DNA of 64,000 bases from the NCBI GenBank assembly GCA_963796055.1, contig CAWCKH010000004.1, positions 1,664,001 to 1,728,000 of the forward strand, written 5' to 3'. Shown piece by piece: positions 1 through 64,000 of this stretch. The notes beneath the pieces were generated by a model that searched no databases, was not told the origin of the DNA, and saw only the letters and a list, made by a program, of their open reading frames with translations. Position 1 is the stretch's first letter. Every line of letters starts with the position of its first letter. The DNA is from an uncultured delta proteobacterium (GTDB lineage: Bacteria; Myxococcota; Myxococcia; Myxococcales; Myxococcaceae). Made by a program: the position numbers and the translations under genes.

Positions 1-2
1 CC

Positions 3-1205
3 CAGGTCCCGGCGCCAGCGGCCGCGGCGCCCATCGAGCGCTGGCTGGTCCCGATCGGAAACTCTCCCTCTCGGGGCCCCGCCGAAGCCGCCGTGACCAT
101 CGTCGAGTTCGCAGATTTCCACTGCCCTTACTCGAAAGCCGCGGAGGCGAGGCTCAGGCGCCTGTTCGATCGGTTTCCACAGAAGCTGCGGCTGGTCTGG
201 AAGGACTACCCCGTGAGTGTCCACCGCTACGCCGACGGGGCGGCGCAGGTCGCCCGGGAGGTCGCGCTGCAGCGGGGGTCGGCCGCCTTCTGGCGTGCGC
301 ATGATTTGCTCTTCGCCGCCTCACCGCTGCTCGAACCGACCCGGCTGATCAAGCAAGCCCGCGCGCTGGGGCTCGAGCCGGAGGCGGTGCAGGCGGCGCT
401 CGACGGAGCACCCCATCGGGCCGCAATCGACGCCGACGTCGACCTCGCCGCCCGCGTGGGCCTCCCAGGCATCCCCGCCTTCTTCGTCAACGGACGGAAG
501 GTCATGACTGACGACGGCGCCGAGCTCGAGCAGGTCGTTGCTGACGAGCTGGCCGAGGCCCGGCGCCGGCTCGACTCGGGTGTGCCGGCGGCCCACCTCT
601 ATGAGGAATTCGAGCGAGGCGCGCGCGAGCACGGCGAGGATCGGCCGCGGGTAGCGCTGCCCGACCCAGGGTCGCGACCTTCGCGAGGCGGCCCTCCGCG
701 CTCGGCACTCCCCATCCATCAGTTCTGCGAACTGGGCAACTACTTTTGCGCCTTGATGGAGCCGGTGTTCCACACGATGCTGGACAGCTACGGCGACGAG
801 GTTCGCCTGGTCTGGTGGGACGTGTCCGACCTGCAGCAGCCGGAGGGGGCCCGGCTCGCCCGAGCAGCGGCCGGCGTGGGTCCCCGCTTCTGGGAACTGC
901 ACGACCTGGTCCTGGCGAACCGGCGCCGCGACGACTTCACCTGGCCGCCGCCGGAGATCCCGTCTCCAGCAGTGCTGCGCCGGTATGCGCGGCAGATCGG
1001 CGCGGATCTGGGGTTGTTCGACTACGTGATGGCGACTGGCATTGGTGGCGCGGAGGTCGAGCAGCTCAAGCAGGCCCGCGCCCTGGGGGTGAAGCCGCCC
1101 TCGCTGGTGATCGACGGCGAGGTCCACAGCGGTGGGGAGCCGCCCCACCTGCTACGCGCTGCCATCGACAGGGCGCTGGCCCGGCGCAACCCTCCCGCGC
1201 GGTAG
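3..1205 (+). CDS. DsbA/thioredoxin-fold protein with two domains; 5' end lies outside the window
   Basis: SPSRGPAEAAVTIVEFADFHCPYS, LVWKDYP, GIPAFFVNG; the frame stays open to the window edge; second degenerate Trx domain (PSRGG..FCELGNYFC..PPSLVIDG). Confidence 0.8.
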   Translation, partial: QVPAPAAAAPIERWLVPIGNSPSRGPAEAAVTIVEFADFHCPYSKAAEARLRRLFDRFPQKLRLVWKDYPVSVHRYADGAAQVAREVALQRGSAAFWRAHDLLFAASPLLEPTRLIKQARALGLEPEAVQAALDGAPHRAAIDADVDLAARVGLPGIPAFFVNGRKVMTDDGAELEQVVADELAEARRRLDSGVPAAHLYEEFERGAREHGEDRPRVALPDPGSRPSRGGPPRSALPIHQFCELGNYFCALMEPVFHTMLDSYGDEVRLVWWDVSDLQQPEGARLARAAAGVGPRFWELHDLVLANRRRDDFTWPPPEIPSPAVLRRYARQIGADLGLFDYVMATGIGGAEVEQLKQARALGVKPPSLVIDGEVHSGGEPPHLLRAAIDRALARRNPPAR

Positions 1206-1423
1206 CGGCGTCTCGCGCTGGGGACGGGCCGTCCAGGTGGTCGCCCCGCCGTCGGCCGCGGGCAGGACCGGCCCGGACTCGACGCGGCCGTTCGCCCTCG
1301 GGTCGCGCGCTCGGTAGCTGATGCACCGGCGATGCAGTCCAGTTCAGCTCCTTCGTCTTCTGGAGGCCGTTCGAGGGCTTGGCCACTCCACGACGGGGAC
1401 TGAAAATCCCGCCGCGCTGGGGT

Positions 1424-1590
1424 TCATCGGCCACCTCTGCGGATGAAGTCCTCGAGGTCCTCGACCCGCAGCCGGATGGCGTTCGACACCCGGACGTGCC
1501 GGAGCTCGCCGCGCCCGCACAGCGCGTAGATGGTCGCCGTCGAGACTCGCAGGCGCTCCGCGGTCTCCCGAACGCTCAGGAGCGGGGCAT
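1424..1590 (-). CDS. Excisionase-like helix-turn-helix (HTH_17/MerR-like) domain, in frame with the integrase C-terminus
   Basis: LLSVRETAERLRVSTATIYALCGRGELRHVRVSNAIRLRVEDLEDFI. Confidence 0.8.
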
Positions 1591-1620
1591 CCAGCGCCGA
1601 GAGCCGGGGAGAGCGGCGCC

Positions 1621-1646
1621 CGGAAGTGGGTAACACGGGGGTTACA
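1621..1646. repeat. Putative integrase arm-type site (left), imperfect direct repeat of 1869-1896
   Basis: cggaagtgggtaacacgggggttaca vs cggaaagtgggggacacgggggggacac; each contains an internal tandem repeat. Confidence 0.55.
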
Positions 1647-1762
1647 TGCGGGAGCGTCCGTGGGCGTCCAACGGGTGCGACGGCGTCAGCAGCGGCCCCA
1701 GGAGCCTGAGAGTTTGCGAGGACTTGGACGTCCGGGGACTCCCTGGAAATCCTCGACGGCCC

Positions 1763-1805
<43 letters not shown>

Positions 1806-1810
1806 ACGCT

Positions 1811-1868
1811 GAAGGGGTCGGAGTCGCTCGGGTTTCTCCCGCGCCTCTCCGGCCCCTTCGGCGTTTTT
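1811..1868 (+). terminator. Terminator-like hairpin following the tRNA 3' fragment
   Basis: GAAGGGGTCGGAG...CTCCGGCCCCTTC inverted repeat followed by cgttttt. Confidence 0.5.
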
Positions 1869-1896
1869 CGGAAAGTGGGGGACACGGGGGGGACAC
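1869..1896. repeat. Putative integrase arm-type site (right)
   Basis: GGGGGACACG tandem repeat, similar to 1621-1646. Confidence 0.55.
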
Positions 1897-2150
1897 GGCC
1901 AGCATCCACGGCGCGGAGCCGCGGTGCCTCGGGCATGCCTTGAAGCTTGAGCCGATTCACCTCGGCGCGCAGGTAGTCCGTGGCCAGATGGCCGTAGACG
2001 GTCTCGGTGAGCTTCGGGTCTCGGTGCCGAAGCACCTTCTGAACGACGACCAGCGGCACGCCGGAGCAGAGCAGCAGTGTCGCGGTGGTGTGCCGGAGGT
2101 CATGGAAGCGGATGGGCCGGACGACGGGCTTGGGCCAGACCAAAGCTTTT
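1870..2150 (-). pseudogene. Tyrosine recombinase/integrase catalytic C-terminal part; 5' portion missing
   Basis: RPIRFHDLRHTTATLLL..VVQKVLRHRDPKLTETVYGHL (HxxR, H, catalytic Y); integrase-like sequence stops upstream of about 2150. Confidence 0.85.
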
Positions 2151-2640
2151 CCGCTCGAGAGAGCTCCGGAGTTACTTCGAGGACCGCGAGGCGGCGGTTG
2201 AGCGCGAGGTTGCCGCCCTCCCCGAGGCGCAGCTGGCGCAAGTGGATGAAAACGCATGGGCTGGGGCGCTGGCTGAGAAGTACGCCGTCCGCATGCCGGA
2301 GATCGATCCGGAGAGGACCTGGCTCGATCCCGGTTCCCCAACCTGTTCATGGTCCCCGATCCGTACGGGCCACAGACGGTCAAGGGGCGGTGCTCGTACC
2401 TCCACGTTCCGTTCAAGGGAAACGCCGCGGTCTTCGAGATGCAGGGTTCCACCTGGGGCGGCACGAAGCCGATCGGAGACGTGCGTGAAGCGGGTCGTTC
2501 GGCCGATTCTGTACCCAGGTGCTGCAACCGTGCAGCCTGGTTGCCAGCGGTGATCGAGACGGCGACTTCGACGAGAGCGCGACGCGTCCGAAAGATCCCG
2601 CTGTTTGCATCGACTGGGGCGTCCTCGATGGACGCGGAGA
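2145..2640 (+). pseudogene. Frameshifted remnant of a hypothetical protein that abuts the truncated integrase
   Basis: Protein-like segments in successive frames (LFRSRELRSYFEDREAAV..; VPFKGNAAVFEMQGST..). Confidence 0.35.
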
Positions 2641-2809
2641 CCCGGTCCACGGCGCGAAGCCCCGGCGGGCGCCCAGGTGCCATTCCGCCCGCCCGCCAGT
2701 AGGACCAGGCAGCCAGCCTGCTCCGCGTTTGCGAGTCGAGGGTGAAACGCTGCAGAGTGTTCGATATCCCCGCCGAGACCAGGTGCGGAGAGCTCAAGGA
2801 GTTCCTCCC

Positions 2810-2989
2810 ATGCCCGACTACGAGTTCTTCTGCCGGAGGTGCAGCAGGCAGTTCACGGTGCACATGACCATCGATGAGCACGATCGTCACGTGGCCGAGT
2901 GCCCGGAGTGCAAGAGCGACCAGGAAGTCCAGCGGACCATCAGTCACTTCAACGTCCAGACGACCAAGAAGTCCTCTGCGTACAAGTAG
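2810..2989 (+). CDS. FmdB-family zinc-ribbon regulatory protein
   Basis: MPDYEFFCRRC...CPECKS...V.R.IS.F; RBS aaggag. Confidence 0.85.
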   Translation: MPDYEFFCRRCSRQFTVHMTIDEHDRHVAECPECKSDQEVQRTISHFNVQTTKKSSAYK

Positions 2990-3191
2990 AGCGCGGGCGT
3001 CAGAGCCCACCCTCCTATTGGCCTCCAGCAGCGATTCCTGAACTCAGGCTCCGCGTCCTTGCCCGGATCCGCGCCCGTCGGTCCCGCGCTCCCGGATGGC
3101 GAGGGGCCCGGTGCCCACGGCCCGCTCGCCGACGCCGAGAACGCCTTCGCGAGGCCTCCCGAGGCTCCCCTGCCTGATAAGAGCGCGTCTC

Positions 3192-4745
3192 ATGGACTGG
3201 GATTACGCCATTGTCGGCTCCGGTTTCGGCGGCAGCGTTTGCGGGCTTCGCCTCACCGAGAAGGGCTACCGCGTCCTCATGCTGGAGAAAGGCCGCCGCT
3301 TCCGCGCCGAGGATTTCCCCCGCTCCAACTGGAATCTCCCCCGCTGGCTCTGGCTACCGACGCTCGGCTGCCGCGGCATCTTCAAGATGACGTTCCTGCG
3401 CCACGTGACCGTGCTCTCGGGCGTGGGCGTGGGCGGGGGCTCTCTCGTCTACGCCAACACGCTGCCCACGCCGGAGGACGATTTCTTCGCCGCCCCCTCC
3501 TGGGGACACCTGGCCGACTGGAAGAGGGAGCTGGAGCCGTACTACGCGACCGCGCTGCGCATGCTGGGCGTGACGCAGTACCCGCATGAGACCTATTCCG
3601 ACAAGGTATTGCGCGAGGTCGCCAGGGACATCGGCCGGGCCGATCAGTTCCGTACGACGCGCGTGGCAGTCTACTTCGGCGATCCGGGCAAGACGGTGCC
3701 CGACCCGTACTTCGGCGGCGAGGGGCCCGACCGCACCGGCTGCATCGAGTGCGGCGCGTGCATGACCGGCTGCCGGCACAATGCCAAGAACACGCTGGAC
3801 AAGAACTACCTCTACCTCGCCGAGAAGCGCGGCATGAAGATCGAGGCCGACACGGAAGTTACCTGGGTGAGCGCGCTCGAGGGCGGCGGCTATCGCGTCG
3901 ACGCCGTCACGGGGCGTGGCTTGTTCGGCAAGCGCAAGCGGTCGTTGACCGCGCGCAAGGTGATTTTCTCCGGAGGAGTGCTGGGCACCCTGCCGCTCCT
4001 GCTCAAGCTCAAGGCGAGCCCCCGGGGGCTGCCGCGGCTGTCCGAACGGCTTGGCTCCTTCGTCCGCACCAACTCGGAGTCGCTCATCGGCGTCACGACC
4101 CGCGCCGACCGCGACCTATCGGAGGGTATCGCCATCACCAGCATCCTCCACACCGACGAGCACTCGCACGTCGAGCCCGTCCGCTACGCGAAAGGATCGG
4201 GCTTCTTCCGCCTGCTGATGTCGCCTCACGTGCCGGGCAAGAGTGCGCCTTTGCGGCTCCTGCGCGCGCTCATGGCACTGCTCCGCCATCCGCTCCGCTT
4301 CTTGCGCGCCTATCTCGTCGACGACTGGGCGAAGCGGACGATGATTCTCCTCTTCATGCGCACGCTCGAGGGCCATTTGCGCCTGCGGCTGGGCCCGCTC
4401 GGCCTCACCACCGCGCTCGCCGAGGGCCCGGCGCCGACCGCGGCCATCCCCGAGGCGACCGCGCTGGCGCACCGGGTGGAGGAGAAGATCGACGGCTTCG
4501 CGGAGAGCCTCATCAGCGAGACGATCCTAGGCACCCCGACCACCGCGCACATCCTCGGCGGCGCGTGCATGGGCGCGAGCGCCAGCGAGGGTGTCATCGA
4601 CGACAAGCACCGCGTCTTTGGCTACGAAGGGCTCTACGTGATCGACGGCTCGGCCATCTCCGCCAACCCCGGAGTGAACCCGGCGCTGACCATCACCGCG
4701 CTTGCGGAGCGGGCGATGTCCTTCGTTCCTCCGGCCTCGGCGTAG
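3192..4745 (+). CDS. GMC oxidoreductase, cholesterol-oxidase-like
   Basis: IVGSGFGG, GVGGGSLVYAN, CIECGACMTGC, TAHILGG, NPGVNPALTI. Confidence 0.88.
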   Translation: MDWDYAIVGSGFGGSVCGLRLTEKGYRVLMLEKGRRFRAEDFPRSNWNLPRWLWLPTLGCRGIFKMTFLRHVTVLSGVGVGGGSLVYANTLPTPEDDFFAAPSWGHLADWKRELEPYYATALRMLGVTQYPHETYSDKVLREVARDIGRADQFRTTRVAVYFGDPGKTVPDPYFGGEGPDRTGCIECGACMTGCRHNAKNTLDKNYLYLAEKRGMKIEADTEVTWVSALEGGGYRVDAVTGRGLFGKRKRSLTARKVIFSGGVLGTLPLLLKLKASPRGLPRLSERLGSFVRTNSESLIGVTTRADRDLSEGIAITSILHTDEHSHVEPVRYAKGSGFFRLLMSPHVPGKSAPLRLLRALMALLRHPLRFLRAYLVDDWAKRTMILLFMRTLEGHLRLRLGPLGLTTALAEGPAPTAAIPEATALAHRVEEKIDGFAESLISETILGTPTTAHILGGACMGASASEGVIDDKHRVFGYEGLYVIDGSAISANPGVNPALTITALAERAMSFVPPASA

Positions 4746-5144
4746 CGTCGAGCGGGGGCAGCGCCTCCAGCCACTCGCGCAGCGCCCCCTTGTCCAGCTC
4801 GCGGATCGCACCGGCCGGGTAGAGCCTGAGGCCAGCGGGGAGAACCTCGGGTCGCGGCCCGGGCTCACCGAGGGGCCGCTGGTGCTCCGGGCCGCCGGGG
4901 AAGCAGCCCGATCAGGCCAAGCCGGAGGCGACCCCACTCAAGACGCGGCAGAAGTGAGGAGACGAGCCGGGCTCTCGACGGGGGTTGTCCAGGCAGTGCC
5001 ACGCCGTGCGCGCGCCTGGCAGTCAGCTGCACCGTGTGGGCTCGAGCGGCGGTACCTCGAGTCAGTGCGAGCCGGGGGTGCAATGAAGTCCGCAGCCGGA
5101 GCCGGCGAGGCGCTAGAGTGCCCCAAAACCGGAAGGAGTCATTC

Positions 5145-5357
5145 ATGGCGGCGCGCAGGAAGGTGACCTCCCGCAAGAAGCTGACCTCCAAGGTCCAGAA
5201 AGATGTCGAGAACATCGGGCGAACCCTGCAGCGCCTCGGGAAGAAGCTGCTCGGCGACGCCAGGGCCGCGGCCTTCGATGCTACCGAGCGCACACTGTCC
5301 GTAGCGCAGAAGAAGCTGCAGAAGGTGCGAGTGCAGCTCAAAAAGCCCACTGCCTAG
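5145..5357 (+). CDS. Small basic hypothetical protein
   Basis: RBS ggaaggag, Lys/Arg-rich 70 aa, typical codon usage. Confidence 0.6.
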   Translation: MAARRKVTSRKKLTSKVQKDVENIGRTLQRLGKKLLGDARAAAFDATERTLSVAQKKLQKVRVQLKKPTA

Positions 5358-5358
5358 C

Positions 5359-5500
5359 TGTGAAGGCTCAGTAGGTTGTTCCCAGCGGATGGGACTGCCC
5401 ATCCGCCGGGCCCTGTGGATTGCTGGCGTTGCTCAGACGACCGGCAAACACAGGAACCCGAACGGATGAACCTTCACAGTAGAGCCCGGACCTGGCCCGG
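5359..5500 (+). mobile_element. IS481-family left end plus transposase start (remnant)
   Basis: Begins TGTGAAGGCTCAGTAGGTTGT (close to the IS481 terminus TGTGAAGATTCAATAGGTTGT as recalled); preceded by cCTAGc target; ORF start MNLHSRART at 5466. Confidence 0.7.
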
Positions 5501-5514
5501 CCGCATCGGGCGGG

Positions 5515-5816
5515 CGCGGTCAATCTTCGCCATTACCTCGCGCTCCGCCTGCACGACCTCCGCCGCCTCCAGCATGCGTTGGCCGAGCTCGGCGCCTGTC
5601 CTCGCTCGGACGCGCCGAGGGCACGTCGAGGCGACGCTGCAGGCGGTCTGCCGGGCCCTGCGGGCGCTCGGCGGGCAGCCGGCGGTGGAGGAGCGGCTGC
5701 GCGGGCCAGACTTCGCCGAGGGCCGGAGCGCGCTGGTCCGGAACGCCGAGGCGCTGCTCGGATCTGCGCCGTCCGGGAGGGCCGTGCGGATCATGGTCAC
5801 CGCCGGCACCCCGTGA
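5515..5816 (+). pseudogene. Pyruvate kinase N-terminal fragment, frameshifted
   Basis: AVNLRHYLALRLHDLRRLQ..LG/SSLGRAE/HVEATLQAV..ALLG..P.GR.VRIMVT across two frameshifts. Confidence 0.65.
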
Positions 5817-5910
5817 AGCGGTCTGCCGGTTGACGAAGACGACGGAAGCGCCCAGAACCATCGCGCGGCGGCGAGAGACCGATCATCGCCTGACCGAAGG
5901 AGGCGGAGGC

Positions 5911-6069
5911 ATGGGCAATCTCTTGTGGATCGTGGCGTTCGTCCTCGTCGCCCTCTGGGTGCTGGCGCAAAGGGCCAATGTCATGATGGGCGGCTTCATC
6001 CACGTGCTCCTGGTTCTGGCCGTGGCGACCGTGCTCATCCGGATCATCACCGGCCGCAAGATCGCCTGA
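5911..6069 (+). CDS. lmo0937-family small membrane protein
   Basis: LLWIVAFVLVALWVL..MGGFIHVLLVLAV..LIRIITGRK; RBS ggagg. Confidence 0.8.
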   Translation: MGNLLWIVAFVLVALWVLAQRANVMMGGFIHVLLVLAVATVLIRIITGRKIA

Positions 6070-6238
6070 ACGACGGAGACTTAGCGCTGGGGACAGCCTC
6101 CGTTTGCTGGCGCCACCTCGGAACATGGTTACGTTCAAAGGTGCGGGTGGCGGTCCAGCTGCTCGCTCGAGTCATCTGCACTAGGTCAGAGTTTCTCGAT
6201 TCGTAAACGCGTAGTCAGAACGAATTCGAGGTCTCACC

Positions 6239-6553
6239 ATGTTTGCTCGCAATGTGCATCTGCACCTGAAGCCCAACACTGCCAAGCAGTTCACCCAGAC
6301 GCTAGAGAAGGACGTGCTTCCCCTCCTGCGCAAGCAGCCAGGTTTCCAGGAGGAAGTTGCCTTCATCGCTTCCAACGGAACCGATGCGTACGCGATGAGC
6401 TTCTGGGAGTCGAAGGACAACGCGGAACAATACGTCCGCGCCGCGTATCAGGACGTGCTGAAGGCGATGGGTAACGTCGTCCAGGGCACCCCGGAGGTTC
6501 TGAGCTACGAGGTGTGCAGCTCGACCATCCCGAAGATCACCGCTCGGGCCTAA
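6239..6553 (+). CDS. Hypothetical protein, ABM/dimeric alpha-beta barrel-like
   Basis: LPLLRKQPGF..SFWESKDNAEQY..GTPEV pattern. Confidence 0.7.
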   Translation: MFARNVHLHLKPNTAKQFTQTLEKDVLPLLRKQPGFQEEVAFIASNGTDAYAMSFWESKDNAEQYVRAAYQDVLKAMGNVVQGTPEVLSYEVCSSTIPKITARA

Positions 6554-6575
6554 AGGTTCGCGCTGAGGTGTTGTC

Positions 6576-6603
6576 GAGGGGCGGCGCAGGCCGCCCTTTC
6601 TTT
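6576..6603 (+). terminator. Intrinsic terminator
   Basis: GAGGGGCGGC-GCAG-GCCGCCCTTT followed by ctttt, 22 nt after the stop codon. Confidence 0.55.
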
Positions 6604-6651
6604 GTCCGCGAACGGGCGTCCTTCGTCGTCTGCGAGCCCGCGCTGCGGAGG

Positions 6652-6716
6652 CACCCGCCGCCGAGGGTCGCCACCACCTCGTAGGGGCCGACGCGGGTGC
6701 CGGGGGCGAGGCGCAC
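6652..6716 (-). pseudogene. Ser/Thr kinase N-terminal stub
   Basis: VRLAPGTRVGPYEVVATLGGG, then the sequence diverges. Confidence 0.55.
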
Positions 6717-6788
6717 GGGACGAGCTCACCCTCGGACCCCGGCCGGAGCGCGGTCGAGGCGAAGGCGTCGTTCGGCGGGCCGCGCGCA

Positions 6789-7475
6789 TCAAAAGGAGCC
6801 CGCGAGCCCGATGCCGTTGCCGAGGAACCTCCACTGCACGCGCAGTCCGGGTTTGACTGCGTCGGCCGCGTCGCGGGCAGCGGTGGGATGAGTCCAGATC
6901 TGCGCTTCCCAGATCGCGCTGCCGCCGACGAGGGTGAGGAGCGCCCGGCCGCCGAGCTTGTATCCAAAGTAGAGGATCGCCGAGAGGCCGGCGTTCACCG
7001 TCAGGCCGAGGACGTGGTTGAGGAGCGAGCGGTAGAAGCGTTCTCCGTTCGCCGCGCGTTCGAACAGTGCACGCAGCGCCTGAGCTTTCGCCGCACGCTG
7101 CGCATCGCTGTCCTCGGGCATCGCCCGGATGTCATCGAGGCCGTAGGCCGCCGCCGGCGGGAAGAAGAGCACCGCGAGCATCCCGGCACCGCTGAAGCCA
7201 ATGTTGTAGTAGGCGTTGATCTTCGCGCCCTGGTTGGTGGTGGTGGCGGCGATCACCACCTCTGCTGCGACCACCGTTCCGAGAAAACCGGACCACCCCC
7301 AGTACCAGAGCCGGGCGTGGAGCTCCTCGCTCTCCAGGGCGCGCCAGCGCGAGGCGACCTCCGGATCCTCGCGTACAAACGACGGGAGCGCCGGGGCGTC
7401 GGCCAGCGGCGCGTCGGGAGGCAACCGGCCAGCCGAGGCCAGGGCGGCGAGCAGGACCAGCGCAGCAGCGCTCAA
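6789..7475 (-). CDS. Hypothetical secreted/membrane protein
   Basis: Signal-like AAALVLLAALASA, about 4 hydrophobic segments; TTG start with ggag upstream. Confidence 0.6.
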   Translation of the reverse strand: MSAAALVLLAALASAGRLPPDAPLADAPALPSFVREDPEVASRWRALESEELHARLWYWGWSGFLGTVVAAEVVIAATTTNQGAKINAYYNIGFSGAGMLAVLFFPPAAAYGLDDIRAMPEDSDAQRAAKAQALRALFERAANGERFYRSLLNHVLGLTVNAGLSAILYFGYKLGGRALLTLVGGSAIWEAQIWTHPTAARDAADAVKPGLRVQWRFLGNGIGLAGSF

Positions 7476-7701
7476 GGGATCTCCGGAGGCCGGACGGGTG
7501 AGGGGAGCGCACGATAGACGCTTCTCGGTCGCAGGGAAGCCGGCATCGCCCGCTCCACTCCCGCGGACAACCGCGATAGAGGCTCGGGGAGTGGCTTTCC
7601 TGGATCCGAAGAGCGCGCTGGCCCGCTGGATGCCCCGGCTGGTGGCGGTCTGGCGGCGGCACTTCCGTTGGCCCGAGGGTCCCCCGACGCTCGCGCTGGC
7701 T

Positions 7702-7772
7702 TTCCTCCGCCGCCTCGCCGCGCTCGTCCCGCCACCGAGGTCCTCCGCTACTTCGGCGTCTTCGCTTCCAAC
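7702..7772 (+). mobile_element. IS91-family (Y2) transposase fragment
   Basis: FLRRLAALVPPPR / VLRYFGVFASN matches the FL.RLA.LVPPPR...RY.GV.A.N motif. Confidence 0.65.
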
Positions 7773-7848
7773 CTGTCTCCCCGACACGCTGAAGGGGTCG
7801 GAGTCGCTCGGATTTCCGCCGCGCGATTCCGGCCCCTTCGACGTTTCT
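7772..7848 (+). repeat. Second copy of the tRNA-Pro 3' tip plus hairpin (att scar), direct repeat of 1792-1868
   Basis: cctgtctccccgacacgctgaaggggtcggagtcgctcgg is identical, then ..tccggccccttcg.cgttt. Confidence 0.85.
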
Positions 7849-7960
7849 CCGGGGGTTCATGGAACCGGACGGGGCGAACCACCGGCTTCATCCCGCACGT
7901 CGGACACCTCCGGAAGCCGCCTTCTCGTCCGACAATTCGCGCGAACTGGCCCCGTGTTGG

Positions 7961-8240
7961 TCACTCTCCCCTGGCCATCCTGATCATCTGAGCGGTGTCT
8001 GTGACGTGGTCGTACTTGACGCCTTGCCAGCCGCGTTGAATTGCCAGAGGTGACCGTTGTTGGGGAACGAGTAGCGGTTGCCGTGGGACGTAGCCTCAAA
8101 TGCGATGAGGACAAAGACCTTGTCACCCCCGTCGAAGATCGTGTGCGGCTCAAAGCGAGTGATTTGGACTAGGGCCATTGACTCAAAGAATCCCACAATG
8201 TTCGCTTTGCCCCGGCGTGCTTGCAGCCACGGTGATGCCC
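7961..8240 (-). pseudogene. NTF2/SnoaL-like protein C-terminal fragment with frameshift
   Basis: SPWLQARRGKANIVGFF..GDKVFVLI..HLWQFNAAGK / VKYDHVTDTAQMIRMARGE*; lower GC. Confidence 0.65.
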
Positions 8241-8255
8241 TTGGCGCGAGTCGGG

Positions 8256-8365
8256 CGACGAGGAGCTGTCCCTGCGGAGTGCAGGCCGCGGCGGCCCTGA
8301 ATCGCTCGTCGCGGAGGCGGCGGGCCTTGCCGTGCCCGGCGAGCACGAGGAAGAGAACGCGGCGC
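8256..8365 (-). pseudogene. Stub paralogous to the N-terminal domain of OtsA at 11138-13372
   Basis: [18 protein letters not shown] vs [18 protein letters not shown]. Confidence 0.65.
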
Positions 8366-8500
8366 GGGGGGAACGGGCGGCCAGACCTCACCCGGGCCTT
8401 CCGGGCAGTGAGCGCCGGTCCCTCCGACCTCGACGGTTCCCGCGAGGCCGCGCCCGGAACTTGCGTCTGCGAGGGGTTGGAAACCGGCCCGCTGGCACTC

Positions 8501-8860
8501 TCAGGGCATCGGACTCTGCGGGAGGGCCCGTGAGAGGCCACCCACCGAGACCAGGACGACCAGTAGCCCCAGAATCATATTGTTCCACACCGTAGCGACA
8601 GCGGCGTGGGGCAGCAGGGCGGCGCCCATCACGACCCACGCCCCGACGGCCGTGTTCAGCCAGCGCATCGGCGGGATCCTCAGCGCGGACAGTGCGAAGA
8701 CCACCACCAGGGCCCCACAGAGCGCGCTGTTGATCCGGGACACCTCGGAGTGCGGCCAGATGAAGGCGGAGATGAAGAGCCAGGCACCCAGCGCCACGTT
8801 CACCGACCGGGCGAAGGTGTTCGAGCGCCTGTCGAGGGGTCGTTGCTCGACCGTTGTCAT
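8501..8860 (-). CDS. SPW-repeat membrane protein
   Basis: NVALGAWLFISAFIW / WLNTAVGAW / WNNMILG; RBS ggagg. Confidence 0.8.
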   Translation of the reverse strand: MTTVEQRPLDRRSNTFARSVNVALGAWLFISAFIWPHSEVSRINSALCGALVVVFALSALRIPPMRWLNTAVGAWVVMGAALLPHAAVATVWNNMILGLLVVLVSVGGLSRALPQSPMP

Positions 8861-9205
8861 GAGAAGCCTCCTCGGGATTGACACTAGGAAGATCGATACA
8901 GATCCCCCTACACGCATTGGTCGGCGGTACACCAAATGCATGGGGTCCCAAGCACTTGCGATGCCAAGATCGGGCGACTGGCCCCAGCGGTTCGAGACGC
9001 CGCTCCCGTCACACCGGCCGGAACGAGGAGCTCGAGTCGCTGCCTGGCAGTCATTGAGTGTCAGGACGTTCCGAGCCTCTCGGTGCGGTCGGTGGAGTCT
9101 CAGCCGCAGAGCGGCAGGTGAGGTCCGGCTTTCCCTGAGCCTGCAGGGCAACACCGGTAGAGGGCGAGGCTGGCGACGATACTTGGGCTCCCATATGTTT
9201 CTAGG

Positions 9206-10387
9206 ATGTCCTCGACACGTGTCCTCATCTCCGGAGCCGGAATCGCCGGCCCGACGCTCGCTCACTGGCTGCTCCGGCATGGGGGCTTCGAGGTCACCCT
9301 CCTGGAAACCGCACCGCAGCTCCGCACCGGCGGCTACGTCGTCGACTTCTGGGGCGCAGGCTACGACGTCGCCGAGCGGATGGGCATCCTCCCCGAGCTG
9401 CAGGAGATTGGCTACCGGGTCCGCGAGGTCCGGATGGTGAACCGGGAAGGGAAGCGGGTGGGGCACTTCCCAGTGGACGCGCTTCGCCGGGTCCTGCACG
9501 GCCGGCTGCTCAGCCTTTCCCGCGCCGGGCTGGCGTCCGCCATCTACGCCACTCTCCGAGGCAAGCTGGAGACGCTCTTCGGGGACAGCGTTGCCTCGCT
9601 GGAGCAGCACCCCGATCGGGTGGAGGTCCGGTTCGAGCACGCCCCGCCGCGCGCCTTCGACCTGGTGATCGGTGCTGACGGCGTGCACTCGCGGGTCCGT
9701 TCCCTGGCCTTCGGCGAGGACCGGCTCGAGAGATATCTCGGAATGCAGTTCGCCGCGTTCGAGCTCGCCGGGTACCGGCCCCGGGACGAGAACGTGTACG
9801 TGATGTACAACCAGGTGGGAAAGCAGAGCGCCCGCTTCAGCCTCCGCGATGATCGGGCGCTGTTCCTCTTCATCTTCGCCGCCGAGTCCCCCGAAGCGCC
9901 TGAAGACGAGCCGGGGCAGAAGGAGCTCCTCCGCCGCCGGTTCGCCGACGCCGGCTGGGAGTGTCCGGCCATCCTCGCCCAGCTCGACCGCGCCGAGGCC
10001 TTCTACTTCGACCGGGTGAGCCAGATCCGCATGGACGGCTGGTCGCGGGGTCGGGTTGCCCTGGTCGGCGACGCCGCCTTCGCGCCCTCCTTCCTCGCCG
10101 GGCAGGGGTCGGCGCTGGCAATGCTCGGGGCGTATGTCCTCGCCGGGGAGCTGAAGGCCTCACGCGACGAGCCGTCACGGGCCTTTCAGCGCTATCACCA
10201 GCGCCTCGGGAACCTCATGGCCCGGAAGCAGAGGGCCGCGGTGTCGTACTCCGACAACTTCGCCCCCCGCTCCAAGCTGAGCGTCTTCCTCAAGAACCAC
10301 CTCAGCTCGACCCTGGGCCTCCCCTTCGTCGCCGACCTGCTCTTCGGCCCGCTGATTCGAGACCGGATCCCGCTGCCGGCGTACTGA
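9206..10387 (+). CDS. FAD-dependent monooxygenase (FAD_binding_3)
   Basis: GAGIAG, LRTGGYVVDFWG, IGADGVHS, LVGDAAF..GQG. Confidence 0.9.
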   Translation: MSSTRVLISGAGIAGPTLAHWLLRHGGFEVTLLETAPQLRTGGYVVDFWGAGYDVAERMGILPELQEIGYRVREVRMVNREGKRVGHFPVDALRRVLHGRLLSLSRAGLASAIYATLRGKLETLFGDSVASLEQHPDRVEVRFEHAPPRAFDLVIGADGVHSRVRSLAFGEDRLERYLGMQFAAFELAGYRPRDENVYVMYNQVGKQSARFSLRDDRALFLFIFAAESPEAPEDEPGQKELLRRRFADAGWECPAILAQLDRAEAFYFDRVSQIRMDGWSRGRVALVGDAAFAPSFLAGQGSALAMLGAYVLAGELKASRDEPSRAFQRYHQRLGNLMARKQRAAVSYSDNFAPRSKLSVFLKNHLSSTLGLPFVADLLFGPLIRDRIPLPAY

Positions 10388-11141
10388 GTTCCGGCGAGAC
10401 GGAACGGAGCACGATGAGCGTCTCCAGGAGACGGTCCACCGCACGCTGGTCGTGAACGAAGTAGACGGCCGCGGAACGGCGCGCCCGACCCACCCGGACC
10501 CCGAGCACCCGTCTCCGCGGGAGGAGGGCAAACACGTCCTCGTCGGTGACGTCGTCGCCAACGTACAGCGCGCGGATGGCCTTCTCCCGTGAGAGCAGCG
10601 TGAGCATTGCCTTCCCCTTGTTCGCCCCCCGTCCGGGGACGACGTTGAACACCTGCTTGCCGGGAACCACCCGCATCGACTGCGGGAGCGCGGCCAGAAC
10701 ATCGTGGATCGCAGCCCGGGCCCGGCGCTTGTTCCCCGCCCTCCGGTAGTGGAGCGAGAGCGAGTAACGCTTGTCCTCGAGGTCGACCCCGGGCGTTCCA
10801 GCCAGCGCGGCGGTGAGGCGAACCCGGACCGCCGCGATCTCCGCGGCGAGCTCGCGCGGGGCCCGACCCTCCTCCAGGCCGTGGTTGCCGACGACGTACT
10901 TCACCGGCGCTCCCGCGAGCCGGGCCGCGACGTCGGCCCGACCCCGGCCGGAAATGACCGCACAGGGATAGAGCAGACACAGCCGCCGGAGGAGCCTGGC
11001 CGTGCGGCGGCGCATCCCCGCCCGCTCGCGCGAGCTGATGATCGGCGCGAGCGTCCCGTCGAAGTCGAAGCCGAGCAGGACCGGCGTCCGGACCAGAGTG
11101 GTCAGGACCGCGGCGTTGTGCCGACCGAGGAGGTTTCTCAT
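10302..11141 (-). CDS. otsB: Trehalose-6-phosphate phosphatase
   Basis: HAD motif DFDGTLAPI, ISGR, GNHGLE, NKG, GDDVTDEDVF; overlaps the otsA stop (ATGA). Confidence 0.9.
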   Translation of the reverse strand: MRNLLGRHNAAVLTTLVRTPVLLGFDFDGTLAPIISSRERAGMRRRTARLLRRLCLLYPCAVISGRGRADVAARLAGAPVKYVVGNHGLEEGRAPRELAAEIAAVRVRLTAALAGTPGVDLEDKRYSLSLHYRRAGNKRRARAAIHDVLAALPQSMRVVPGKQVFNVVPGRGANKGKAMLTLLSREKAIRALYVGDDVTDEDVFALLPRRRVLGVRVGRARRSAAVYFVHDQRAVDRLLETLIVLRSVSPELSTPAAGSGLESAGRRAGRRRRGGPGSS

Positions 11142-13372
11142 CCGCCCGCGGCCCGGCCGAAGAGCCCGGAGGTCCCGAAGCGGCCGCTGAGCCGCTCCTT
11201 GCGCCGGATCTCCGCCGCGTCGACCAGCATCCGCCCCGCCCAGCGATAGACGTTGAACTCCGAGACCAGCCGTCGCATGGAGCGCATCCGTTCGCGCTGC
11301 TCGTCCCTCGGCATCCGCAGCGCCGCGGCGAGCGCATCGCTCGCCTGCCGGAGGTCGTAGGGATTGACGATCAGTGCCTCGGTGAGGTCGCGCGAGGCTC
11401 CGGTGAACTGGCTGAGCACCAGCACCCCCTGCTCGTCATCACGGGCGGCGACGAACTCCTTGGCCACCAGATTCATCCCGTCGTGGAGGCTGCTCACGTA
11501 GCAGAGGTCCGCGGCCCGGTAGTACCGGAACACCGACGCCGGCTCGTGGTGAGCTCGGAGGAGCACGATCGGACGGTAGCCGTCCGAGGACCACTTGCGG
11601 TCGATCTGCGCCGCCGCCTCCTCCACCCGTTCGTTGAGCTCGCGGTAGCGCGGGATCTTCGTCCGGCTCGGCGCGGCGAGCTGGACGAAGGTGAACCTGC
11701 CGCGGAAATCCGGGTAGCGGGTGAGGAGCTCGTCGACGGCGGCCAGGCGCTCCTCGATGCCCTTGGTGTAGTCGAGCCGGTCGATGCCCACCCCGAGCAG
11801 CGCGTCGGCGGCGAGCCCGAGCTCACGCCGGACTGACCGCCGGGCCTCCTCCACCGGCGGCATCCCGTCGAGCCAGTGCACGGGCCACTCGATGGAGATG
11901 GGGTAAGGGCGCACCAGGGTCCGGCGAGGCCCCTGGACGACCGCGTGGGTCTCCCGGTCGATCCGGCTCTCCACGAAGGCATCGACCGAGTCGATGAAGT
12001 TGTTGCAGTGCTGCTGGGTGTGAAAGCCGACCACGCTCGCGCCAAGCAGGCCGGAGATGAGCTCCTCGCGCCAGGGGCAGATGCCGAAGCGCTCCGCGTT
12101 CGGCCAGGGGATGTGCCAGAAGGCGATGACGGTGGCCCGGGGCAGCCGCTCGCGGATCATCCGGGGCGCCAGGGCGAAGTGGTAGTCCTGGACGAAGACG
12201 ATCGGGTCGTCGGAGTCGACCTCCTCGCACACCGCGTCGGCGAATCGCTGGTTGACCCTGACGTAGGCCTCGTAGTCCTGGGTCCGGAAGATGGGCCGGG
12301 CGTGGGCGACGTGGCAGAGCGGCCAGAGGCCCTCGTTGGAGAAGCCGTAGTAGTAGCCGCTCTCCTCCTCCTCCGTCAGCCACACCCGACGGAGGAGATA
12401 CGACTCCTCCCCGGGCGGTACCCGGAGGTGGTCGTGGGCGTCGACGGTCTCGCGATCCCCGCTGCCGCTGCCGTGCCCGATCCAGACCCCGGAGCAGGCC
12501 CGCATCACCGGCTCGAGCGCACTCACCAGACCGCTGGCCGGGTGGAGGACCCTCACCCCGGTATCGCCTCGCTCGTGAATGTAGGGCTCGCGGTTCGCAA
12601 GGATGACCACCCGCTCGCCCTGGAGGTACTGGGTGAGGATCGAGCGAAGGCGCGCCGCGCTCCAGCGGCCGGCGTGTGCCTCCTGCTCGCGCTCGCTGGC
12701 CAGGCGCTCCACCAGCTCCCGGACGTTGCGGACCAGGGGCTGGAACTCGGTGGTGGCCTCCCCGGTGAGCGCCCGTCCCAGCTCGAGGGTCCAGCCGCGC
12801 CAGGCGAGCCGCGCGGCCACCAGGGTCACTACCGAGGCTCCGAGGGAGAGCACGAAGAAGGCGAAGAGGAGGAAGTTCCGCGTCGCCTCCTCACGGCGGC
12901 TCAGGTAGCTGAGGTCGTGCACCAGCACCACTGCCCCGACGGGCGCCGCGCGGTCGCCGAGCGTCGTCACGCTGAGGTTCACCCGACCGGAGGGCAGCTC
13001 GGCGGTCATGGACCATGGGTCGGCGTCGGCCGCGGCCTCGTGCCGCATCCGCTCCAGGACCGAGCGGCAGGAGAACTCGGACGGATACGAATCGGTCGCT
13101 GCCAGCAGGTGTCCCTGCGGCGTGCAGGCCGCAGCAGCCATGATGCGCTCGTCGCGGCTGATGTCGGCCAGCGTCTCGGTGAGGCGGGTTCGCCCGGCGC
13201 TCCAGTTGGCCTCCAGGCTCTGTCGGGCGGCGGAGACGGCGAGGCGTGAGCGGAGCGCCAGATCGTGCTCGAACCAGGCCCGGGTGGTCCGGGCGAGCAC
13301 GGCGTACCCGACGACGGCCAGGAGCGCCAGGCCGGCGAGGAGAAAGACCAGGAATCGGGCCGCACGCCGCAT
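11138..13372 (-). CDS. otsA: Trehalose-6-phosphate synthase (GT20) with N-terminal 2-TM extracytoplasmic domain
   Basis: [56 protein letters not shown]. Confidence 0.92.
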
Positions 13373-13514
13373 GAGGGTCGCCTAGCACATGATGTGCAAT
13401 TGGAGGACGGACCAGACACGCGATGTCCACCGGCACGCGAGCCCGCTGATTCAATCTCGAAGATGGATGGTGCCGGGTGTCTCATCGGTTACCGGATCTG
13501 GAGGTGAGCGACTC

Positions 13515-13979
13515 ATGGACGAGCGCGCACAGAACCAACGGATCCGGGAGCATCTCTGGCACCGGCTCGAATCCGAGCACCGCCAGCTGGAGAAGGTGCT
13601 TACCGACGTCCAGAGCCTTGCAGCCGACGCTTCGTTCGAGACTGCCAGACGGCGGTTCGGCGAATTCCGACTCGCCCACGAGCGCCACCTGGTGTCCGAA
13701 CGGAGGATGGAGTCTCTCTGTGCCGGCAGCCCGGAGATGCGGTCCTTCGTCGCCCGGGTGCAACGCGAGCGAGCGCGGGTCCTCGAACAGTCCGAGCGCG
13801 TCTGGAAGCGGCTGTGCCAGGAGAGGAACGGGCACCTACCCCGGATGCTCGCCCGTCTGGCCTCGCTGATCGCCCAGCACGAGGACGCCCAGCGCCGGTT
13901 GATCCTCGCCGAGCTCCCGCTCAGCCCCGAGCTCCGGAGGTCGCAGGCGAGCCTGCTGCGGAAGATTGGCACGATTTGA
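13515..13979 (+). CDS. Hemerythrin-like helical protein (possibly degenerate)
   Basis: EHRQL..HERHLVSE..QHEDAQ spacing; RBS ggaggt. Confidence 0.5.
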   Translation: MDERAQNQRIREHLWHRLESEHRQLEKVLTDVQSLAADASFETARRRFGEFRLAHERHLVSERRMESLCAGSPEMRSFVARVQRERARVLEQSERVWKRLCQERNGHLPRMLARLASLIAQHEDAQRRLILAELPLSPELRRSQASLLRKIGTI

Positions 13980-14094
13980 GCTCACCCAGCGCCCGCGCCG
14001 GGGCGACCGAGGAAATGATGGCCCGGATGTCGCGGATGCCGGTCTTCGTCCCTACCCCGGTCGTTGACCAGCCGTGTGAGCCTGGACAGGAGTT

Positions 14095-15294
14095 TCAACC
14101 GCTGGCCGGCTCGGGGTGGAGCGAGAAGTGCGGCGCGAGCTCGTTGTGCACCACGACCCGGGCACCCCCCTTCAGCTTGAACGCGCCGCTGCTGACCACC
14201 GTCTCGCCCGCGGTCAGACCGGAGGCGACGACGACGTAGTCGCCGCGGCGCTCTCCCAGACGAACGAAGCGCCGCCGGACGACGGGTCCGCTGCCGCCCG
14301 AGGGCCTCGCGGGCCGGGACGGGCCGCCCCGCGCCTGAGCGGCTCTCGACCCGACCCCGGTCTTCTGGTCCAGCACGAACACCGAGTCGCCGTACGGCGC
14401 ATAGACGATCGACGTCTGCGGAACGATCCGGACCAGCCGCCGCTCGCCCACGTTCACCGACACTCTGGCGAACATGCCCGGCACCAGGCGCCCGTCCGGG
14501 TTGGAAACGGTGACCCGCATCCGGACGTTCCGGGTCTTGGGATCCACCTCGGGGCTGATGGTGGTGACGGTTCCCTTCCAGGAGGAATCCGGGAAGGCGT
14601 CGACCTCGACCTCCGCCTCGTCACCCTCCTCCACCCTGGCCATCGCCTGCTCCGGCAACCAGAAGTCGACGTGGATGGGGGAGACGCTCTGCAGAGAGAC
14701 GACGGGCGTTCCGGGGGAGACTACCTCACCCAGCTCCACCTGGCGGATGCCCACTCGCCCGACGAAGGGCGCGCGGAGGGTCTTCTTGGCGATGATCGCC
14801 CGGAGATTTGCGACCGCCGCCCGGGCCTGCTTGTCGGCGGCCTGAGCTGCCTGCAGATCCGCCCGGGTGTTGACGTCCTGCCGCCGGAGGAAGCGGGCAC
14901 GCTTCAAGGTCTGTCGGGCGAGCGCCTCCTCGGCCAGTGCACTCTTCAGTCGCGCCTGCTCCGCCGAGCTGTCGAGCTGGACGAGCGCCTGATCCTCTTC
15001 CACCATCGAGCCATTCTGGAACTCGATGCGTTGCACGGTCCCGGTGACCTCGGCGCCGAGACTCACGCCCCGGACGGCCACGACCGTTCCCACCGCGTCC
15101 AGCGTGGGCTGCCACTCGACCTCCTTCACCTTGGTCGTGGCCACGGCGAGGGGCGGCGGAACTTGCGACCTCGCGGCGGCGAGCATCGTCCTGATCTGGG
15201 CGAACTTGATGCCGCTCAGAGCGAGCGCGATCCCGAGCAGGGCCAGGCCCGCGATCACCCATCGACGCCGTCCTCCTGGTCGCTGCCTGCTCAC
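14095..15294 (-). CDS. RND efflux periplasmic adaptor (MFP); start uncertain
   Basis: GVSLGAEVTGTV, LRAPFVGRVGIRQV, PGMFARV, GL..GE.VVSSG. Confidence 0.88.
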   Translation of the reverse strand: MSRQRPGGRRRWVIAGLALLGIALALSGIKFAQIRTMLAAARSQVPPPLAVATTKVKEVEWQPTLDAVGTVVAVRGVSLGAEVTGTVQRIEFQNGSMVEEDQALVQLDSSAEQARLKSALAEEALARQTLKRARFLRRQDVNTRADLQAAQAADKQARAAVANLRAIIAKKTLRAPFVGRVGIRQVELGEVVSPGTPVVSLQSVSPIHVDFWLPEQAMARVEEGDEAEVEVDAFPDSSWKGTVTTISPEVDPKTRNVRMRVTVSNPDGRLVPGMFARVSVNVGERRLVRIVPQTSIVYAPYGDSVFVLDQKTGVGSRAAQARGGPSRPARPSGGSGPVVRRRFVRLGERRGDYVVVASGLTAGETVVSSGAFKLKGGARVVVHNELAPHFSLHPEPASG

Positions 15295-15646
15295 GGCCGG
15301 ACGTGCTCTCTCGCTCGCTCCCTTCAGCGCACATGTACGGGCGCCGTCAGAGACTTGCCTCTGCGCCGAGCACGGATGCCTCCGGTGGAGCACGCGTCCG
15401 CGGCTCCGGTGCTGATCCAGAGCGGCGGTGCGAGCGCTGCCTAGCGGCGCTCCCTGGGCCGCGAATCGCCGCGACGATGCCGTCCTTCTCCCCGGCGTCT
15501 CGAACCGGTGACCCCGGAGTGAGATGGAGTCACCGGTCCGTTCTCCCAGCGCCTCGCGGTGGGTCCAGCCGTTTCTGGATCGCTTCCCCATGCCAGGGAC
15601 GACCGGAGCTCCTACGAGACCTCGGTGCGCTCTGATGTGACGATCT

Positions 15647-16258
15647 TCAGGGCCCAGCCGCCGGCCACGCGCGGATCTCGAGCGGCACGGACGCTAGGCG
15701 GCGCAGCAGCGCGCTCCTCCGCGTCAGCGGCCACCAGTCGTAAAGGAAGATCTCGATCGGGCGCCACATCGCTACCCACCCCAAGATCAACAGCCCCTCG
15801 TTGATGAACGACCCGTTGAGCGGCGGACCGTGGCCGAGCAGCACGCGGCGCAGCAACAGGCAGGCGGCCAGGAACACGAGACCGATCGCAAGGCTCGCCG
15901 CGCCGTAGCGGAGGAGCTGCAGCAGGTCGGCTTGCACCTGCCGCTCGCGGTAGTGGAAGTAGTGGTGCACGGCCTCGGGCAACGAGCGCGCCGCGGGAGA
16001 CTCGGCCTCGTCGGACGGCAGGTAAACGACGACCTTGAGCGGGGTGCGCATGCCAACTTCGCGGCAGGCGTCGACGAGGTAGCGCTCCGCGGCCTCCTCG
16101 AGGTCCTTCTCGCGGAACGGCGCGGGGTCGAGGGTGTGGAACATTTGCCGCACCTCGCGCAGACGGATCTCGACGAGCGTCACCCCGTTCTCGCTCCGGT
16201 ACACGGAGCCCGGCCCGCCGCGCGGCGGTGTGCGTTCAGGCGGCACGCGGAATGCCAC
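15647..16258 (-). CDS. Conserved hypothetical membrane protein
   Basis: QMFHTLDPAPFREKDL..EGLLILGWVAMWRPIEIFLYDWWP. Confidence 0.75.
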   Translation of the reverse strand: MAFRVPPERTPPRGGPGSVYRSENGVTLVEIRLREVRQMFHTLDPAPFREKDLEEAAERYLVDACREVGMRTPLKVVVYLPSDEAESPAARSLPEAVHHYFHYRERQVQADLLQLLRYGAASLAIGLVFLAACLLLRRVLLGHGPPLNGSFINEGLLILGWVAMWRPIEIFLYDWWPLTRRSALLRRLASVPLEIRAWPAAGP

Positions 16259-16546
16259 GGTTGGCCACGGGAGGACAGGACTACCTGGCGAAGGGCAACG
16301 TGTGAAGGAAGATCGCGGCGCTTACCAGAACGATGAGCGGTCCCGCTGGGAGCCCGTGAGCGGAGGACGATTCCGACGACGGCCGAGAGCACGCCGATGG
16401 CCATTGCGCCCAGGGTGTATTGCCGGAGGCTCTTGCGGACGGTGCGCGCCGCGGACAGGGGTTGAAGGTCGCTGGCCTGCCGGCGGCCAGCTAGGATCGC
16501 GAGCGAAGGACCCCTGGGAGAGCTCAGCCCGCGCAGGAGCCGACAG

Positions 16547-18199
16547 GTGACGACGCGCACCACCTTCGATCTTCTTTGGTACAAGGACGCCGTCATCTAC
16601 GAGACCCACGTGAAGGCGTTCCACGACGCCAACGGGGACGGGATCGGCGACTTCCAGGGGCTGACCGAGAAGCTCGACTACCTCGAGACCCTGGGCGTGA
16701 CCTGCCTCTGGCTCCTGCCGTTCTTCCCGTCCCCGCTGCGCGACGACGGTTACGACATCGCCGACTACCGGTCCATCCACCCGAGCTACGGCACGCTCGA
16801 CGATTTCCGTCACTTCCTCGAGGAGGCACACCGGCGGGACATCAGGGTGCTCGTCGAGCTGGTGGTGAACCACACCTCCGACCTGCACCCCTGGTTTCAG
16901 CGGGCCCGCCGGTCGCCTCCCGGCTCACCCGAGCGCGACTACTACGTCTGGAGCGACACCGACCGTCGATTCGAGGGCGCCCGCATCATCTTCACCGACA
17001 CCGAGCGGTCCAACTGGACCTGGGACCCGGAGGCGAAGGCCTATTACTGGCACCGCTTCTTCAGCCACCAGCCTGACCTCAACTTCGACAACCCGCGCGT
17101 GCTCGAGGAGATCGAGGCCACGATGGGCTTCTGGCTCGACCTGGGGGTCGACGGCTTCAGGCTGGACGCGATCCCCTACCTGGTGGAGCGGGAGGGAACG
17201 AGCTGCGAGAACCTTCCCGAGACGCACGCGGTCATCCGCCGCCTGCGGGCGTTCGTGGACAAGCGGGCGCCGGGTTGCCTCCTCCTCGCCGAGGCCAACC
17301 AGTGGCCAGCGGACGTGCGCCCCTACTTCGGGGAGGGCGACGAGTGCCACATGGCATTCCACTTCCCGCTCATGCCCCGGATCTTCATGGGGCTGCGCCT
17401 GGAGAGCGCCGAACCCATCGTGGACATCCTCCGCCGCACGCCTCCCATCCCCCCCAGCTGCCAGTGGGGGCTGTTCCTGCGCAACCACGACGAGCTCACC
17501 CTGGAGATGGTGAGCGAGGACGAGCGGGCCTACATGAACCTGGCCTATGCCCGCGATCCCCAGACCCGGCTCAATGTCGGCATCCGGCGGCGGCTGGCGC
17601 CGCTGGTCGACAACGCGCGGCGGCGGATCGAGTTCCTCAACGGCCTGCTCTTCTCCCTGCCTGGCACGCCCATCGTCTACTACGGGGACGAGATCGGGAT
17701 GGGGGACGACGTCCTGCGCCCCGACCGTGACGGCGTGCGCACTCCGATGCAGTGGAGCGGGGAACCAAGCGCCGGATTCTCGCGCCTCACCCCCGACCGG
17801 CTCTACTCGCCGCCGATCGGCGATCCCGTCTTCGGCGCCAGGGCGGTCAACGTCGAGGCCCAGCTCCGGGACCACTCCTCGCTGCTCCACTGGATGCGCA
17901 ACATGATCCGCCTGCGCAAGCAGTTCCGGGTATTCGGCCGGGGGAGCATCGAGTTCCTGCCGGTGTCGAACCGGAAGATCCTGGCGTACATCCGTCGCTG
18001 GGAGAACGACACGATCCTGTGCGTGGCAAACCTCTCCCGCCACGCACAGCCCGTCGAGCTCGACCTCTCGCAGATGAAGGGCATGACCCCTGTGGAGATG
18101 CTCGGGTACACACCGTTCCCGCGGATCGGTGAGCTGCCGTACATGCTCACCCCGAGCGGATACGGTTTCTACTGGTTCGAGCTCCGCCAGGAACCCTGA
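16547..18199 (+). CDS. treS: Trehalose synthase (maltose alpha-D-glucosyltransferase, GH13)
   Basis: [47 protein letters not shown]. Confidence 0.93.
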
Positions 18200-18253
18200 C
18201 GGTTCAGCCAGCCAGGCGGTACCGGGGGGGTGGGGCGTCGTGGCCTTCGCCGC

Positions 18254-18964
18254 TCACAGGTGGTGCATCGTGTCCCCGGAGGGCGAGTCCTTACCCTCGG
18301 AAAGGTCCTTGAAGTGCCGCTCGAGCGAGCGGGCCACCACGTCGCGGGCTCCCAGGCCGACCGCGAGCGAGAGCGACAGGACGATTCCCCCGAAGAGGAT
18401 GGCAAAGGCGGCGGTGAGGATGGCCCCGCCGATCCCGAGCTGCTCGAGCGCGATCGCCGAGGCGAGGACCAGGAAGAGCCAACGCGCGCCCAGGCCGAGG
18501 AGCCGAGCGGAGTGCAGACCCATGTTCACCGCGCCGATGAGCACGCTCCGCTCCAGCGCTCGCGATCCGGCGATGCCCGCCGCCAGGATGACGACCCCCA
18601 CCAGGGCGTGGGGGACGTAGGCGATGAGCGAACGGGCGAGCGCACTGGTATCGCCGGACTCGAGGACCGTCAGCCCCAGGATGAACCCCATCGCCACCAC
18701 CGTCCATGCCACCACGCGCGAGGCAATGCGGGTCGGGCCCAGGTGTCCCTGACGGGCCGGGGACGCCATGCCCCACTCGCGCAGACGGCGATCGACGTCC
18801 AGCCGGGTGAAGATCCGGCGCACCACCGCCGAGATGGCGATCGCCAGCACCGCGGTCAGCACCAGGATCACCAGCATCACCAGCACCCCGGGCAGGAGCT
18901 GCGCCAGCGTGCGCGCCATCCGTTGGAAGGACTCGAGGAAGGTGGTCCGGATCTGTTCCCACAT
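18254..18964 (-). CDS. MscS-associated TM-helix repeat (CmpX-like) membrane protein
   Basis: LLPGVLV..YVPHALVGVVIL..ALEQLGIG..AVGLGARD. Confidence 0.7.
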   Translation of the reverse strand: MWEQIRTTFLESFQRMARTLAQLLPGVLVMLVILVLTAVLAIAISAVVRRIFTRLDVDRRLREWGMASPARQGHLGPTRIASRVVAWTVVAMGFILGLTVLESGDTSALARSLIAYVPHALVGVVILAAGIAGSRALERSVLIGAVNMGLHSARLLGLGARWLFLVLASAIALEQLGIGGAILTAAFAILFGGIVLSLSLAVGLGARDVVARSLERHFKDLSEGKDSPSGDTMHHL

Positions 18965-18976
18965 CAGGTGTCCTCC

Positions 18977-20233
18977 TCAGGGATTGAACTCGTCCGGCCA
19001 TCGCCACCGGGCGACCAGGTAGCGCTTTTCCCGCTCGAACGCGGCGCCGACGGCCTCCACTCGCGCCTCGAAAGCCAGGTCGTCGAGCGTGCCCGCCGCG
19101 TGCGCCAGCCCGGCGAGCCAGCCGAGGTAGAGCGGAGCAAGGGAGCGGAGCAACTGTCCCCGCTCCACGGAGCGGACGAGGTGCGCCACCGAGAAGTCGA
19201 ACACCACCCGGGCCCACAGCTCGTCGGGGATGATGCCCTCGGGGAAGGGCTTCATGGCGCACTGCTGGAGGCCGAGCAGCGTCGCCGGGGGGAGCACCAG
19301 GCCGAAGACCGGGAGGAGGTCGCGCAGTCCGCGCACGAACGACCCGAAGAGGTGGACTGGATCGGGTGGAGGAACGCCGGACTGGAAGCTGCGGGTCCCG
19401 AAAGTGGGGACGGGCTGCGAGGCCCCGGTCCGCTGCCACCGTGCGGCAGTGCGCTCCATCTCGCCGAAGACCAGCCCGAGTGCCCGCGCCAGGGTCACGT
19501 CCAGCTCCTCCGGGTCGCGGGACGGGCGCGGCCAGGCTCCCAGCCAGGACTGGGCCACCCGGGCCTCGGTGCCCAGCACCTTCGCGAGGAGCCAGGCGTC
19601 GGAACCCGCCTCGCGCGGCCGTCGGCGCCAGTCCTCGTCCTCGATCAGCCGGCGTGCCAGGGCGCCAGAGAGCGCGGCCTCGGTGCCGAGCGGCTGGCGG
19701 AGCGCCCGGCCGTAGAGGGTCCGGATGAGAGGCGCCACGATGCCGGTGTTGATGGCGCCCTCCGCGCGGGGGCGGGTGTACGCGGGGCACACGAAGTCGA
19801 AGCGCCCGCCGAGCACCGGGCCGATGAGAAGGTCGAGCCAGTCGATCGACTCGTCGTGCCGCTCGGCCGCGACGATGGCCACGGCTGTGGCGTTCCGTCC
19901 GGCGCCCTCGACGAGGAGCGGGCCGAGTGGGCTCTCGAGCCCCGGCACCGCGCCCTGGCTGGCGGACGGCACCACGCCGGTCGCGGGCGCGGGCAGCGTT
20001 GCCGGGCCGACCGGCCCCACCGGGACCAGTGCCGGCGCTCCGTCGCGCAGCGCGGTCACCAGGACGACCGGCTCGACCTGCGGGTAACGGCTGCGCAGTC
20101 GGCCAGCGAGCGGCAGGGCGGCAGCCAGCGCGGCATCACCGGGGCCTTGCACGGCGACGACGAGCGAACCCATCGGCTCGCTCGCTGGTCGCTCCTCCTC
20201 GTGGGCGAGAGTCGCCCTGACCGTGTCGGCCAT
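18977..20233 (-). CDS. Glucosylglycerate-synthase-like GT-A glycosyltransferase, degenerate N-terminus
   Basis: DFVCPAYTR..GAINTGIVAPLIRTLYG..RQPLG; WARVVFDF; LAPLYLGW; FEREKRYL..RW; RBS ggagga. Confidence 0.7.
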   Translation of the reverse strand: MADTVRATLAHEEERPASEPMGSLVVAVQGPGDAALAAALPLAGRLRSRYPQVEPVVLVTALRDGAPALVPVGPVGPATLPAPATGVVPSASQGAVPGLESPLGPLLVEGAGRNATAVAIVAAERHDESIDWLDLLIGPVLGGRFDFVCPAYTRPRAEGAINTGIVAPLIRTLYGRALRQPLGTEAALSGALARRLIEDEDWRRRPREAGSDAWLLAKVLGTEARVAQSWLGAWPRPSRDPEELDVTLARALGLVFGEMERTAARWQRTGASQPVPTFGTRSFQSGVPPPDPVHLFGSFVRGLRDLLPVFGLVLPPATLLGLQQCAMKPFPEGIIPDELWARVVFDFSVAHLVRSVERGQLLRSLAPLYLGWLAGLAHAAGTLDDLAFEARVEAVGAAFEREKRYLVARWRWPDEFNP

Positions 20234-20708
20234 CCGCGCCTTCCTCCTCGCCCCGACCGCGTACCACGACACTCAACCCATACCGGAAGGCCGGTGCGCT
20301 TGCACCCTCGAGGGTGACCGCCCGTGGCCCGAGCCAGAGACTCGCTGGCACGACGCCAGCCACGGCCGCGGCCGGGCCCGAGTCCTCGGGCGCCACCGAC
20401 GCGGCCCGGGAGGGCAAGACATCTCGGCCGCTCTCGCCGGGAACTCCGGTCGACCGATGGGATCCAAACATCCCGAACAGACACCGCGCGACACCGCAGT
20501 AGCCGCCGATCATCCCCGGCGCCGGCCGGGCGGGTGGTTCCGTCCGGCTGCGGATCAGGCCCTCGCGTGCGCCGGGTCGTTACATAGGCGACAAGGAGCG
20601 ATACCTCGGCTGGCCCTCGCCTCGGCTTCCCCGTTCCGGGCGCCGGTCTTTCCTTGCTACACAAAGGAGTTTCGCGATGGGAGCTGGTCACCACCCCATC
20701 CCCGACCG

Positions 20709-21128
20709 ATGCCGAGCGAGGAAGTCCCAGCTGACGTTCAGCGCTTCTTGCGCGAGAATGGCGTCTCGTACGAGCAGCTGGAGGTGTTGTTACTGCTCCG
20801 CAGCCAGCCCCACGAGGTCTGGGAGCAAGAGGCACTGGCCACGACCTTGAAGCTGCCCGAGGAGAGCGCACTGGAGGCGCTCGAACACCTCTGCAAACGC
20901 GGGCTTCTGGAGCAGCTGAGCAATCCCGCGCGGCGCTCGTTCAGATACTGTCCCCGGGGCACCGATGTTGCGAAGCTGATCGATCGACTCGCGCAGACGT
21001 ACGATTCGAATCGACTGGCGGTCATCAGCCTGATGAACACAAACGCCGTGGACCGGGTGAGAACTCGAGCGATGCTTCTCTTCGCCGACGCCTTCGTGCT
21101 GGGGAGAAAGAAGGACGGGAATGGCTGA
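20709..21128 (+). CDS. Conserved hypothetical winged-helix-like protein
   Basis: VQRFL..SYEQLEVLLLL..W..LA..L..GLL..YCP..FADAF; overlaps the next gene. Confidence 0.7.
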   Translation: MPSEEVPADVQRFLRENGVSYEQLEVLLLLRSQPHEVWEQEALATTLKLPEESALEALEHLCKRGLLEQLSNPARRSFRYCPRGTDVAKLIDRLAQTYDSNRLAVISLMNTNAVDRVRTRAMLLFADAFVLGRKKDGNG

Positions 21129-21378
21129 GCTCGTCTACGGGCTCTGCGCGCTGACGAGCGCGGGCTGTGCCGCGCTGCTTCTTCAGGGGTACAGACGAAG
21201 CGGCACCAGGCTCCTCTTCTGGAGCAGTCTCTGCTTCGCAGGGCTGGCGCTGAACAACGCCCTGCTCTTCGTCGATCTGGTGGTCGTTCCGGAGATCGAT
21301 CTCAGGTTGCTCCGCAGCGCCGTCGCGCTCTCGGCGACCAGTGTGCTCATCTTCGGCCTGATCTGGGAGTTCCGGTGA
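21121..21378 (+). CDS. DUF5985-like small membrane protein
   Basis: VYGLCALTS..RLLFWSSLCF.GL.LNN.LLFVD..GLIWE. Confidence 0.75.
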   Translation: MAELVYGLCALTSAGCAALLLQGYRRSGTRLLFWSSLCFAGLALNNALLFVDLVVVPEIDLRLLRSAVALSATSVLIFGLIWEFR

Positions 21379-21719
21379 ACGCGGACTCCCTGAACAGCGT
21401 TCTCCTCGGAGCCCTGACTATGTCCGCGGGGGTTATCGGGCTCCTCTTCCTGCGTTTCTGGAGAGTGAGTCGCGAGCGGTTGTTCGCCTTCTTCGCCCTC
21501 TCGTTCTGGTTGCTCGGTCTGAACTGGCTTGCGCTCGCCCTGGTGCGATGGAGCAGCGAGAGGCAGCACCAGATCTATCTGGTCCGGCTGATCGCCTTCG
21601 GGCTGATCATCGCGGGAATCATCGACAAGAATCGAAGAGCCCGGCTCGAGTCTCTACGAGCAAGCCAGGAGACGCCGCGATCAGTGGATGGAGCGCCCGG
21701 TAGCTCACGCGCGAGCTGA
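21375..21719 (+). CDS. DUF5985-like small membrane protein (second copy)
   Basis: LFLRFWR.SRERLFAFFA..YLVRLIAFGLII.GIIDKNR. Confidence 0.75.
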   Translation: MNADSLNSVLLGALTMSAGVIGLLFLRFWRVSRERLFAFFALSFWLLGLNWLALALVRWSSERQHQIYLVRLIAFGLIIAGIIDKNRRARLESLRASQETPRSVDGAPGSSRAS

Positions 21720-22265
21720 AGCCTCCAGCAGGGAACGCACCGCGGAGTGCAGACCGTCGGCCCCGACCAGCAGGTCGAAACGCCGCTCTCCACCCCGCTC
21801 GAACCGCACATGCAAGCCGCCCTCGTCCTCATCGACCGCAGCCAGGGTGTCGCCGAAGATCGTTTCCGCTCTCGATCGGGCCCGCTCGAAGATCACTCGC
21901 GCGAGCTCGCCGCGAGGGATACTCACGAACCGATTCCCCAGTGCGCGACCGGATCTTCGATGCTTCGACCTCGGAACGGGTCGATCCGGAGGAGTCGACG
22001 AAGCGAAGCCTATCGATGAGGTAACCCCGCTCGCGAATGCTGGGGAGCAGCCCCATCCGCTCGGCCACGTCGAATCCGAGTCCCCAGAAGTCGAGCATGT
22101 ACCCGCCCGTACGGAGCTCCGGTGCGCGTTCGACGAGCGTTGGCTCGAAGCCGCCCTCCGCGAGCCAGTAGGCAAGGGTAGGGCCGGCGACACCTGACCC
22201 GCAGATCAGAACCGATCGGGCTCGGGAGGGAGCCGAGTGGTGTTGCGCCGGTCCCACGTCGTCAT
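21705..22265 (-). pseudogene. FAD monooxygenase paralog of 9206-10387; frameshifted and truncated
   Basis: GSGVAG..LRTGGYMLDFWG in one frame, FVSIPRGELA..VGADGLHS in another; ends at the DUF5985 gene. Confidence 0.8.
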
Positions 22266-22267
22266 GA

Positions 22268-22285
22268 TAGTTGGTACACCAACGA
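22268..22285. promoter_or_regulatory. Putative MarR operator
   Basis: TAGTTGG-TACA-CCAACGA palindrome between divergent genes, just upstream of marR. Confidence 0.6.
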
Positions 22286-22307
22286 GTTGCACGATTAGAA
22301 TGAAGCG

Positions 22308-22814
22308 ATGCTCGCCAGCACACGACCTTCCCACAACAGGGTGTCGAATAGCAGGCCTCGCGCCAGCTCGGAAGCAACGCTCGAGTTCCTGGGGGCTCTC
22401 TGGGCTCTCGATCAGGAGCTCCGCGCTCTCTCCAAGCGCATGGAGCGCCAGCTGGGCGTGACCGGCCCCCAGAGGCTCGCCCTGCGCATCATCGGTCTGT
22501 CTCCGGGGCTGCCGGCGAGTGCACTGGCGTCGGCATTGCATCTTCATCCGAGCACCGTGACCGGACTCGTCCTCCGACTTACCCGGAAGGGCCTCGTCCG
22601 GCGTCGGCGTGACCCCGAAGATGGGCGCCGAGTGTTGCTGGCGCTGACGGAGCGAGGAACACGGATCAACGCCCGGCGCCGGGGAACGGTGGAGGCGGCC
22701 GTCTCGCGGTCGCTTGGTGACCTGCCTCCAGGTTACCTCGTGACGGTCCGGGAGGTGCTCGAAGAACTCCGGCAGTCGGTGCTGCGGGAGCGCCTCGAGG
22801 GGCCGTCCTGGTGA
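22308..22814 (+). CDS. MarR family transcriptional regulator
   Basis: LGVTGPQ..LHPSTVTGLV.RL..KGLVRR..DPEDGRRVLLALT..G. Confidence 0.88.
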   Translation: MLASTRPSHNRVSNSRPRASSEATLEFLGALWALDQELRALSKRMERQLGVTGPQRLALRIIGLSPGLPASALASALHLHPSTVTGLVLRLTRKGLVRRRRDPEDGRRVLLALTERGTRINARRRGTVEAAVSRSLGDLPPGYLVTVREVLEELRQSVLRERLEGPSW

Positions 22815-24244
22815 AGAGACCACGTCTCCGAGCGGAGGCCGGGCACTCTCCTCCCGGGCGGGGCGTCGATGACGACGAGGACCGCCTTCCCCAGAACCCC
22901 GGCAGCTGGCTGACGCTGATGATCTCGGCCGCGCTGGTCGGCGTCCTCGCCGGGCTGCTCGGGGGAGCCTTTCGAATGGCGCTCCGCTGGGCGGAAGCTC
23001 TTCGAGAGAGCTCCGTCACATCCGGTTCCCATGGGGTGTGGGTCTGGCTGTTGACCGTCGTGTGCTGCTCGACCGCCGCTGCCCTCGCCGCGTGGCTTCC
23101 CCAGCGGTTGGCCCCGAGTAGCGCCGGGAGCGGCATCCCGCACGTGGAAGCCGTTCTGCGCAACCGGGTCCTCCCTCCCGGCTTGCTGATCATTCCGGTG
23201 AAGTTCGTGGGCGGCGTGCTCGGAATCGGCGCCGGGCTCGCCCTCGGGCGAGAGGGGCCAACCGTTCAGATGGGGGCGACGGTCGGGCGTCTCGTCGGCG
23301 ACCGGCTGGCAGGACAGCAGCGCTTCCGATTGCTCCCCGAGCCGTGGACTCTGATCGCCGCCGGCGCCGGAGCGGGTCTCGCCACGGCATTCGATGCTCC
23401 CCTGGCGGGAGTCATCTTCGTCCTCGAGGAGCTGCTCCGGCGATTCTCCGCACGGGTTCTGGGCGCGACCGTGGCAGCCTCGGTCTGCGCCACCGCGGTG
23501 GCCCGGGTGATGGCCGGCCCCCGTCCGGAGCTGGCGGTGGCCTCGTTCTCGGACGTTCCCCTGACCGCGCTCCCGGGGTTCATGCTCCTCGGTCTGGCCG
23601 CCGGTCTGCTGGCAATGGCCTACAACGCCGGGACAATCCGGACGCTGAAACTGTTTGACCACATGCCGCGGCGATTCCGTCCACTGGCTGCCGCGGCGGT
23701 CGGCGCCCTGACCGGGGGCCTCGCCATTCTCTGGCCCAGGGCGCTGGGCGGCGGTGAACCCATCGCGGTGCAGGCAGTGGCCTTCCCCCTCGGGCTCACC
23801 ATGGGGGGTGTGGTCGGCCTCACTCTTCTGCGATGGCCGCTCTCCATGTTCTCCTATGCGACCGGGAGCCCGGGCGGCGTGTTCGCCCCGATGCTCGCGC
23901 TGGGGGCTCTGCTCGGCCTGGTCACGGTCCGGCTGGCCCATGTCTGGGGAGTGGAGCACGCAGGAGCCTCCGCTGTGGTCGTGGTGAGCATCACTGCCTT
24001 CTTCACCGGGGCCGTCCGGTCTCCCCTGACCGGTGTCGTTCTCCTCCTGGAGATGACCGGGGCCTTCCCGCTGCTGCTGCCGATGCTCGCGGGGTCTGGC
24101 GCGGCCTATGTCCTGACCGAGTTCCTGCGGAGCCCGCCCCTGTACGACCTCCTCCGGGAGAGGGACGAGCGGCTCGAGCGGCGCCGCTCGCGGGCGGGGC
24201 CGAAGCCCGTGGCCCCGGTCATGGCGCCCGAGCCGGGCGGATAG
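22811..24244 (+). CDS. clcA: ClC H+/Cl- antiporter
   Basis: GSGIP, GREGP, VLEE, GGVFAP, PLY. Confidence 0.88.
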   Translation: MKRPRLRAEAGHSPPGRGVDDDEDRLPQNPGSWLTLMISAALVGVLAGLLGGAFRMALRWAEALRESSVTSGSHGVWVWLLTVVCCSTAAALAAWLPQRLAPSSAGSGIPHVEAVLRNRVLPPGLLIIPVKFVGGVLGIGAGLALGREGPTVQMGATVGRLVGDRLAGQQRFRLLPEPWTLIAAGAGAGLATAFDAPLAGVIFVLEELLRRFSARVLGATVAASVCATAVARVMAGPRPELAVASFSDVPLTALPGFMLLGLAAGLLAMAYNAGTIRTLKLFDHMPRRFRPLAAAAVGALTGGLAILWPRALGGGEPIAVQAVAFPLGLTMGGVVGLTLLRWPLSMFSYATGSPGGVFAPMLALGALLGLVTVRLAHVWGVEHAGASAVVVVSITAFFTGAVRSPLTGVVLLLEMTGAFPLLLPMLAGSGAAYVLTEFLRSPPLYDLLRERDERLERRRSRAGPKPVAPVMAPEPGG

Positions 24245-24331
24245 CTGGCGAACGCCAGGGAGCGGGAAGTCGGCTTCGAGCTGGGCGGTCTGAAGGATGC
24301 GTCCGGTGAAACCTCAGGCGCCGGCTCCAGA

Positions 24332-25024
24332 TCAGCGACCCGGTGACCGTCGGCCGCCGCCCGAGCCCCAGCCACCGGGCCCCCGACCCTCGCGGCGCCA
24401 ACGGTCGAGCTGATTGCGCTGCTCCGGGGTGAGAACGGCTCGTGCCTGGTTCATCGCCTGAACGTGGGCCTCGAGCATCTCCTGGCGAAGCTTGCTGATG
24501 TGCGCATAGACCGAGCCGACTGCCTTCGGATCAGGTTCTCTTGCAGCGTAGAGGTCCCGCAGCTTGGCCTCGTCGTCCTGGATCTGGCCCATGATCGCCC
24601 AGTGCTTCTTGCGCAAGGAATCTGCGATGGCGTTGACCTTCGCGCGCTGGGCATCCGAGAGGTTCAGCATCCAGATCGGTCCCATGCCGTAGCCGCCCAT
24701 CATCCCGGGTCCCATGCCATAGCCGCCGTAGCCGCCCATCATCCCGGGTCCCATGCCGTAGCCGCCGTAGCCGCCCATCATCCCGGGTCCCATGCCGTAG
24801 CCGCCGTAGCCGCCCATCATCCCGGGTCCCATGCCGTAGCCGCCGTAGCCGCCGTAGCCGCCCATCATCCCGGGTCCCATGCCGTAGCCGTCGTAGCCGC
24901 CCATCATCCCCGGCCCCATTCCGTAACCGGCAGAACCGCCATCTCCCTGCGCCAGCGCCCCCGGCGAACACAATACGACCGCCGCTGCGAGCAGCGTGGT
25001 CAACGAAGCAACAAGAGGTTTCAT
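24332..25024 (-). CDS. Spy/CpxP/ZraP-like periplasmic protein with Gly/Met-rich repeats
   Basis: Signal peptide, LNLSDAQ and LTPEQ (LTxxQ) motifs, 6x GYGMGPGMMG. Confidence 0.8.
   Translation of the reverse strand: MKPLVASLTTLLAAAVVLCSPGALAQGDGGSAGYGMGPGMMGGYDGYGMGPGMMGGYGGYGGYGMGPGMMGGYGGYGMGPGMMGGYGGYGMGPGMMGGYGGYGMGPGMMGGYGMGPIWMLNLSDAQRAKVNAIADSLRKKHWAIMGQIQDDEAKLRDLYAAREPDPKAVGSVYAHISKLRQEMLEAHVQAMNQARAVLTPEQRNQLDRWRREGRGPGGWGSGGGRRSPGR
24678..24929 (-). repeat. Coding tandem repeat, about 39-bp unit (GYGMGPGMMGGYG)
   Basis: Repeated catgccgtagccgccgtagccgcccatcatcccgggtcc with 9-bp unit variation. Confidence 0.9.
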
Positions 25025-25238
25025 CGTTCTCTCCTTCCCCGTCCCTGATCCCGGACCATTTCGGCGGGTCCTCGTTGCCCGCCGTCACGCCGGGAAAGCT
25101 CTCTGCGTCGAACAGTCCTGGTCGGCGCCGCACTCCGGCGCGGCCGACGAAAACGCCTCGCGAGGAAATGTCCTTCCCCCGCGCCGAACGCCATGGCGCT
25201 GACGCCGAGACAGCATCCACGGCTTGCCCCGCGAGATC

Positions 25239-26060
25239 TCACGGCTCGGGCGGGTAACGGGCGAGGTACAGGTAGGTTGCCGACACCTCGGCGTCGGTGA
25301 GGTAGTCGTAGATCGGCATCCGCGACATTCTGGCCATCATTCCCCAGCCGCCCTGGCGCACTTTGAGAATCACCCGTTCCGGGGGCAGCTGCTCGGGCAT
25401 CGCCGCGAGCGAAGGAATCACCCCTCGCATGTGCTCCATCATGGGGTTCACTCCGGGCCCGGTCGCCGGATGACAGATGTGACAGGTGCCTCGCGCAAGG
25501 AGTTCACCCACGCGTGTCACGGGTTCCTCCAGCTTCTTGGGGCGGCCGGCCTCAGGGGCGTTTGCCAAGATCCGCAGGTAGCCGAGTAGCGTCTCGACCT
25601 CGGGCGGCGAGAGATAGTCAAACGCGGGCATCCGCTGGCCACCATGCTGGAGACGGTCCCGCAGCTCCTTCTCGGCGTCGGCGACGAGCGAGCGCGCCAT
25701 TCCCGGTGCCAGCGTCTGGCCGCTGTTCTTCGCCGCGCGCTCGGTGAGCACCAGCGACGTGGCTCGAACCGACGCGATCAGCGGGAGGATCTCCGGAATG
25801 GCGCCGTTGCCGTCGGGCCCATGGCAGGAACGGCACTCGAGCCGGTAGAGATCCGCGCCCTCGACCTCGAAGGTCTCACCGGATACGGGCTCCTTCCGGC
25901 TCGACGGGGGAGGTGGACCCTCTCCACCCATCTGGCCCATGTGCGTCTGCTCGAGCTCGACGTCGAGATGTTCGAGCCAGCTCGGGCCGGCAACTGGCAT
26001 CCCCGGGGGCACGGGCGCCGCGCCGAGCCCGATGAGCAGCAGCGCTCCGGGAGGCAGCAT
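25239..26060 (-). CDS. Diheme c-type cytochrome
   Basis: CRSCH and CHICH, each followed by MP motifs; RBS aaggag. Confidence 0.82.
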   Translation of the reverse strand: MLPPGALLLIGLGAAPVPPGMPVAGPSWLEHLDVELEQTHMGQMGGEGPPPPSSRKEPVSGETFEVEGADLYRLECRSCHGPDGNGAIPEILPLIASVRATSLVLTERAAKNSGQTLAPGMARSLVADAEKELRDRLQHGGQRMPAFDYLSPPEVETLLGYLRILANAPEAGRPKKLEEPVTRVGELLARGTCHICHPATGPGVNPMMEHMRGVIPSLAAMPEQLPPERVILKVRQGGWGMMARMSRMPIYDYLTDAEVSATYLYLARYPPEP

Positions 26061-26148
26061 CGTTGTTCTCCTTTCCGGGCCCGCCCCAGACGGTCCGTGG
26101 TGCTCGTGATACCCGCCGCCGTCCCGCCAGTACCTCAACCAAGCCGAT

Positions 26149-26166
26149 TAGTTGGGCTACCAACTA
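26149..26166. promoter_or_regulatory. Putative MarR operator upstream of the cytochrome c gene
   Basis: Perfect palindrome TAGTTGG-GCTA-CCAACTA. Confidence 0.6.
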
Positions 26167-26428
26167 GAACACCATGTGTCGTCTCCCCCATTCCCGTCTA
26201 TCACCGGTTCCTTGGAGTCGTCGAAGGCAGCGCGCGAACTACCTGCCACGTTGACACTCTCGTCGATTGGCCGAGGCGGGTCGTGCCCGTGCCCATGGGG
26301 AAACCAGAGGTGAGCGAGCGTCACCACCCGGTTGCGTCATCGTTCGCCCGCGCCGCCTGACCGCACGCTCCCTTCCTGCAGGCGCATGCGATGCAGGAGC
26401 GGTGAAGGCCCGACCTCTGTCAATCCAT

Positions 26429-26446
26429 TGGTTGGTCCACCAACGA
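26429..26446. promoter_or_regulatory. Putative MarR operator upstream of fdnG
   Basis: TGGTTGG-TCCA-CCAACGA. Confidence 0.55.
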
Positions 26447-26547
26447 AAAGGCCGGCTCGGTCAAAGTGCATTCCCGAACCAAAGGGGACGCGAGACCCTC
26501 GGAATCGTCCCCAGCCAGTGGCACTGATGGCGGTCGCGAGGGCTCCC

Positions 26548-29500
26548 ATGCACATCGAACGACGAACGTTCCTCAAGGCGACCGCTGGGCTCGGGGGTGC
26601 GATGGGCCTGGGGCTGTTCGATCTCTCCGAGGCTCGCGCCGAGATGCGCGAGCTCAAGATCGCCCGCACGACCGAGACGCGCAGCACCTGCCCCTACTGC
26701 GCCGTCGGGTGCGGGGTGATCATCCACACCCTGGGAGACAAGGCGAAGAACGTCACTCCCGCGGTGGTCCACGTGGAGGGAGACCCCGATCACCCCACCA
26801 ATCGCGGGACCCTCTGCCCGAAGGGCAGCACCCTCAAGGAAGACATCATCAACCCCAGCCGACTCACCGTGCCGAAGGTGCGTCGGCCGGGGTCGGACCG
26901 CTGGGAGGAGATTTCCTGGGACGAGGCGATCAGCAAGATCGCCCGGCACATCAAGGACACCCGCGACCGGACCTTCGTCGCCAAGAACGCCAGAGGGCAG
27001 GTGGTCAACCGCACGCCAGGGATCGCGGTGATCGGCGGCTGCACGGATACCAACGAGTTCAACTTCCTCCAGGACAAGTTCATGGCGGCCGTGGGGGTCG
27101 TCTACCGCGACAGTCAAGCTCGAGTATGACACGGCCCCACGGTGGCCAGTTTGGCCGCCACGTTCGGTCGCGGGGCGATGACCAATGGCTGGGTCGACAT
27201 CAAGAATGCCGACGTCATCCTCGCCATGGGTGGAAACCCCGCGGAGAATCACCCCTGCGGCTTCAAGTGGACGGTCGAGGCCCAGAAGACCCGGAACGCC
27301 AAGCTGGTGGTGGTCGACCCCCGCTTCACCCGGACTGCGGCGGTGGCGGACCTCTACGCCCAGCTGCGGCCGGGCTCGGACATCGCGTTCCTCAACGGGA
27401 TCATCCGCTACGCCATCGACAAGAAGCGGTACCACGAGGAGTACGTCAAGCACTACACCAACGCTGCGTACATCATCGGCGAGAAGTACGGATTCGACGA
27501 CGGGCTGTTCAGCGGCTTCGACGAGGGGAAAGGAACCTACGACAAGGCGTCCTGGGCCTACGAGGCTGACCCCAAGACCCACGCCTACGCGGTCGACCCC
27601 ACCCTCCAGCACCCGCGCTGTGTCTTCCAGCTCCTGAGGAAGCACGTCGACCGCTATACCCCTGAAACGGTGGAGCGGATCACCGGGACACCCAAGGACA
27701 GCTTCCTCAAGGTGGCGGAGGTGGTCACCTCCACCTTCACCCCCGAGCGGGTGGGAACCATCACCTACGCGCTCGGCTGGACGCAGCACTCCGTCGGGGT
27801 GCAGATGATCCGCACTGCGGCGATGCTGCAGCTGCTCCTGGGGAACGTGGGGCGGCCAGGGGGTGGTGTCAACGCGCTCCGTGGACACTCCAACATCCAG
27901 GGGGCCACCGACCTGGGTGGAACGTTCGAGATCCTTTCGGGGTACCTGGCGACGCCACGCAGCGAGCTGGTGGATCTGAAGACGTACCTCGACAAGGTCC
28001 CGCCCAAGACGCTCAACAACGAGCCGTGGCACTCGATGAACTACTGGTCCAACTACCCGAAGTTCATCGTCTCCCTGCTCAAGGCCTTCTACGGGAAGGC
28101 AGCCACCAAGGAGAACGACTTCGCCTACTCCTGGCTTCCCAAGACCGACGGCAACCACTCGTGGCTCTACCTCTTCGACGACATGTACCGCGGCAAGTCG
28201 ACCCGGGCCGGCGGGGAGGAGCCCGGGCCGGAGGGGCTCATCACCGCCGGAATGAATCCAGTCGCCATCGGGCCCAATAGCCAGAAGATGGTCGCCGCCC
28301 ACTCGAAGCTGAAGTGGCTGGTGGTGATCGAGAACTACGAGATCGAAACCGCCGCCTTCTGGAAGGCGCCCAAGGAGTACGCCGGACCGCCACCAGCGGA
28401 GATCCAGACCGAGGTGTTCCAGCTCCCGGCCAGCGGCTTCGCGGAGAAGGATGGGAGCTTCACCAACTCCGCGCGCTGGGTGGAGTGGAAGTGGAAAGCA
28501 GTGGATCCGCCCGGGCAGGCCAAGACCGACCAGGAGATCCTGGCCCGGATCTTCCTCGCGGTCCGGGAGCTCTACCGGAAGGAGGGTGGTGCATTCCCCG
28601 AACCCATCCTCAACCTGAGCTGGGACTACACCCATCCGACCGCACCGGACCTCGCCGAGGTCCTGAAAGAGATCAACGGCAAGGCGATCGAGGACCTCTA
28701 CGAGCCCTCCACCGATCCCAAGCAGCCGAAGAAGCTCCTCGTCGCCGCCGGCAAGCAGCTCGACAGCTTCGGTCAGCTTCGCGACGACGGGTCGACGGCC
28801 TGCGGACTCTGGCTCTACACCGGCGTCTACACCGAGGCCGGGAACAATGCCCAGCGCCGGAACAACGCCGACCCCACCGGTCTGGGGATGTACCACCAGT
28901 GGACATGGAGCTGGCCGGCGAACCGGCGCATCATGTACAACCGTGCCTCGGCCGATCTGAACGGGAAGCCGTGGGATCCCGCGCGGCCGGGGATCGTCTG
29001 GAACGGCCAGCGATGGGTGGGTGACGTCCCCGACATCGCCCCGGACTCTCCCCCCGGAAAGTTCGGGCCGTTCATCATGCTGCCCGAGGGGGTGGGGCGC
29101 CTGTTTGCCGCCTCACTCAACGACGGCCCGTTCCCCGAGCACTACGAGCCTGTCGAGGCACCGGTCGCCAATCTCCTGCACCCGAAGGTGACCAGCAATC
29201 CGGCTGTCCGGCGGTTCAGCACCGACAAGGACAAGTACGGGACCGCCAAGGACTACCCGGTGGTCTGCAGCACCTACCGGCTGACCGAGATGTACCACTA
29301 CTGGACCAAGCACACCGACCGCCTCAACGAGATCAGGCCCGGATTCTTCATCGAGCTTCCCGAGGAGCTGGCCAGGGAGAAGGGGATCACCAACGGCTCG
29401 CAGGTGCGGCTGGTCTCGGCGCGCGGCCCGGTCCAGGGCGTGGCGATGGTGACGAGACGCCTCCGGCCGATGACCATCGATGGCAAGCCGGTGTGGCACG

Positions 29501-29661
29501 TCGGCTTCCCCCTGCACTGGGGCTACACCGGAGAGGCCGGACACCTCGGGCCGCTGGCCAACTTCATGACCCCGAGCGTCGGCGACGCCAACACCTGGAC
29601 CCCCGAGTACAAGTGCTTCCTGGTCCGGGTCGAGAAGGCCGAGCCCCTCGCGACGAGCTGA
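26548..29661 (+). CDS. fdnG: Formate dehydrogenase-N alpha subunit, selenoprotein (UGA at 27127-27129)
   Basis: Tat RRTFLK; CPYCAVGC..CPKG; DSQARV-U-HGPTVASLAATFGRGAMTN in frame; RGHSNIQG. Confidence 0.95.
27130..27165 (+). promoter_or_regulatory. SECIS-like hairpin
   Basis: ggtggcca-gttt-ggccgcc stem starting about 11 nt after the in-frame UGA. Confidence 0.7.
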
Positions 29662-29669
29662 GCACCGCC

Positions 29670-30557
29670 ATGCCCATCCAAGGTCTCGAGATCCTCCAGT
29701 CCTCGGCGTCCCTCCGCGGGCAGCCCAGCGGGATGCGCCGGGTGCCGTTCGTCAGCAAGTACATCGACACCTCCACCTGCATCGGATGCAAGGCCTGCGA
29801 GGTGGCCTGCCAGGAGTGGAACGATCTGCCCTCGGTGCCCACCAAGGTGTCCGGCACCTACCAGACCCTTCCCTCGCTCCACCCGGAGTTCTGGAACCTC
29901 ATCAAGTTCAACGAGGTCGAGGTCGACGGCAACTTCTCCTGGTTGATGCGCAAGGACCAGTGCATGCACTGCGCCGACCCGGGCTGTCTCCGGGCCTGTC
30001 CTGCGCCCGGGGCGATCGTCCAGTACTCCAACGGCATCGTCGACGTGAACCCCGAGCAGTGCATCGGCTGTCGGCTGTGCGAGGCAGGCTGTCCGTTCAA
30101 CGTGCCGCGCTTCTCGGCGAAGACCGGAAAGATGGCCAAGTGCACGCTCTGCGTCGACCGGGCCACGGTGGGTCTGGAGCCGGCCTGCGTGAAGGCCTGC
30201 CCGACCGGCTGTCTGCACTTCGGCACCAAGGACGACATGGTCGCCCTGGGCAACGAGCGCGTGGCACAGCTCAAGGCCAGGGGCTTCGCCACCGCCGGGC
30301 TCTACAATCCTCCGGGCGTCGGGGGCACGGGCGTGGTGACCGTGCTCAAGTACGCCGACAAGCCCGAGCTCTACGGGCTGCCGGCCAATCCAACGGTCCC
30401 GGCCACGGTCAGGGTCTCGAAGGGACCGCTACGCTGGTTCGGCCTGCTGGCCTTCGGCGGGGTGATTCTCGGCCTCATCGGCCACTACATCCGGTTCGGC
30501 CCCCGTACTCCGACACCGAGCCCTCCGCCCGAGCCCGGGAAAGGGGACGCGCGATGA
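29670..30557 (+). CDS. fdnH: Formate dehydrogenase-N beta (4x[4Fe-4S]) subunit
   Basis: CIGCKACEVAC, CMHCADPGC, CIGCRLC, CTLC..C..CPTG; C-terminal TM. Confidence 0.93.
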   Translation: MPIQGLEILQSSASLRGQPSGMRRVPFVSKYIDTSTCIGCKACEVACQEWNDLPSVPTKVSGTYQTLPSLHPEFWNLIKFNEVEVDGNFSWLMRKDQCMHCADPGCLRACPAPGAIVQYSNGIVDVNPEQCIGCRLCEAGCPFNVPRFSAKTGKMAKCTLCVDRATVGLEPACVKACPTGCLHFGTKDDMVALGNERVAQLKARGFATAGLYNPPGVGGTGVVTVLKYADKPELYGLPANPTVPATVRVSKGPLRWFGLLAFGGVILGLIGHYIRFGPRTPTPSPPPEPGKGDAR

Positions 30558-31258
30558 CCACCTCCCGAACTGCACCCGTTGCCGTCCACTCCACCGGCAA
30601 TCCGGCCATCCTCGCTGCCGGCCACCAGGAGGACGTGGTGGTCGGCGACCGGCTGGTGCGCTTCCGCGCCTACACCCGGGCGCTCCACTGGGGCGTGGCG
30701 CTGACGTTCTTCCTCTGTCTCTTCACCGGACTTCCCATCTGGACGCCCATCTTCGGCTGGATGGCCTTGCTCTTCGGCGGGCTTCAGGTGTGCCGATGGC
30801 TGCATGCCTGGACGGGAATCGCCTTCGCGGTCCTCGCATTCCTCCAGCTCGTGCACTGGGCGGGTGTGATGTGGATGGGCGAGGCCGACAGACGCTTCGT
30901 CAAGCTGGGCAACTTCCTGGCCTACATGCGATGGGAGACGCACGACGAGGACGTCGGCAAGTTCAACGGCGGCCAGAAGATCCTGTTCTGGCTGAGCACG
31001 CTGGCAGCTCTGGGCCTGCTGCTCACCGGGGTGGTCCTGTGGTTCCCGAACCTGTTCGGAATGGAGCTGCGAAGGATCTCCCTGCTCCTCCATGACGTCA
31101 CGTTCATTCTCTTCGGGCTGCTGATCATCGGGCACATCTACCTGACGGTCGCCGAGCCAGGAACGTTCGGCGGGATGGTCAAGGGAACCGTGAGCCGGGA
31201 CTGGGCCCGTCTGCACCACCCGAGGTGGTATCGCGACGTGACCGGCAATCGGCGGTAA
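30554..31258 (+). CDS. fdnI: Formate dehydrogenase-N gamma (cytochrome b556) subunit
   Basis: RALHW, WLH, GKFNGGQK, LLHD..GHIY, WARLHHPRW. Confidence 0.92.
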   Translation: MTTSRTAPVAVHSTGNPAILAAGHQEDVVVGDRLVRFRAYTRALHWGVALTFFLCLFTGLPIWTPIFGWMALLFGGLQVCRWLHAWTGIAFAVLAFLQLVHWAGVMWMGEADRRFVKLGNFLAYMRWETHDEDVGKFNGGQKILFWLSTLAALGLLLTGVVLWFPNLFGMELRRISLLLHDVTFILFGLLIIGHIYLTVAEPGTFGGMVKGTVSRDWARLHHPRWYRDVTGNRR

Positions 31259-31299
31259 GCCGCCGAGACGACCCAAGCCGGTCCCGAGGCTTGGCGGCT

Positions 31300-31338
31300 G
31301 CTGGGGTTCACCGGCCACCTCTGCGGATGAAGTCCTCG
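31300..31338. repeat. 39-bp scar of the 3' end of the integrase-HTH gene (copy of 1416-1454)
   Basis: gctggggttca(c/t)cggccacctctgcggatgaagtcctcg, 1 mismatch. Confidence 0.85.
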
Positions 31339-31510
31339 CCCAGAACCGGGAGACCCTCCTGACCTCTTGCACCGCGCACATCCTGCCGACACGTCTTTCC
31401 CGGCCCTCAGGGTTTGCCGGGATAGCCCGCGTCGTTCGCCCGGCGGAACTCCGGTGACGTATGAAGGAGGTGCGGACCGTCGCCTGTCATCGCGTCAGCC
31501 GGAGCGGCCA

Positions 31511-34500
31511 GTGAGCGAGAAGCGGGGCACAGCAGCAGGGCTGCCGCACGGGAGCACCGCTGGAATCGAACACTCTGCGGAGAACCGCACCGCGCCCGTC
31601 ACCCCTCCGACCCCCGACGGTCTCTCCAGCGCTCCACGGGCCGTGCCCCGACTCGTGCCCGGGGACCACCTGGCCAATCGCTACACCGTGGTGCGGTTCG
31701 TCGCCCGGGGCGGCATGGGTGAGGTCTACGAGGTGCGGGATGACACCCTGCGGACCCGTGTCGCGCTGAAGACCATCCTCGCGGAGTTCTCCTCGGATCG
31801 CGAGGCCCTGGAGCGTTTCCGGCGGGAGGTCCTCCTTGCGCGGCGGATCACCCATCCGAACGTCTGCCGGATTCACGACCTCAGCTCCGGGGAGGTGAGA
31901 GGAGAAACTCTCCACTTCTTGACCATGGAGTTCCTCGACGGGGAGACCCTGAGCCGACGCCTCCGGACCGGTGGGCGGATGGCGACCGACGAGGTGTTGC
32001 CGCTTCTCCGGCAGATCGCCGCAGCCCTCGACGCCGCGCACGCCGAGGGCGTGGTGCATCGGGACTTCAAGACCAGCAACGTGATCCTGGTGACTCGCGA
32101 GGGGACCACCGAGGTTCGCCCGGTGATCACCGACTTCGGAATCGCCCATTCGCCGAGCGCGGAGCTGGGGGACGCAGTGACGGGTTCCAGGGCGGTCGGT
32201 ACGCCGGAGTACATGGCTCCAGAGCAGGTAACCGGCGGCACGGTCGGCCCTGCCGCGGACGTGTACGCCCTGGGGATCGTGCTCTACGAAATGCTGACCG
32301 GGCACACCCCATTCGAGGGCGGCACACCTTTTCAGGTCGCACTCCGGCGCGTTCGGGAGCGGCCCCGCCCGCCCAGGGAGACGGTTCCAGGCCTGGAGCC
32401 TCGCTGGAACGAGGGCGTGCTCCGTTGCCTGGAGACGAATCCGGAAAATCGCTTTGGGCGGGCCCAAGAGCTGGTGCACTTCCTGGAGACGGGCATCGGT
32501 CCCCCACGCCGACGGCTTCGCCGCCGCGTCCTGGGTGGAGTGCTGCTCGCGGTGCTTTCGCTGCTGGTCGTGCTCGGTCTGGTGCTCCGGCATCGCGCAC
32601 ACCCGCCGAAGGGAGTCTCCATTCGCCCGCGTCCGGTCGCGGCGATCGGGACGCTCGCCGCGGCGGAGGATCTCGGGGAGCAGCGCTGGGTCCCGGCGGC
32701 CCTGCGCCAGCTCCTGGAGCTCGAGCTCGGAGCCAAGCCCTCCTCGCTCCGGATGGTCCCGGCGATCTCCGTGGGTTGGGCGCGGAGGGCGCTGGGGCTC
32801 GACGCCGACTCGACGGTCGAGGGGACGGGAAGGGAACGACTGGGGACTCTGCTCGGAACCCAGTCGCTGCTGGTGGGGAAGGTACGGCGAGACGCCTCTC
32901 CCGGTCAGCTGGCGGTGCTCATCGACCCGGTCGGTGGAATGCCCGCGGTCTCCGAGTCCTTCGCCTCCGACGACGTGCTTGGCGCCGCCTCGCGGCTGGG
33001 TGAGAGGCTCCGGCAGGGGCTCGGGCTGTCACTGAACGACGAGGAGCGCGCGTGGCTCGCCGCCAGGCGCCCCCGTTCGGCCCAGGCGGCCCGCTTCTTC
33101 GCCGAAGGAGTGAGTCGACTGGTGGCCGATGACATCCCCGGAGCCCAGCGGCTCTTTGCCGCCGCGTCGGCCGCCGACGGGTCGTTCCACGCGGCGGTCC
33201 TGGCCGAGGCCGAAAGCTGGCTCGCCATCGGGAACGTCCGGCAGGCGCGCAACGCAGCACAGCGAGCGAAGGATCTCGCCCGGACGCTCTCGCTCCGGGA
33301 ACAGCGGGAGAGCGAGATTGCGCTCGCCCGGGCGTCGGAGGACGAGGGCGCAGCGCGAGCCCAGCAAAAGGCGCTCTACGCCGATTGGCCGGACGACCCG
33401 CGCCTGGCGGAGGCTCTGATGGATGCGGCGTCGACCCTCGAGGAGGGTCAAGCCGTCCTTCAGCGCTGGCGTCAGGCCAGTCCCCCTGGCGCGTTCGACT
33501 TCGCGCTTGGAATCGAGGAGGCGGCGCTCCTCGCTCGTTCCCAGGGTGCTCCGTCCGCGGACGCCGCGTTCGAAAGGCTCGAGGAAAGGGCGCAGGCCCT
33601 GGGTTCGAGCCACACCCTGGGGAGGATCCTGCTCGTCCGGGCATTCACCTTCGCCAGGAGCGATCACTCCAGGAGTCTGACCTACGTCCGTCAGGCGCAG
33701 GAGGCCCTTCAGCGAGGTGGATTCCTGGCTGACCTGGCCCTGGCCAAGGGCGACGAGGTCCTCTACCTCCGGGAGGGGGGTGATCCCCGGCAGGAGGTCC
33801 CGCTCCGGGAAGCTCTGGCGATCTACCGGCGCCTCGGGATGCGACGGGCTGCGGCGAACCTGGTCTTGATGGCGGGCTGGTCGGCCCTCTACCAGGGCGA
33901 TGTCATCCAGTCGCGAGAGCGTCTGCGGGAGATGGATGACGAGTACAGGGCCATCGAAGCGTCTCCAAGCTCCTGGGCACTGGGTCTTCGAGCCTGGGTC
34001 GAGTGGACGGAGGGCAACCTGGCCGAGTCGCGCCGTAGCCTCCAGGAGATGCGCAAGCGCGCAGAAGTCGACGGAAGCGGGAACAACCACGCGGGGATGC
34101 CCAACCTCGAGGGAATGATCCTGACCGAAGAAGATCGGATCCCGGAGGCCATCGCGGTCCTGGAGCAGGGGCGGGAGCAGTTTGCCTCGCTTGGCCTTGC
34201 CGACTACGAATGGAAGTGCGCCCTCATGGCGTGCCGGGCAAGCTGCCGGGGTGGGCGCCCGGCGGAGGGTCTGGCGTGCCTGTCGCATGTGGATGTCGGC
34301 CAGGTGAAGAACTCCCCCTGGTTGCATCCGCAGTTCGAGGCCGAGTGCCTGATCGACGTCGGTGACTCGAGCAAGGCGAAGCTGACCCTGGCCCGCGCCT
34401 CGAGTCTCGGCGAGACCTACGGAGTCAATCACCTTGTCTTCGAGGTGCTTCGCGGTCGGGTGGAGACCCTGGAGGGGCGAGCGCGCCCGGCCGCGGCACG

Positions 34501-34702
34501 TCTCCGGCCGGTGGCCGCCGAGGCTCGCCGACGTCACTGGAACGGACTGGCGCTGGAGAGCGAGCTCGCCCTCGGAATGGCCGAGCTCGCCGCAGGGATT
34601 CCGGGTGCCCGAAAGCGACTGCTCGCGGTCCAGGAGGAGGCGAGCAGGCGTGGACTCCTGGTCGTTGGCCGCCGGGCCGGCGCGGCACTCGCCGCCGAGT
34701 GA
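31511..34702 (+). CDS. Ser/Thr protein kinase with TM helix and helical/TPR-like C-terminus; start uncertain
   Basis: RGGMGEV, VALK, HRDFKTSN, DFG, GTPEYMAPE. Confidence 0.9.
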   Translation: MSEKRGTAAGLPHGSTAGIEHSAENRTAPVTPPTPDGLSSAPRAVPRLVPGDHLANRYTVVRFVARGGMGEVYEVRDDTLRTRVALKTILAEFSSDREALERFRREVLLARRITHPNVCRIHDLSSGEVRGETLHFLTMEFLDGETLSRRLRTGGRMATDEVLPLLRQIAAALDAAHAEGVVHRDFKTSNVILVTREGTTEVRPVITDFGIAHSPSAELGDAVTGSRAVGTPEYMAPEQVTGGTVGPAADVYALGIVLYEMLTGHTPFEGGTPFQVALRRVRERPRPPRETVPGLEPRWNEGVLRCLETNPENRFGRAQELVHFLETGIGPPRRRLRRRVLGGVLLAVLSLLVVLGLVLRHRAHPPKGVSIRPRPVAAIGTLAAAEDLGEQRWVPAALRQLLELELGAKPSSLRMVPAISVGWARRALGLDADSTVEGTGRERLGTLLGTQSLLVGKVRRDASPGQLAVLIDPVGGMPAVSESFASDDVLGAASRLGERLRQGLGLSLNDEERAWLAARRPRSAQAARFFAEGVSRLVADDIPGAQRLFAAASAADGSFHAAVLAEAESWLAIGNVRQARNAAQRAKDLARTLSLREQRESEIALARASEDEGAARAQQKALYADWPDDPRLAEALMDAASTLEEGQAVLQRWRQASPPGAFDFALGIEEAALLARSQGAPSADAAFERLEERAQALGSSHTLGRILLVRAFTFARSDHSRSLTYVRQAQEALQRGGFLADLALAKGDEVLYLREGGDPRQEVPLREALAIYRRLGMRRAAANLVLMAGWSALYQGDVIQSRERLREMDDEYRAIEASPSSWALGLRAWVEWTEGNLAESRRSLQEMRKRAEVDGSGNNHAGMPNLEGMILTEEDRIPEAIAVLEQGREQFASLGLADYEWKCALMACRASCRGGRPAEGLACLSHVDVGQVKNSPWLHPQFEAECLIDVGDSSKAKLTLARASSLGETYGVNHLVFEVLRGRVETLEGRARPAAARLRPVAAEARRRHWNGLALESELALGMAELAAGIPGARKRLLAVQEEASRRGLLVVGRRAGAALAAE

Positions 34703-34715
34703 CGCGCGGATCCGG

Positions 34716-36653
34716 CTAGGGATTGAGCTTGGTGAGCCGCGTCGCCCAGTTGCCGAGTGCGGTCCGTGTGCCGCCGCAGGAGCCGATCGCACCGGAGAGC
34801 CACTGGGCCAGCGTGCAGGTCTGGCCAATGTACTCCGACGCGAGCCAGACCGATGTCCCATCGGTGACCGCTGCGCCGTAGTCGCCCCAGCGCGTGCGCG
34901 GCGGATTGCCGACGAACGCCTTGTAGCTGGTGAAGCCGTCGGCGGGACCGAGTCCGGTGGCCGCGAGATGGATGTCCCCGACGTTGCCGCTGGAATCGAT
35001 CGGCGCGTATGCGGCGCTCGGATAGTAGTCGTCACCGAGGACCGAGAACGCGATCGCGCCGCGACCATTCGCGCCGATTGCGATCGCCGGATACGTCAGA
35101 TTGTTCCCCGCGAGCGCCAGGTATCCCTGCTTCTTGACCTGGCCCTCGACCTTGCCCGCACCGTTGATCTTCGGGCGGACCGCGAACCAGGCGATCCCGG
35201 CCTCGAGCCGGCCACCGACCTCCACCCCGGTCGCCGCCGCACCCCACAGCGTCCCGTTCACGTACCAGGTCTGCTGCATGCGGTTGTCGTTCGCGTCGGG
35301 ATGCGATTCGACCTCGTCGTGCGCCGGCTCGTCGAAGAACAGGAGCTGCCAGCAACCGAGGCCGAACAAGGTCGTGTCGTTGACGCACTCGCCGAGCGGG
35401 ATGTCACCCGGCTTCTGGTTGGCCTTCGGCGGGTCGACATACGTCTCGCTGACGATGGTGCGGCTGGTGACCACCAGCGCCGGCGTCGCCGTGCTGAGTG
35501 ATGCGGTGTTGGTGATTGCCCAGAGCCCGATCCGCTTGGCGGTGCAGAAGCGCTCGGGACAGACGTCGGAGATCGTGCTCAGCATGTACTCGGTTCCGTC
35601 TTGCTCGTCGGAGTACTGGCCAGCGGGCGAGGTCGCGGGCCAGGCCGTGAAGCCCGGCAGTCCGTCGATGCCGAGGGGCCCGAGCAGCGTGACTGGCAGC
35701 GAGGCGGGGTGAGCGGCGAGCTGCGCTTTGGAGAATGCGAAGACGTTGACCCCATTGAATCCCGGCCCGAACAGCGAATACTCGTTGGTCGTGACGTAGA
35801 TGCCGTTCCGGTCCCCGCCGATGTGCGGATAATCCTGGAAGCACGGACCGGGTCCGAGGTCCTCGTCCAGGCAACCGTGGTTGGGCGTTCCGTCCGTTCC
35901 GTCGTTCTGTGCCGGCACGCGGTAGATCGTCCATGCGTCGGTGGGGTCACCCGTGTTGCTCACCGCGACGTCGATCGTGTTCTTGCCGTTGAAGGCCGGT
36001 GTCGTGCCAAGGCGATGGAGCGTCGTGATCACGACGACGAAGCGGTTGTTGTCCGGGTCGTAATGGCAGACCGGGTCGATCACGTCCGCGCCGTATTCCA
36101 ACGTGGTCCTGTTGATGGCGGCCGGATAGCCGAAGAACGTGTTCAGGTCGACCGCGCCCGTCAGCTGGGCACCGCTCGTGCTCCAGATGCTCAAGACGCT
36201 GTTGACCGCCTCGACGACGTACCCGTTGCCCACGCACAGCGCCTGGTCCGGCGGCTCGACCGAGAACTGGTTGCCGCCATTCGCCTGGCGCTGGTCGCGA
36301 TGATTCAAACCCTGGAAGCTGAGTTGAAGCGCGGGATTGGAGAGCGACACCGCGCTCGTGGGAACGACGGGCGTCTCCAGATTCTTGTGTGGCAACATTC
36401 CGAGCTTGCGCCCCGGACGGGGCCGGTTGAACGAACCGGCGACGCCGTCCGATGCCTCGGCTTCGGATTCGGGCCTCGTCCCAAGCTCCGGGAACTGGAG
36501 CCCATCGACGCCCATCGTGCTGGCCGGCAACGTCGCCGTCCCTCCTGATGGGATGAGTCTCGTCCCGGCCGCCGCGGGAAACGCGAGCAGCAAACACGCC
36601 ACCGTGCACGGAGCAAGCGATGGCCATGCCCCTCGAGATCTTTCTTCGCTCAC
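34716..36653 (-). CDS. Conserved secreted hypothetical protein
   Basis: Signal peptide; EPPDQALCVGNGYVVEAVN, DYP, RWGDYGAA. Confidence 0.75.
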   Translation of the reverse strand: MSEERSRGAWPSLAPCTVACLLLAFPAAAGTRLIPSGGTATLPASTMGVDGLQFPELGTRPESEAEASDGVAGSFNRPRPGRKLGMLPHKNLETPVVPTSAVSLSNPALQLSFQGLNHRDQRQANGGNQFSVEPPDQALCVGNGYVVEAVNSVLSIWSTSGAQLTGAVDLNTFFGYPAAINRTTLEYGADVIDPVCHYDPDNNRFVVVITTLHRLGTTPAFNGKNTIDVAVSNTGDPTDAWTIYRVPAQNDGTDGTPNHGCLDEDLGPGPCFQDYPHIGGDRNGIYVTTNEYSLFGPGFNGVNVFAFSKAQLAAHPASLPVTLLGPLGIDGLPGFTAWPATSPAGQYSDEQDGTEYMLSTISDVCPERFCTAKRIGLWAITNTASLSTATPALVVTSRTIVSETYVDPPKANQKPGDIPLGECVNDTTLFGLGCWQLLFFDEPAHDEVESHPDANDNRMQQTWYVNGTLWGAAATGVEVGGRLEAGIAWFAVRPKINGAGKVEGQVKKQGYLALAGNNLTYPAIAIGANGRGAIAFSVLGDDYYPSAAYAPIDSSGNVGDIHLAATGLGPADGFTSYKAFVGNPPRTRWGDYGAAVTDGTSVWLASEYIGQTCTLAQWLSGAIGSCGGTRTALGNWATRLTKLNP

Positions 36654-37011
36654 GATGTTCCTCCCCTCTATGAGCTGGAAACGTCATTCCCGGGCCCCTG
36701 GCTTTCCGGGGCTTCCGAGGCGCGCGATGGTGAGGAGAACTGCGCGCGTTGTCCACATCGATCCGCACACGGTCTCGTCGGCATGTCGAGTAACCGGACC
36801 TGCACACGAACGACTCGCCGGGGAGCGCGGGCGGGACCGATGCCGTGCCGATGAGCGGCGCTTGCCAGATTTTCCGGAAACGCCGAACCGACCGGCCGGT
36901 GGGTCTTGAGTATCCTGCCCGGATTCATGGAGATCGGACCGGCGCTCAGCCCCTACGAGATCCGGGGAGGGGGCGGGTCCGGCGTGCCCCAGACGAGGTC
37001 TTCGACTGACG

Positions 37012-37653
37012 ATGGCGAACCCCGCGGCAGCCCTTCCCTCCGACTTTCGGTGGATCCCCGACTGGATCGAACCGGCTGAAGCCGGGCGCCTCTTCGAGGT
37101 GCTCCTCACCGAGACGCCCTGGGAAGACCATGTCCTCACCATCGCCGGGCGGCAGGTCCCCCTGCCTCGCCGGGTGGCCTTCTACGGCCCGTTCCCCTAC
37201 GCCTACTCGGGGATCATCCATCCGGCGCGTTCGCTTCCGCCGGTGATCGAGGCGTTGCGCGGCCGGAGCGAGGAGACGGCCGGCCAGCCGTTCAACACCG
37301 TGCTCATGAATCTCTACCGCTCGGGCAGCGATTCGGTCTCCTGGCACAGCGACGACGACTACCCCCACGGCGGCCACCCGGGGGTGGCCTCACTGAGCCT
37401 CGGGGGAGCGCGTCGCTTCCGCATCGCCCACAAGGGGCGCTCCGGTGAGCGCTACTCGCTCGACCTCACGCCAGGCGGGCTCCTGATCATGGGCGGGACG
37501 AGCCAGCGCGACTACCGCCACGCCTTGCCCAAGAGCGCGGAGGGCCACGGCGCACGCGTCAACCTGACCTTCCGTCACATGTCCGCGCCGAACTTCCAAA
37601 GGCGGACTGAGCGAGCTCCCGGATCGGGCCGGGGCCTTGGACCTATTTCATAG
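37012..37653 (+). CDS. AlkB-family 2OG-Fe(II) dioxygenase
   Basis: NLYRSGSDSVSWHSDD, SLSLGGARRF, HALPK, RVNLTFR. Confidence 0.88.
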   Translation: MANPAAALPSDFRWIPDWIEPAEAGRLFEVLLTETPWEDHVLTIAGRQVPLPRRVAFYGPFPYAYSGIIHPARSLPPVIEALRGRSEETAGQPFNTVLMNLYRSGSDSVSWHSDDDYPHGGHPGVASLSLGGARRFRIAHKGRSGERYSLDLTPGGLLIMGGTSQRDYRHALPKSAEGHGARVNLTFRHMSAPNFQRRTERAPGSGRGLGPIS

Positions 37654-38487
37654 CGGCTTGCGACAGATCACCTGTACCGGATGGGTGCGGCCTTCCTCGA
37701 TGTTGCGCGCCGCATTGCGCGTCTTTTGCGGCGCGGTCTCGCCCATGAGAATGTGGATACCGAGCGGAGGCAACGCGCCCTGCGCGGCCAGCTCCATCGT
37801 GCGTTTGTAAGCGGCCAGATATTTCTGTCCGGTCTCCTCGATGAGCACATTCTCGAAACCTGCGCGTTCCAGCGCGAGGTGTGTTTGCGACGGCGACATC
37901 AGGTAGGAGCCCTTGCCGTCCATGGACCAGGGCAACGGGTAGTAAGGATTCCCGGTGGGTCCCAGACCGTGTTCGGTCAGCGCAAAGAATGCGCCGGGCT
38001 TCAGCACCCGATGAGCTTCGCCGAAAAAGCGAGCCCGGTCGGCGACGTTCATGGTGACGTGCTGCGTGTAGGCGCCGTCGAAAACGTCGTCTGGGTACGG
38101 CAGGTGCTGGCCGTCTCCTTGCTGAATCGTGACCGCGTCTTGCATCCCCACGAGCGCGGTCAACTTCTTGGCCGCCTCCACGAACGCCGGCGTGATGTCG
38201 ATACCGCTGACCTTGCACCGAAAGCGCTTCGCGAAATAACGCGCGGGCCCGCCGAGGCCGCAACCGATATCGAGTATGTGATTCTCGGGTTTGACGGGCA
38301 GACGGTCGGCGAGATCGAGGGTGGCGGGGAAACCGCGCGCGTGGAAATGATCGAGCGGCGCCAAGTCTTCGACCGTCACCGCATCCGTAGACTTTCCCGC
38401 TTTCGCCAATGCTGCCAGGATCAGCGCGTAGACGTCGCCGCTGCCCCAGTGATTCGCGATTGCGTTTTCTGGTGGCATCGTTGCCAT
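37648..38487 (-). CDS. Class I SAM methyltransferase (sarcosine/dimethylglycine N-methyltransferase-like)
   Basis: DHFHARG, LDIGCGLGG, HVTMNVADR, RVLKPG; lower GC. Confidence 0.82.
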   Translation of the reverse strand: MATMPPENAIANHWGSGDVYALILAALAKAGKSTDAVTVEDLAPLDHFHARGFPATLDLADRLPVKPENHILDIGCGLGGPARYFAKRFRCKVSGIDITPAFVEAAKKLTALVGMQDAVTIQQGDGQHLPYPDDVFDGAYTQHVTMNVADRARFFGEAHRVLKPGAFFALTEHGLGPTGNPYYPLPWSMDGKGSYLMSPSQTHLALERAGFENVLIEETGQKYLAAYKRTMELAAQGALPPLGIHILMGETAPQKTRNAARNIEEGRTHPVQVICRKPL

Positions 38488-38692
38488 CCTCAAATGCCCT
38501 CACTTCCGCGAAGCACTACTCCATTGCGGTGCGCGCTTGAAGCACCGCGACGGAGCTCGGGGCACGAACCGCCGCAGAGCGAGCCGCGGGCCTTCGTCCG
38601 GAGGGCGATGAGCCGGCAATGACCACCCGACCCCCGATGTTCCGGTCGGATCGAGGCCGCGTGCTACGCTTCGCCGCCGAGGTCGGTCGAGC

Positions 38693-39898
38693 GTGGCAAG
38701 TCCCGTGTACAGCTTCGGTCCGTTCCGTCTCGAGACCCACGAACGGAGGCTCCTGCGCGACGGATCCGTCGTGCCCCTCTCCGGCAAGGCGTTCGACACC
38801 CTGGTCCTCCTCGTCGAGGGAGCAGGGACGCTGCAGCGCCAGCAGGACCTCATCGACCGGCTCTGGCCAGACACCTTTGTCGAGCCCAACAACCTCCAGG
38901 TCAACGTCTCGCTGGTCCGGCGGGTACTTGAAGGGGTGACGGGCGTGGAGCTGCAGACGGTGCGGGGGCAGGGGTACCGGCTCATGGCAGACGTCACCCG
39001 GCCGGAGGGCGTCGACGTCACGGCCCCGGCGCCGGCCACGAGCGCGAGCGCCGCGCAACGGACCTACGTTTGCAGGGCGGCGGACGGCGCACGGCTCGCC
39101 TATGCCCGGCTCGGGGAAGGGCCGCCGGTCGTCAAGGCGGCCAACTGGCTCAGCCACCTGGAGCTCGACTGGAAGGGCGAGCTCAACCGGCGCTGGCTCG
39201 AGCTGCTCAGCCGGGGGCGGTGCCTGGTCCGCTACGACGCGCGCGGGAATGGACTGTCCGACTGGAGCCCGCCGAGCCTCACCTTCGAGAGCTTCGTCTC
39301 CGACCTCGCCACCGTGTTCGACGCCGCGGGGATCGAGCGGGCGCCGGTGGTCGGCCTGTCGCAGGGCGCCGCGGTGGCCGCCGCGTACGCTGCCCGCCAT
39401 CCGGAACGGGTCTCGAGGCTGATCCTCATCGGCGGGTGCGCGCGAGGCTGGCGGGTCAAGGGACACGCCCGGCTCACCGAGCAGGTCGAGGCGATGATGG
39501 TGCTGATGCGCACCGGCTGGGGCGGCCGGAACGCCGCCTTCCGCCAGATGTTCACCTCGCGCTTCTTCCCGGACGCGAGCCCGGAGCTGGCCGAGTGGTG
39601 GAACGAGCTGCAGCGCGAGACCACCACCCCGGAGAACGCGGCCAATCTCCTCTCGGCGCTCGGCGACCTCGACGTCCGCGACGAGCTGCCCCGGGTGAGA
39701 GCGCCCGCGCTGGTGCTGCACGCCAGGAAGGATGCCGTGGTCCCGATGAAGGACGGCCTGGAGCTCGCCAGCGGCATCGCCGGCGCCCGCTTCGTCCCAC
39801 TGGAGAGCGGCAACCACGTGCTCGTCCCCGGCGAGCCGGCGTGGCAGCGCTTCGTCGCCGAGGTCGAGGCGTTCCTCGCTCAGGACAGCCTCAGCTAG
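38693..39898 (+). CDS. Winged-helix (CadC-like) DNA-binding domain fused to an alpha/beta hydrolase
   Basis: FGPFRL..LWPDTFVE..TVRGQGYR; RYDARGNG, GLSQG, SGNH. Confidence 0.87.
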   Translation: MASPVYSFGPFRLETHERRLLRDGSVVPLSGKAFDTLVLLVEGAGTLQRQQDLIDRLWPDTFVEPNNLQVNVSLVRRVLEGVTGVELQTVRGQGYRLMADVTRPEGVDVTAPAPATSASAAQRTYVCRAADGARLAYARLGEGPPVVKAANWLSHLELDWKGELNRRWLELLSRGRCLVRYDARGNGLSDWSPPSLTFESFVSDLATVFDAAGIERAPVVGLSQGAAVAAAYAARHPERVSRLILIGGCARGWRVKGHARLTEQVEAMMVLMRTGWGGRNAAFRQMFTSRFFPDASPELAEWWNELQRETTTPENAANLLSALGDLDVRDELPRVRAPALVLHARKDAVVPMKDGLELASGIAGARFVPLESGNHVLVPGEPAWQRFVAEVEAFLAQDSLS

Positions 39899-39911
39899 GC
39901 CAAGCTTCGAC
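39838..39911 (+). repeat. Left arm of an inverted repeat (3' end of the wHTH-hydrolase gene)
   Basis: gtggcagcgcttcgtcgccgaggtcgag.gcgttcctcgctcagga.agcctcagctaggcc. Confidence 0.8.
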
Positions 39912-39920
39912 AGCCCTGGG

Positions 39921-40118
39921 TCAGCCGCCACGCATCTCGCGCGCGAACTCGGCGAAGGCCTGTTCCAGGGCGCGGTCGAACGCCTCGTCGTGGCTCTCCA
40001 GGACTGCGGCGCGCGGTCCCAGCAAGTACGCGTGGACTCGCTCCAGCAGGGAGGGTTGCGCCCTGTGCCGTCCCGCCACGGTCTTCGGCGGGTGTGCTTC
40101 GTTTGTGAGGGTGGTCAT
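39921..40118 (-). CDS. Small hypothetical protein
   Basis: MTTLTNEAH..; ggag upstream; co-oriented with mddA. Confidence 0.45.
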   Translation of the reverse strand: MTTLTNEAHPPKTVAGRHRAQPSLLERVHAYLLGPRAAVLESHDEAFDRALEQAFAEFAREMRGG

Positions 40119-40158
40119 GCGCTTCTCCCAGTGAGGGTGTCGGGTGGGGATGGCGGCA

Positions 40159-40926
40159 CTACTCCGCCTCCAGGGTGTCCACGCGGTCGGTGGGCGCGCG
40201 TCTGGGAATCGGGACGAGCCCTCGGACCTGCTCGCGGTAGGCGAGATACCGCGCCCCGTACTCCCGCACCAGGTCGCGCTCCTCGAGCTGGATGCCGACG
40301 AGGATGTACCCGAGCGTGGCGAGCGCAAAGACCAGGTGCCCGACCGTCATCGTCGGCGCCGCCCAGAACGCCACGATGAAGCCCAGGTACATGGGGTGGC
40401 GTACCAGCTTGTGGAGCACCGGGGTCCCGAAGCGCGGAGCCGGGAGCTCCTTTCGTCGGGCCGCGAGGTAGACCTGCCGGAGACCGAAGAGCTCGAAGTG
40501 ATTGATGAGGAACGTGCTGAAGAAGACGAGTACCCATCCGAGCAGCGACGCCGCGGTGAGGGCGGCACGAAGGCCGAGGCCGTCGATCGACCAGACCACC
40601 GCGGGGATCGGCCGCCAGAAGTAGAAGAGGGCGATCAGGCAGCCACTGCTGGCGAGCACGTAGGTGCTCCGCTCCACGGCAGCGGGGACCAGGTGCGTCC
40701 ACACCGCCTTGAATCCCCGCCTGGCCATCCCGCTGTGCTGCACCGCGAACAGGGTGAGCAGCACGGCGTCGACCAGGAGCGCCGTGGCCACCGGCACCAC
40801 CGGTCTGCCTCGGTCGACGCTGCGCGGAACGAGCACGTTCCCGACGAACCCGATCGCGTAGGAGCTCGTCCCGAGGGACACGACGTAGCTGAGAGTTCCG
40901 TACACGAGGTAAAGCGTTCGCTTCAC
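40159..40926 (-). CDS. mddA: Methanethiol S-methyltransferase (ICMT/NnrU-like family)
   Basis: YAIGFVGN, FAVQHSGMAR, ERSTYVL, STFLINHFELFGLRQV, VRHPMYLGF..FWAAP.MT.GHL, EERDLV; RBS aaggag. Confidence 0.85.
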   Translation of the reverse strand: MKRTLYLVYGTLSYVVSLGTSSYAIGFVGNVLVPRSVDRGRPVVPVATALLVDAVLLTLFAVQHSGMARRGFKAVWTHLVPAAVERSTYVLASSGCLIALFYFWRPIPAVVWSIDGLGLRAALTAASLLGWVLVFFSTFLINHFELFGLRQVYLAARRKELPAPRFGTPVLHKLVRHPMYLGFIVAFWAAPTMTVGHLVFALATLGYILVGIQLEERDLVREYGARYLAYREQVRGLVPIPRRAPTDRVDTLEAE

Positions 40927-41135
40927 GAGTCGTCTCCTTCGAGCGCCCGCGGGCACGCCCGTTCCTCGGTGAACCCTGCGATGGCCTTCCAGGTCCGGCG
41001 GGTCTCGGCGGCCCAGGGCAAGGTCAGCGGCCAGTCGTGGCGGGTCACCGCCCCGTCGACCCGGAGCGACAGCCCGCGGGTGATTCTCTCGGCGGTCCTC
41101 GAACCAGTGACCGCTCCACGTTCGCTGTGGTGCAT
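40923..41135 (-). CDS. Small hypothetical protein upstream of mddA
   Basis: Stop overlaps the mddA GTG start. Confidence 0.4.
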   Translation of the reverse strand: MHHSERGAVTGSRTAERITRGLSLRVDGAVTRHDWPLTLPWAAETRRTWKAIAGFTEERACPRALEGDDS

Positions 41136-41161
41136 GTCGACACCCTACGGAGCGCAGCACG

Positions 41162-41249
41162 GTCAAAGCTTTTGGGAATCCTGAGGCCTAGCTGAGGCTT
41201 TCCTGAGCGAGGAACGCGCTCGACCTCGGCGACGAAGCGCTGCCACGGC
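41162..41249 (-). repeat. Right arm of the inverted repeat
   Basis: Reverse complement matches 39838-39911 with small indels. Confidence 0.8.
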
Positions 41250-41432
41250 CGCAGTGACCCAACCCCGCTTTACAGGCAGAGCGGAGTGGCCAAGGCGGAG
41301 CTGGCGCTTCCGCCCGAGACGCTGTCCGGCACCCGGTGGGAGGGGAGGTCATCTGGCGGGTCGAGGCGATCTCCCCGGACGGGCCGCCACACTTCCTCGG
41401 AGGCGTTCGTCAGCCACGTACAGTAGCGCCCC

Positions 41433-41813
41433 ATGGGGCGCTTCCCGGAGCTCGTGGTGCTCTCCTGCCTGGCAGTCGCCGAGGCCGGGGCGGCTCCGCG
41501 CTCGGCAGCGGACTGCGACGCGCTGGTCCGCGCAGAGCCTCGCGCTCTCGCCTCCTACCGCTGCTACTGGGACCTGGCGCGCACCGGCCGGCGGATGGAG
41601 GCCGAGCGTGCCCTGGAGGCCATTCTCCGCCGTGAGCCGGAGAATCCCGACGCCCTCCACGGCAAACCGGGAGTGACCGCGCCCATCGTCGGGGCGACCC
41701 AGCTTCGCCACCTGGAGGACGCCGTCGCCGCCACGGGAGTGAGGTTGACGGGGGATGAGGTCCGCGCGCTCGAAGCCCCTTACCGTCCGCATCCTGTCCT
41801 GGGGCACAGCTGA
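41433..41813 (+). pseudogene. Chimeric ORF: secreted TPR-protein N-terminal stub fused to an aldo/keto reductase C-terminal stub
   Basis: Signal + CDALV..YRCYW..EPENP, then KPGVTAPIVGAT..HLEDAVAA..L..LEAPYRPHPVLGH. Confidence 0.65.
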
Positions 41814-41882
41814 CGGAGATGCTCGTCCTGCTCGCCTGCCGTCTTCGCCGGGCGCAGCGTCAGTTGCGCCGGTGAGGCCCGC

Positions 41883-42281
41883 TCAGGCCAGCGGAGCCTT
41901 GCGCTGGCGCCACATCATGTCCTCTGCGGGCGTGAACCTCAGGCTCTCGTACAAGGTGGAGGCCGCCTTCCTGGTGTGGAGCACCCAGCGGATGGTGGGC
42001 TTGTCGCGCATGATCTGCTCGAGCATCGTCCGGGCAATCCCCCGCCGACGGTACGCGGGGTCGACCATCACCGAGCTGATGTAGCCGTTGGTCGCCCCGT
42101 CGGAGATGGCGCGGGCGAATCCCACCAGGCGGTCGCCGTCGTGCGCGGAGGCGACGTCGCGGGCGCCGTCGACTTGCTGGGCGAGAAGGGCGGGCGAGAC
42201 GGCGGCAAACTCACACCTCGCGCGGAGCCGGGCCAGCGCCGCGAGATCGATCTGCTTGTTGTCGCGGTAGGTGATGAGCAT
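41883..42281 (-). CDS. GNAT acetyltransferase
   Basis: LVGFARAISDG, VMVDPAYRRRGIA, LYESLRF. Confidence 0.85.
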   Translation of the reverse strand: MLITYRDNKQIDLAALARLRARCEFAAVSPALLAQQVDGARDVASAHDGDRLVGFARAISDGATNGYISSVMVDPAYRRRGIARTMLEQIMRDKPTIRWVLHTRKAASTLYESLRFTPAEDMMWRQRKAPLA

Positions 42282-42463
42282 CGGCGCGCCTGTACCACAG
42301 CCGCGCCGGGAGCGGGGGCAAGCGAGAGAGCGAGCAGGATGGGCAGGATCATCGCTCAGCCGACCTCAGTCGTCGTCCGGCTCCCCGAGCACGTGGAGCA
42401 GGAAGGTCGCGCTGGTCGGGTGTCCGCCTGGGTTGGTGTACGTCGTGGGTTAGCGCCCGGCCC

Positions 42464-43387
42464 TCAGCCGATGCCGAGGCCCGTGACCTTCTCGCTGAGC
42501 GCCCACAGACGCTCGGCCAGCGCCGGGTCCATCGCCCACGGCCGCACCCCGCGCGTCTCCGGCGAGTCGGCGGGCACGGGCTCGGCGACGTTGCAGTCCT
42601 CGCAGTAGACGCCACCGAGGGCATCGAGCTGCCGGTTGACCGCGCACCACACCGTCGTCGCCGCCCCTTGCTCGACCGTCTTCACGGTCTGCACCCGCTT
42701 TTCGAAGGCGGAGATGTCCTCGGGCGTCATGTATCTTGCCAGGCCGGTCCAGATGGCGCCCGGATGCACCGAGAACGCCTTCACGCCACGCGCGTTTGCC
42801 CCGATCGCGAACAGCGCGTTCGCCGACTTCGACTGACCGTAGGCGGCCCAGCGGTCGTAGGGCTTGCGCTCGAAGTTCCAGTCGTCGAAGTCGACCGGCG
42901 CCCGGCGATGGCCGAGCGACGACAGCGACACGATGCGCGGCGCCTGAGCCTTTCGCAGCGCCGGCCACAGCCGCACCGCCAGCTCGAAATGGCCGACGTG
43001 GTTCGTCGCGAACTGCGATTCGATGTTGCGAGCCACCCGGGTCAGTGGGTTTGCCATGATGCCGGCGTTGTTGACCAGCAAGTCGAGCGGTTCGCCCCTC
43101 TTCAGGAAACGTTCAGCGAAGGCGGCGATCGAGGGAGGGTCCGTCAGCTCCATGGCCTCGACGGTCGCGAGCTTCCCGACGGCGGCGCGTGCCTTCTCGA
43201 CGTCGCGGGCGGGGACGATGACGCGGGCTCCGGCCGAGGAGAGGGCACGCGTCGTCTCCAGCCCGATGCCGGCCGAGCCACCCGTGACGACGGCCGTCTT
43301 GCCGCGCAGGTCGTGGCCGCGAATGACGTGAGCGGCGGTCGAGGATTGGTCGAAGTCGGACGCGAGGGGAGCTTGAGGACTGGGCAT
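42464..43387 (-). CDS. Short-chain dehydrogenase/reductase (retinol-DH/WWOX-like)
   Basis: TGGSAGIG, NNAGIM, TNHVGHF, YGQSK, HPG. Confidence 0.9.
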   Translation of the reverse strand: MPSPQAPLASDFDQSSTAAHVIRGHDLRGKTAVVTGGSAGIGLETTRALSSAGARVIVPARDVEKARAAVGKLATVEAMELTDPPSIAAFAERFLKRGEPLDLLVNNAGIMANPLTRVARNIESQFATNHVGHFELAVRLWPALRKAQAPRIVSLSSLGHRRAPVDFDDWNFERKPYDRWAAYGQSKSANALFAIGANARGVKAFSVHPGAIWTGLARYMTPEDISAFEKRVQTVKTVEQGAATTVWCAVNRQLDALGGVYCEDCNVAEPVPADSPETRGVRPWAMDPALAERLWALSEKVTGLGIG

Positions 43388-43556
43388 GCGCGCATGCATA
43401 ACGCGGTCGCTGCGGACGCGGCGTGGCGGGTTCTGAGCGAAACGCCAAGGGCTCTTCTCCGGCGAAGCGTCACTTCGAGTTCACACGACGGCTCCGGTTT
43501 CGCCGCCTGCGGCCGCGAGGAAGGCGGCTCCCTCCACGTCCTACTCGGGAGACCGC

Positions 43557-45521
43557 ATGAAGACCCGCCTCGCCGCAGCAACCATGATCGCGGCGCTCGC
43601 AGCCGGATGCAGCGACGAAACGCAGCCGACCGCGGAGAAGAACGTCGTCATCTTCGTCTGGGACGGCCTGCGTCCCGACAGCCCGAACGCGACGGACACG
43701 CCGAACCTCCTGGCTCTCCGAGGAGGTGGAGTGGACTTCCAGGACAACCACTCGACCTATCCCACGTTCACGATGATGAACTCCGCGTCGTTCGCCACCG
43801 GTGGCTTTCCGGGCACGACTGGCTTCTACGGGAACACGCTCTGGGCGAACGGACCGGCCACCGGCGGCAAGAGCTCCTCCGGAGGCAACGTCGATCTCCA
43901 CCAGCCGATCTTCACCGAGGACTGGGGGGTGCTCGACTCGCTCCGAAGCTTCTATTCGGGGAACCTGCTCCTGGTGAAGACGCTGTTCGAGGCGGCCCAC
44001 GACAAGGGGCTCAAGACCGCCGCGGTGGGCAAGTCCGGCGCGGCCTACCTCCAGGACTACAAGCGCGGCGGAGACATCGTCGACGAGAACTTCATCTGGC
44101 CCGAGTCGCTCGCCCGGGAGGTGGCGGCGAGCTCGCCCCTCCCCCGCAACACCCAGTTCGCGTACGACGCGGGGACGTTCAGCACCGTCACCCTCCCCGA
44201 CGGCGGCCCGGGCCCGAACCCCACCGCGGCGGGCGCGGTCGTCCGCCTCGCGGACAAGGTGACCGCCGATCCCACCGCCGATGCCGGCTCGCCCAACAAC
44301 AACCAGAACAAGTACATGATGGACGTCTTCACCCAGGTGGTCCTGCCCAAGGACAAGCCTCGGCTGACGCTGGTCTGGTTCCGGAGCCCGGACTCGACCG
44401 AGCACCCGTACGGCCCGGGGACTGCCCAGTACCGCGATTCGCTCCGGTCCCAGGACGCGCTGCTCGGGGAGTTGATGGACGGCCTGCGCGCGAGCGGGAT
44501 GGATCAGTCCACCGACATCATCGTGGTCTCGGACCACGGCCACACGTCGGTCAGCGGTCCGCTGGCCACCTTCCCGCTCCGGAGCATCGCCGGCGGCGCT
44601 GCGGACGCGATCGACCCGAACGGGTTCAGCGTGTCCGGCGACGTCCGCACCGCTGACCTCATCGCCCGGGTCAACCTGGGCTTCGCCGCCTGGGACGGGA
44701 ACAACTGCACCGACAGCCCCACCCTCTCCGGCATCAAGGCCGACGGAAGCGAGGTTTACACGAGCGTGGTGGCCTCCGGACCCTGCATGGGCCTGACCAC
44801 CGGTGACTTCCGGCTTCCCGCGACCCTCGGGGCCAGCGACGTGGTGATCGCCGCCAATGGGGGGAGCGAGTACTTCTACGTCCCGAGCGGCGATGCCACC
44901 CAGGTCGGCACGCTGGTCGCCTTCCTCCAGTCACGCGAGGAGTTCGGGGCGATCTTCGTGGCCAGCAAGTACGGAAACGTGCCCGGGACGCTCCCGCTCA
45001 CCCGCATCAGGGTCGAGAGCAACGCCCAGCGGACTCCGGACGTGGTCGCCAGCTTCAGCTGGGACGACCAGGCGGTGGTCCAGGGCCTGAAGGGCATCGA
45101 GTTCGAGAGCATGCAGCGGAATCGAGGCATGCACGGAACCTTCGGGACCGTGGACGTCCACAACTCGCTCTTCGCACGGGGACCGGACTTCAAGAGCGGC
45201 TTCGCCGACACGCTGCCCTCCGGCAACATCGACGTGGCACCGACCGCGGCGCGCATCCTGGCTCTGGATCTGCCGGGCACCGACGGACGCGTGCTGGAGG
45301 AGGCACTGGCCGGCGGCCCGGCGGCGAACGCGTACAGCGTCGTTTCCGACGTCGTCACCTCGAGCCCCAGCGTGTCGATGGTGATGAAGCTCCCGACCAG
45401 CCCCGATGGGACGGACACCGACGGGAACAAGACCTACACGGTCGAGCTGCACGTCAAGAACCTGACTCGCGGCTCGGAGAGCAAGACCTACTTCGACTAC
45501 GCCCGGGCCATCCGGCAGTGA
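43557..45521 (+). CDS. Alkaline-phosphatase superfamily nucleotide pyrophosphatase/phosphodiesterase lipoprotein
   Basis: LAAGC lipobox; WDGLRPD, PTFTMMN, DSTEH, SDHGH, GMHG. Confidence 0.85.
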   Translation: MKTRLAAATMIAALAAGCSDETQPTAEKNVVIFVWDGLRPDSPNATDTPNLLALRGGGVDFQDNHSTYPTFTMMNSASFATGGFPGTTGFYGNTLWANGPATGGKSSSGGNVDLHQPIFTEDWGVLDSLRSFYSGNLLLVKTLFEAAHDKGLKTAAVGKSGAAYLQDYKRGGDIVDENFIWPESLAREVAASSPLPRNTQFAYDAGTFSTVTLPDGGPGPNPTAAGAVVRLADKVTADPTADAGSPNNNQNKYMMDVFTQVVLPKDKPRLTLVWFRSPDSTEHPYGPGTAQYRDSLRSQDALLGELMDGLRASGMDQSTDIIVVSDHGHTSVSGPLATFPLRSIAGGAADAIDPNGFSVSGDVRTADLIARVNLGFAAWDGNNCTDSPTLSGIKADGSEVYTSVVASGPCMGLTTGDFRLPATLGASDVVIAANGGSEYFYVPSGDATQVGTLVAFLQSREEFGAIFVASKYGNVPGTLPLTRIRVESNAQRTPDVVASFSWDDQAVVQGLKGIEFESMQRNRGMHGTFGTVDVHNSLFARGPDFKSGFADTLPSGNIDVAPTAARILALDLPGTDGRVLEEALAGGPAANAYSVVSDVVTSSPSVSMVMKLPTSPDGTDTDGNKTYTVELHVKNLTRGSESKTYFDYARAIRQ

Positions 45522-46138
45522 TTCACGCCGCTCTGCTTCTGCTGCTCGCCGCAGCCCCGCGCTGGGAGGACGCGTTCCCTGCGCGGGGAGCACCACCGCC
45601 GGTGCACGCCACCGTGCGGCTGGTGGACGCCGGGGGGAAGGAGCATCGGCTGGAGCTGTGGCGGCGCAGGGACCAGGTGCGCCGGGACACGGATGGCGCG
45701 CGAAGCATCTACGCCACCCGCGTCGGCCAGGAGGTCCGGATGGTGGTCGTGGACCTCGCGGCCCGCACGAGCTTCTCCGTCACCCGGACCAACCTGGCAC
45801 GCATCGGGACGCTCACCGACTTCGACGGTCTGGCGCGGCTCATCTCTCCGCCGGCGGGGAAGAGCACCCTCGCCGTCAACCGCAGTGATCGGCGCTTCCT
45901 CGGCATCCGCTGCCGGATGGTGGCGCTCGAGCGGCAGGACGGGCTCAAGGAAGAGATCTGCTGGTCCGCGGCCCTGGCCCTCCCGCTCTGGGTGGACGCG
46001 CTGCGGGACGGCCGCCGCACCCGGGTGCTGGAGGTGCTGTCCCAGGAGCCGCTCCGTCCGGAGGCCGCGTCGTCGCTCACGCCGCCCAACGTCGGCCTGG
46101 TCCAGCTGGACGCCGATCGAGAGATCTCCCCGGACTGA
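45518..46138 (+). CDS. Secreted hypothetical protein coupled to the phosphodiesterase
   Basis: GTGA overlap; signal peptide; ends DADREISPD. Confidence 0.65.
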   Translation: MIHAALLLLLAAAPRWEDAFPARGAPPPVHATVRLVDAGGKEHRLELWRRRDQVRRDTDGARSIYATRVGQEVRMVVVDLAARTSFSVTRTNLARIGTLTDFDGLARLISPPAGKSTLAVNRSDRRFLGIRCRMVALERQDGLKEEICWSAALALPLWVDALRDGRRTRVLEVLSQEPLRPEAASSLTPPNVGLVQLDADREISPD

Positions 46139-46327
46139 GCTCCATTCGTAGCGGAGCGCGTCGATCGGATCGAGCTGGCTGGGTCAGGTTCGGCGCGAAT
46201 TCTGCGCCCATCTACCGATTTCCCGCAAAGCATGCGTGAGAACCCGGTGCACTGCGTAACGCTCCTCTGAGCCTCCAAGGAGCGAAAATTGCACCGCTTT
46301 CACCGGCGCACGTCGAGGAGGTTCTCC

Positions 46328-47113
46328 ATGCGAGCGCTGCGCGAAGCCCTTCTCTTCAGCCTATTCACTCTGTCGATCGTGCTGACGGGCTGTTCGAAAC
46401 CCGAAGAGCCGGCGGTACTCCACCGAGCTCTAGGCAACGAGTACGCAAGGAAGGCCGACTGGGCAGCGGCCGCAAGCGAGTATGGCCTTTCGGTGCAAGC
46501 GAATCCACACGACCGCAAGGTGTGGGAGCTGAAAGCCAACGCGCACCTCAGGCTTGGCCAACTGCGCCAAGCCGCAGAGAGCCTGGGGAAGCCGGCGGAG
46601 TACACGTCGGATCCAATCGCCAAGGCGGAGGCCTATCGACTTGTTGCAAGCTTGTACGTCGAGCATAGAGAATTCGGTGAAGCAGAGAAGGCCTTCGCCG
46701 AGGCATTTAAATTCGACCCGCGTGATGAGCTTTCCTTGTCGTGGCTGGGAGAATTCGCATCCACCCGCGGCGGCGCTCGATCGCCGAAAGATCCACCGGA
46801 TCCGGCCTGGTTGAAGAAGGCGATCGCATACTACGATCAAGCAATCTTATTGAATCCAGATAATCTCTTCGCGTATGTCAACAAACGCGTCGCCATCAAC
46901 AAGTACATTGTGTTTGAACAACAGGAGAAAGCTCTGGCGGATCGGCTCATTCAACTCGAGCGTAGGGACGCAGCCAAGGTGGCCGCAGCGCGGACACACT
47001 TGACTGAATCCACCGCGCGAATTGAAGGTTTCGAAAAAGAAATTGAGGAGCTGAGCAAGAAGATCACCGAGCTGGTGGCAGCCCAGAAGGCCAAGAAGCC
47101 CGGTACGAGCTAA
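46328..47113 (+). CDS. TPR-containing lipoprotein
   Basis: LTGC lipobox; TPR-like helices ending in NP/DP; lower GC. Confidence 0.72.
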   Translation: MRALREALLFSLFTLSIVLTGCSKPEEPAVLHRALGNEYARKADWAAAASEYGLSVQANPHDRKVWELKANAHLRLGQLRQAAESLGKPAEYTSDPIAKAEAYRLVASLYVEHREFGEAEKAFAEAFKFDPRDELSLSWLGEFASTRGGARSPKDPPDPAWLKKAIAYYDQAILLNPDNLFAYVNKRVAINKYIVFEQQEKALADRLIQLERRDAAKVAAARTHLTESTARIEGFEKEIEELSKKITELVAAQKAKKPGTS

Positions 47114-47325
47114 CAACGCTCGGCACTTGGGGCTCCGTTGGGCGAACCGTTCACCGGTGATCACCGCTGCGCGGGCGGACTGTTCCTGGGGTGGTTGCTG
47201 CTCGGCCTGCTCCTTGGGCTGCTTGGACTGGCGCTTCGAGTTTGACTACGAGGACTCGACCACCCTCTCGCGCCGCCCGCGCGCGTCGGCGGCCCGCGCT
47301 CGAAGGTGCCTTGGAGGAGACCGAC

Positions 47326-48999
47326 ATGAACGACCCATTCACAGGCCACGCGCTCGCCGGGGCGCCGGCGTGGCTGCCGCACGGCGTGTCTCTGCTGCGC
47401 GAGCCGACGCTCAACAAGGGCATGGCATTCACGGAGGCCGAACGTGATGCGCTGGACCTGCGCGGTCTCCTCCCTCCGAGCGTGCTGTCGCAGGAGCAAC
47501 AGGAGGCGCGGGTCCTCGAGAACTTCCGCCGCAAGGCGTCGGACCTCGAGAAGTACATCGACCTGAACGCCCTCCACGATCGCAACGAGGCGCTCTTCTT
47601 TCGCACCCTCGTCGACCACCCGGACGAGATGCTGCCGATCATCTACACGCCGACGGTCGGCCTGGCCTGCCAGCAGTTTGGCCACATCTTCCAGCGGCCC
47701 AGGGGGCTCTTCGTCGGCGCCAACGATCGCGGGCGCATCGCCAAGGTGCTGGGCAACTGGCCCTATCACGGTGTGCGGATCATCGTCGTCACCGACGGTG
47801 AGCGGATCCTCGGCCTGGGCGACCTCGGCGCCAATGGCATGGGGATTCCCGTCGGCAAGCTCGCGCTCTACACGGCCGCGGCCGGCATCCATCCAACGCA
47901 TTGCCTCCCGGTGATGCTCGACGTCGGCACCAACAACGAGGCGCTGCGCAGCGATCCGTTCTACGTCGGGCTGCAGCAGCCGCGGCTGACCGGGGCACCT
48001 TACGACGAGCTGGTCGAGGAATTCATCGCTGCCACGCAGGAGGTCTTCCCGGGCGTCCTGGTCCAGTTCGAGGACTTCGCCAACCACAGCGCGTTCCGCT
48101 TGCTCGCGAAGTACTCCGACCGCATCTGCACCTTCAACGACGACATCCAGGGCACGGCCGCCGTCGCGCTCGCCGGCATCCTCTCGGCGTTGCGGGTCAC
48201 CGAGGGCACGCTTGCGGCCCAGAGGCTCCTCTTCTGCGGCGCGGGCGAAGCCGCGACCGGCATTGCCGACCTGGTCGTCGACGCCATGGCCGCCTCCGGT
48301 GTGCCGAGGCCCACCGCGCGCGGCTGTTGCTGGCTCACCGACACACAGGGGCTCGTGGTGAAGGGCCGCGCCAACCTCGCGGAGCACAAGCGTCCATACG
48401 CCCACGAGCACGCGCCGATCCGCGATTTCCTCGGGGCGGTCAGAGCGCTGGAGCCCACGGTCATCATCGGCGTCGCCGCCACCTGCGGAACGTTCGCCCG
48501 CGAGGTCGTCGCGGAGATGGGGCGGCTGAACAAGCGACCCATCATCTTCGCGCTTTCGAATCCCACGTCGAAATCCGAATGCACGGCAGAGCAGGCCTAT
48601 CAATGGAGCGACGGGCGGGTGCTGTTCGCCTCCGGCAGCCCGTTCGACCCCGTGACCCATGGCGGCAAGACGTTCGTCCCGCGACAGGGCAACAACGCGT
48701 ACATCTTCCCGGGAGTGGGCCTGGGCGCCATCGCCAGCCGCGCGCGGCGGATCACCGAGTCGATGTTTCTCGCCGCCGCGAAGACGCTCGCCGCTCAGGT
48801 CGGCGAAGCCGATCTCGCGCAGGGCAGCCTCTATCCGCCACTGGCAAACATCCGCGAGGTGTCTGCGCGGATCGCCGCCGCCGTCGCCGATGTCGCGTTC
48901 CGGAGCGATCTCGCCGGAATCGACCGGCCGGCCGATCTGCTCGCGTACGTCCGCGGGCAGATGTACGACCCCCATTACCACACGTACGTATCGGGGTAG
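47326..48999 (+). CDS. maeA: NAD(P)-dependent malic enzyme
   Basis: IYTPTVG, TDGERILGLGDLG, QFEDF, FNDDIQGT, GAGEAA, LSNPT, NNAYIFPG; RBS ggagga. Confidence 0.93.
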   Translation: MNDPFTGHALAGAPAWLPHGVSLLREPTLNKGMAFTEAERDALDLRGLLPPSVLSQEQQEARVLENFRRKASDLEKYIDLNALHDRNEALFFRTLVDHPDEMLPIIYTPTVGLACQQFGHIFQRPRGLFVGANDRGRIAKVLGNWPYHGVRIIVVTDGERILGLGDLGANGMGIPVGKLALYTAAAGIHPTHCLPVMLDVGTNNEALRSDPFYVGLQQPRLTGAPYDELVEEFIAATQEVFPGVLVQFEDFANHSAFRLLAKYSDRICTFNDDIQGTAAVALAGILSALRVTEGTLAAQRLLFCGAGEAATGIADLVVDAMAASGVPRPTARGCCWLTDTQGLVVKGRANLAEHKRPYAHEHAPIRDFLGAVRALEPTVIIGVAATCGTFAREVVAEMGRLNKRPIIFALSNPTSKSECTAEQAYQWSDGRVLFASGSPFDPVTHGGKTFVPRQGNNAYIFPGVGLGAIASRARRITESMFLAAAKTLAAQVGEADLAQGSLYPPLANIREVSARIAAAVADVAFRSDLAGIDRPADLLAYVRGQMYDPHYHTYVSG

Positions 49000-49027
49000 A
49001 GCGACGACCTGAGTGCGCCCCTGGTAC

Positions 49028-49858
49028 TCAGAGGTCAGCCGCTCCCAGCCGGCGCATCGCCACCAGGACCGGGAGCACGAGCCAGAGGACGAGGCTCCCA
49101 CCCAGGGCGAGCGTTGCCCCCAGCGGTCCGTGGGTGAAGCGCAGCAGCGCCAGTGACGCTGCCCCGAATGCCGCGGTTCCCTCGAGGAGCAGCAGCTCGG
49201 CTGTGCGCAGCGCCGATGCCGGATTCACCAGGACGGAGACGATGAGCACCCGCGAGCCGAGCCCCGACGGCAGGAGGGTGCAGAGACCGAGGGCGATCAG
49301 GTCGAGAAAGATGACCGCCCCGAACCACACCACCAGTGCCACAGCGATCGCCCGGGTGCGCTTCTGGCCCGGCGCACCGGAGGCGATTGCGCCCGCCAGG
49401 CCGAGGAAGATTCCGGTGAGCACCGCCGCCCCGGCCACCAGGAGCAGATAGCTCCCCAGCCCGAGCTGGTCGGTCTTCCAGTAGATGAGCGCCCCCGCGG
49501 CCCCGAAACCGATTGCCTCGGCGCCGACCAGTGCCGCGCCCAGGCCGAGGAGCTTTCCGAGCAGGATGTCGCGGCGGGCGAGCGGCTGAGCGAAGAGCAG
49601 CTCCATGGAGCCCCGCTCCCCGGAGAGGGCCACCACCCCCAGGAGCAGGGCCATCAAGGGCACCACCAGCAGAACCAGCTGCAGCAGCGAGGCGGCGGTG
49701 CGGGCGAAGTCCTGGACCCCCACGCCTCCGGTGAGCACGTAGCCCGAGCCCGCCACGGCCAGCGCCAGCAGAGCGAAGACCGCCGCGAAGATCTGGATCG
49801 AACGCGCGCGGGCCGAGAGCAGCAGCTCCTGCCGGGCGACGAGAAGGAGCGCGTTCAT
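49028..49858 (-). CDS. nosY: ABC transporter permease for NosZ maturation
   Basis: ERGSMELLFAQPLARR.ILLGK; nos context. Confidence 0.85.
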   Translation of the reverse strand: MNALLLVARQELLLSARARSIQIFAAVFALLALAVAGSGYVLTGGVGVQDFARTAASLLQLVLLVVPLMALLLGVVALSGERGSMELLFAQPLARRDILLGKLLGLGAALVGAEAIGFGAAGALIYWKTDQLGLGSYLLLVAGAAVLTGIFLGLAGAIASGAPGQKRTRAIAVALVVWFGAVIFLDLIALGLCTLLPSGLGSRVLIVSVLVNPASALRTAELLLLEGTAAFGAASLALLRFTHGPLGATLALGGSLVLWLVLPVLVAMRRLGAADL

Positions 49859-50298
49859 CGTGCCGCCTCCCGTGGAGCCTCGCCGAACACCTCCCGGAAC
49901 TCCAACGGACGGCCGCCCGTCGCGGCGGGATCGGAATCCCGGGAACCTTGGTCCTGGTAGGCGAGGACGTGCGAGCCCATGGGCGTGGAGGCGGCCGGCT
50001 GGAGCACGTAGGAGGCCTCCCGGGCCGGCACCCAGGCTCCGCTGCGGCGATCGGCGACGTAGGCCACTGCCCCCCCGCGCGGCGGATGTTCGCGGAGGTA
50101 GCGGGCCAGACAGCCCACGTCATCGAAGAACAGCGGCTCCTCTCCGGCAGCGACCAGCTGCGCAGCAGTCCGCGGATCGGAGACCAGCATCCGGCAGCTG
50201 GCACAGGCATCGTTCCGGGTGTCGAGGGCAGCGGGAGGCGGCGGGCCTCGGGAGCAGGCCAGAGCGCCGACGACCACGAGGAGCGCCATCCTGCTCAC
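49855..50298 (-). CDS. nosL: Copper chaperone lipoprotein
   Basis: ALAC lipobox; CASCRML, FFDDVGC, TPMGS. Confidence 0.88.
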   Translation of the reverse strand: MSRMALLVVVGALACSRGPPPPAALDTRNDACASCRMLVSDPRTAAQLVAAGEEPLFFDDVGCLARYLREHPPRGGAVAYVADRRSGAWVPAREASYVLQPAASTPMGSHVLAYQDQGSRDSDPAATGGRPLEFREVFGEAPREAAR

Positions 50299-51191
50299 GA
50301 CGCGACCCCCAGCTCGCGGTAGAGGTCCTCGAGCCCACCCTCGGTCGACGAGAGCGCCCGCAGCGCGATACCCGCCCCGCGCACCGCCTCCACCACGTGG
50401 GCCCGCTCCTCCGGCGACCCTCGCACCGCGAGGAACCGGCCATCCCACTCCGGCGCGCCGGCGAGCGTGCTCACGCCGGCGAGGAGCTCGGGCGGGCAGC
50501 GGTCCAGCTCCAGCCGCAGCGTTCCGCCGAGGGCCAGGCGCCTCTCCAGCTCGGGGCGGCTGAGCTCGGCCGCGAGCCGTCCCTCCACCAGGATCACCAC
50601 CCGGTCGGCGAGCTGCTGCACATCCTCCAGCTGGTGCGAGGTGAAGAGCACCGCGCTCCCTCGCTCTCTGGCGGCGCCGATCAGCCGCCGCATCGCCTGC
50701 ATCCCCGGAGCATCGAGCGAGGCGGTGGGCTCGTCGAGTAGCAGCACCTCGGCCTCGGGCAGCGCCGCCACCGCCAGCCCGAGCCGCTGGAGCATCCCGC
50801 CGGAGTAGGTGCTCACCATCCGGCCCGAGGCGCCGTTGAGGGCGGCCAGCGTCAGCGCCTGCTGCCCCTTTCCTGGCGGCGCCGAGCGCAACTGCCCGTA
50901 GAAGTCCACCACCTCGGCGCCGGTGAGCGCGCCGGGGAAAGTCACCCGCTGCGGAAGGAAGGAGATGGTCCGGCGGGAGCCGGGGAGGTGCGCGGGCAGT
51001 CGGTCCTTTCCCAGCAGGACCTCGCCCGAGGTGGGATGGAGCAACCCGGCGGCAGCCTTGAGCGAGGTGGTCTTCCCCGAGCCGTTGGGCCCCACCACTG
51101 CCACCACCTCGCCGCGTTTCACCGAGAAGCTCAGGCCGCGCAGCGCGGCCTGCCTCCCGTACCACTTCGAGACTTCGCGGAAGATGATCAC
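50295..51191 (-). CDS. nosF: ABC transporter ATPase
   Basis: GPNGSGKT, YSGGM, LLLDEP, SH. Confidence 0.88.
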   Translation of the reverse strand: MIIFREVSKWYGRQAALRGLSFSVKRGEVVAVVGPNGSGKTTSLKAAAGLLHPTSGEVLLGKDRLPAHLPGSRRTISFLPQRVTFPGALTGAEVVDFYGQLRSAPPGKGQQALTLAALNGASGRMVSTYSGGMLQRLGLAVAALPEAEVLLLDEPTASLDAPGMQAMRRLIGAARERGSAVLFTSHQLEDVQQLADRVVILVEGRLAAELSRPELERRLALGGTLRLELDRCPPELLAGVSTLAGAPEWDGRFLAVRGSPEERAHVVEAVRGAGIALRALSSTEGGLEDLYRELGVAS

Positions 51192-52543
51192 CGCCGCCTC
51201 CCCCGCGAGAGCAGCACAGCACCGGCGGCCAGGAGTCCGAGGCTGGCCGTCATCCCGAGCAGGCCTCGCCGGTTCGCCTTGCCCCGGACCACCGGGAGGC
51301 GCGAGAGGTCCGGTAGACGGCCGAGGGGCCGGTGATCGACGGCCTTCACCGCCTCGAGGACCGGGAAGGTCCGTTCCGCCGCCGCGAGGGCCAGCGCCGA
51401 GGGGCTCCGCACCAGGAGGTCGGCGGCGAGGAGGTTTCCCCGGAGATGGTCGAAGAGGCTGGAGAGGACGTACTCCCCATCGCTCCGCCCGTCGCCGTCG
51501 AGGTCCGGCCAGTCGTTGTCCGACCAGAAGTTCCCATCGAAGGAAGTGTCGGTTCGCCGGCCCACCAGGGTGAGCGGGCTCAGATTGCCGAGGAAGGCGT
51601 TGTCCTCGAAGCTGTTGGCGGCGCAGGAGTCGAAGAGGACGATCGCCGCGTCCGAGTCGGCGATCAGGTTCCGGCGGAAGACGTTGCGCCGCGAGCCCTC
51701 CAGGAAGAGGCCGCGGGCGTTGTCCAGGAGCACGTTGTCCTCGGCGACGGAGTCCTCGCAGGACTGGCAGAGCACGCCCACCGAGGCGAAGCCGCGGTTG
51801 TGGAGGAACTGATTGCGCCGGAGGATGAGCCTCCGCGAATACATCAGCACTCCGCCGGCCGCGCTGTTCTCGAAGACATTCTCCTCGAACGCGTTGTCGT
51901 CCGAGTACATGAAGTGCAGCCCGTAACGGACGTTCCGGACCACGTTGCCTCGCATCCTTCCGCCCGAGGAGGACTGGATGTAGAGCCCGTCGCGCGACAA
52001 ATCGATGCTGTTCCCGGTGAGCTCGAAGCCCCGGGTGTTCCAGATGTGGATCCCCGAGCCTTTCTCGCCATCCTCCTTGCCCGGGATTCCGTGGATCTCG
52101 CAACGATCAATCCGCGCTCCGTCGGCGGCTCGGAGATAGATGCCGAACAGCGCGCCGCTGATCCGGCAGTCGCGGGCGGTGAAGCCGGACGCTGCGACGT
52201 GGATTCCCGAAGAGTCCCGGTCGATGGAGCCGCCCCCGCGCCCGTCGATGTCGAACCCCTCGACGGTCACTCCCGGGGCGCGCACCCGGACCACGCTGCC
52301 CTTCCCCGACCCCACCAGCCGCGGCCGCCCATGGCCGACCAGGGTCACGGGGCGGTCGAGCACCAGATCTCCGGGGTATTCGCCCGGGTCGACGTCGATG
52401 CGTTCACCTGGAGCCGCGGCATCCACGCGAGGCTGGAGAACGGAGGCTTCCCCGGGCGGAGGCCTCTCCTCGAGCGCCCCCGGCTCGATGGCCGACATCT
52501 CGGGGCCACCGGCAGCGAGCGCCATGAGGAGGAGCTGGATCAC
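51188..52543 (-). CDS. nosD: Periplasmic beta-helix maturation protein
   Basis: GIHIWN, RDGLY, RYGLHFMYS, GNFWSD..DLDGDG. Confidence 0.92.
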   Translation of the reverse strand: MIQLLLMALAAGGPEMSAIEPGALEERPPPGEASVLQPRVDAAAPGERIDVDPGEYPGDLVLDRPVTLVGHGRPRLVGSGKGSVVRVRAPGVTVEGFDIDGRGGGSIDRDSSGIHVAASGFTARDCRISGALFGIYLRAADGARIDRCEIHGIPGKEDGEKGSGIHIWNTRGFELTGNSIDLSRDGLYIQSSSGGRMRGNVVRNVRYGLHFMYSDDNAFEENVFENSAAGGVLMYSRRLILRRNQFLHNRGFASVGVLCQSCEDSVAEDNVLLDNARGLFLEGSRRNVFRRNLIADSDAAIVLFDSCAANSFEDNAFLGNLSPLTLVGRRTDTSFDGNFWSDNDWPDLDGDGRSDGEYVLSSLFDHLRGNLLAADLLVRSPSALALAAAERTFPVLEAVKAVDHRPLGRLPDLSRLPVVRGKANRRGLLGMTASLGLLAAGAVLLSRGRRR

Positions 52544-53193
52544 CGTGCAGGCTCGCCAGCCGGGACGCTCGCCTGCACTCGCCTGCGGCGAAGGGCGAAC
52601 AGCATCGCCGCGGCCAGCAGCAAGACCACGAGAAGCATGGCGTAGGTCCCGAGCTTGGGAAACGAGTAGACGTCGAAGTTGGCCAGCTTCGCGTGGCCGA
52701 AGAGCGGGGGCATGAACGGGGCCACGTGCACCGCGGCCTGAGGCGACAGGTCGTGCCCGTACCGGTACAGGGTGTAGCCGAACGACCAGAGCGAGAAGAG
52801 ACCGAAGTAGGTGAAGAGGACGCTCACGTCGAGCAGCTGCGCCACCCGGCCGTGCACCGCGGCCCGCAGAAAGAGCAGCGCCAGTACCCCCAGGGCGAAG
52901 GGCAGCCAGCGGAACTGCGTGAAGTCCTCCTCCGTCAGGTCCTTCATCCCGATGTAATGGTTCAGGACGTTGATCTCCCGGACATCCTGACCCCGGTTCC
53001 CGCCCTGGAGCTTGAAGCTATAGATGTCCAGCCGCAGCCCGTCGGGGTACTGCGGCGCAAACATCGTCAGGTTCCAGAGGGGAAGGAAGTTGGCCAGCAC
53101 CGCCACCAGCGCGGCAAGGGCGAGGAGTGCCCGTGGATTCCAGCCCAGCGGCCGGTCGAGCAGCTGCTGCTCCTTCTCCAGCACCGAAGCCAT
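52540..53193 (-). CDS. nosB: Clade II nos membrane protein (NosB-like)
   Basis: PLW...APQYPDGL..INVLNHYIGM..YGHDL.P.A..F.PP..G.KL.NF. Confidence 0.8.
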   Translation of the reverse strand: MASVLEKEQQLLDRPLGWNPRALLALAALVAVLANFLPLWNLTMFAPQYPDGLRLDIYSFKLQGGNRGQDVREINVLNHYIGMKDLTEEDFTQFRWLPFALGVLALLFLRAAVHGRVAQLLDVSVLFTYFGLFSLWSFGYTLYRYGHDLSPQAAVHVAPFMPPLFGHAKLANFDVYSFPKLGTYAMLLVVLLLAAAMLFALRRRRVQASVPAGEPAR

Positions 53194-53221
53194 GGAACAC
53201 CCCTCGCCGGCGGCGCGGCTG

Positions 53222-55084
53222 TCAGTTCACCGTCGGGCTCACGACCAGGTATCCTTGCATCTCCTGGTGCAGCGCCGAGCAGAAGTTGGTGCAGTAGTAA
53301 GGGAAGACGCCCTGCTTGTCGGCCTTGAAGGTGACCGTCTTGGTCTCCCCCGGATCGACCACCACGTTGATGTTGTAGTCGAGCAAGGCAAAGCCATGGA
53401 GCTCGTCGGTGGTCTGCTCGATGTTGGTGAGCGCCACGGTGACGAGGTCGCCCGGCTTCACGGTGAAGTTGGTGGGAGTGATGGTGGAGCGGGTGAGGAT
53501 CGCCTTCACCGTCACCTTGTTTCCTTGCCGGGTGACGCCGGTGTCCTTCAGGTCCCAGACCGCCAGCGGGTGCTTGTTCTCCTCCTTGGGGTAGACCTCG
53601 ATGGGGTGGAGCTTGCTGGCGCGGATGATCTGCGCGTAGTGCGGCTCGGGCTCGGTGAAGGCGTCGTAGAGCAGCTTCATCTTCTCGCCCGAGATGTCCA
53701 CCAGCTGCGAGGACTCGGGCTGGGAGGGACCGACCGAGAGGTGCCGCCCGTGGGAGAGCTTGTTCAGCCCCACCAGGAACCGGCCCTGTGGCTCGACCGT
53801 GTCGCCCTCGGCCGCGGCGAGGTGGCCGATGGAATAGGACATGGGCGTCTTGTCCACCACCTCCCAGGTGCCGAGCTTCCACTTGGCGATCGCGCTGTCG
53901 ATGAAGAGCGACGTGTAGGCGTACCCGTCGGGACCGAACTGGGTGTGGAGCGGTCCGAGGCCCACCGGCACCTCGGCATCCTTGATGCTCTCGTACTTGA
54001 GCACCGGGATTCCGTCCTCGTCACCGGTGAAGTCCTTGTTGCGGATGGCGGTCTGGATCTTCTCGAAGTTGAAGGCGGTGGTGATGCCGGCCAGCTTCCC
54101 CGAGCCGACGATGTACTTGCCGTCCGGAGAGACGTCGACCCCATGCGGCGACTTCCCGCAAGGCATGAAGAACACCAGGCCCGGAACCTCTCGCGGATCG
54201 AGGACCTTCACCCCGCCGATCATCTTCCCCTTTCCCTCGGCAGAGGCCTTCTCCGCCACCCGCCAGTCCACCGCGGCGATGTAGTCCCGATCCTTCTGCG
54301 AGGCGGTCACCTCCAGCTTCCCGGTGGCCCGCTCGGTGTTGTAGCTGGTGAAGAACATCCACCCGTTGGAGACCTTCTTCCCCGCGTCGCCCAGGTCGTA
54401 GTCGAAGGGCGGCATCACGATCTCCCAGCCCAGCGACATCTCACCGGTCTTGGGATCGATCTTGATGCCCGCCAGCACGCCCTTGTAATCGGTGGCGTAC
54501 TTCTCCACCGGGAGCGCCGTTCCCTTGGGGATGGGGATGGAGAAGCGGGTCCCCATCATCGCGTACTCGGTGTTGGGAGTGACGAAGCTGGAGGAGTGGT
54601 TCCCCGAGACGTTGGGAATGGGCCCCAGGATCTGCTTGGTCTTGAAGTCCCGGAGGTCGATGCGGGCGATCCGCCCGTTCATGTCGTTGATGAACAGCCA
54701 GCGGCCGTCGTAGGCGCCGTTGGTCTCCGAGAGCGCGGGGTGGTGCGCGTCGCCCCAGGTGAGGTTTCCCAGCATCTTCTTGGTGTCGTCGTCGAAGCCG
54801 TAGCCGGTCGCCGGATAGGGGGTGAACACCGGGATGGTGGAGAGGTGGCGCATCGAGGGGATGCCGTAGACGTAGACTTGGCCCGAGTGCCCGCCCGAGG
54901 CGAACATGTAGAACTCGTCCAGGTCTCCGGGCGGCACGTAGGTCTTCTGGGCAGCCACCGCGATGTCCGAGGTCACCGCCCCGCCCGGCCTCGCCGCCTG
55001 CTTCGGCGGGGTGGGCGCGCAGGTCACGACGAAGGCCGCCACCGCCAGCCCCGCGCCCAACAGAATCTTGGTCCTGGTCTTCAT
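53222..55084 (-). CDS. nosZ: Sec-dependent (clade II) nitrous oxide reductase
   Basis: SGGHSGQ, DAHH, GNH, PHG, GPLH, GHL, EPH (CuZ); HGF..CTNFCSALHQEM (CuA); no twin-arginine motif. Confidence 0.96.
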   Translation of the reverse strand: MKTRTKILLGAGLAVAAFVVTCAPTPPKQAARPGGAVTSDIAVAAQKTYVPPGDLDEFYMFASGGHSGQVYVYGIPSMRHLSTIPVFTPYPATGYGFDDDTKKMLGNLTWGDAHHPALSETNGAYDGRWLFINDMNGRIARIDLRDFKTKQILGPIPNVSGNHSSSFVTPNTEYAMMGTRFSIPIPKGTALPVEKYATDYKGVLAGIKIDPKTGEMSLGWEIVMPPFDYDLGDAGKKVSNGWMFFTSYNTERATGKLEVTASQKDRDYIAAVDWRVAEKASAEGKGKMIGGVKVLDPREVPGLVFFMPCGKSPHGVDVSPDGKYIVGSGKLAGITTAFNFEKIQTAIRNKDFTGDEDGIPVLKYESIKDAEVPVGLGPLHTQFGPDGYAYTSLFIDSAIAKWKLGTWEVVDKTPMSYSIGHLAAAEGDTVEPQGRFLVGLNKLSHGRHLSVGPSQPESSQLVDISGEKMKLLYDAFTEPEPHYAQIIRASKLHPIEVYPKEENKHPLAVWDLKDTGVTRQGNKVTVKAILTRSTITPTNFTVKPGDLVTVALTNIEQTTDELHGFALLDYNINVVVDPGETKTVTFKADKQGVFPYYCTNFCSALHQEMQGYLVVSPTVN

Positions 55085-55097
55085 GCTGCGCTCCCTT

Positions 55098-56327
55098 CTA
55101 GTGGCCCCCAGTGGAGGGGCCGTTCGCCGCACCCTTCTGCCGAAGGTGCTCGGCAAAGGCTTCGCGGAGCTTCTGGATCGCGACCTGCTTCTCGTCGGGG
55201 GTGAGGACGATCTGCCGCGAGAGCACCACCGACATGGTCCCGGTGGGCGCAGCGATGAAGTCGTCGATGGTGCGCCCGAAGCGGGCCTGCACGTCCTCGA
55301 CCGCGACCGACAGGTCGGGGCCGATCTGTGCCGGGCTCTTCACCCCGTAGACCGAGATCGAATGACAAACGAAGCACCCGGTCTTCACGAACCACGCGCC
55401 TGGGCCGGTGCGCATCCGGGCCTCGGCCTCGCGCTCTTCCTTGGTCTGCGGCTCGCTGTGCGGAGCACCGGAGAGGAACGAGGCAGGGAGCGACTCCCTC
55501 CGCCAGGAGAGCACGAGCATCGCCAGGGCCTGCGCCTCCTTGGTGGAGAAGTGGAAATTGGGCATCACCGTGTCCTGCACCAGCGTCCGCGGGTCCTTGA
55601 GGTGGGCCACGTGCCAGGCGAAGGCGGTCTGCTGCCCGGAGAGATGGCTGTAGTCGTACTGCTCTGCAGGCTTGTCCCCCACGTAGGTGAGCTCCGGCCC
55701 GATGGTGCCACCGCGCCCGTTGATCACGTGGCAGGCGCGGCAGCCCTTCTCGTTCACCAGGGCCTTGGCCAGGTTGATCGCCTCGGCGCCTTTCGTCTCG
55801 CGGTCGTAGCGGTGGCAGACGTTGCACTGCATCTGCATCAGCGAGGAGGACGGCAGGGCCAGGGAGTACGACTCACCGAGGGCCTTCCCCAGCACCGGCT
55901 CCTCCCAGTGCTCGACCGGTCCGTGCGCTTCCTGCGGGTCGACCGCGTACCCCTGTCCTCCGTGGCAGGAGGTACAGCCGAACCGGGAGGTGGGGTGGCT
56001 CCGGAGAATCTCCCGGGGGTGGCTCTTGAACGGTTCCTCGGCAGTCTCGAACCCCGACCAGCTCACCGCCTGATGGCAGGTGATGCAGCGGTCGGCCCGC
56101 TGCAGCTCGGGAACCCAGATCTGCTGCGTCCCGGACGGAATCGCCGCAGCCTTCGGGGCCCCGAACTTCTCGGTGACCCGGCGCCGGAACTCGCCCTGGT
56201 ACCAGCGCCAGTCGTGCCGGCGGTCGCTCCAGGCGAAGAGGAGGGTGGAGACGATCAGCAGCACCCCCACCCCGGCGAGCACGGTGCGGTCCCGCTTGGC
56301 GAAGGACGCGGTGCGGAGCGGTTCCAT
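55098..56327 (-). CDS. Membrane-anchored pentaheme cytochrome c
   Basis: CITCH, CTSCH, CNVCH, CRACH, CFVCH; N-terminal TM. Confidence 0.88.
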   Translation of the reverse strand: MEPLRTASFAKRDRTVLAGVGVLLIVSTLLFAWSDRRHDWRWYQGEFRRRVTEKFGAPKAAAIPSGTQQIWVPELQRADRCITCHQAVSWSGFETAEEPFKSHPREILRSHPTSRFGCTSCHGGQGYAVDPQEAHGPVEHWEEPVLGKALGESYSLALPSSSLMQMQCNVCHRYDRETKGAEAINLAKALVNEKGCRACHVINGRGGTIGPELTYVGDKPAEQYDYSHLSGQQTAFAWHVAHLKDPRTLVQDTVMPNFHFSTKEAQALAMLVLSWRRESLPASFLSGAPHSEPQTKEEREAEARMRTGPGAWFVKTGCFVCHSISVYGVKSPAQIGPDLSVAVEDVQARFGRTIDDFIAAPTGTMSVVLSRQIVLTPDEKQVAIQKLREAFAEHLRQKGAANGPSTGGH

Positions 56328-56329
56328 CG

Positions 56330-57658
56330 TCAGATCCTCGAGGGCACCTGGGGCCAGCTCTCCCAGGGCCAGTAGTAGTGCCAGTAGGGGCCGCGGCAGA
56401 ACGTGCCGACCAGCGTCAGGAGCAGCACCCCGAGCACGAAGAGCAGGAACACCGCGTTCTGCAGGCGGCGGTTCCGCGGGAACCACTGCCCGGCTTCGTT
56501 GGCGGGGCTCCGGTCCAGCCACGGCCAGAGCGTGAGCAGCACCAGGAGCGCGCCGGGAAGCAGCACCCCGCCGAGGAAGGCCCCGTTCACGGTGAAGCTG
56601 CCAATGTGGAAGGTGGTGTCGGTGACGATTTCTTGTAACCAGAGGAAGTACCAGGGGGCCTTGGCCGGATTGGGCGTGACCAGCGGGTTGGCCGGCTCCT
56701 CCAGCGGGGAGCGGACGAAGACCGCGAGCATGCTCAGCGCGGCGATGGTCCCCAGCACCACGATGCTGATCCGCCGCACCACATCTGGCACCGAGTTGAC
56801 CAGCTCATCCGGCGCCTGCAGCGTGGTCGCCCGGACCGTGGGGCCCGTCCCGCGGGCGATGCCCAGGAGCGAGTAGGTCTTGGTCGGCGACGGGGGCTGC
56901 TCCACCTTGGTCGCCGCCAGCCCCAGCTGGTCGGCGCGGGCCAGCCCTCCGTCCTTGCGCACCCGCCACATGTGGTAGGCGAACAGCACGCCCAGCAGCC
57001 CCGGCAGGAAGACGATGTGCAGCACGTAGAAGCGCAGCAGCGTCGGCTGATCGATGTTCCGCCCGCCGATGAGCAGCTCGCGCACCGTGGGGCCGATGGC
57101 CGGGATGGAGGCGGCGATGTTGGTCCCCACCGTCACCGCCCAGAAGGCCAGCTGATCCCAGGGCAGGAGGTAGCCGGTGAAGGAGAGGAAGAGGGTGACC
57201 ACCAGCATCGCCACCCCGAGCACCCAGTTCCACTCGCGGCGCTGCGCCCGGCCGTGCGCGTTCTTGTACGCCCCGGTGAGGAACACCCGGACCAGGTGGA
57301 GGAACACCACCGCCACCATGAGGTGGGCGGAGAGCCGGTGCACTGCGCGGATCCAGCTCCCGAAGGTCACCACGTACTCGATGTCCTTCACCGAGAGGTA
57401 GGCCCGCTCCACCGAGGGGATGTGGAGGAACATCAGCGGGAGGCCGGAGAGGATCAGGAGGAGGAACAGCGCCGCCGACACCGTGCCCAGCCAGAAGGAG
57501 TAGCTCCAGGCCAGCGAGCGCCGGTAGCTCCGGGCCGGGAACCAGTGCAGGGCGAAGTTGGAGGCCACTGCATCGCCGGCCTCCCGGTCCGAGCGTGGGC
57601 GAACGCTCCAGAGCCTTCGGGGTCGGACGCCGGGAGCGCTGTCGAGGGGCTTGGTCAT
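56330..57658 (-). CDS. Cytochrome b (b6-like fused to subunit IV)
   Basis: RAVH..FLH, GYLLPWDQ, LH-x14-YH, NPAKAPWYF. Confidence 0.9.
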   Translation of the reverse strand: MTKPLDSAPGVRPRRLWSVRPRSDREAGDAVASNFALHWFPARSYRRSLAWSYSFWLGTVSAALFLLLILSGLPLMFLHIPSVERAYLSVKDIEYVVTFGSWIRAVHRLSAHLMVAVVFLHLVRVFLTGAYKNAHGRAQRREWNWVLGVAMLVVTLFLSFTGYLLPWDQLAFWAVTVGTNIAASIPAIGPTVRELLIGGRNIDQPTLLRFYVLHIVFLPGLLGVLFAYHMWRVRKDGGLARADQLGLAATKVEQPPSPTKTYSLLGIARGTGPTVRATTLQAPDELVNSVPDVVRRISIVVLGTIAALSMLAVFVRSPLEEPANPLVTPNPAKAPWYFLWLQEIVTDTTFHIGSFTVNGAFLGGVLLPGALLVLLTLWPWLDRSPANEAGQWFPRNRRLQNAVFLLFVLGVLLLTLVGTFCRGPYWHYYWPWESWPQVPSRI

Positions 57659-57666
57659 GACGGGTC

Positions 57667-58179
57667 TCAGGCGACGGTGAGCCGGAAGTCGCGCTCCACC
57701 GGTTGGGCGAGGTCCACCACCAGCTGCCCGTCGTCGGAGGCGACCGAGAGCTCGTACCAGGCCAGCGGCCGGGGGGCGGGTCCGGCGACGTTGGTCCCGT
57801 CCCCGGCGTACTTCGAGCCGTGGCAGGGGCACAGGAAGCGGTGGGTGAGACGGGTCGACTTTCCGCCCACCTCCTTCGTCTCGGGATTGGAGAGTGCCTC
57901 GGCCCTCACCGTGCAGCCGAGATGGGTGCAGACCGCGGATATGGCGTGAAAGATGTGCCCCTCGCGAAAGACGAAGAGGCGCTCGTCCGGGAGGTACTTC
58001 AGCCCTTCGGGGTACTCGGAGGGCAGCCCGAGCTTCACCGTGGTGGGCGAGTCGTAGGACACGTTGGGGACCAGCGAGCGGAGCGCCGCTCCGGCCTGTG
58101 CCCCCAGCGCCACCAGTCCGGTGCCAATTCCCACCGTCTTGAGGAGCTCGCGCCGGTTGGGCTGCTTCTTCTCGCTCAT
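57667..58179 (-). CDS. Rieske [2Fe-2S] protein
   Basis: Tat NRRELLK; CTHLGC, CPCHGSKY, GPAPRPL. Confidence 0.92.
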   Translation of the reverse strand: MSEKKQPNRRELLKTVGIGTGLVALGAQAGAALRSLVPNVSYDSPTTVKLGLPSEYPEGLKYLPDERLFVFREGHIFHAISAVCTHLGCTVRAEALSNPETKEVGGKSTRLTHRFLCPCHGSKYAGDGTNVAGPAPRPLAWYELSVASDDGQLVVDLAQPVERDFRLTVA

Positions 58180-60101
58180 GACACCTCCTCGAAGCGCTCG
58201 GTGATGGTGAATCGCTCCATGGTCATTGCGTCGGTCGGGCAGCGGATGGCGCACAGTCCGCACCGGATGCAGGCCGTGTCGTCCTTGAGCAGGGCGGTCA
58301 GCGGCAGGTCCGAGTCCTGCGACGCCACCCGCGCCAGCGCGGCCCGCTCGTCCTCGGGGAGGGCGAGCTGCTCGAGGGGGACGAAGGCCAGGCACTTCTC
58401 CGGGCAAACGTCCACGCAGCGGCCGCAGAGGACGCAGGCCTCGGGGTCGTAGATGGTCTGCACGTGACAGACCAGGCAGCGCGCCGCCTGTATCCGGGCC
58501 TCGGCGTCGCCGTAGCCAATCTCCACCTCGGCGATGCCGGTGCGGCGGCCCACGTCGAGCGTCGGGGGAGCCTCACGGTCGAGCAGCTCGAAGCCGGCGA
58601 CCATCCGGTACTGGGCCGTGGGGATCTTCTCCACCTCCATCCAGGCGCGCCGCCGCGCGCGGCCGTGCGCCAGGTATTCGTGGATGGAACGGGCAGCACG
58701 CTTGCCGTTGGCCACCGCCTCGATGAGGTTCCGGGGGCCGAAGGCCACGTCGCCTCCGGCGTAGACGCCCGGGGCGGAGGTGGCGAGGGTCTCGGGGTCC
58801 ACGCGGATCGCTCCCGAGGGAGCGAGCGCCACTCCGTCGCCGGGATGAAGGAAGGAGAGATCCGCCGTCTGCCCCACCGCGAGCACGCAGGCGTCCGCGG
58901 CGAGCGACTCGACGTCGGCGTCGTCGTAGGTAGGGGCGAAGCGGCCGCTCGCGTCGAAGACGGCCAGCACGCGACGGAGCTCCACCGACTGGAGCCGTTT
59001 CTCGCCGAGGAAGCGGAGCGGGCCGCGCCGGGTGACGAAGCGGATGCCCTCGCGCTTGGCCTCCTCGAACTCCTCCTTGCCCTGGGTGGTCCGGAGGACC
59101 GGCATCTCCTCGAAGTTCTCCAGGGAGACGACGGTCACCTCCATCGAGCCGCTCCGGAGCGCGGCTCGCGCCACGTCCAGCGATTCCTGGAGCCGCGCCT
59201 CGCCGGTCTCGGTCTCGGGCTGCGGTGCCTCCTGTCCGGCGCGCAGCGCGGTCCGGGCAGCGTCGAAGGCGACGAACCCTCCGCCGACGACCACCACCCG
59301 CTGGCCAAGGTTCATCCGGTAGCCGCGGTTGACGTTGAGCAGGTAGTCGACTGCCTTCACCACCCCGTCCAGCTCCACCCCGGGGACGTTCAGGTCCCGC
59401 CCGCGCGAGACGCCCACCGAGACGAAGACCGCCTGGAAGTCATCGGCCTTGAGCTGGGACAGCCCGAAGGACGGAGTCAGGGCGGTGTTGAGCCGCAGCT
59501 CCACCCCGAGCTCGAGGATCTTGTTGATCTCCGACTGGATCAACGCCCGGGGCAGCCGGTACTCGGGAATGCCGAAGCGCATCATCCCCCCGGCCTCGGC
59601 CGCGGCGTCGAACACGGTGACGCGGTAGCCCAGGAGGGCCAGGTCGTGTGCCGCCGACAGCCCCGCCGGGCCTGCACCGACCACCGCAATCTTTGCGCCG
59701 CGGACCGGCGCAGGCCCGGGGACCACCGGGAGGTGGAAGGCGAAGCGGTTCCCTTCCGAGACGAGGGTCTGCCGCAGGGAGTCCTGGGTGTCGGGCCGGC
59801 TCGACTCCACGCCGTAACGCTCGGTGAGATGCCGCTTCAGCGCGCGGATGGCGATCGGCGCATCGATGGCTCCGCGGCGGCAGGCGTCCTCGCACGGAGC
59901 GGCGCAGACCCGCCCGCACACCGAGGCGAACGGGTTGGGAGCCCGCGCGACGAGGAAGGCCTCCCGGTCGCGGCCCTCGCCGATGAGCTGCACGTACCGG
60001 CCGGCGTCGGTCGCAACCGGACAGCCGGCCTGACACTTCACCTGTGCCTTCCAGTCCTCCAGGTTGGGAAGGCGCGCGGCGATCGGCAGCGCGGAGCTCA
60101 T
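58176..60101 (-). CDS. FAD/NAD(P)H oxidoreductase (GltD/NfnB/DsrL-like) with C-terminal 2x[4Fe-4S] ferredoxin domain
   Basis: CQAGCP..CGRVCAAPCE..C, GAGPAG, GIPEYRL, GGGFVA, GGD; CVLCGRCVDVCP, CIRCGLCAIRCP. Confidence 0.88.
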   Translation of the reverse strand: MSSALPIAARLPNLEDWKAQVKCQAGCPVATDAGRYVQLIGEGRDREAFLVARAPNPFASVCGRVCAAPCEDACRRGAIDAPIAIRALKRHLTERYGVESSRPDTQDSLRQTLVSEGNRFAFHLPVVPGPAPVRGAKIAVVGAGPAGLSAAHDLALLGYRVTVFDAAAEAGGMMRFGIPEYRLPRALIQSEINKILELGVELRLNTALTPSFGLSQLKADDFQAVFVSVGVSRGRDLNVPGVELDGVVKAVDYLLNVNRGYRMNLGQRVVVVGGGFVAFDAARTALRAGQEAPQPETETGEARLQESLDVARAALRSGSMEVTVVSLENFEEMPVLRTTQGKEEFEEAKREGIRFVTRRGPLRFLGEKRLQSVELRRVLAVFDASGRFAPTYDDADVESLAADACVLAVGQTADLSFLHPGDGVALAPSGAIRVDPETLATSAPGVYAGGDVAFGPRNLIEAVANGKRAARSIHEYLAHGRARRRAWMEVEKIPTAQYRMVAGFELLDREAPPTLDVGRRTGIAEVEIGYGDAEARIQAARCLVCHVQTIYDPEACVLCGRCVDVCPEKCLAFVPLEQLALPEDERAALARVASQDSDLPLTALLKDDTACIRCGLCAIRCPTDAMTMERFTITERFEEVS

Positions 60102-60814
60102 CGGACACTACCCCTGTGCACTCCGGATGCCACCGGACCGACTCGCTCGAATCGCGCGGCGAGCACGTTGTTCTCGAGATGGACGTGCTCGAGCGTGTCC
60201 CGGTCCATCGCCTCGAGCTCGGACATGAGCGCCCGGTAGGTAGCGCAGGCCCAAAGCGGCGGGATGAAGCGATCACTGAGTGTGCGGAGCGTTCGCAGGG
60301 CCTCGCCCACCTGGAGGTGCTCGGCCCGCATCCGGTCGAGCTCGGCGCGGATGCGTTGGCGGGACCGGGCTCTGCCGATCAGAAGGGGAAAGAGCACCGC
60401 CTCCTCGTGTTGCAGATGGGGCTCGAGGAGCCCCCGCAGGACGCGGAGGACGGACTGGATCTCCTCCAGCGACGGCTGGCGCTCGGCGTGCGCCTCGACC
60501 ACCCTCCCGGCCAGGAGCTCGACGAGGGGAAGGGTCTTGCGCAGGTAGACGTGGTGCTGATCGACGATGCGGGCGACGAGCTGGAGCGTGGTGAGCGACC
60601 GCGGGTCGAGCCCGGGCCTTCCGGGAGGCTCTCCGGCGACCGCCGCCTCCAGCTCGGCCACCAGCGCCGCCACGTCGATGCCCCGCTCGGCGCAGGCCTC
60701 GGCGAGGGGCACCGGGCCCCGGCAGCAGAAGTCGATGTCCCGCTCGACGAGAATGCCCGCGCAGCGGGGATGCTCCAGGACGATGTGTGCGACAGGCTGG
60801 TCCGGGGCGATCAC
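60098..60814 (-). CDS. ric: Di-iron RIC protein (YtfE/DnrN/ScdA family)
   Basis: DIDFCCRG, HH.YLR, HLQHEE.VLFP, EH, HVHLENNVL. Confidence 0.87.
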   Translation of the reverse strand: MIAPDQPVAHIVLEHPRCAGILVERDIDFCCRGPVPLAEACAERGIDVAALVAELEAAVAGEPPGRPGLDPRSLTTLQLVARIVDQHHVYLRKTLPLVELLAGRVVEAHAERQPSLEEIQSVLRVLRGLLEPHLQHEEAVLFPLLIGRARSRQRIRAELDRMRAEHLQVGEALRTLRTLSDRFIPPLWACATYRALMSELEAMDRDTLEHVHLENNVLAARFERVGPVASGVHRGSVR

Positions 60815-60829
60815 GTGGACTTCGCGTGA

Positions 60830-60846
60830 AGCATCCGGCGTGCCCA
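60830..60846 (-). promoter_or_regulatory. Sigma54 (-24/-12) promoter for the ric-nos operon
   Basis: Minus strand TGGGCACGCCGGATGCT = GG-N10-GC with GGCACG/TGC. Confidence 0.6.
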
Positions 60847-60853
60847 AACGCCG

Positions 60854-60869
60854 TGGCACGATCGATGAA
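60854..60869 (+). promoter_or_regulatory. Possible divergent sigma54 promoter for ywiC
   Basis: TGGCACG-ATCG-ATGAA; perfect -24 element, non-canonical -12 (GA). Confidence 0.35.
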
Positions 60870-60882
60870 ACCGGAACGACCG

Positions 60883-61683
60883 ATGGATGTCCCCGTTCAG
60901 GCGCTCTCGCCTCCAGCGCGCTCGCTCGCCCCGCGCGAGCACGGCGCCTACGGCCAGCTCGCGCTGCCGATGGCGGCAGCCCTCGCCAGCGGGCGGCCGG
61001 GCCCGGTCGCGCTCCTGCTCGCGGCGAGCGCCTGGGCGTTCTTCCTTGCCCACGAGCCTGCGCTGGTGCTCCTCGGCCGGCGCGGTGAGCGGGCGCGGAC
61101 CGAGCAGCGCCGCCGTGCGGTGAGCCGGCTTCTCGCCCTCGGGCTCGCCGGGGTCGCGCTCGGCGGCGCCGGGTTGATGCTCGTCTCCCCGTCGGTGCGC
61201 TGGGCGGCCCTGGCCAGTGCCGTCCTCGCCCTCGGCTTCGGCGCAGTGGTGGCGCTCGGAGGCGAGCGCTCGGCACCGGGTGAGATGCTGGCTTCCATCG
61301 CGCTCGCCGGGGCCGCCTTCCCGGTCGCCCTCGCCGCGGGCCTGCCCGAGGACGACGCCGCAAGGGCCTGGCTGGTCTGGTCGATCGGGCTTGCCGCCCT
61401 CGTTCTCCCGGTGCGGAGCATCGGCGCGCGCCGGCGAGGAAGCGCATCCCTCGTGTCGCGGCTGCTGCCGGCAGCAGTGGCGCTGTGCCTCGGCTTCGCA
61501 CTCCGGGGACGCCCGCTCACCCGGATGGACCTCGCCGCGCTCGCGGCGCTCGTCGTGACCAGCGCCTGGCTCGGGCTGACCCGGCCCGACCCGCGACACC
61601 TTCGCCGCGTCGGCTGGAGCATCGTGGGAGCCACGCTGGTGGCCGGGGTCGTGCTGGTCCTCGCCGTCCGGGTCGGCGCATGA
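60883..61683 (+). CDS. YwiC-like membrane protein
   Basis: [12 protein letters not shown]-terminal motif, multi-TM, RRVGW near the C-terminus. Confidence 0.8.
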
Positions 61684-61748
61684 GGCGGACCTACTTCCTC
61701 GGGTGGGGCCCGCCCACTGCTGGCATTCGTTCCACGACTAGTTCCATA

Positions 61749-62825
<1,077 letters not shown>

Positions 62826-62871
62826 CTGGCACGCGTGGCTGGTCCAGGGCTCGTCGCGCGGCGTCGGCGCG

Positions 62872-62898
62872 ATGCCCAGCTGGAGCCGATCCACCTCG
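62872..62898 (-). repeat. Short integrase C-terminal scar similar to 1935-1964
   Basis: agctggagccgatccacctcg vs agcttgagccgattcacctcg (2 mismatches in 21); encodes EVDRLQL vs EVNRLKL. Confidence 0.5.
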
Positions 62899-62960
62899 CG
62901 GAGCCAACGAACGCGGCATTCAACCAGGGGGGTGAACTCGGCCAGGGGATCCGGCCTGCC

Positions 62961-64000
62961 TCATGTTTCGGACGAGGGGAGCACCGGAGCGAGCATCCGG
63001 GCCATCCGCGCCGGATGCCTGATTTCCTCTCCCTCCATCCATCGGTCCGCTTCCCCGACCAGCGCCCTCCCGCGCTCGCCCCCGACCAGCTCACCCAGAA
63101 TCCTGCGAGCGGCGGTCTCGTAGAGGCGCATGTCAGCGCGCTGGAAGCCAGCGATGGACTGCTCGAGCAGCACCGCGACCCGTGGTAGCTCGCCTCGACG
63201 GGCCCCGATCCCGGCACGCAACAACATCGCGAGCGGATCTCCGTAGGGCATGCCCTCCCGCTCGATGGCTTCGGCCGCACGTTCGACGACCCGCACAAGC
63301 GCTGGCTCCGCACGTGCAGCAACCCCGAGCGCAGCCCGAGCTCGGAGATAGTGTGCCTCGATTCGCAAGAGCTGGATGCGCAGGAGCATCGAACGCTTCA
63401 ACTCCGGCCAGGCCGCATCAATCCGCTCAAGCGCCGTGGCCGCTTTGCCCTCGTAGAGCTCGATCTGAACCCGAGCAAGCAAGGAATTGAAGTGCTGCCG
63501 GAAGAACTGCCGCTTCGACCACTCCATTCTCGCTGCGTCGAGCTCACGCCGTGCTCCCGCTGGGTCGTCGGCGGCGAGCCAGACGATGTTGTTTCGGGTG
63601 CGGATGTCGTTTGCCGCATACAAGTTGCCGCGCTCGAGCGCTCCGGCCATCAGTTCGGAAGCGCGGCGTCGGAGCTCGCGCATCTGGCCAAGGTACATGA
63701 TCGCTCCGAGCGTAAAGACGTGGCCGGTGGACAATTCCCAGGCGACACCCGTGCAGCGCTCCTTGAGCAAGGCCTCGGCTTCCTCGCAGAGCGCCAGGCT
63801 CCTCCGCCACTCCCCGATGAGCAATGCACAGGCGCCGCCCATCAGGGCCGTCAGGCTCGAGGCATGTGGATTGTTCACCCGGGCGGCGGTTTTCCGCGCC
63901 CCTTCGAGGAGCGTCTCCACTCTCTTCAGGGCTGGGCGCCCTCGCGTCGCGACGAGGGCCGCTTCGAGCGCGAGTCCCCGCGCCACGCGGTAAGGCTCTC
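62961..64000 (-). CDS. C-terminal helical region of a large protein, probably a myxobacterial kinase/AAA protein; partial
   Basis: CTGVAWE, ERGNLYA, W..LKRSMLLRIQ, EEIRHPARMARMLAP; frame runs off the window. Confidence 0.6.
   Translation of the reverse strand, partial: EPYRVARGLALEAALVATRGRPALKRVETLLEGARKTAARVNNPHASSLTALMGGACALLIGEWRRSLALCEEAEALLKERCTGVAWELSTGHVFTLGAIMYLGQMRELRRRASELMAGALERGNLYAANDIRTRNNIVWLAADDPAGARRELDAARMEWSKRQFFRQHFNSLLARVQIELYEGKAATALERIDAAWPELKRSMLLRIQLLRIEAHYLRARAALGVAARAEPALVRVVERAAEAIEREGMPYGDPLAMLLRAGIGARRGELPRVAVLLEQSIAGFQRADMRLYETAARRILGELVGGERGRALVGEADRWMEGEEIRHPARMARMLAPVLPSSET

Follow-up and report, generated by a model that had tools for sequence, protein, structure and literature searches.

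For Wolinella, a NosGH/C1/C2 route was reportedly set out by Hein in 2017; it involves NosG and NosH, whereas the nos cluster studied here has neither. Comparative figures of clade II nos clusters show Fe-S, Rieske, cytochrome b (cy-b) and cytochrome c (cy-c) genes (He et al., 2024, PMC11096178, Fig. 5 legend and text), and such clusters and Wolinella have in common with the present locus a Sec-type NosZ, a nosB gene directly downstream, the lack of nosR, and dedicated cytochrome and iron-sulfur genes upstream. That legend and text name the extra gene merely an iron-sulfur protein and discuss neither an NAD(P)H flavoprotein nor an NAD(P) link. An NAD(P) oxidoreductase subunit is, on the other hand, part of the Kuenenia stuttgartiensis complexes Kuste4569-4574 and Kustd1480-1485 (PMC12954380; Kartal 2013 and de Almeida 2016, cited there), whose mechanism is itself only a proposal. 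The searchable literature, which did not cover key reviews, yielded no discussion of an NAD(P)-linked Rieske module in nos clusters; within it, the NAD(P) tie of a Rieske/cytochrome b module is so far discussed only for anammox bacteria.

Operon architecture

In the window, i.e. the whole 64,000-nucleotide stretch of DNA that was analysed, the minus strand carries an operon in the order RIC, 641-amino-acid flavoprotein, Rieske protein, cytochrome b, five-haem cytochrome c, Sec-type (clade II) nosZ and nosBDFLY. The leading gene (60098..60820, with an approximate GTG start near 60814-60820) encodes a RIC/ScdA/YtfE-type di-iron iron-sulfur repair protein with Pfam ScdA_N and Hemerythrin domains, which scores slightly below the TIGR03652 cut-off (199.6 versus 204.7 bits). 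It is translationally coupled upstream of the flavoprotein gene, its stop and the following start overlapping in ATGA as read from the sequence. The flavoprotein gene (58176..60101), of the NfnB/GltD-type NAD(P)H/FAD/Fe-S kind by Pfam, opens the conserved block and overlaps by another 4-bp ATGA with the gene for a Rieske [2Fe-2S] protein (57667..58179; Pfam Rieske). After an 8-bp gap follows a cytochrome b of 442 residues (56330..57658), in which b6-like and subunit-IV-like parts are fused in one chain (Pfam Cytochrome_B and Cytochrom_B_C), and after a further 2 bp a membrane-anchored cytochrome c (55098..56327; Pfam Cytochrom_C) with one N-terminal transmembrane segment and five CxxCH motifs (81, 118, 168, 196, 318). 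A 13-bp gap, in which AAGGGAG precedes the ATG, leads to nosZ (53222..55084). The tight coupling upstream of nosZ claimed by the original prediction is thus found in overlaps or gaps of at most 13 bp, and the clade II assignment of NosZ is borne out by 915 bits against a cut-off of 625 for TIGR04246, by a score under the cut-off for the Tat type (TIGR04244, 437 bits) and by an N-terminus devoid of a twin arginine; the CuA motif reads CTNFCSALHQEM.

Downstream lie a gene for a NosB-like membrane protein (52540..53193), a name given for its place behind clade II nosZ in line with PMC11096178, with four transmembrane-like segments and no family match in Pfam or NCBIfam, and the copper-site maturation and ABC gene set nosD (51188-52543; Pfam NosD/Beta_helix), nosF (50295 to about 51190; ABC_tran), nosL (49855-50289; NosL) and nosY (49028-49858; ABC2_membrane_2), all on the minus strand. 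The five genes from the flavoprotein to nosZ were described correctly beforehand, while the RIC gene one position earlier and the nosBDFLY genes, which extend the operon to 49028, had been missed. The reported lack of nosR, nosG and nosH is true of the cluster (49028-60820), and the whole genome has one Fer4_5 (NapH/NosH/NosR-type) match, on a different contig. Candidate regulators of the nos operon come from a divergent plus-strand unit (60865..62825): its first gene (60865-61683; Pfam YwiC, 52.9 bits) encodes a YwiC-like membrane protein, its second (about 61758-62825; Sigma54_activat, 232 bits) a sigma-54 activator. The host is a soil myxobacterium of the Myxococcaceae, which probably acquired the nos cluster horizontally.

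Conservation of the gene order

Operon mates that are transferred together are expected to keep a fixed order, with or without binding of their proteins. Among the best 80 of 393 relatives, the order recurred for the Rieske gene in 71 of 72, cytochrome b in 67 of 67, cytochrome c in 64 of 64 and nosZ in 59 of 59 loci, each figure being based on the loci whose downstream sequence was long enough, and 80 of 80 were colinear; the NosB-like gene was kept in 49 of 50 loci and the nosD/F/L/Y order was conserved. This arrangement is far beyond chance. A similar order, as had been suspected, occurs in Anaeromyxobacter (Anaeromyxobacter sp. PSR-1, L080). In a quick tree of 52 rows, 35 nos-linked flavoproteins fall on one side of a branch (SH-aLRT 99). 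Among 401 Myxococcota genomes, a flavoprotein of at least 70% identity occurs in 22, 21 of which encode a NosZ of at least 77% identity; the orthologue was found in none of the 64 genomes with only a 31-50% NosZ.

Beyond this group, the flavoprotein-Rieske-cytochrome b order was kept in all 47 more distant relatives examined, 17 of which serve other partners, namely molybdoenzymes, a haem-porin with cupredoxin, or others; the flavoprotein therefore goes with the Rieske/cytochrome b module and not with NosZ as such. Myxococcota paralogues (40-50% identity) kept Rieske, cytochrome b and multihaem cytochrome c genes in 10 of 10 cases in the absence of nosZ, with molybdopterin oxidoreductases downstream in all five loci checked. 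In a second phylum, 87 of 401 genomes possess a full-length relative, and the three-gene order was present in the 30 best loci out of 30. Extension of eleven loci, ten of this set plus the paralogue of an Acidobacteriota MAG (G402), showed four to be nos clusters with a NosZ of 64-68% identity and seven to have a haem-porin and a cupredoxin upstream instead. The co-occurrence of the flavoprotein with Rieske/cytochrome b genes described in the original prediction is confirmed. These results support that the flavoprotein is evolutionarily locked to the Rieske/cytochrome b genes, also in modules that serve a terminal enzyme other than NosZ.

The flavoprotein

Consistent with the first description of a flavoprotein with an extra 2x[4Fe-4S] domain and no signal peptide, the protein shows a Fer4_20 domain (residues 21-95), Pyr_redox_2 (137-466) and a C-terminal 2x[4Fe-4S] domain (550-630), and the sequence scan found neither a transmembrane-like segment nor a signal peptide, as suits a cytoplasmic protein. 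It scores under all NCBIfam cut-offs (best NF009410, 395 versus 516 bits). Its best PDB matches are NfnABC (9bov/9bp5) and FwdF (5t5i), and an AF2 model (pLDDT 84, pTM 0.86) retrieved NfnABC, StnABC and NfnI as best Foldseek matches. With NfnB, NfnABC subunit A, StnABC, GltD and the N-terminal module of DPD (9n5u, 9bov, 8oh5, 5jca, 4ylf, 6s6s, 1h7x; Foldseek E 2e-43 to 1e-27, 24-30% identity) it shares the Fer4_20 two-cluster domain and the FAD and NAD(P)H Rossmann domains; in contrast to this group, it adds the C-terminal dicluster domain and three more invariant cysteines (542, 545, 570), has a low-confidence insert of about 30 residues (292-318) in the nucleotide domain, and its partner genes encode membrane proteins and not NfnA, NfnC or GltB. 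The NAD(P)H oxidoreductase DsrL, which occurs in sulfur oxidisers and sulfur reducers, has the same three-part architecture (N-terminal clusters, FAD/NAD(P)H domains, C-terminal ferredoxin domain); its partner is soluble DsrAB, whereas the nos locus has no dsr genes.

In an alignment of 41 sequences the Cys and Gly motifs are invariant, as are Arg509 and Arg520, and the N-terminal two-cluster domain has just six invariant cysteines. Glu328 is likewise invariant and stands at the end of strand two in the nucleotide fold (VSLE328), where NADPH enzymes have an Arg; the nicotinamide partner is therefore probably NAD+.

Rieske protein and cytochrome b

The predicted Tat-dependent Rieske protein, cytochrome b and five-haem cytochrome c agree with the RRELL N-terminus, the Pfam domains and the five CxxCH motifs. 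The Rieske boxes read CTHLGC and CPCHGSKY, box II with its Ser/Tyr pair being conserved as CPCHGS.Y in 69 of the 71 nos-linked orthologue matches that show this box. The cytochrome b has seven transmembrane-like segments, b6 matches in the PDB and NCBIfam ExtP/ExtQ matches under the cut-off; it carries four canonical histidines (107, 121, 214, 229), an extra His38, whose N-terminal segment does not align with b6, and Arg232 and Arg234, and it lacks the CxGG cysteine for haem cN. In an alignment of 39 sequences His38, Arg232 and Arg234 are invariant. The four haem-ligand histidines, the Rieske boxes and the Qo-site WY motif are common to canonical b6f/bc complexes, including the housekeeping complex of this genome (G000 contig C1, about 315469-317900). 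The latter, however, has PEWY in cytochrome b and CACHNGKF in the Rieske protein, where the nos-linked pair has APWY and CPCHGSKY; the high-potential-type signature is thus a feature of the nos-linked Rieske protein, not of the housekeeping one.

Judging by the Ser/Tyr pair, the centre would be of high potential; its substrate would be menaquinol, which we take to be the host quinone. Loss of the Ser lowers the potential of Rieske proteins by 130 mV and that of the Tyr by 65 mV, and Kuste4569, which has both residues, lies at +303 mV (as given in PMC12954380). Two residues underlie this assignment, and Kustd1480, reported in the same source to have a higher potential despite the missing Tyr, counts against it.

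Comparison with the Kuenenia complexes

The invoked relation to the Kuenenia complexes is upheld: the best PDB matches of the Rieske protein, 9rk4 and 9rk3 (E 3.6e-19 and 1.6e-18), are the Kuste4569 and Kustd1480 Rieske proteins, i.e. both Kuenenia Rieskes are its two best solved relatives, and the flavoprotein matches the templates named for Kuste4570 (NfnABC 9bp5/9bov, FwdF 5t5i; PMC12954380). By sequence, the Rieske protein and the flavoprotein are kin to the Kuenenia complexes with an NAD(P) oxidoreductase. There, the operon likewise combines an NAD(P)/FAD/multi-Fe-S protein with a Rieske protein, a b6-type cytochrome b and a multihaem cytochrome c; a Ser stands beside the Rieske cluster in both systems, joined by a Tyr in the nos-linked protein, and an extra conserved His precedes helix A of cytochrome b. 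The Kuenenia AF3 model places an extra haem on cytochrome b His43, near cytochrome b Arg247 and flavoprotein Arg511 (PMC12954380), residues that parallel His38, Arg232/Arg234 and Arg509/Arg520 by similar numbering only. The cluster nearest FAD is reported in the same source to lack a fourth Cys, and the six cysteines of the nos-linked flavoprotein are alike in this.

Differences concern the cytochromes and the partners. In Kuenenia b6 and subunit IV are not one chain, cytochrome c has six or eight haems instead of five, the partner is HAO-like, where the nos module has NosZ and no HAO-like partner, and the hosts are anammox bacteria, whereas the nos-linked module resides in non-anammox soil bacteria. 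The Kuenenia models contain haem cN (PMC12954380), and the subfamily M cytochromes b of planctomycetes are reported to have a CxGG motif (PMC5600118); as the nos-linked cytochrome b lacks CxGG, its low-potential path would differ from that of Kuenenia. Co-migration of subunits is cited for Kuenenia in PMC12954380; the nos-linked complex is a predicted one.

Proposed electron flow and alternatives

We consider it likely, from gene linkage and homology, that the flavoprotein is a subunit of the Rieske/cytochrome b complex, presumably a cytoplasmic fourth one docked on the N-side of cytochrome b. The private complex would, by prediction, pass electrons from menaquinol on to NosZ, with the five-haem cytochrome c as predicted path from the Rieske protein. 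As a high-potential Rieske centre would work on menaquinol, the b haems would be of very low potential, and the second electron of each quinol would pass via these haems, the Fe-S cluster chain and FAD to NAD(P)+, probably NAD+. This four-subunit proposal as a whole, including the direction of flow, is tentative, at slightly less than even confidence.

The same complex might run in reverse, with NAD(P)H as the donor via FAD and the Fe-S chain to the N-side haem or quinone site. It might then be a self-contained NAD(P)H:cytochrome c (N2O) oxidoreductase, either circumventing complex I or replenishing the Q cycle from the cytoplasm. We regard this as rather unlikely, although linkage and homology fit it equally well and electron flow would be downhill all along. 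The carriers are mostly heterotroph-type genomes, and since they include heterotrophs that make NADH readily, it is not obvious why they would need to reduce NAD+ with quinol; furthermore, Glu328 would point to NAD(H), the catabolic carrier, and such cytochromes b are described as membrane anchors of cytoplasmic oxidoreductase subunits, i.e. dehydrogenase-like (Dibrova et al., PMC5600118). Reversal, however, leaves the high-potential-type Rieske signature, distinct from the housekeeping one, unexplained, and NuoD-family genes for NADH oxidation are already found in the genome. Moreover, the partner systems (NosZ, type II molybdoenzymes with an EB_dh subunit, haem-porin plus cupredoxin) are periplasmic and of high potential, as bifurcation needs, which is not decisive.

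It is improbable that the flavoprotein is no subunit at all but is expressed together with the module as a soluble NAD(P)H:Fe-S oxidoreductase, which might maintain Fe-S or copper centres by reduction or repair (NosR-like or RIC-linked) or reduce a soluble acceptor. The translational coupling to the RIC gene and the NO-stress genes (NnrS, ScdA_N fusion, Rrf2) upstream in 3 of 12 other loci examined fit such a role; among the relatives' loci surveyed, however, RIC lies directly upstream only in the Myxococcaceae branch (L005, L006, L085, L086), and the flavoprotein adjoins Rieske/cytochrome b in 17 of 17 examined modules without NosZ and is therefore not a NosZ-specific helper. The C-terminal dicluster domain with Cys 542, 545 and 570 also resembles a wire to a fixed partner. 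That the gene simply encodes a glutamate synthase small subunit or a dihydropyrimidine dehydrogenase-type protein and lies beside the nos operon by chance is hardly credible and was rejected, as the Pfam domains are those of GltD/DPD but the scores lie under every curated NCBIfam cut-off for GltD, AegA, YgfK and similar, no gene for a large subunit lies next to it, the order recurs in more than one phylum, and stop and start codons overlap at both ends of the gene.

If the four-subunit complex with electron flow towards NAD(P)+ is true, N2O respiration is likely tied to cellular NAD(P)(H), and, should the NADH be re-oxidised by complex I, each electron pair that reaches N2O would be accompanied by about twice the proton movement of a plain Q cycle.

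The nos cluster and its gene order

The cluster occupies the minus strand and, in transcription order, opens with the gene for a RIC/ScdA di-iron protein (60098 to ~60820), followed by the genes for the 641-aa flavoprotein (58176-60101), a Rieske protein (57667-58179), a 442-aa cytochrome b (56330-57658), a five-haem cytochrome c (55098-56327) and nosZ (53222-55084). A gene for a NosB-like membrane protein of 217 aa with four transmembrane-like segments (52540-53193) comes directly after nosZ, and nosD, nosF, nosL and nosY continue on the same strand down to 49028. The junction sequences show ATGA overlaps between RIC and flavoprotein and between flavoprotein and Rieske, and gaps of 8, 2, 13 and 28 bp at the Rieske/cytochrome b, cytochrome b/cytochrome c, cytochrome c/nosZ and nosZ/nosB borders, respectively. 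A malic enzyme gene on the opposite strand lies 3' of nosY, and a YwiC-like gene and a sigma-54 activator are located divergently upstream of RIC. Many spurious open reading frames arise in this region of the window owing to its G+C content of 65-74%.

The original prediction of a bifurcating N2O-respiratory complex described the genes correctly wherever its description could be checked, and its range, 53222 to 60101, leaves out RIC at one end and the maturation genes at the other. Its statement that nosR is missing is borne out for the cluster, as a Pfam search finds no NosR/X-type domain between 49028 and 60820. NosZ scores 915 bits against the curated Sec-type model TIGR04246 and 437 bits against the Tat-type model TIGR04244, each with a cut-off of 625 bits, and its N-terminus, MKTRTKILLGAGLAVAAFVVTC, is without RR. 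Because of the Sec-type score and the missing twin arginine, the enzyme is assigned to clade II, as had been proposed, with nosB as its direct downstream neighbour.

The flavoprotein gene accompanies the Rieske/cytochrome b genes

With one genome scanned per species, the best 80 of 393 loci with a flavoprotein relative, which at 67-95% identity are the closest relatives, are all colinear with the cluster (80/80). Counting only loci with sufficient 3' sequence, the flavoprotein gene in this set is followed by genes for the Rieske protein in 71/72, the five-haem cytochrome in 64/64 and NosB in 49/50 cases; the co-occurrence with cytochrome b on which the original prediction depended is seen in 67/67, and the neighbourhood with nosZ in 59/59. 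The hosts are Acidobacteriota, Anaeromyxobacteraceae, Myxococcaceae, Binatia and an Acidithiobacillales MAG, and the similar gene order suspected in Anaeromyxobacter is present in Anaeromyxobacter sp. PSR-1 (locus L080).

Among 401 Myxococcota genomes, 22 possess a flavoprotein orthologue of at least 70% identity, and a second tier of flavoproteins is found at 40-50%. All ten second-tier loci that were extended (L114-L123, from genomes G053, G376, G216, G347, G369, G093, G024, G038, G047 and G282) combine flavoprotein, Rieske protein, cytochrome b and a multihaem cytochrome, with nosZ absent. A periplasmic-type molybdopterin oxidoreductase is encoded downstream in all five of these loci that were viewed, accompanied by a Fer4_11 subunit in L115 and L118 and by an EB_dh-type subunit in L118. 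At some loci of this tier, cytochrome and molybdoenzyme seemingly form one reading frame of ~1,700 aa, as judged by crude ORF calling.

A search of 401 genomes around the Acidithiobacillales MAG, in a second phylum, identified a full-length flavoprotein relative (E <= 1e-80) in 87/401 genomes, and the order flavoprotein-Rieske-cytochrome b in 30/30 of the best loci. Eleven loci were extended, ten of this set and a paralogue from the Acidobacteriota MAG G402. Complete nos clusters with NosZ identities of 64-68% are present in 4/11, where the flavoprotein shows 56-62% identity. The remaining 7/11 (48-51% identity; L192-L198 from G520, G708, G484, G760, G553, G695 and G402) encode a ~500-aa protein without a family and then a ~190-aa cupredoxin-like protein ahead of flavoprotein, Rieske protein, b6 protein, subunit IV and a ~690-aa multihaem cytochrome; a PAS-LuxR regulator is often encoded further upstream. 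As their alignment shows, the ~500-aa proteins possess a signal peptide immediately followed by a single CxxCH, and they end in Phe, a build which we take to be that of a Cyc2-type haem-porin. A clade III lactonase-type NosZ was considered for these proteins and rejected, as NCBIfam and Pfam matches are absent in 7/7.

Cumulatively, the flavoprotein gene adjoins the Rieske/cytochrome b genes in 17/17 examined modules without NosZ, which argues for a role of the flavoprotein in the Rieske/cytochrome b complex and against a NosZ-specific helper. In a quick maximum-likelihood tree of 52 flavoproteins, which includes 30 of the 80 top loci and is rooted at the midpoint only, a branch with an SH-aLRT of 99 has the 35 nos-linked proteins to one side, and another, also with 99, has the seven porin-linked ones to one side.

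A flavoprotein related to bifurcating enzymes

According to Pfam, the flavoprotein consists of an N-terminal Fer4_20 domain (residues 21-95; 53 bits), FAD and NAD(P)H folds (Pyr_redox_2, 113.5 bits; both scores pass the cut-off) with the dinucleotide motifs GAGPAG at 142 and GGGFVA at 273, and a C-terminal 2x[4Fe-4S] ferredoxin domain (550-630). As it lacks a hydrophobic segment, it is cytoplasmic. The best NCBIfam model, NF009410, is matched with 395 bits against a cut-off of 516, and as all curated cut-offs are missed the protein is no named GltD, AegA or YgfK. GltD proper was rejected by the scores for TIGR01317 (174 bits against 447.7) and TIGR01318 (194 against 483) and, likewise, by the lack of a GltB-like ORF near the gene. 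This architecture is common in the ESM Atlas, with clusters of 51 to 1,492 members from Acidobacteriota, Pseudomonadota and Actinomycetota.

An AlphaFold2 model built from an alignment of 41 sequences (pLDDT 84, pTM 0.86; residues 292-318 not confident) has as its nearest solved structures subunit A of the bifurcating enzymes NfnABC and StnABC and the large subunit of NfnI, with a Foldseek probability of 1.00 for NfnABC and NfnI. Invariant among the 41 relatives are six Cys in the N-terminal domain, the full set of eight in the C-terminal diclusters and Cys at 542, 545 and 570, besides Arg509 and Arg520. The CLVCH at 542 is no haem site, given the lack of conservation of its His and the cytoplasmic location of the protein. 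An invariant Glu ends the strand after the second dinucleotide fold (VSLE328), which presumably points to NAD(H) rather than NADP(H) as the preferred nucleotide. A single in-frame stop was observed in the flavoprotein genes of some relatives (L069:9001-10551 and matches in G402, G557 and G093), being TGA in three search rows, with one stop in L069; these may reflect assembly errors, pseudogenes or recoding.

Comparison with the anammox Rieske/cytochrome b complexes

The nos-linked Rieske protein carries the boxes CTHLGC and CPCHGSKY. Compared with 177,635 PDB sequences, its top two matches are 9rk4 (E 3.6e-19) and 9rk3 (1.6e-18), with all b6f Rieske proteins ranking below; in PMC12954380, these entries are Kuste4569 and Kustd1480, the Rieske proteins of the Kuenenia complexes with an NAD(P) oxidoreductase, with potentials of +303 and +335 mV. 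As in Kuenenia, the gene for an NAD(P)/FAD/multi-Fe-S protein lies inside a Rieske/cytochrome b operon, here with an ATGA overlap and conserved order.

In the 39 aligned cytochrome b sequences, His107, His121, His214 and His229 are invariant, accounting for two b haems, as are His38 before helix A and Arg232/Arg234 after helix D. In contrast to the anammox type, the nos-linked protein is a single chain of b6-like and subunit-IV-like parts (two separate proteins in the 48-51% paralogue type), the Qo motif is APWY rather than PEWY, and the site for haem cN is missing. The CxGG cysteine, named as a feature of haem cN in PMC5600118, is absent from its FWLGT sequence, where Trp56 stands at the Cys position.

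The flavoprotein matches 9bov, identical in sequence to 9bp5, and its residues 549-631 match 5t5i; its comparison with Kuenenia is indirect, through such shared templates. The work on Kuenenia reports that the oxidoreductase lacks the fourth Cys at the cluster nearest the FAD, and in the present family the N-terminal domain has six, not eight, invariant Cys. It further describes an AlphaFold3 model with an additional b haem on the dimer axis, ligated by cytochrome b His43 and near cytochrome b Arg247 and oxidoreductase Arg511 (PMC12954380). Going by their similar numbering, His38, Arg232/Arg234 and Arg509/Arg520 may be the counterparts of these residues, a correspondence offered as a lead.

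The genome also encodes a housekeeping Rieske/cytochrome b pair (contig C1, ~315469-317900; L155 and L156), with 34% identity in cytochrome b, a canonical PEWY motif and CACHNGKF as Rieske box II. Ser and Tyr of box II are present in 69/71 of the nos-linked orthologue matches that show the box, and the Rieske proteins of the non-nos paralogues keep Ser and end in Tyr or Phe. As mutations of Ser and Tyr lower the potential by ~130 and 65 mV, respectively (cited in PMC12954380), we infer from the residues of this box a high-potential type of centre for the nos-linked Rieske protein but not for its housekeeping counterpart.

Probable transfer of the block, and its upstream region

A NosZ match is present in 85 of the 401 Myxococcota genomes. 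It reaches at least 77% identity in 21, all of which also have the flavoprotein orthologue; the remaining one of the 22 orthologue-bearing genomes, G306, is fragmented, with the flavoprotein gene at a contig edge. Conversely, the orthologue occurs in 0/64 of the genomes with only a 31-50% NosZ, and no cytochrome c, cytochrome b or Rieske gene was found within 1.5 kb of such a nosZ at the ten loci viewed. One genome in these tallies, G195, which also provides L147 of the ten loci, is flagged unpublished. Of eight other genomes of the same genus, one has the cluster, two have the other, 31-50% NosZ type and five have no NosZ; positions 49028-60820 were compared with the same-genus genomes G090 and G158. 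The usual NosZ of Myxococcaceae, carried by most NosZ-bearing members, shows 45-50% identity to that of the window and is without the module. Beyond the Myxococcaceae branch, the nearest relatives of the block are found in Acidobacteriota, among which Anaeromyxobacteraceae, Binatia and the Acidithiobacillales MAG are nested in a quick, midpoint-rooted flavoprotein tree. The patchiness within the genus and this nesting suggest that the block moves between phyla as a unit, and the Myxococcaceae genome studied here probably acquired it horizontally.

The genes 5' of the flavoprotein gene vary between loci and include NnrS, Rrf2, TonB receptors, LuxR and others; the flavoprotein gene is thus the first of the conserved block. 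Only the Myxococcaceae relatives L005, L006, L085 and L086 have a RIC/ScdA/YtfE-type gene as the direct neighbour; other lineages encode NnrS, a ScdA_N-NnrS fusion or an Rrf2 regulator nearby. These neighbours suggest nitric-oxide-responsive control or protection of the Fe-S chain. The gap of ~50 bp between RIC and YwiC (60831-60868) harbours the GG-N10-GC element GGGCACGCCGGATGC and a short inverted repeat, GTGCC...GGCAC, next to the YwiC-like gene and the sigma-54 activator (60865-62825, plus strand), the latter nearly without an N-terminal sensor domain. The sigma-54 promoter pattern TGGCAC-N5-TTGC, with up to two mismatches, has 64 matches in the window against 51.7 +/- 7 expected, a number reached by 4/100 shuffles, and as this count is not above chance the site at 60831-60845 upstream of RIC is no evidence by itself.

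Electron flow and its proposed direction

A route from a dedicated quinol:cytochrome c oxidoreductase to the membrane-anchored five-haem cytochrome and on to periplasmic NosZ is well supported, as is its replacement of the NosGH route, NosGH being absent from the cluster. The flavoprotein would occupy the cytoplasmic side of this complex, its C-terminal clusters linking cytochrome b on its N-side with the N-terminal clusters, the FAD and the nicotinamide site. Complex predictions of cytochrome b (442 aa, 39-sequence alignment) with flavoprotein residues 470-641 (41-sequence alignment), run without controls on a pair smaller than the Kuenenia model geometry of a cytochrome b dimer with the whole flavoprotein, gave 0.10 and 0.22 against a mark of 0.32, values that speak neither for nor against binding.

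The carrier bacteria presumably use menaquinone, and menaquinol has a potential of about -74 mV. Oxidation of menaquinol by a Rieske centre near +300 mV would leave the b haems at a potential low enough to reduce NAD+, an argument made likewise for Kuenenia in PMC12954380. The electrons of NADH could return to the quinone pool via complex I, NuoD-family genes being present in the genome, which would give ~8 instead of 4 protons per electron pair to N2O. Since the N2O/N2 couple lies near +1.35 V, the overall reaction is strongly downhill. Extended to a widespread four-subunit Rieske/cytochrome b class, the reading is that the excess driving force of very high-potential acceptors, N2O in this case, pushes the second menaquinol electron up to NAD+ and that re-oxidation of NADH by complex I about doubles the protons per electron pair; we put this forward tentatively and consider it somewhat unlikely.

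The main rival has the same complex run from NAD(P)H inwards, a direction that the sequence data fit equally. That the flavoprotein is instead a soluble maintenance enzyme, as its translational coupling to the RIC gene hints, is the weaker alternative and is disfavoured by the pattern of linkage with Rieske and cytochrome b.

A distinct variant and its significance

Anammox bacteria are known to have Rieske/cytochrome b complexes of this kind, with a subunit that is an NAD(P) oxidoreductase, and the corresponding gene neighbourhoods have been noted more widely; the general form of this gene association is in print (Dibrova et al., PMC5600118). With its fused cytochrome b, missing haem cN site, five haems and NosZ as partner, the nos-linked form is a distinct and widespread variant. 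In the searchable full text, no discussion of an NAD(P)H flavoprotein in a nos cluster was found, although Sanford 2012, Onley 2018 and the Hein and Simon reviews may draw or name the gene, and the searchable literature yielded no biochemical or genetic work on the nos-linked form.

Anammox bacteria, in which the same design is debated, are hard to grow and not genetically manipulable. With cultured carriers of the nos-linked version, e.g. Anaeromyxobacter, purification, assays and possibly deletions would be feasible, and the long-debated anammox mechanism of quinol-to-NAD(P)H electron transfer would, if the proposal is true, become testable in cultivable bacteria.

To our knowledge, NosZ is the only biological sink of N2O, and carriers of clade II NosZ are a target of N2O mitigation efforts. 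We know the electron route to clade II NosZ in detail only for Wolinella NosGH. A different supply line, which includes a flavoprotein that binds NAD(P), serves a large NosZ subclade spanning Acidobacteriota, Anaeromyxobacteraceae, some Myxococcaceae, Binatia and a Pseudomonadota lineage. Should this flavoprotein be a working subunit, respiration of N2O would be coupled directly to the NAD(H) pool, which would change the expected energy yield and redox balance, and a Rieske/cytochrome b class that pushes electrons to NAD+ would, if true, account for the high growth yields that clade II N2O reducers are reported to have.
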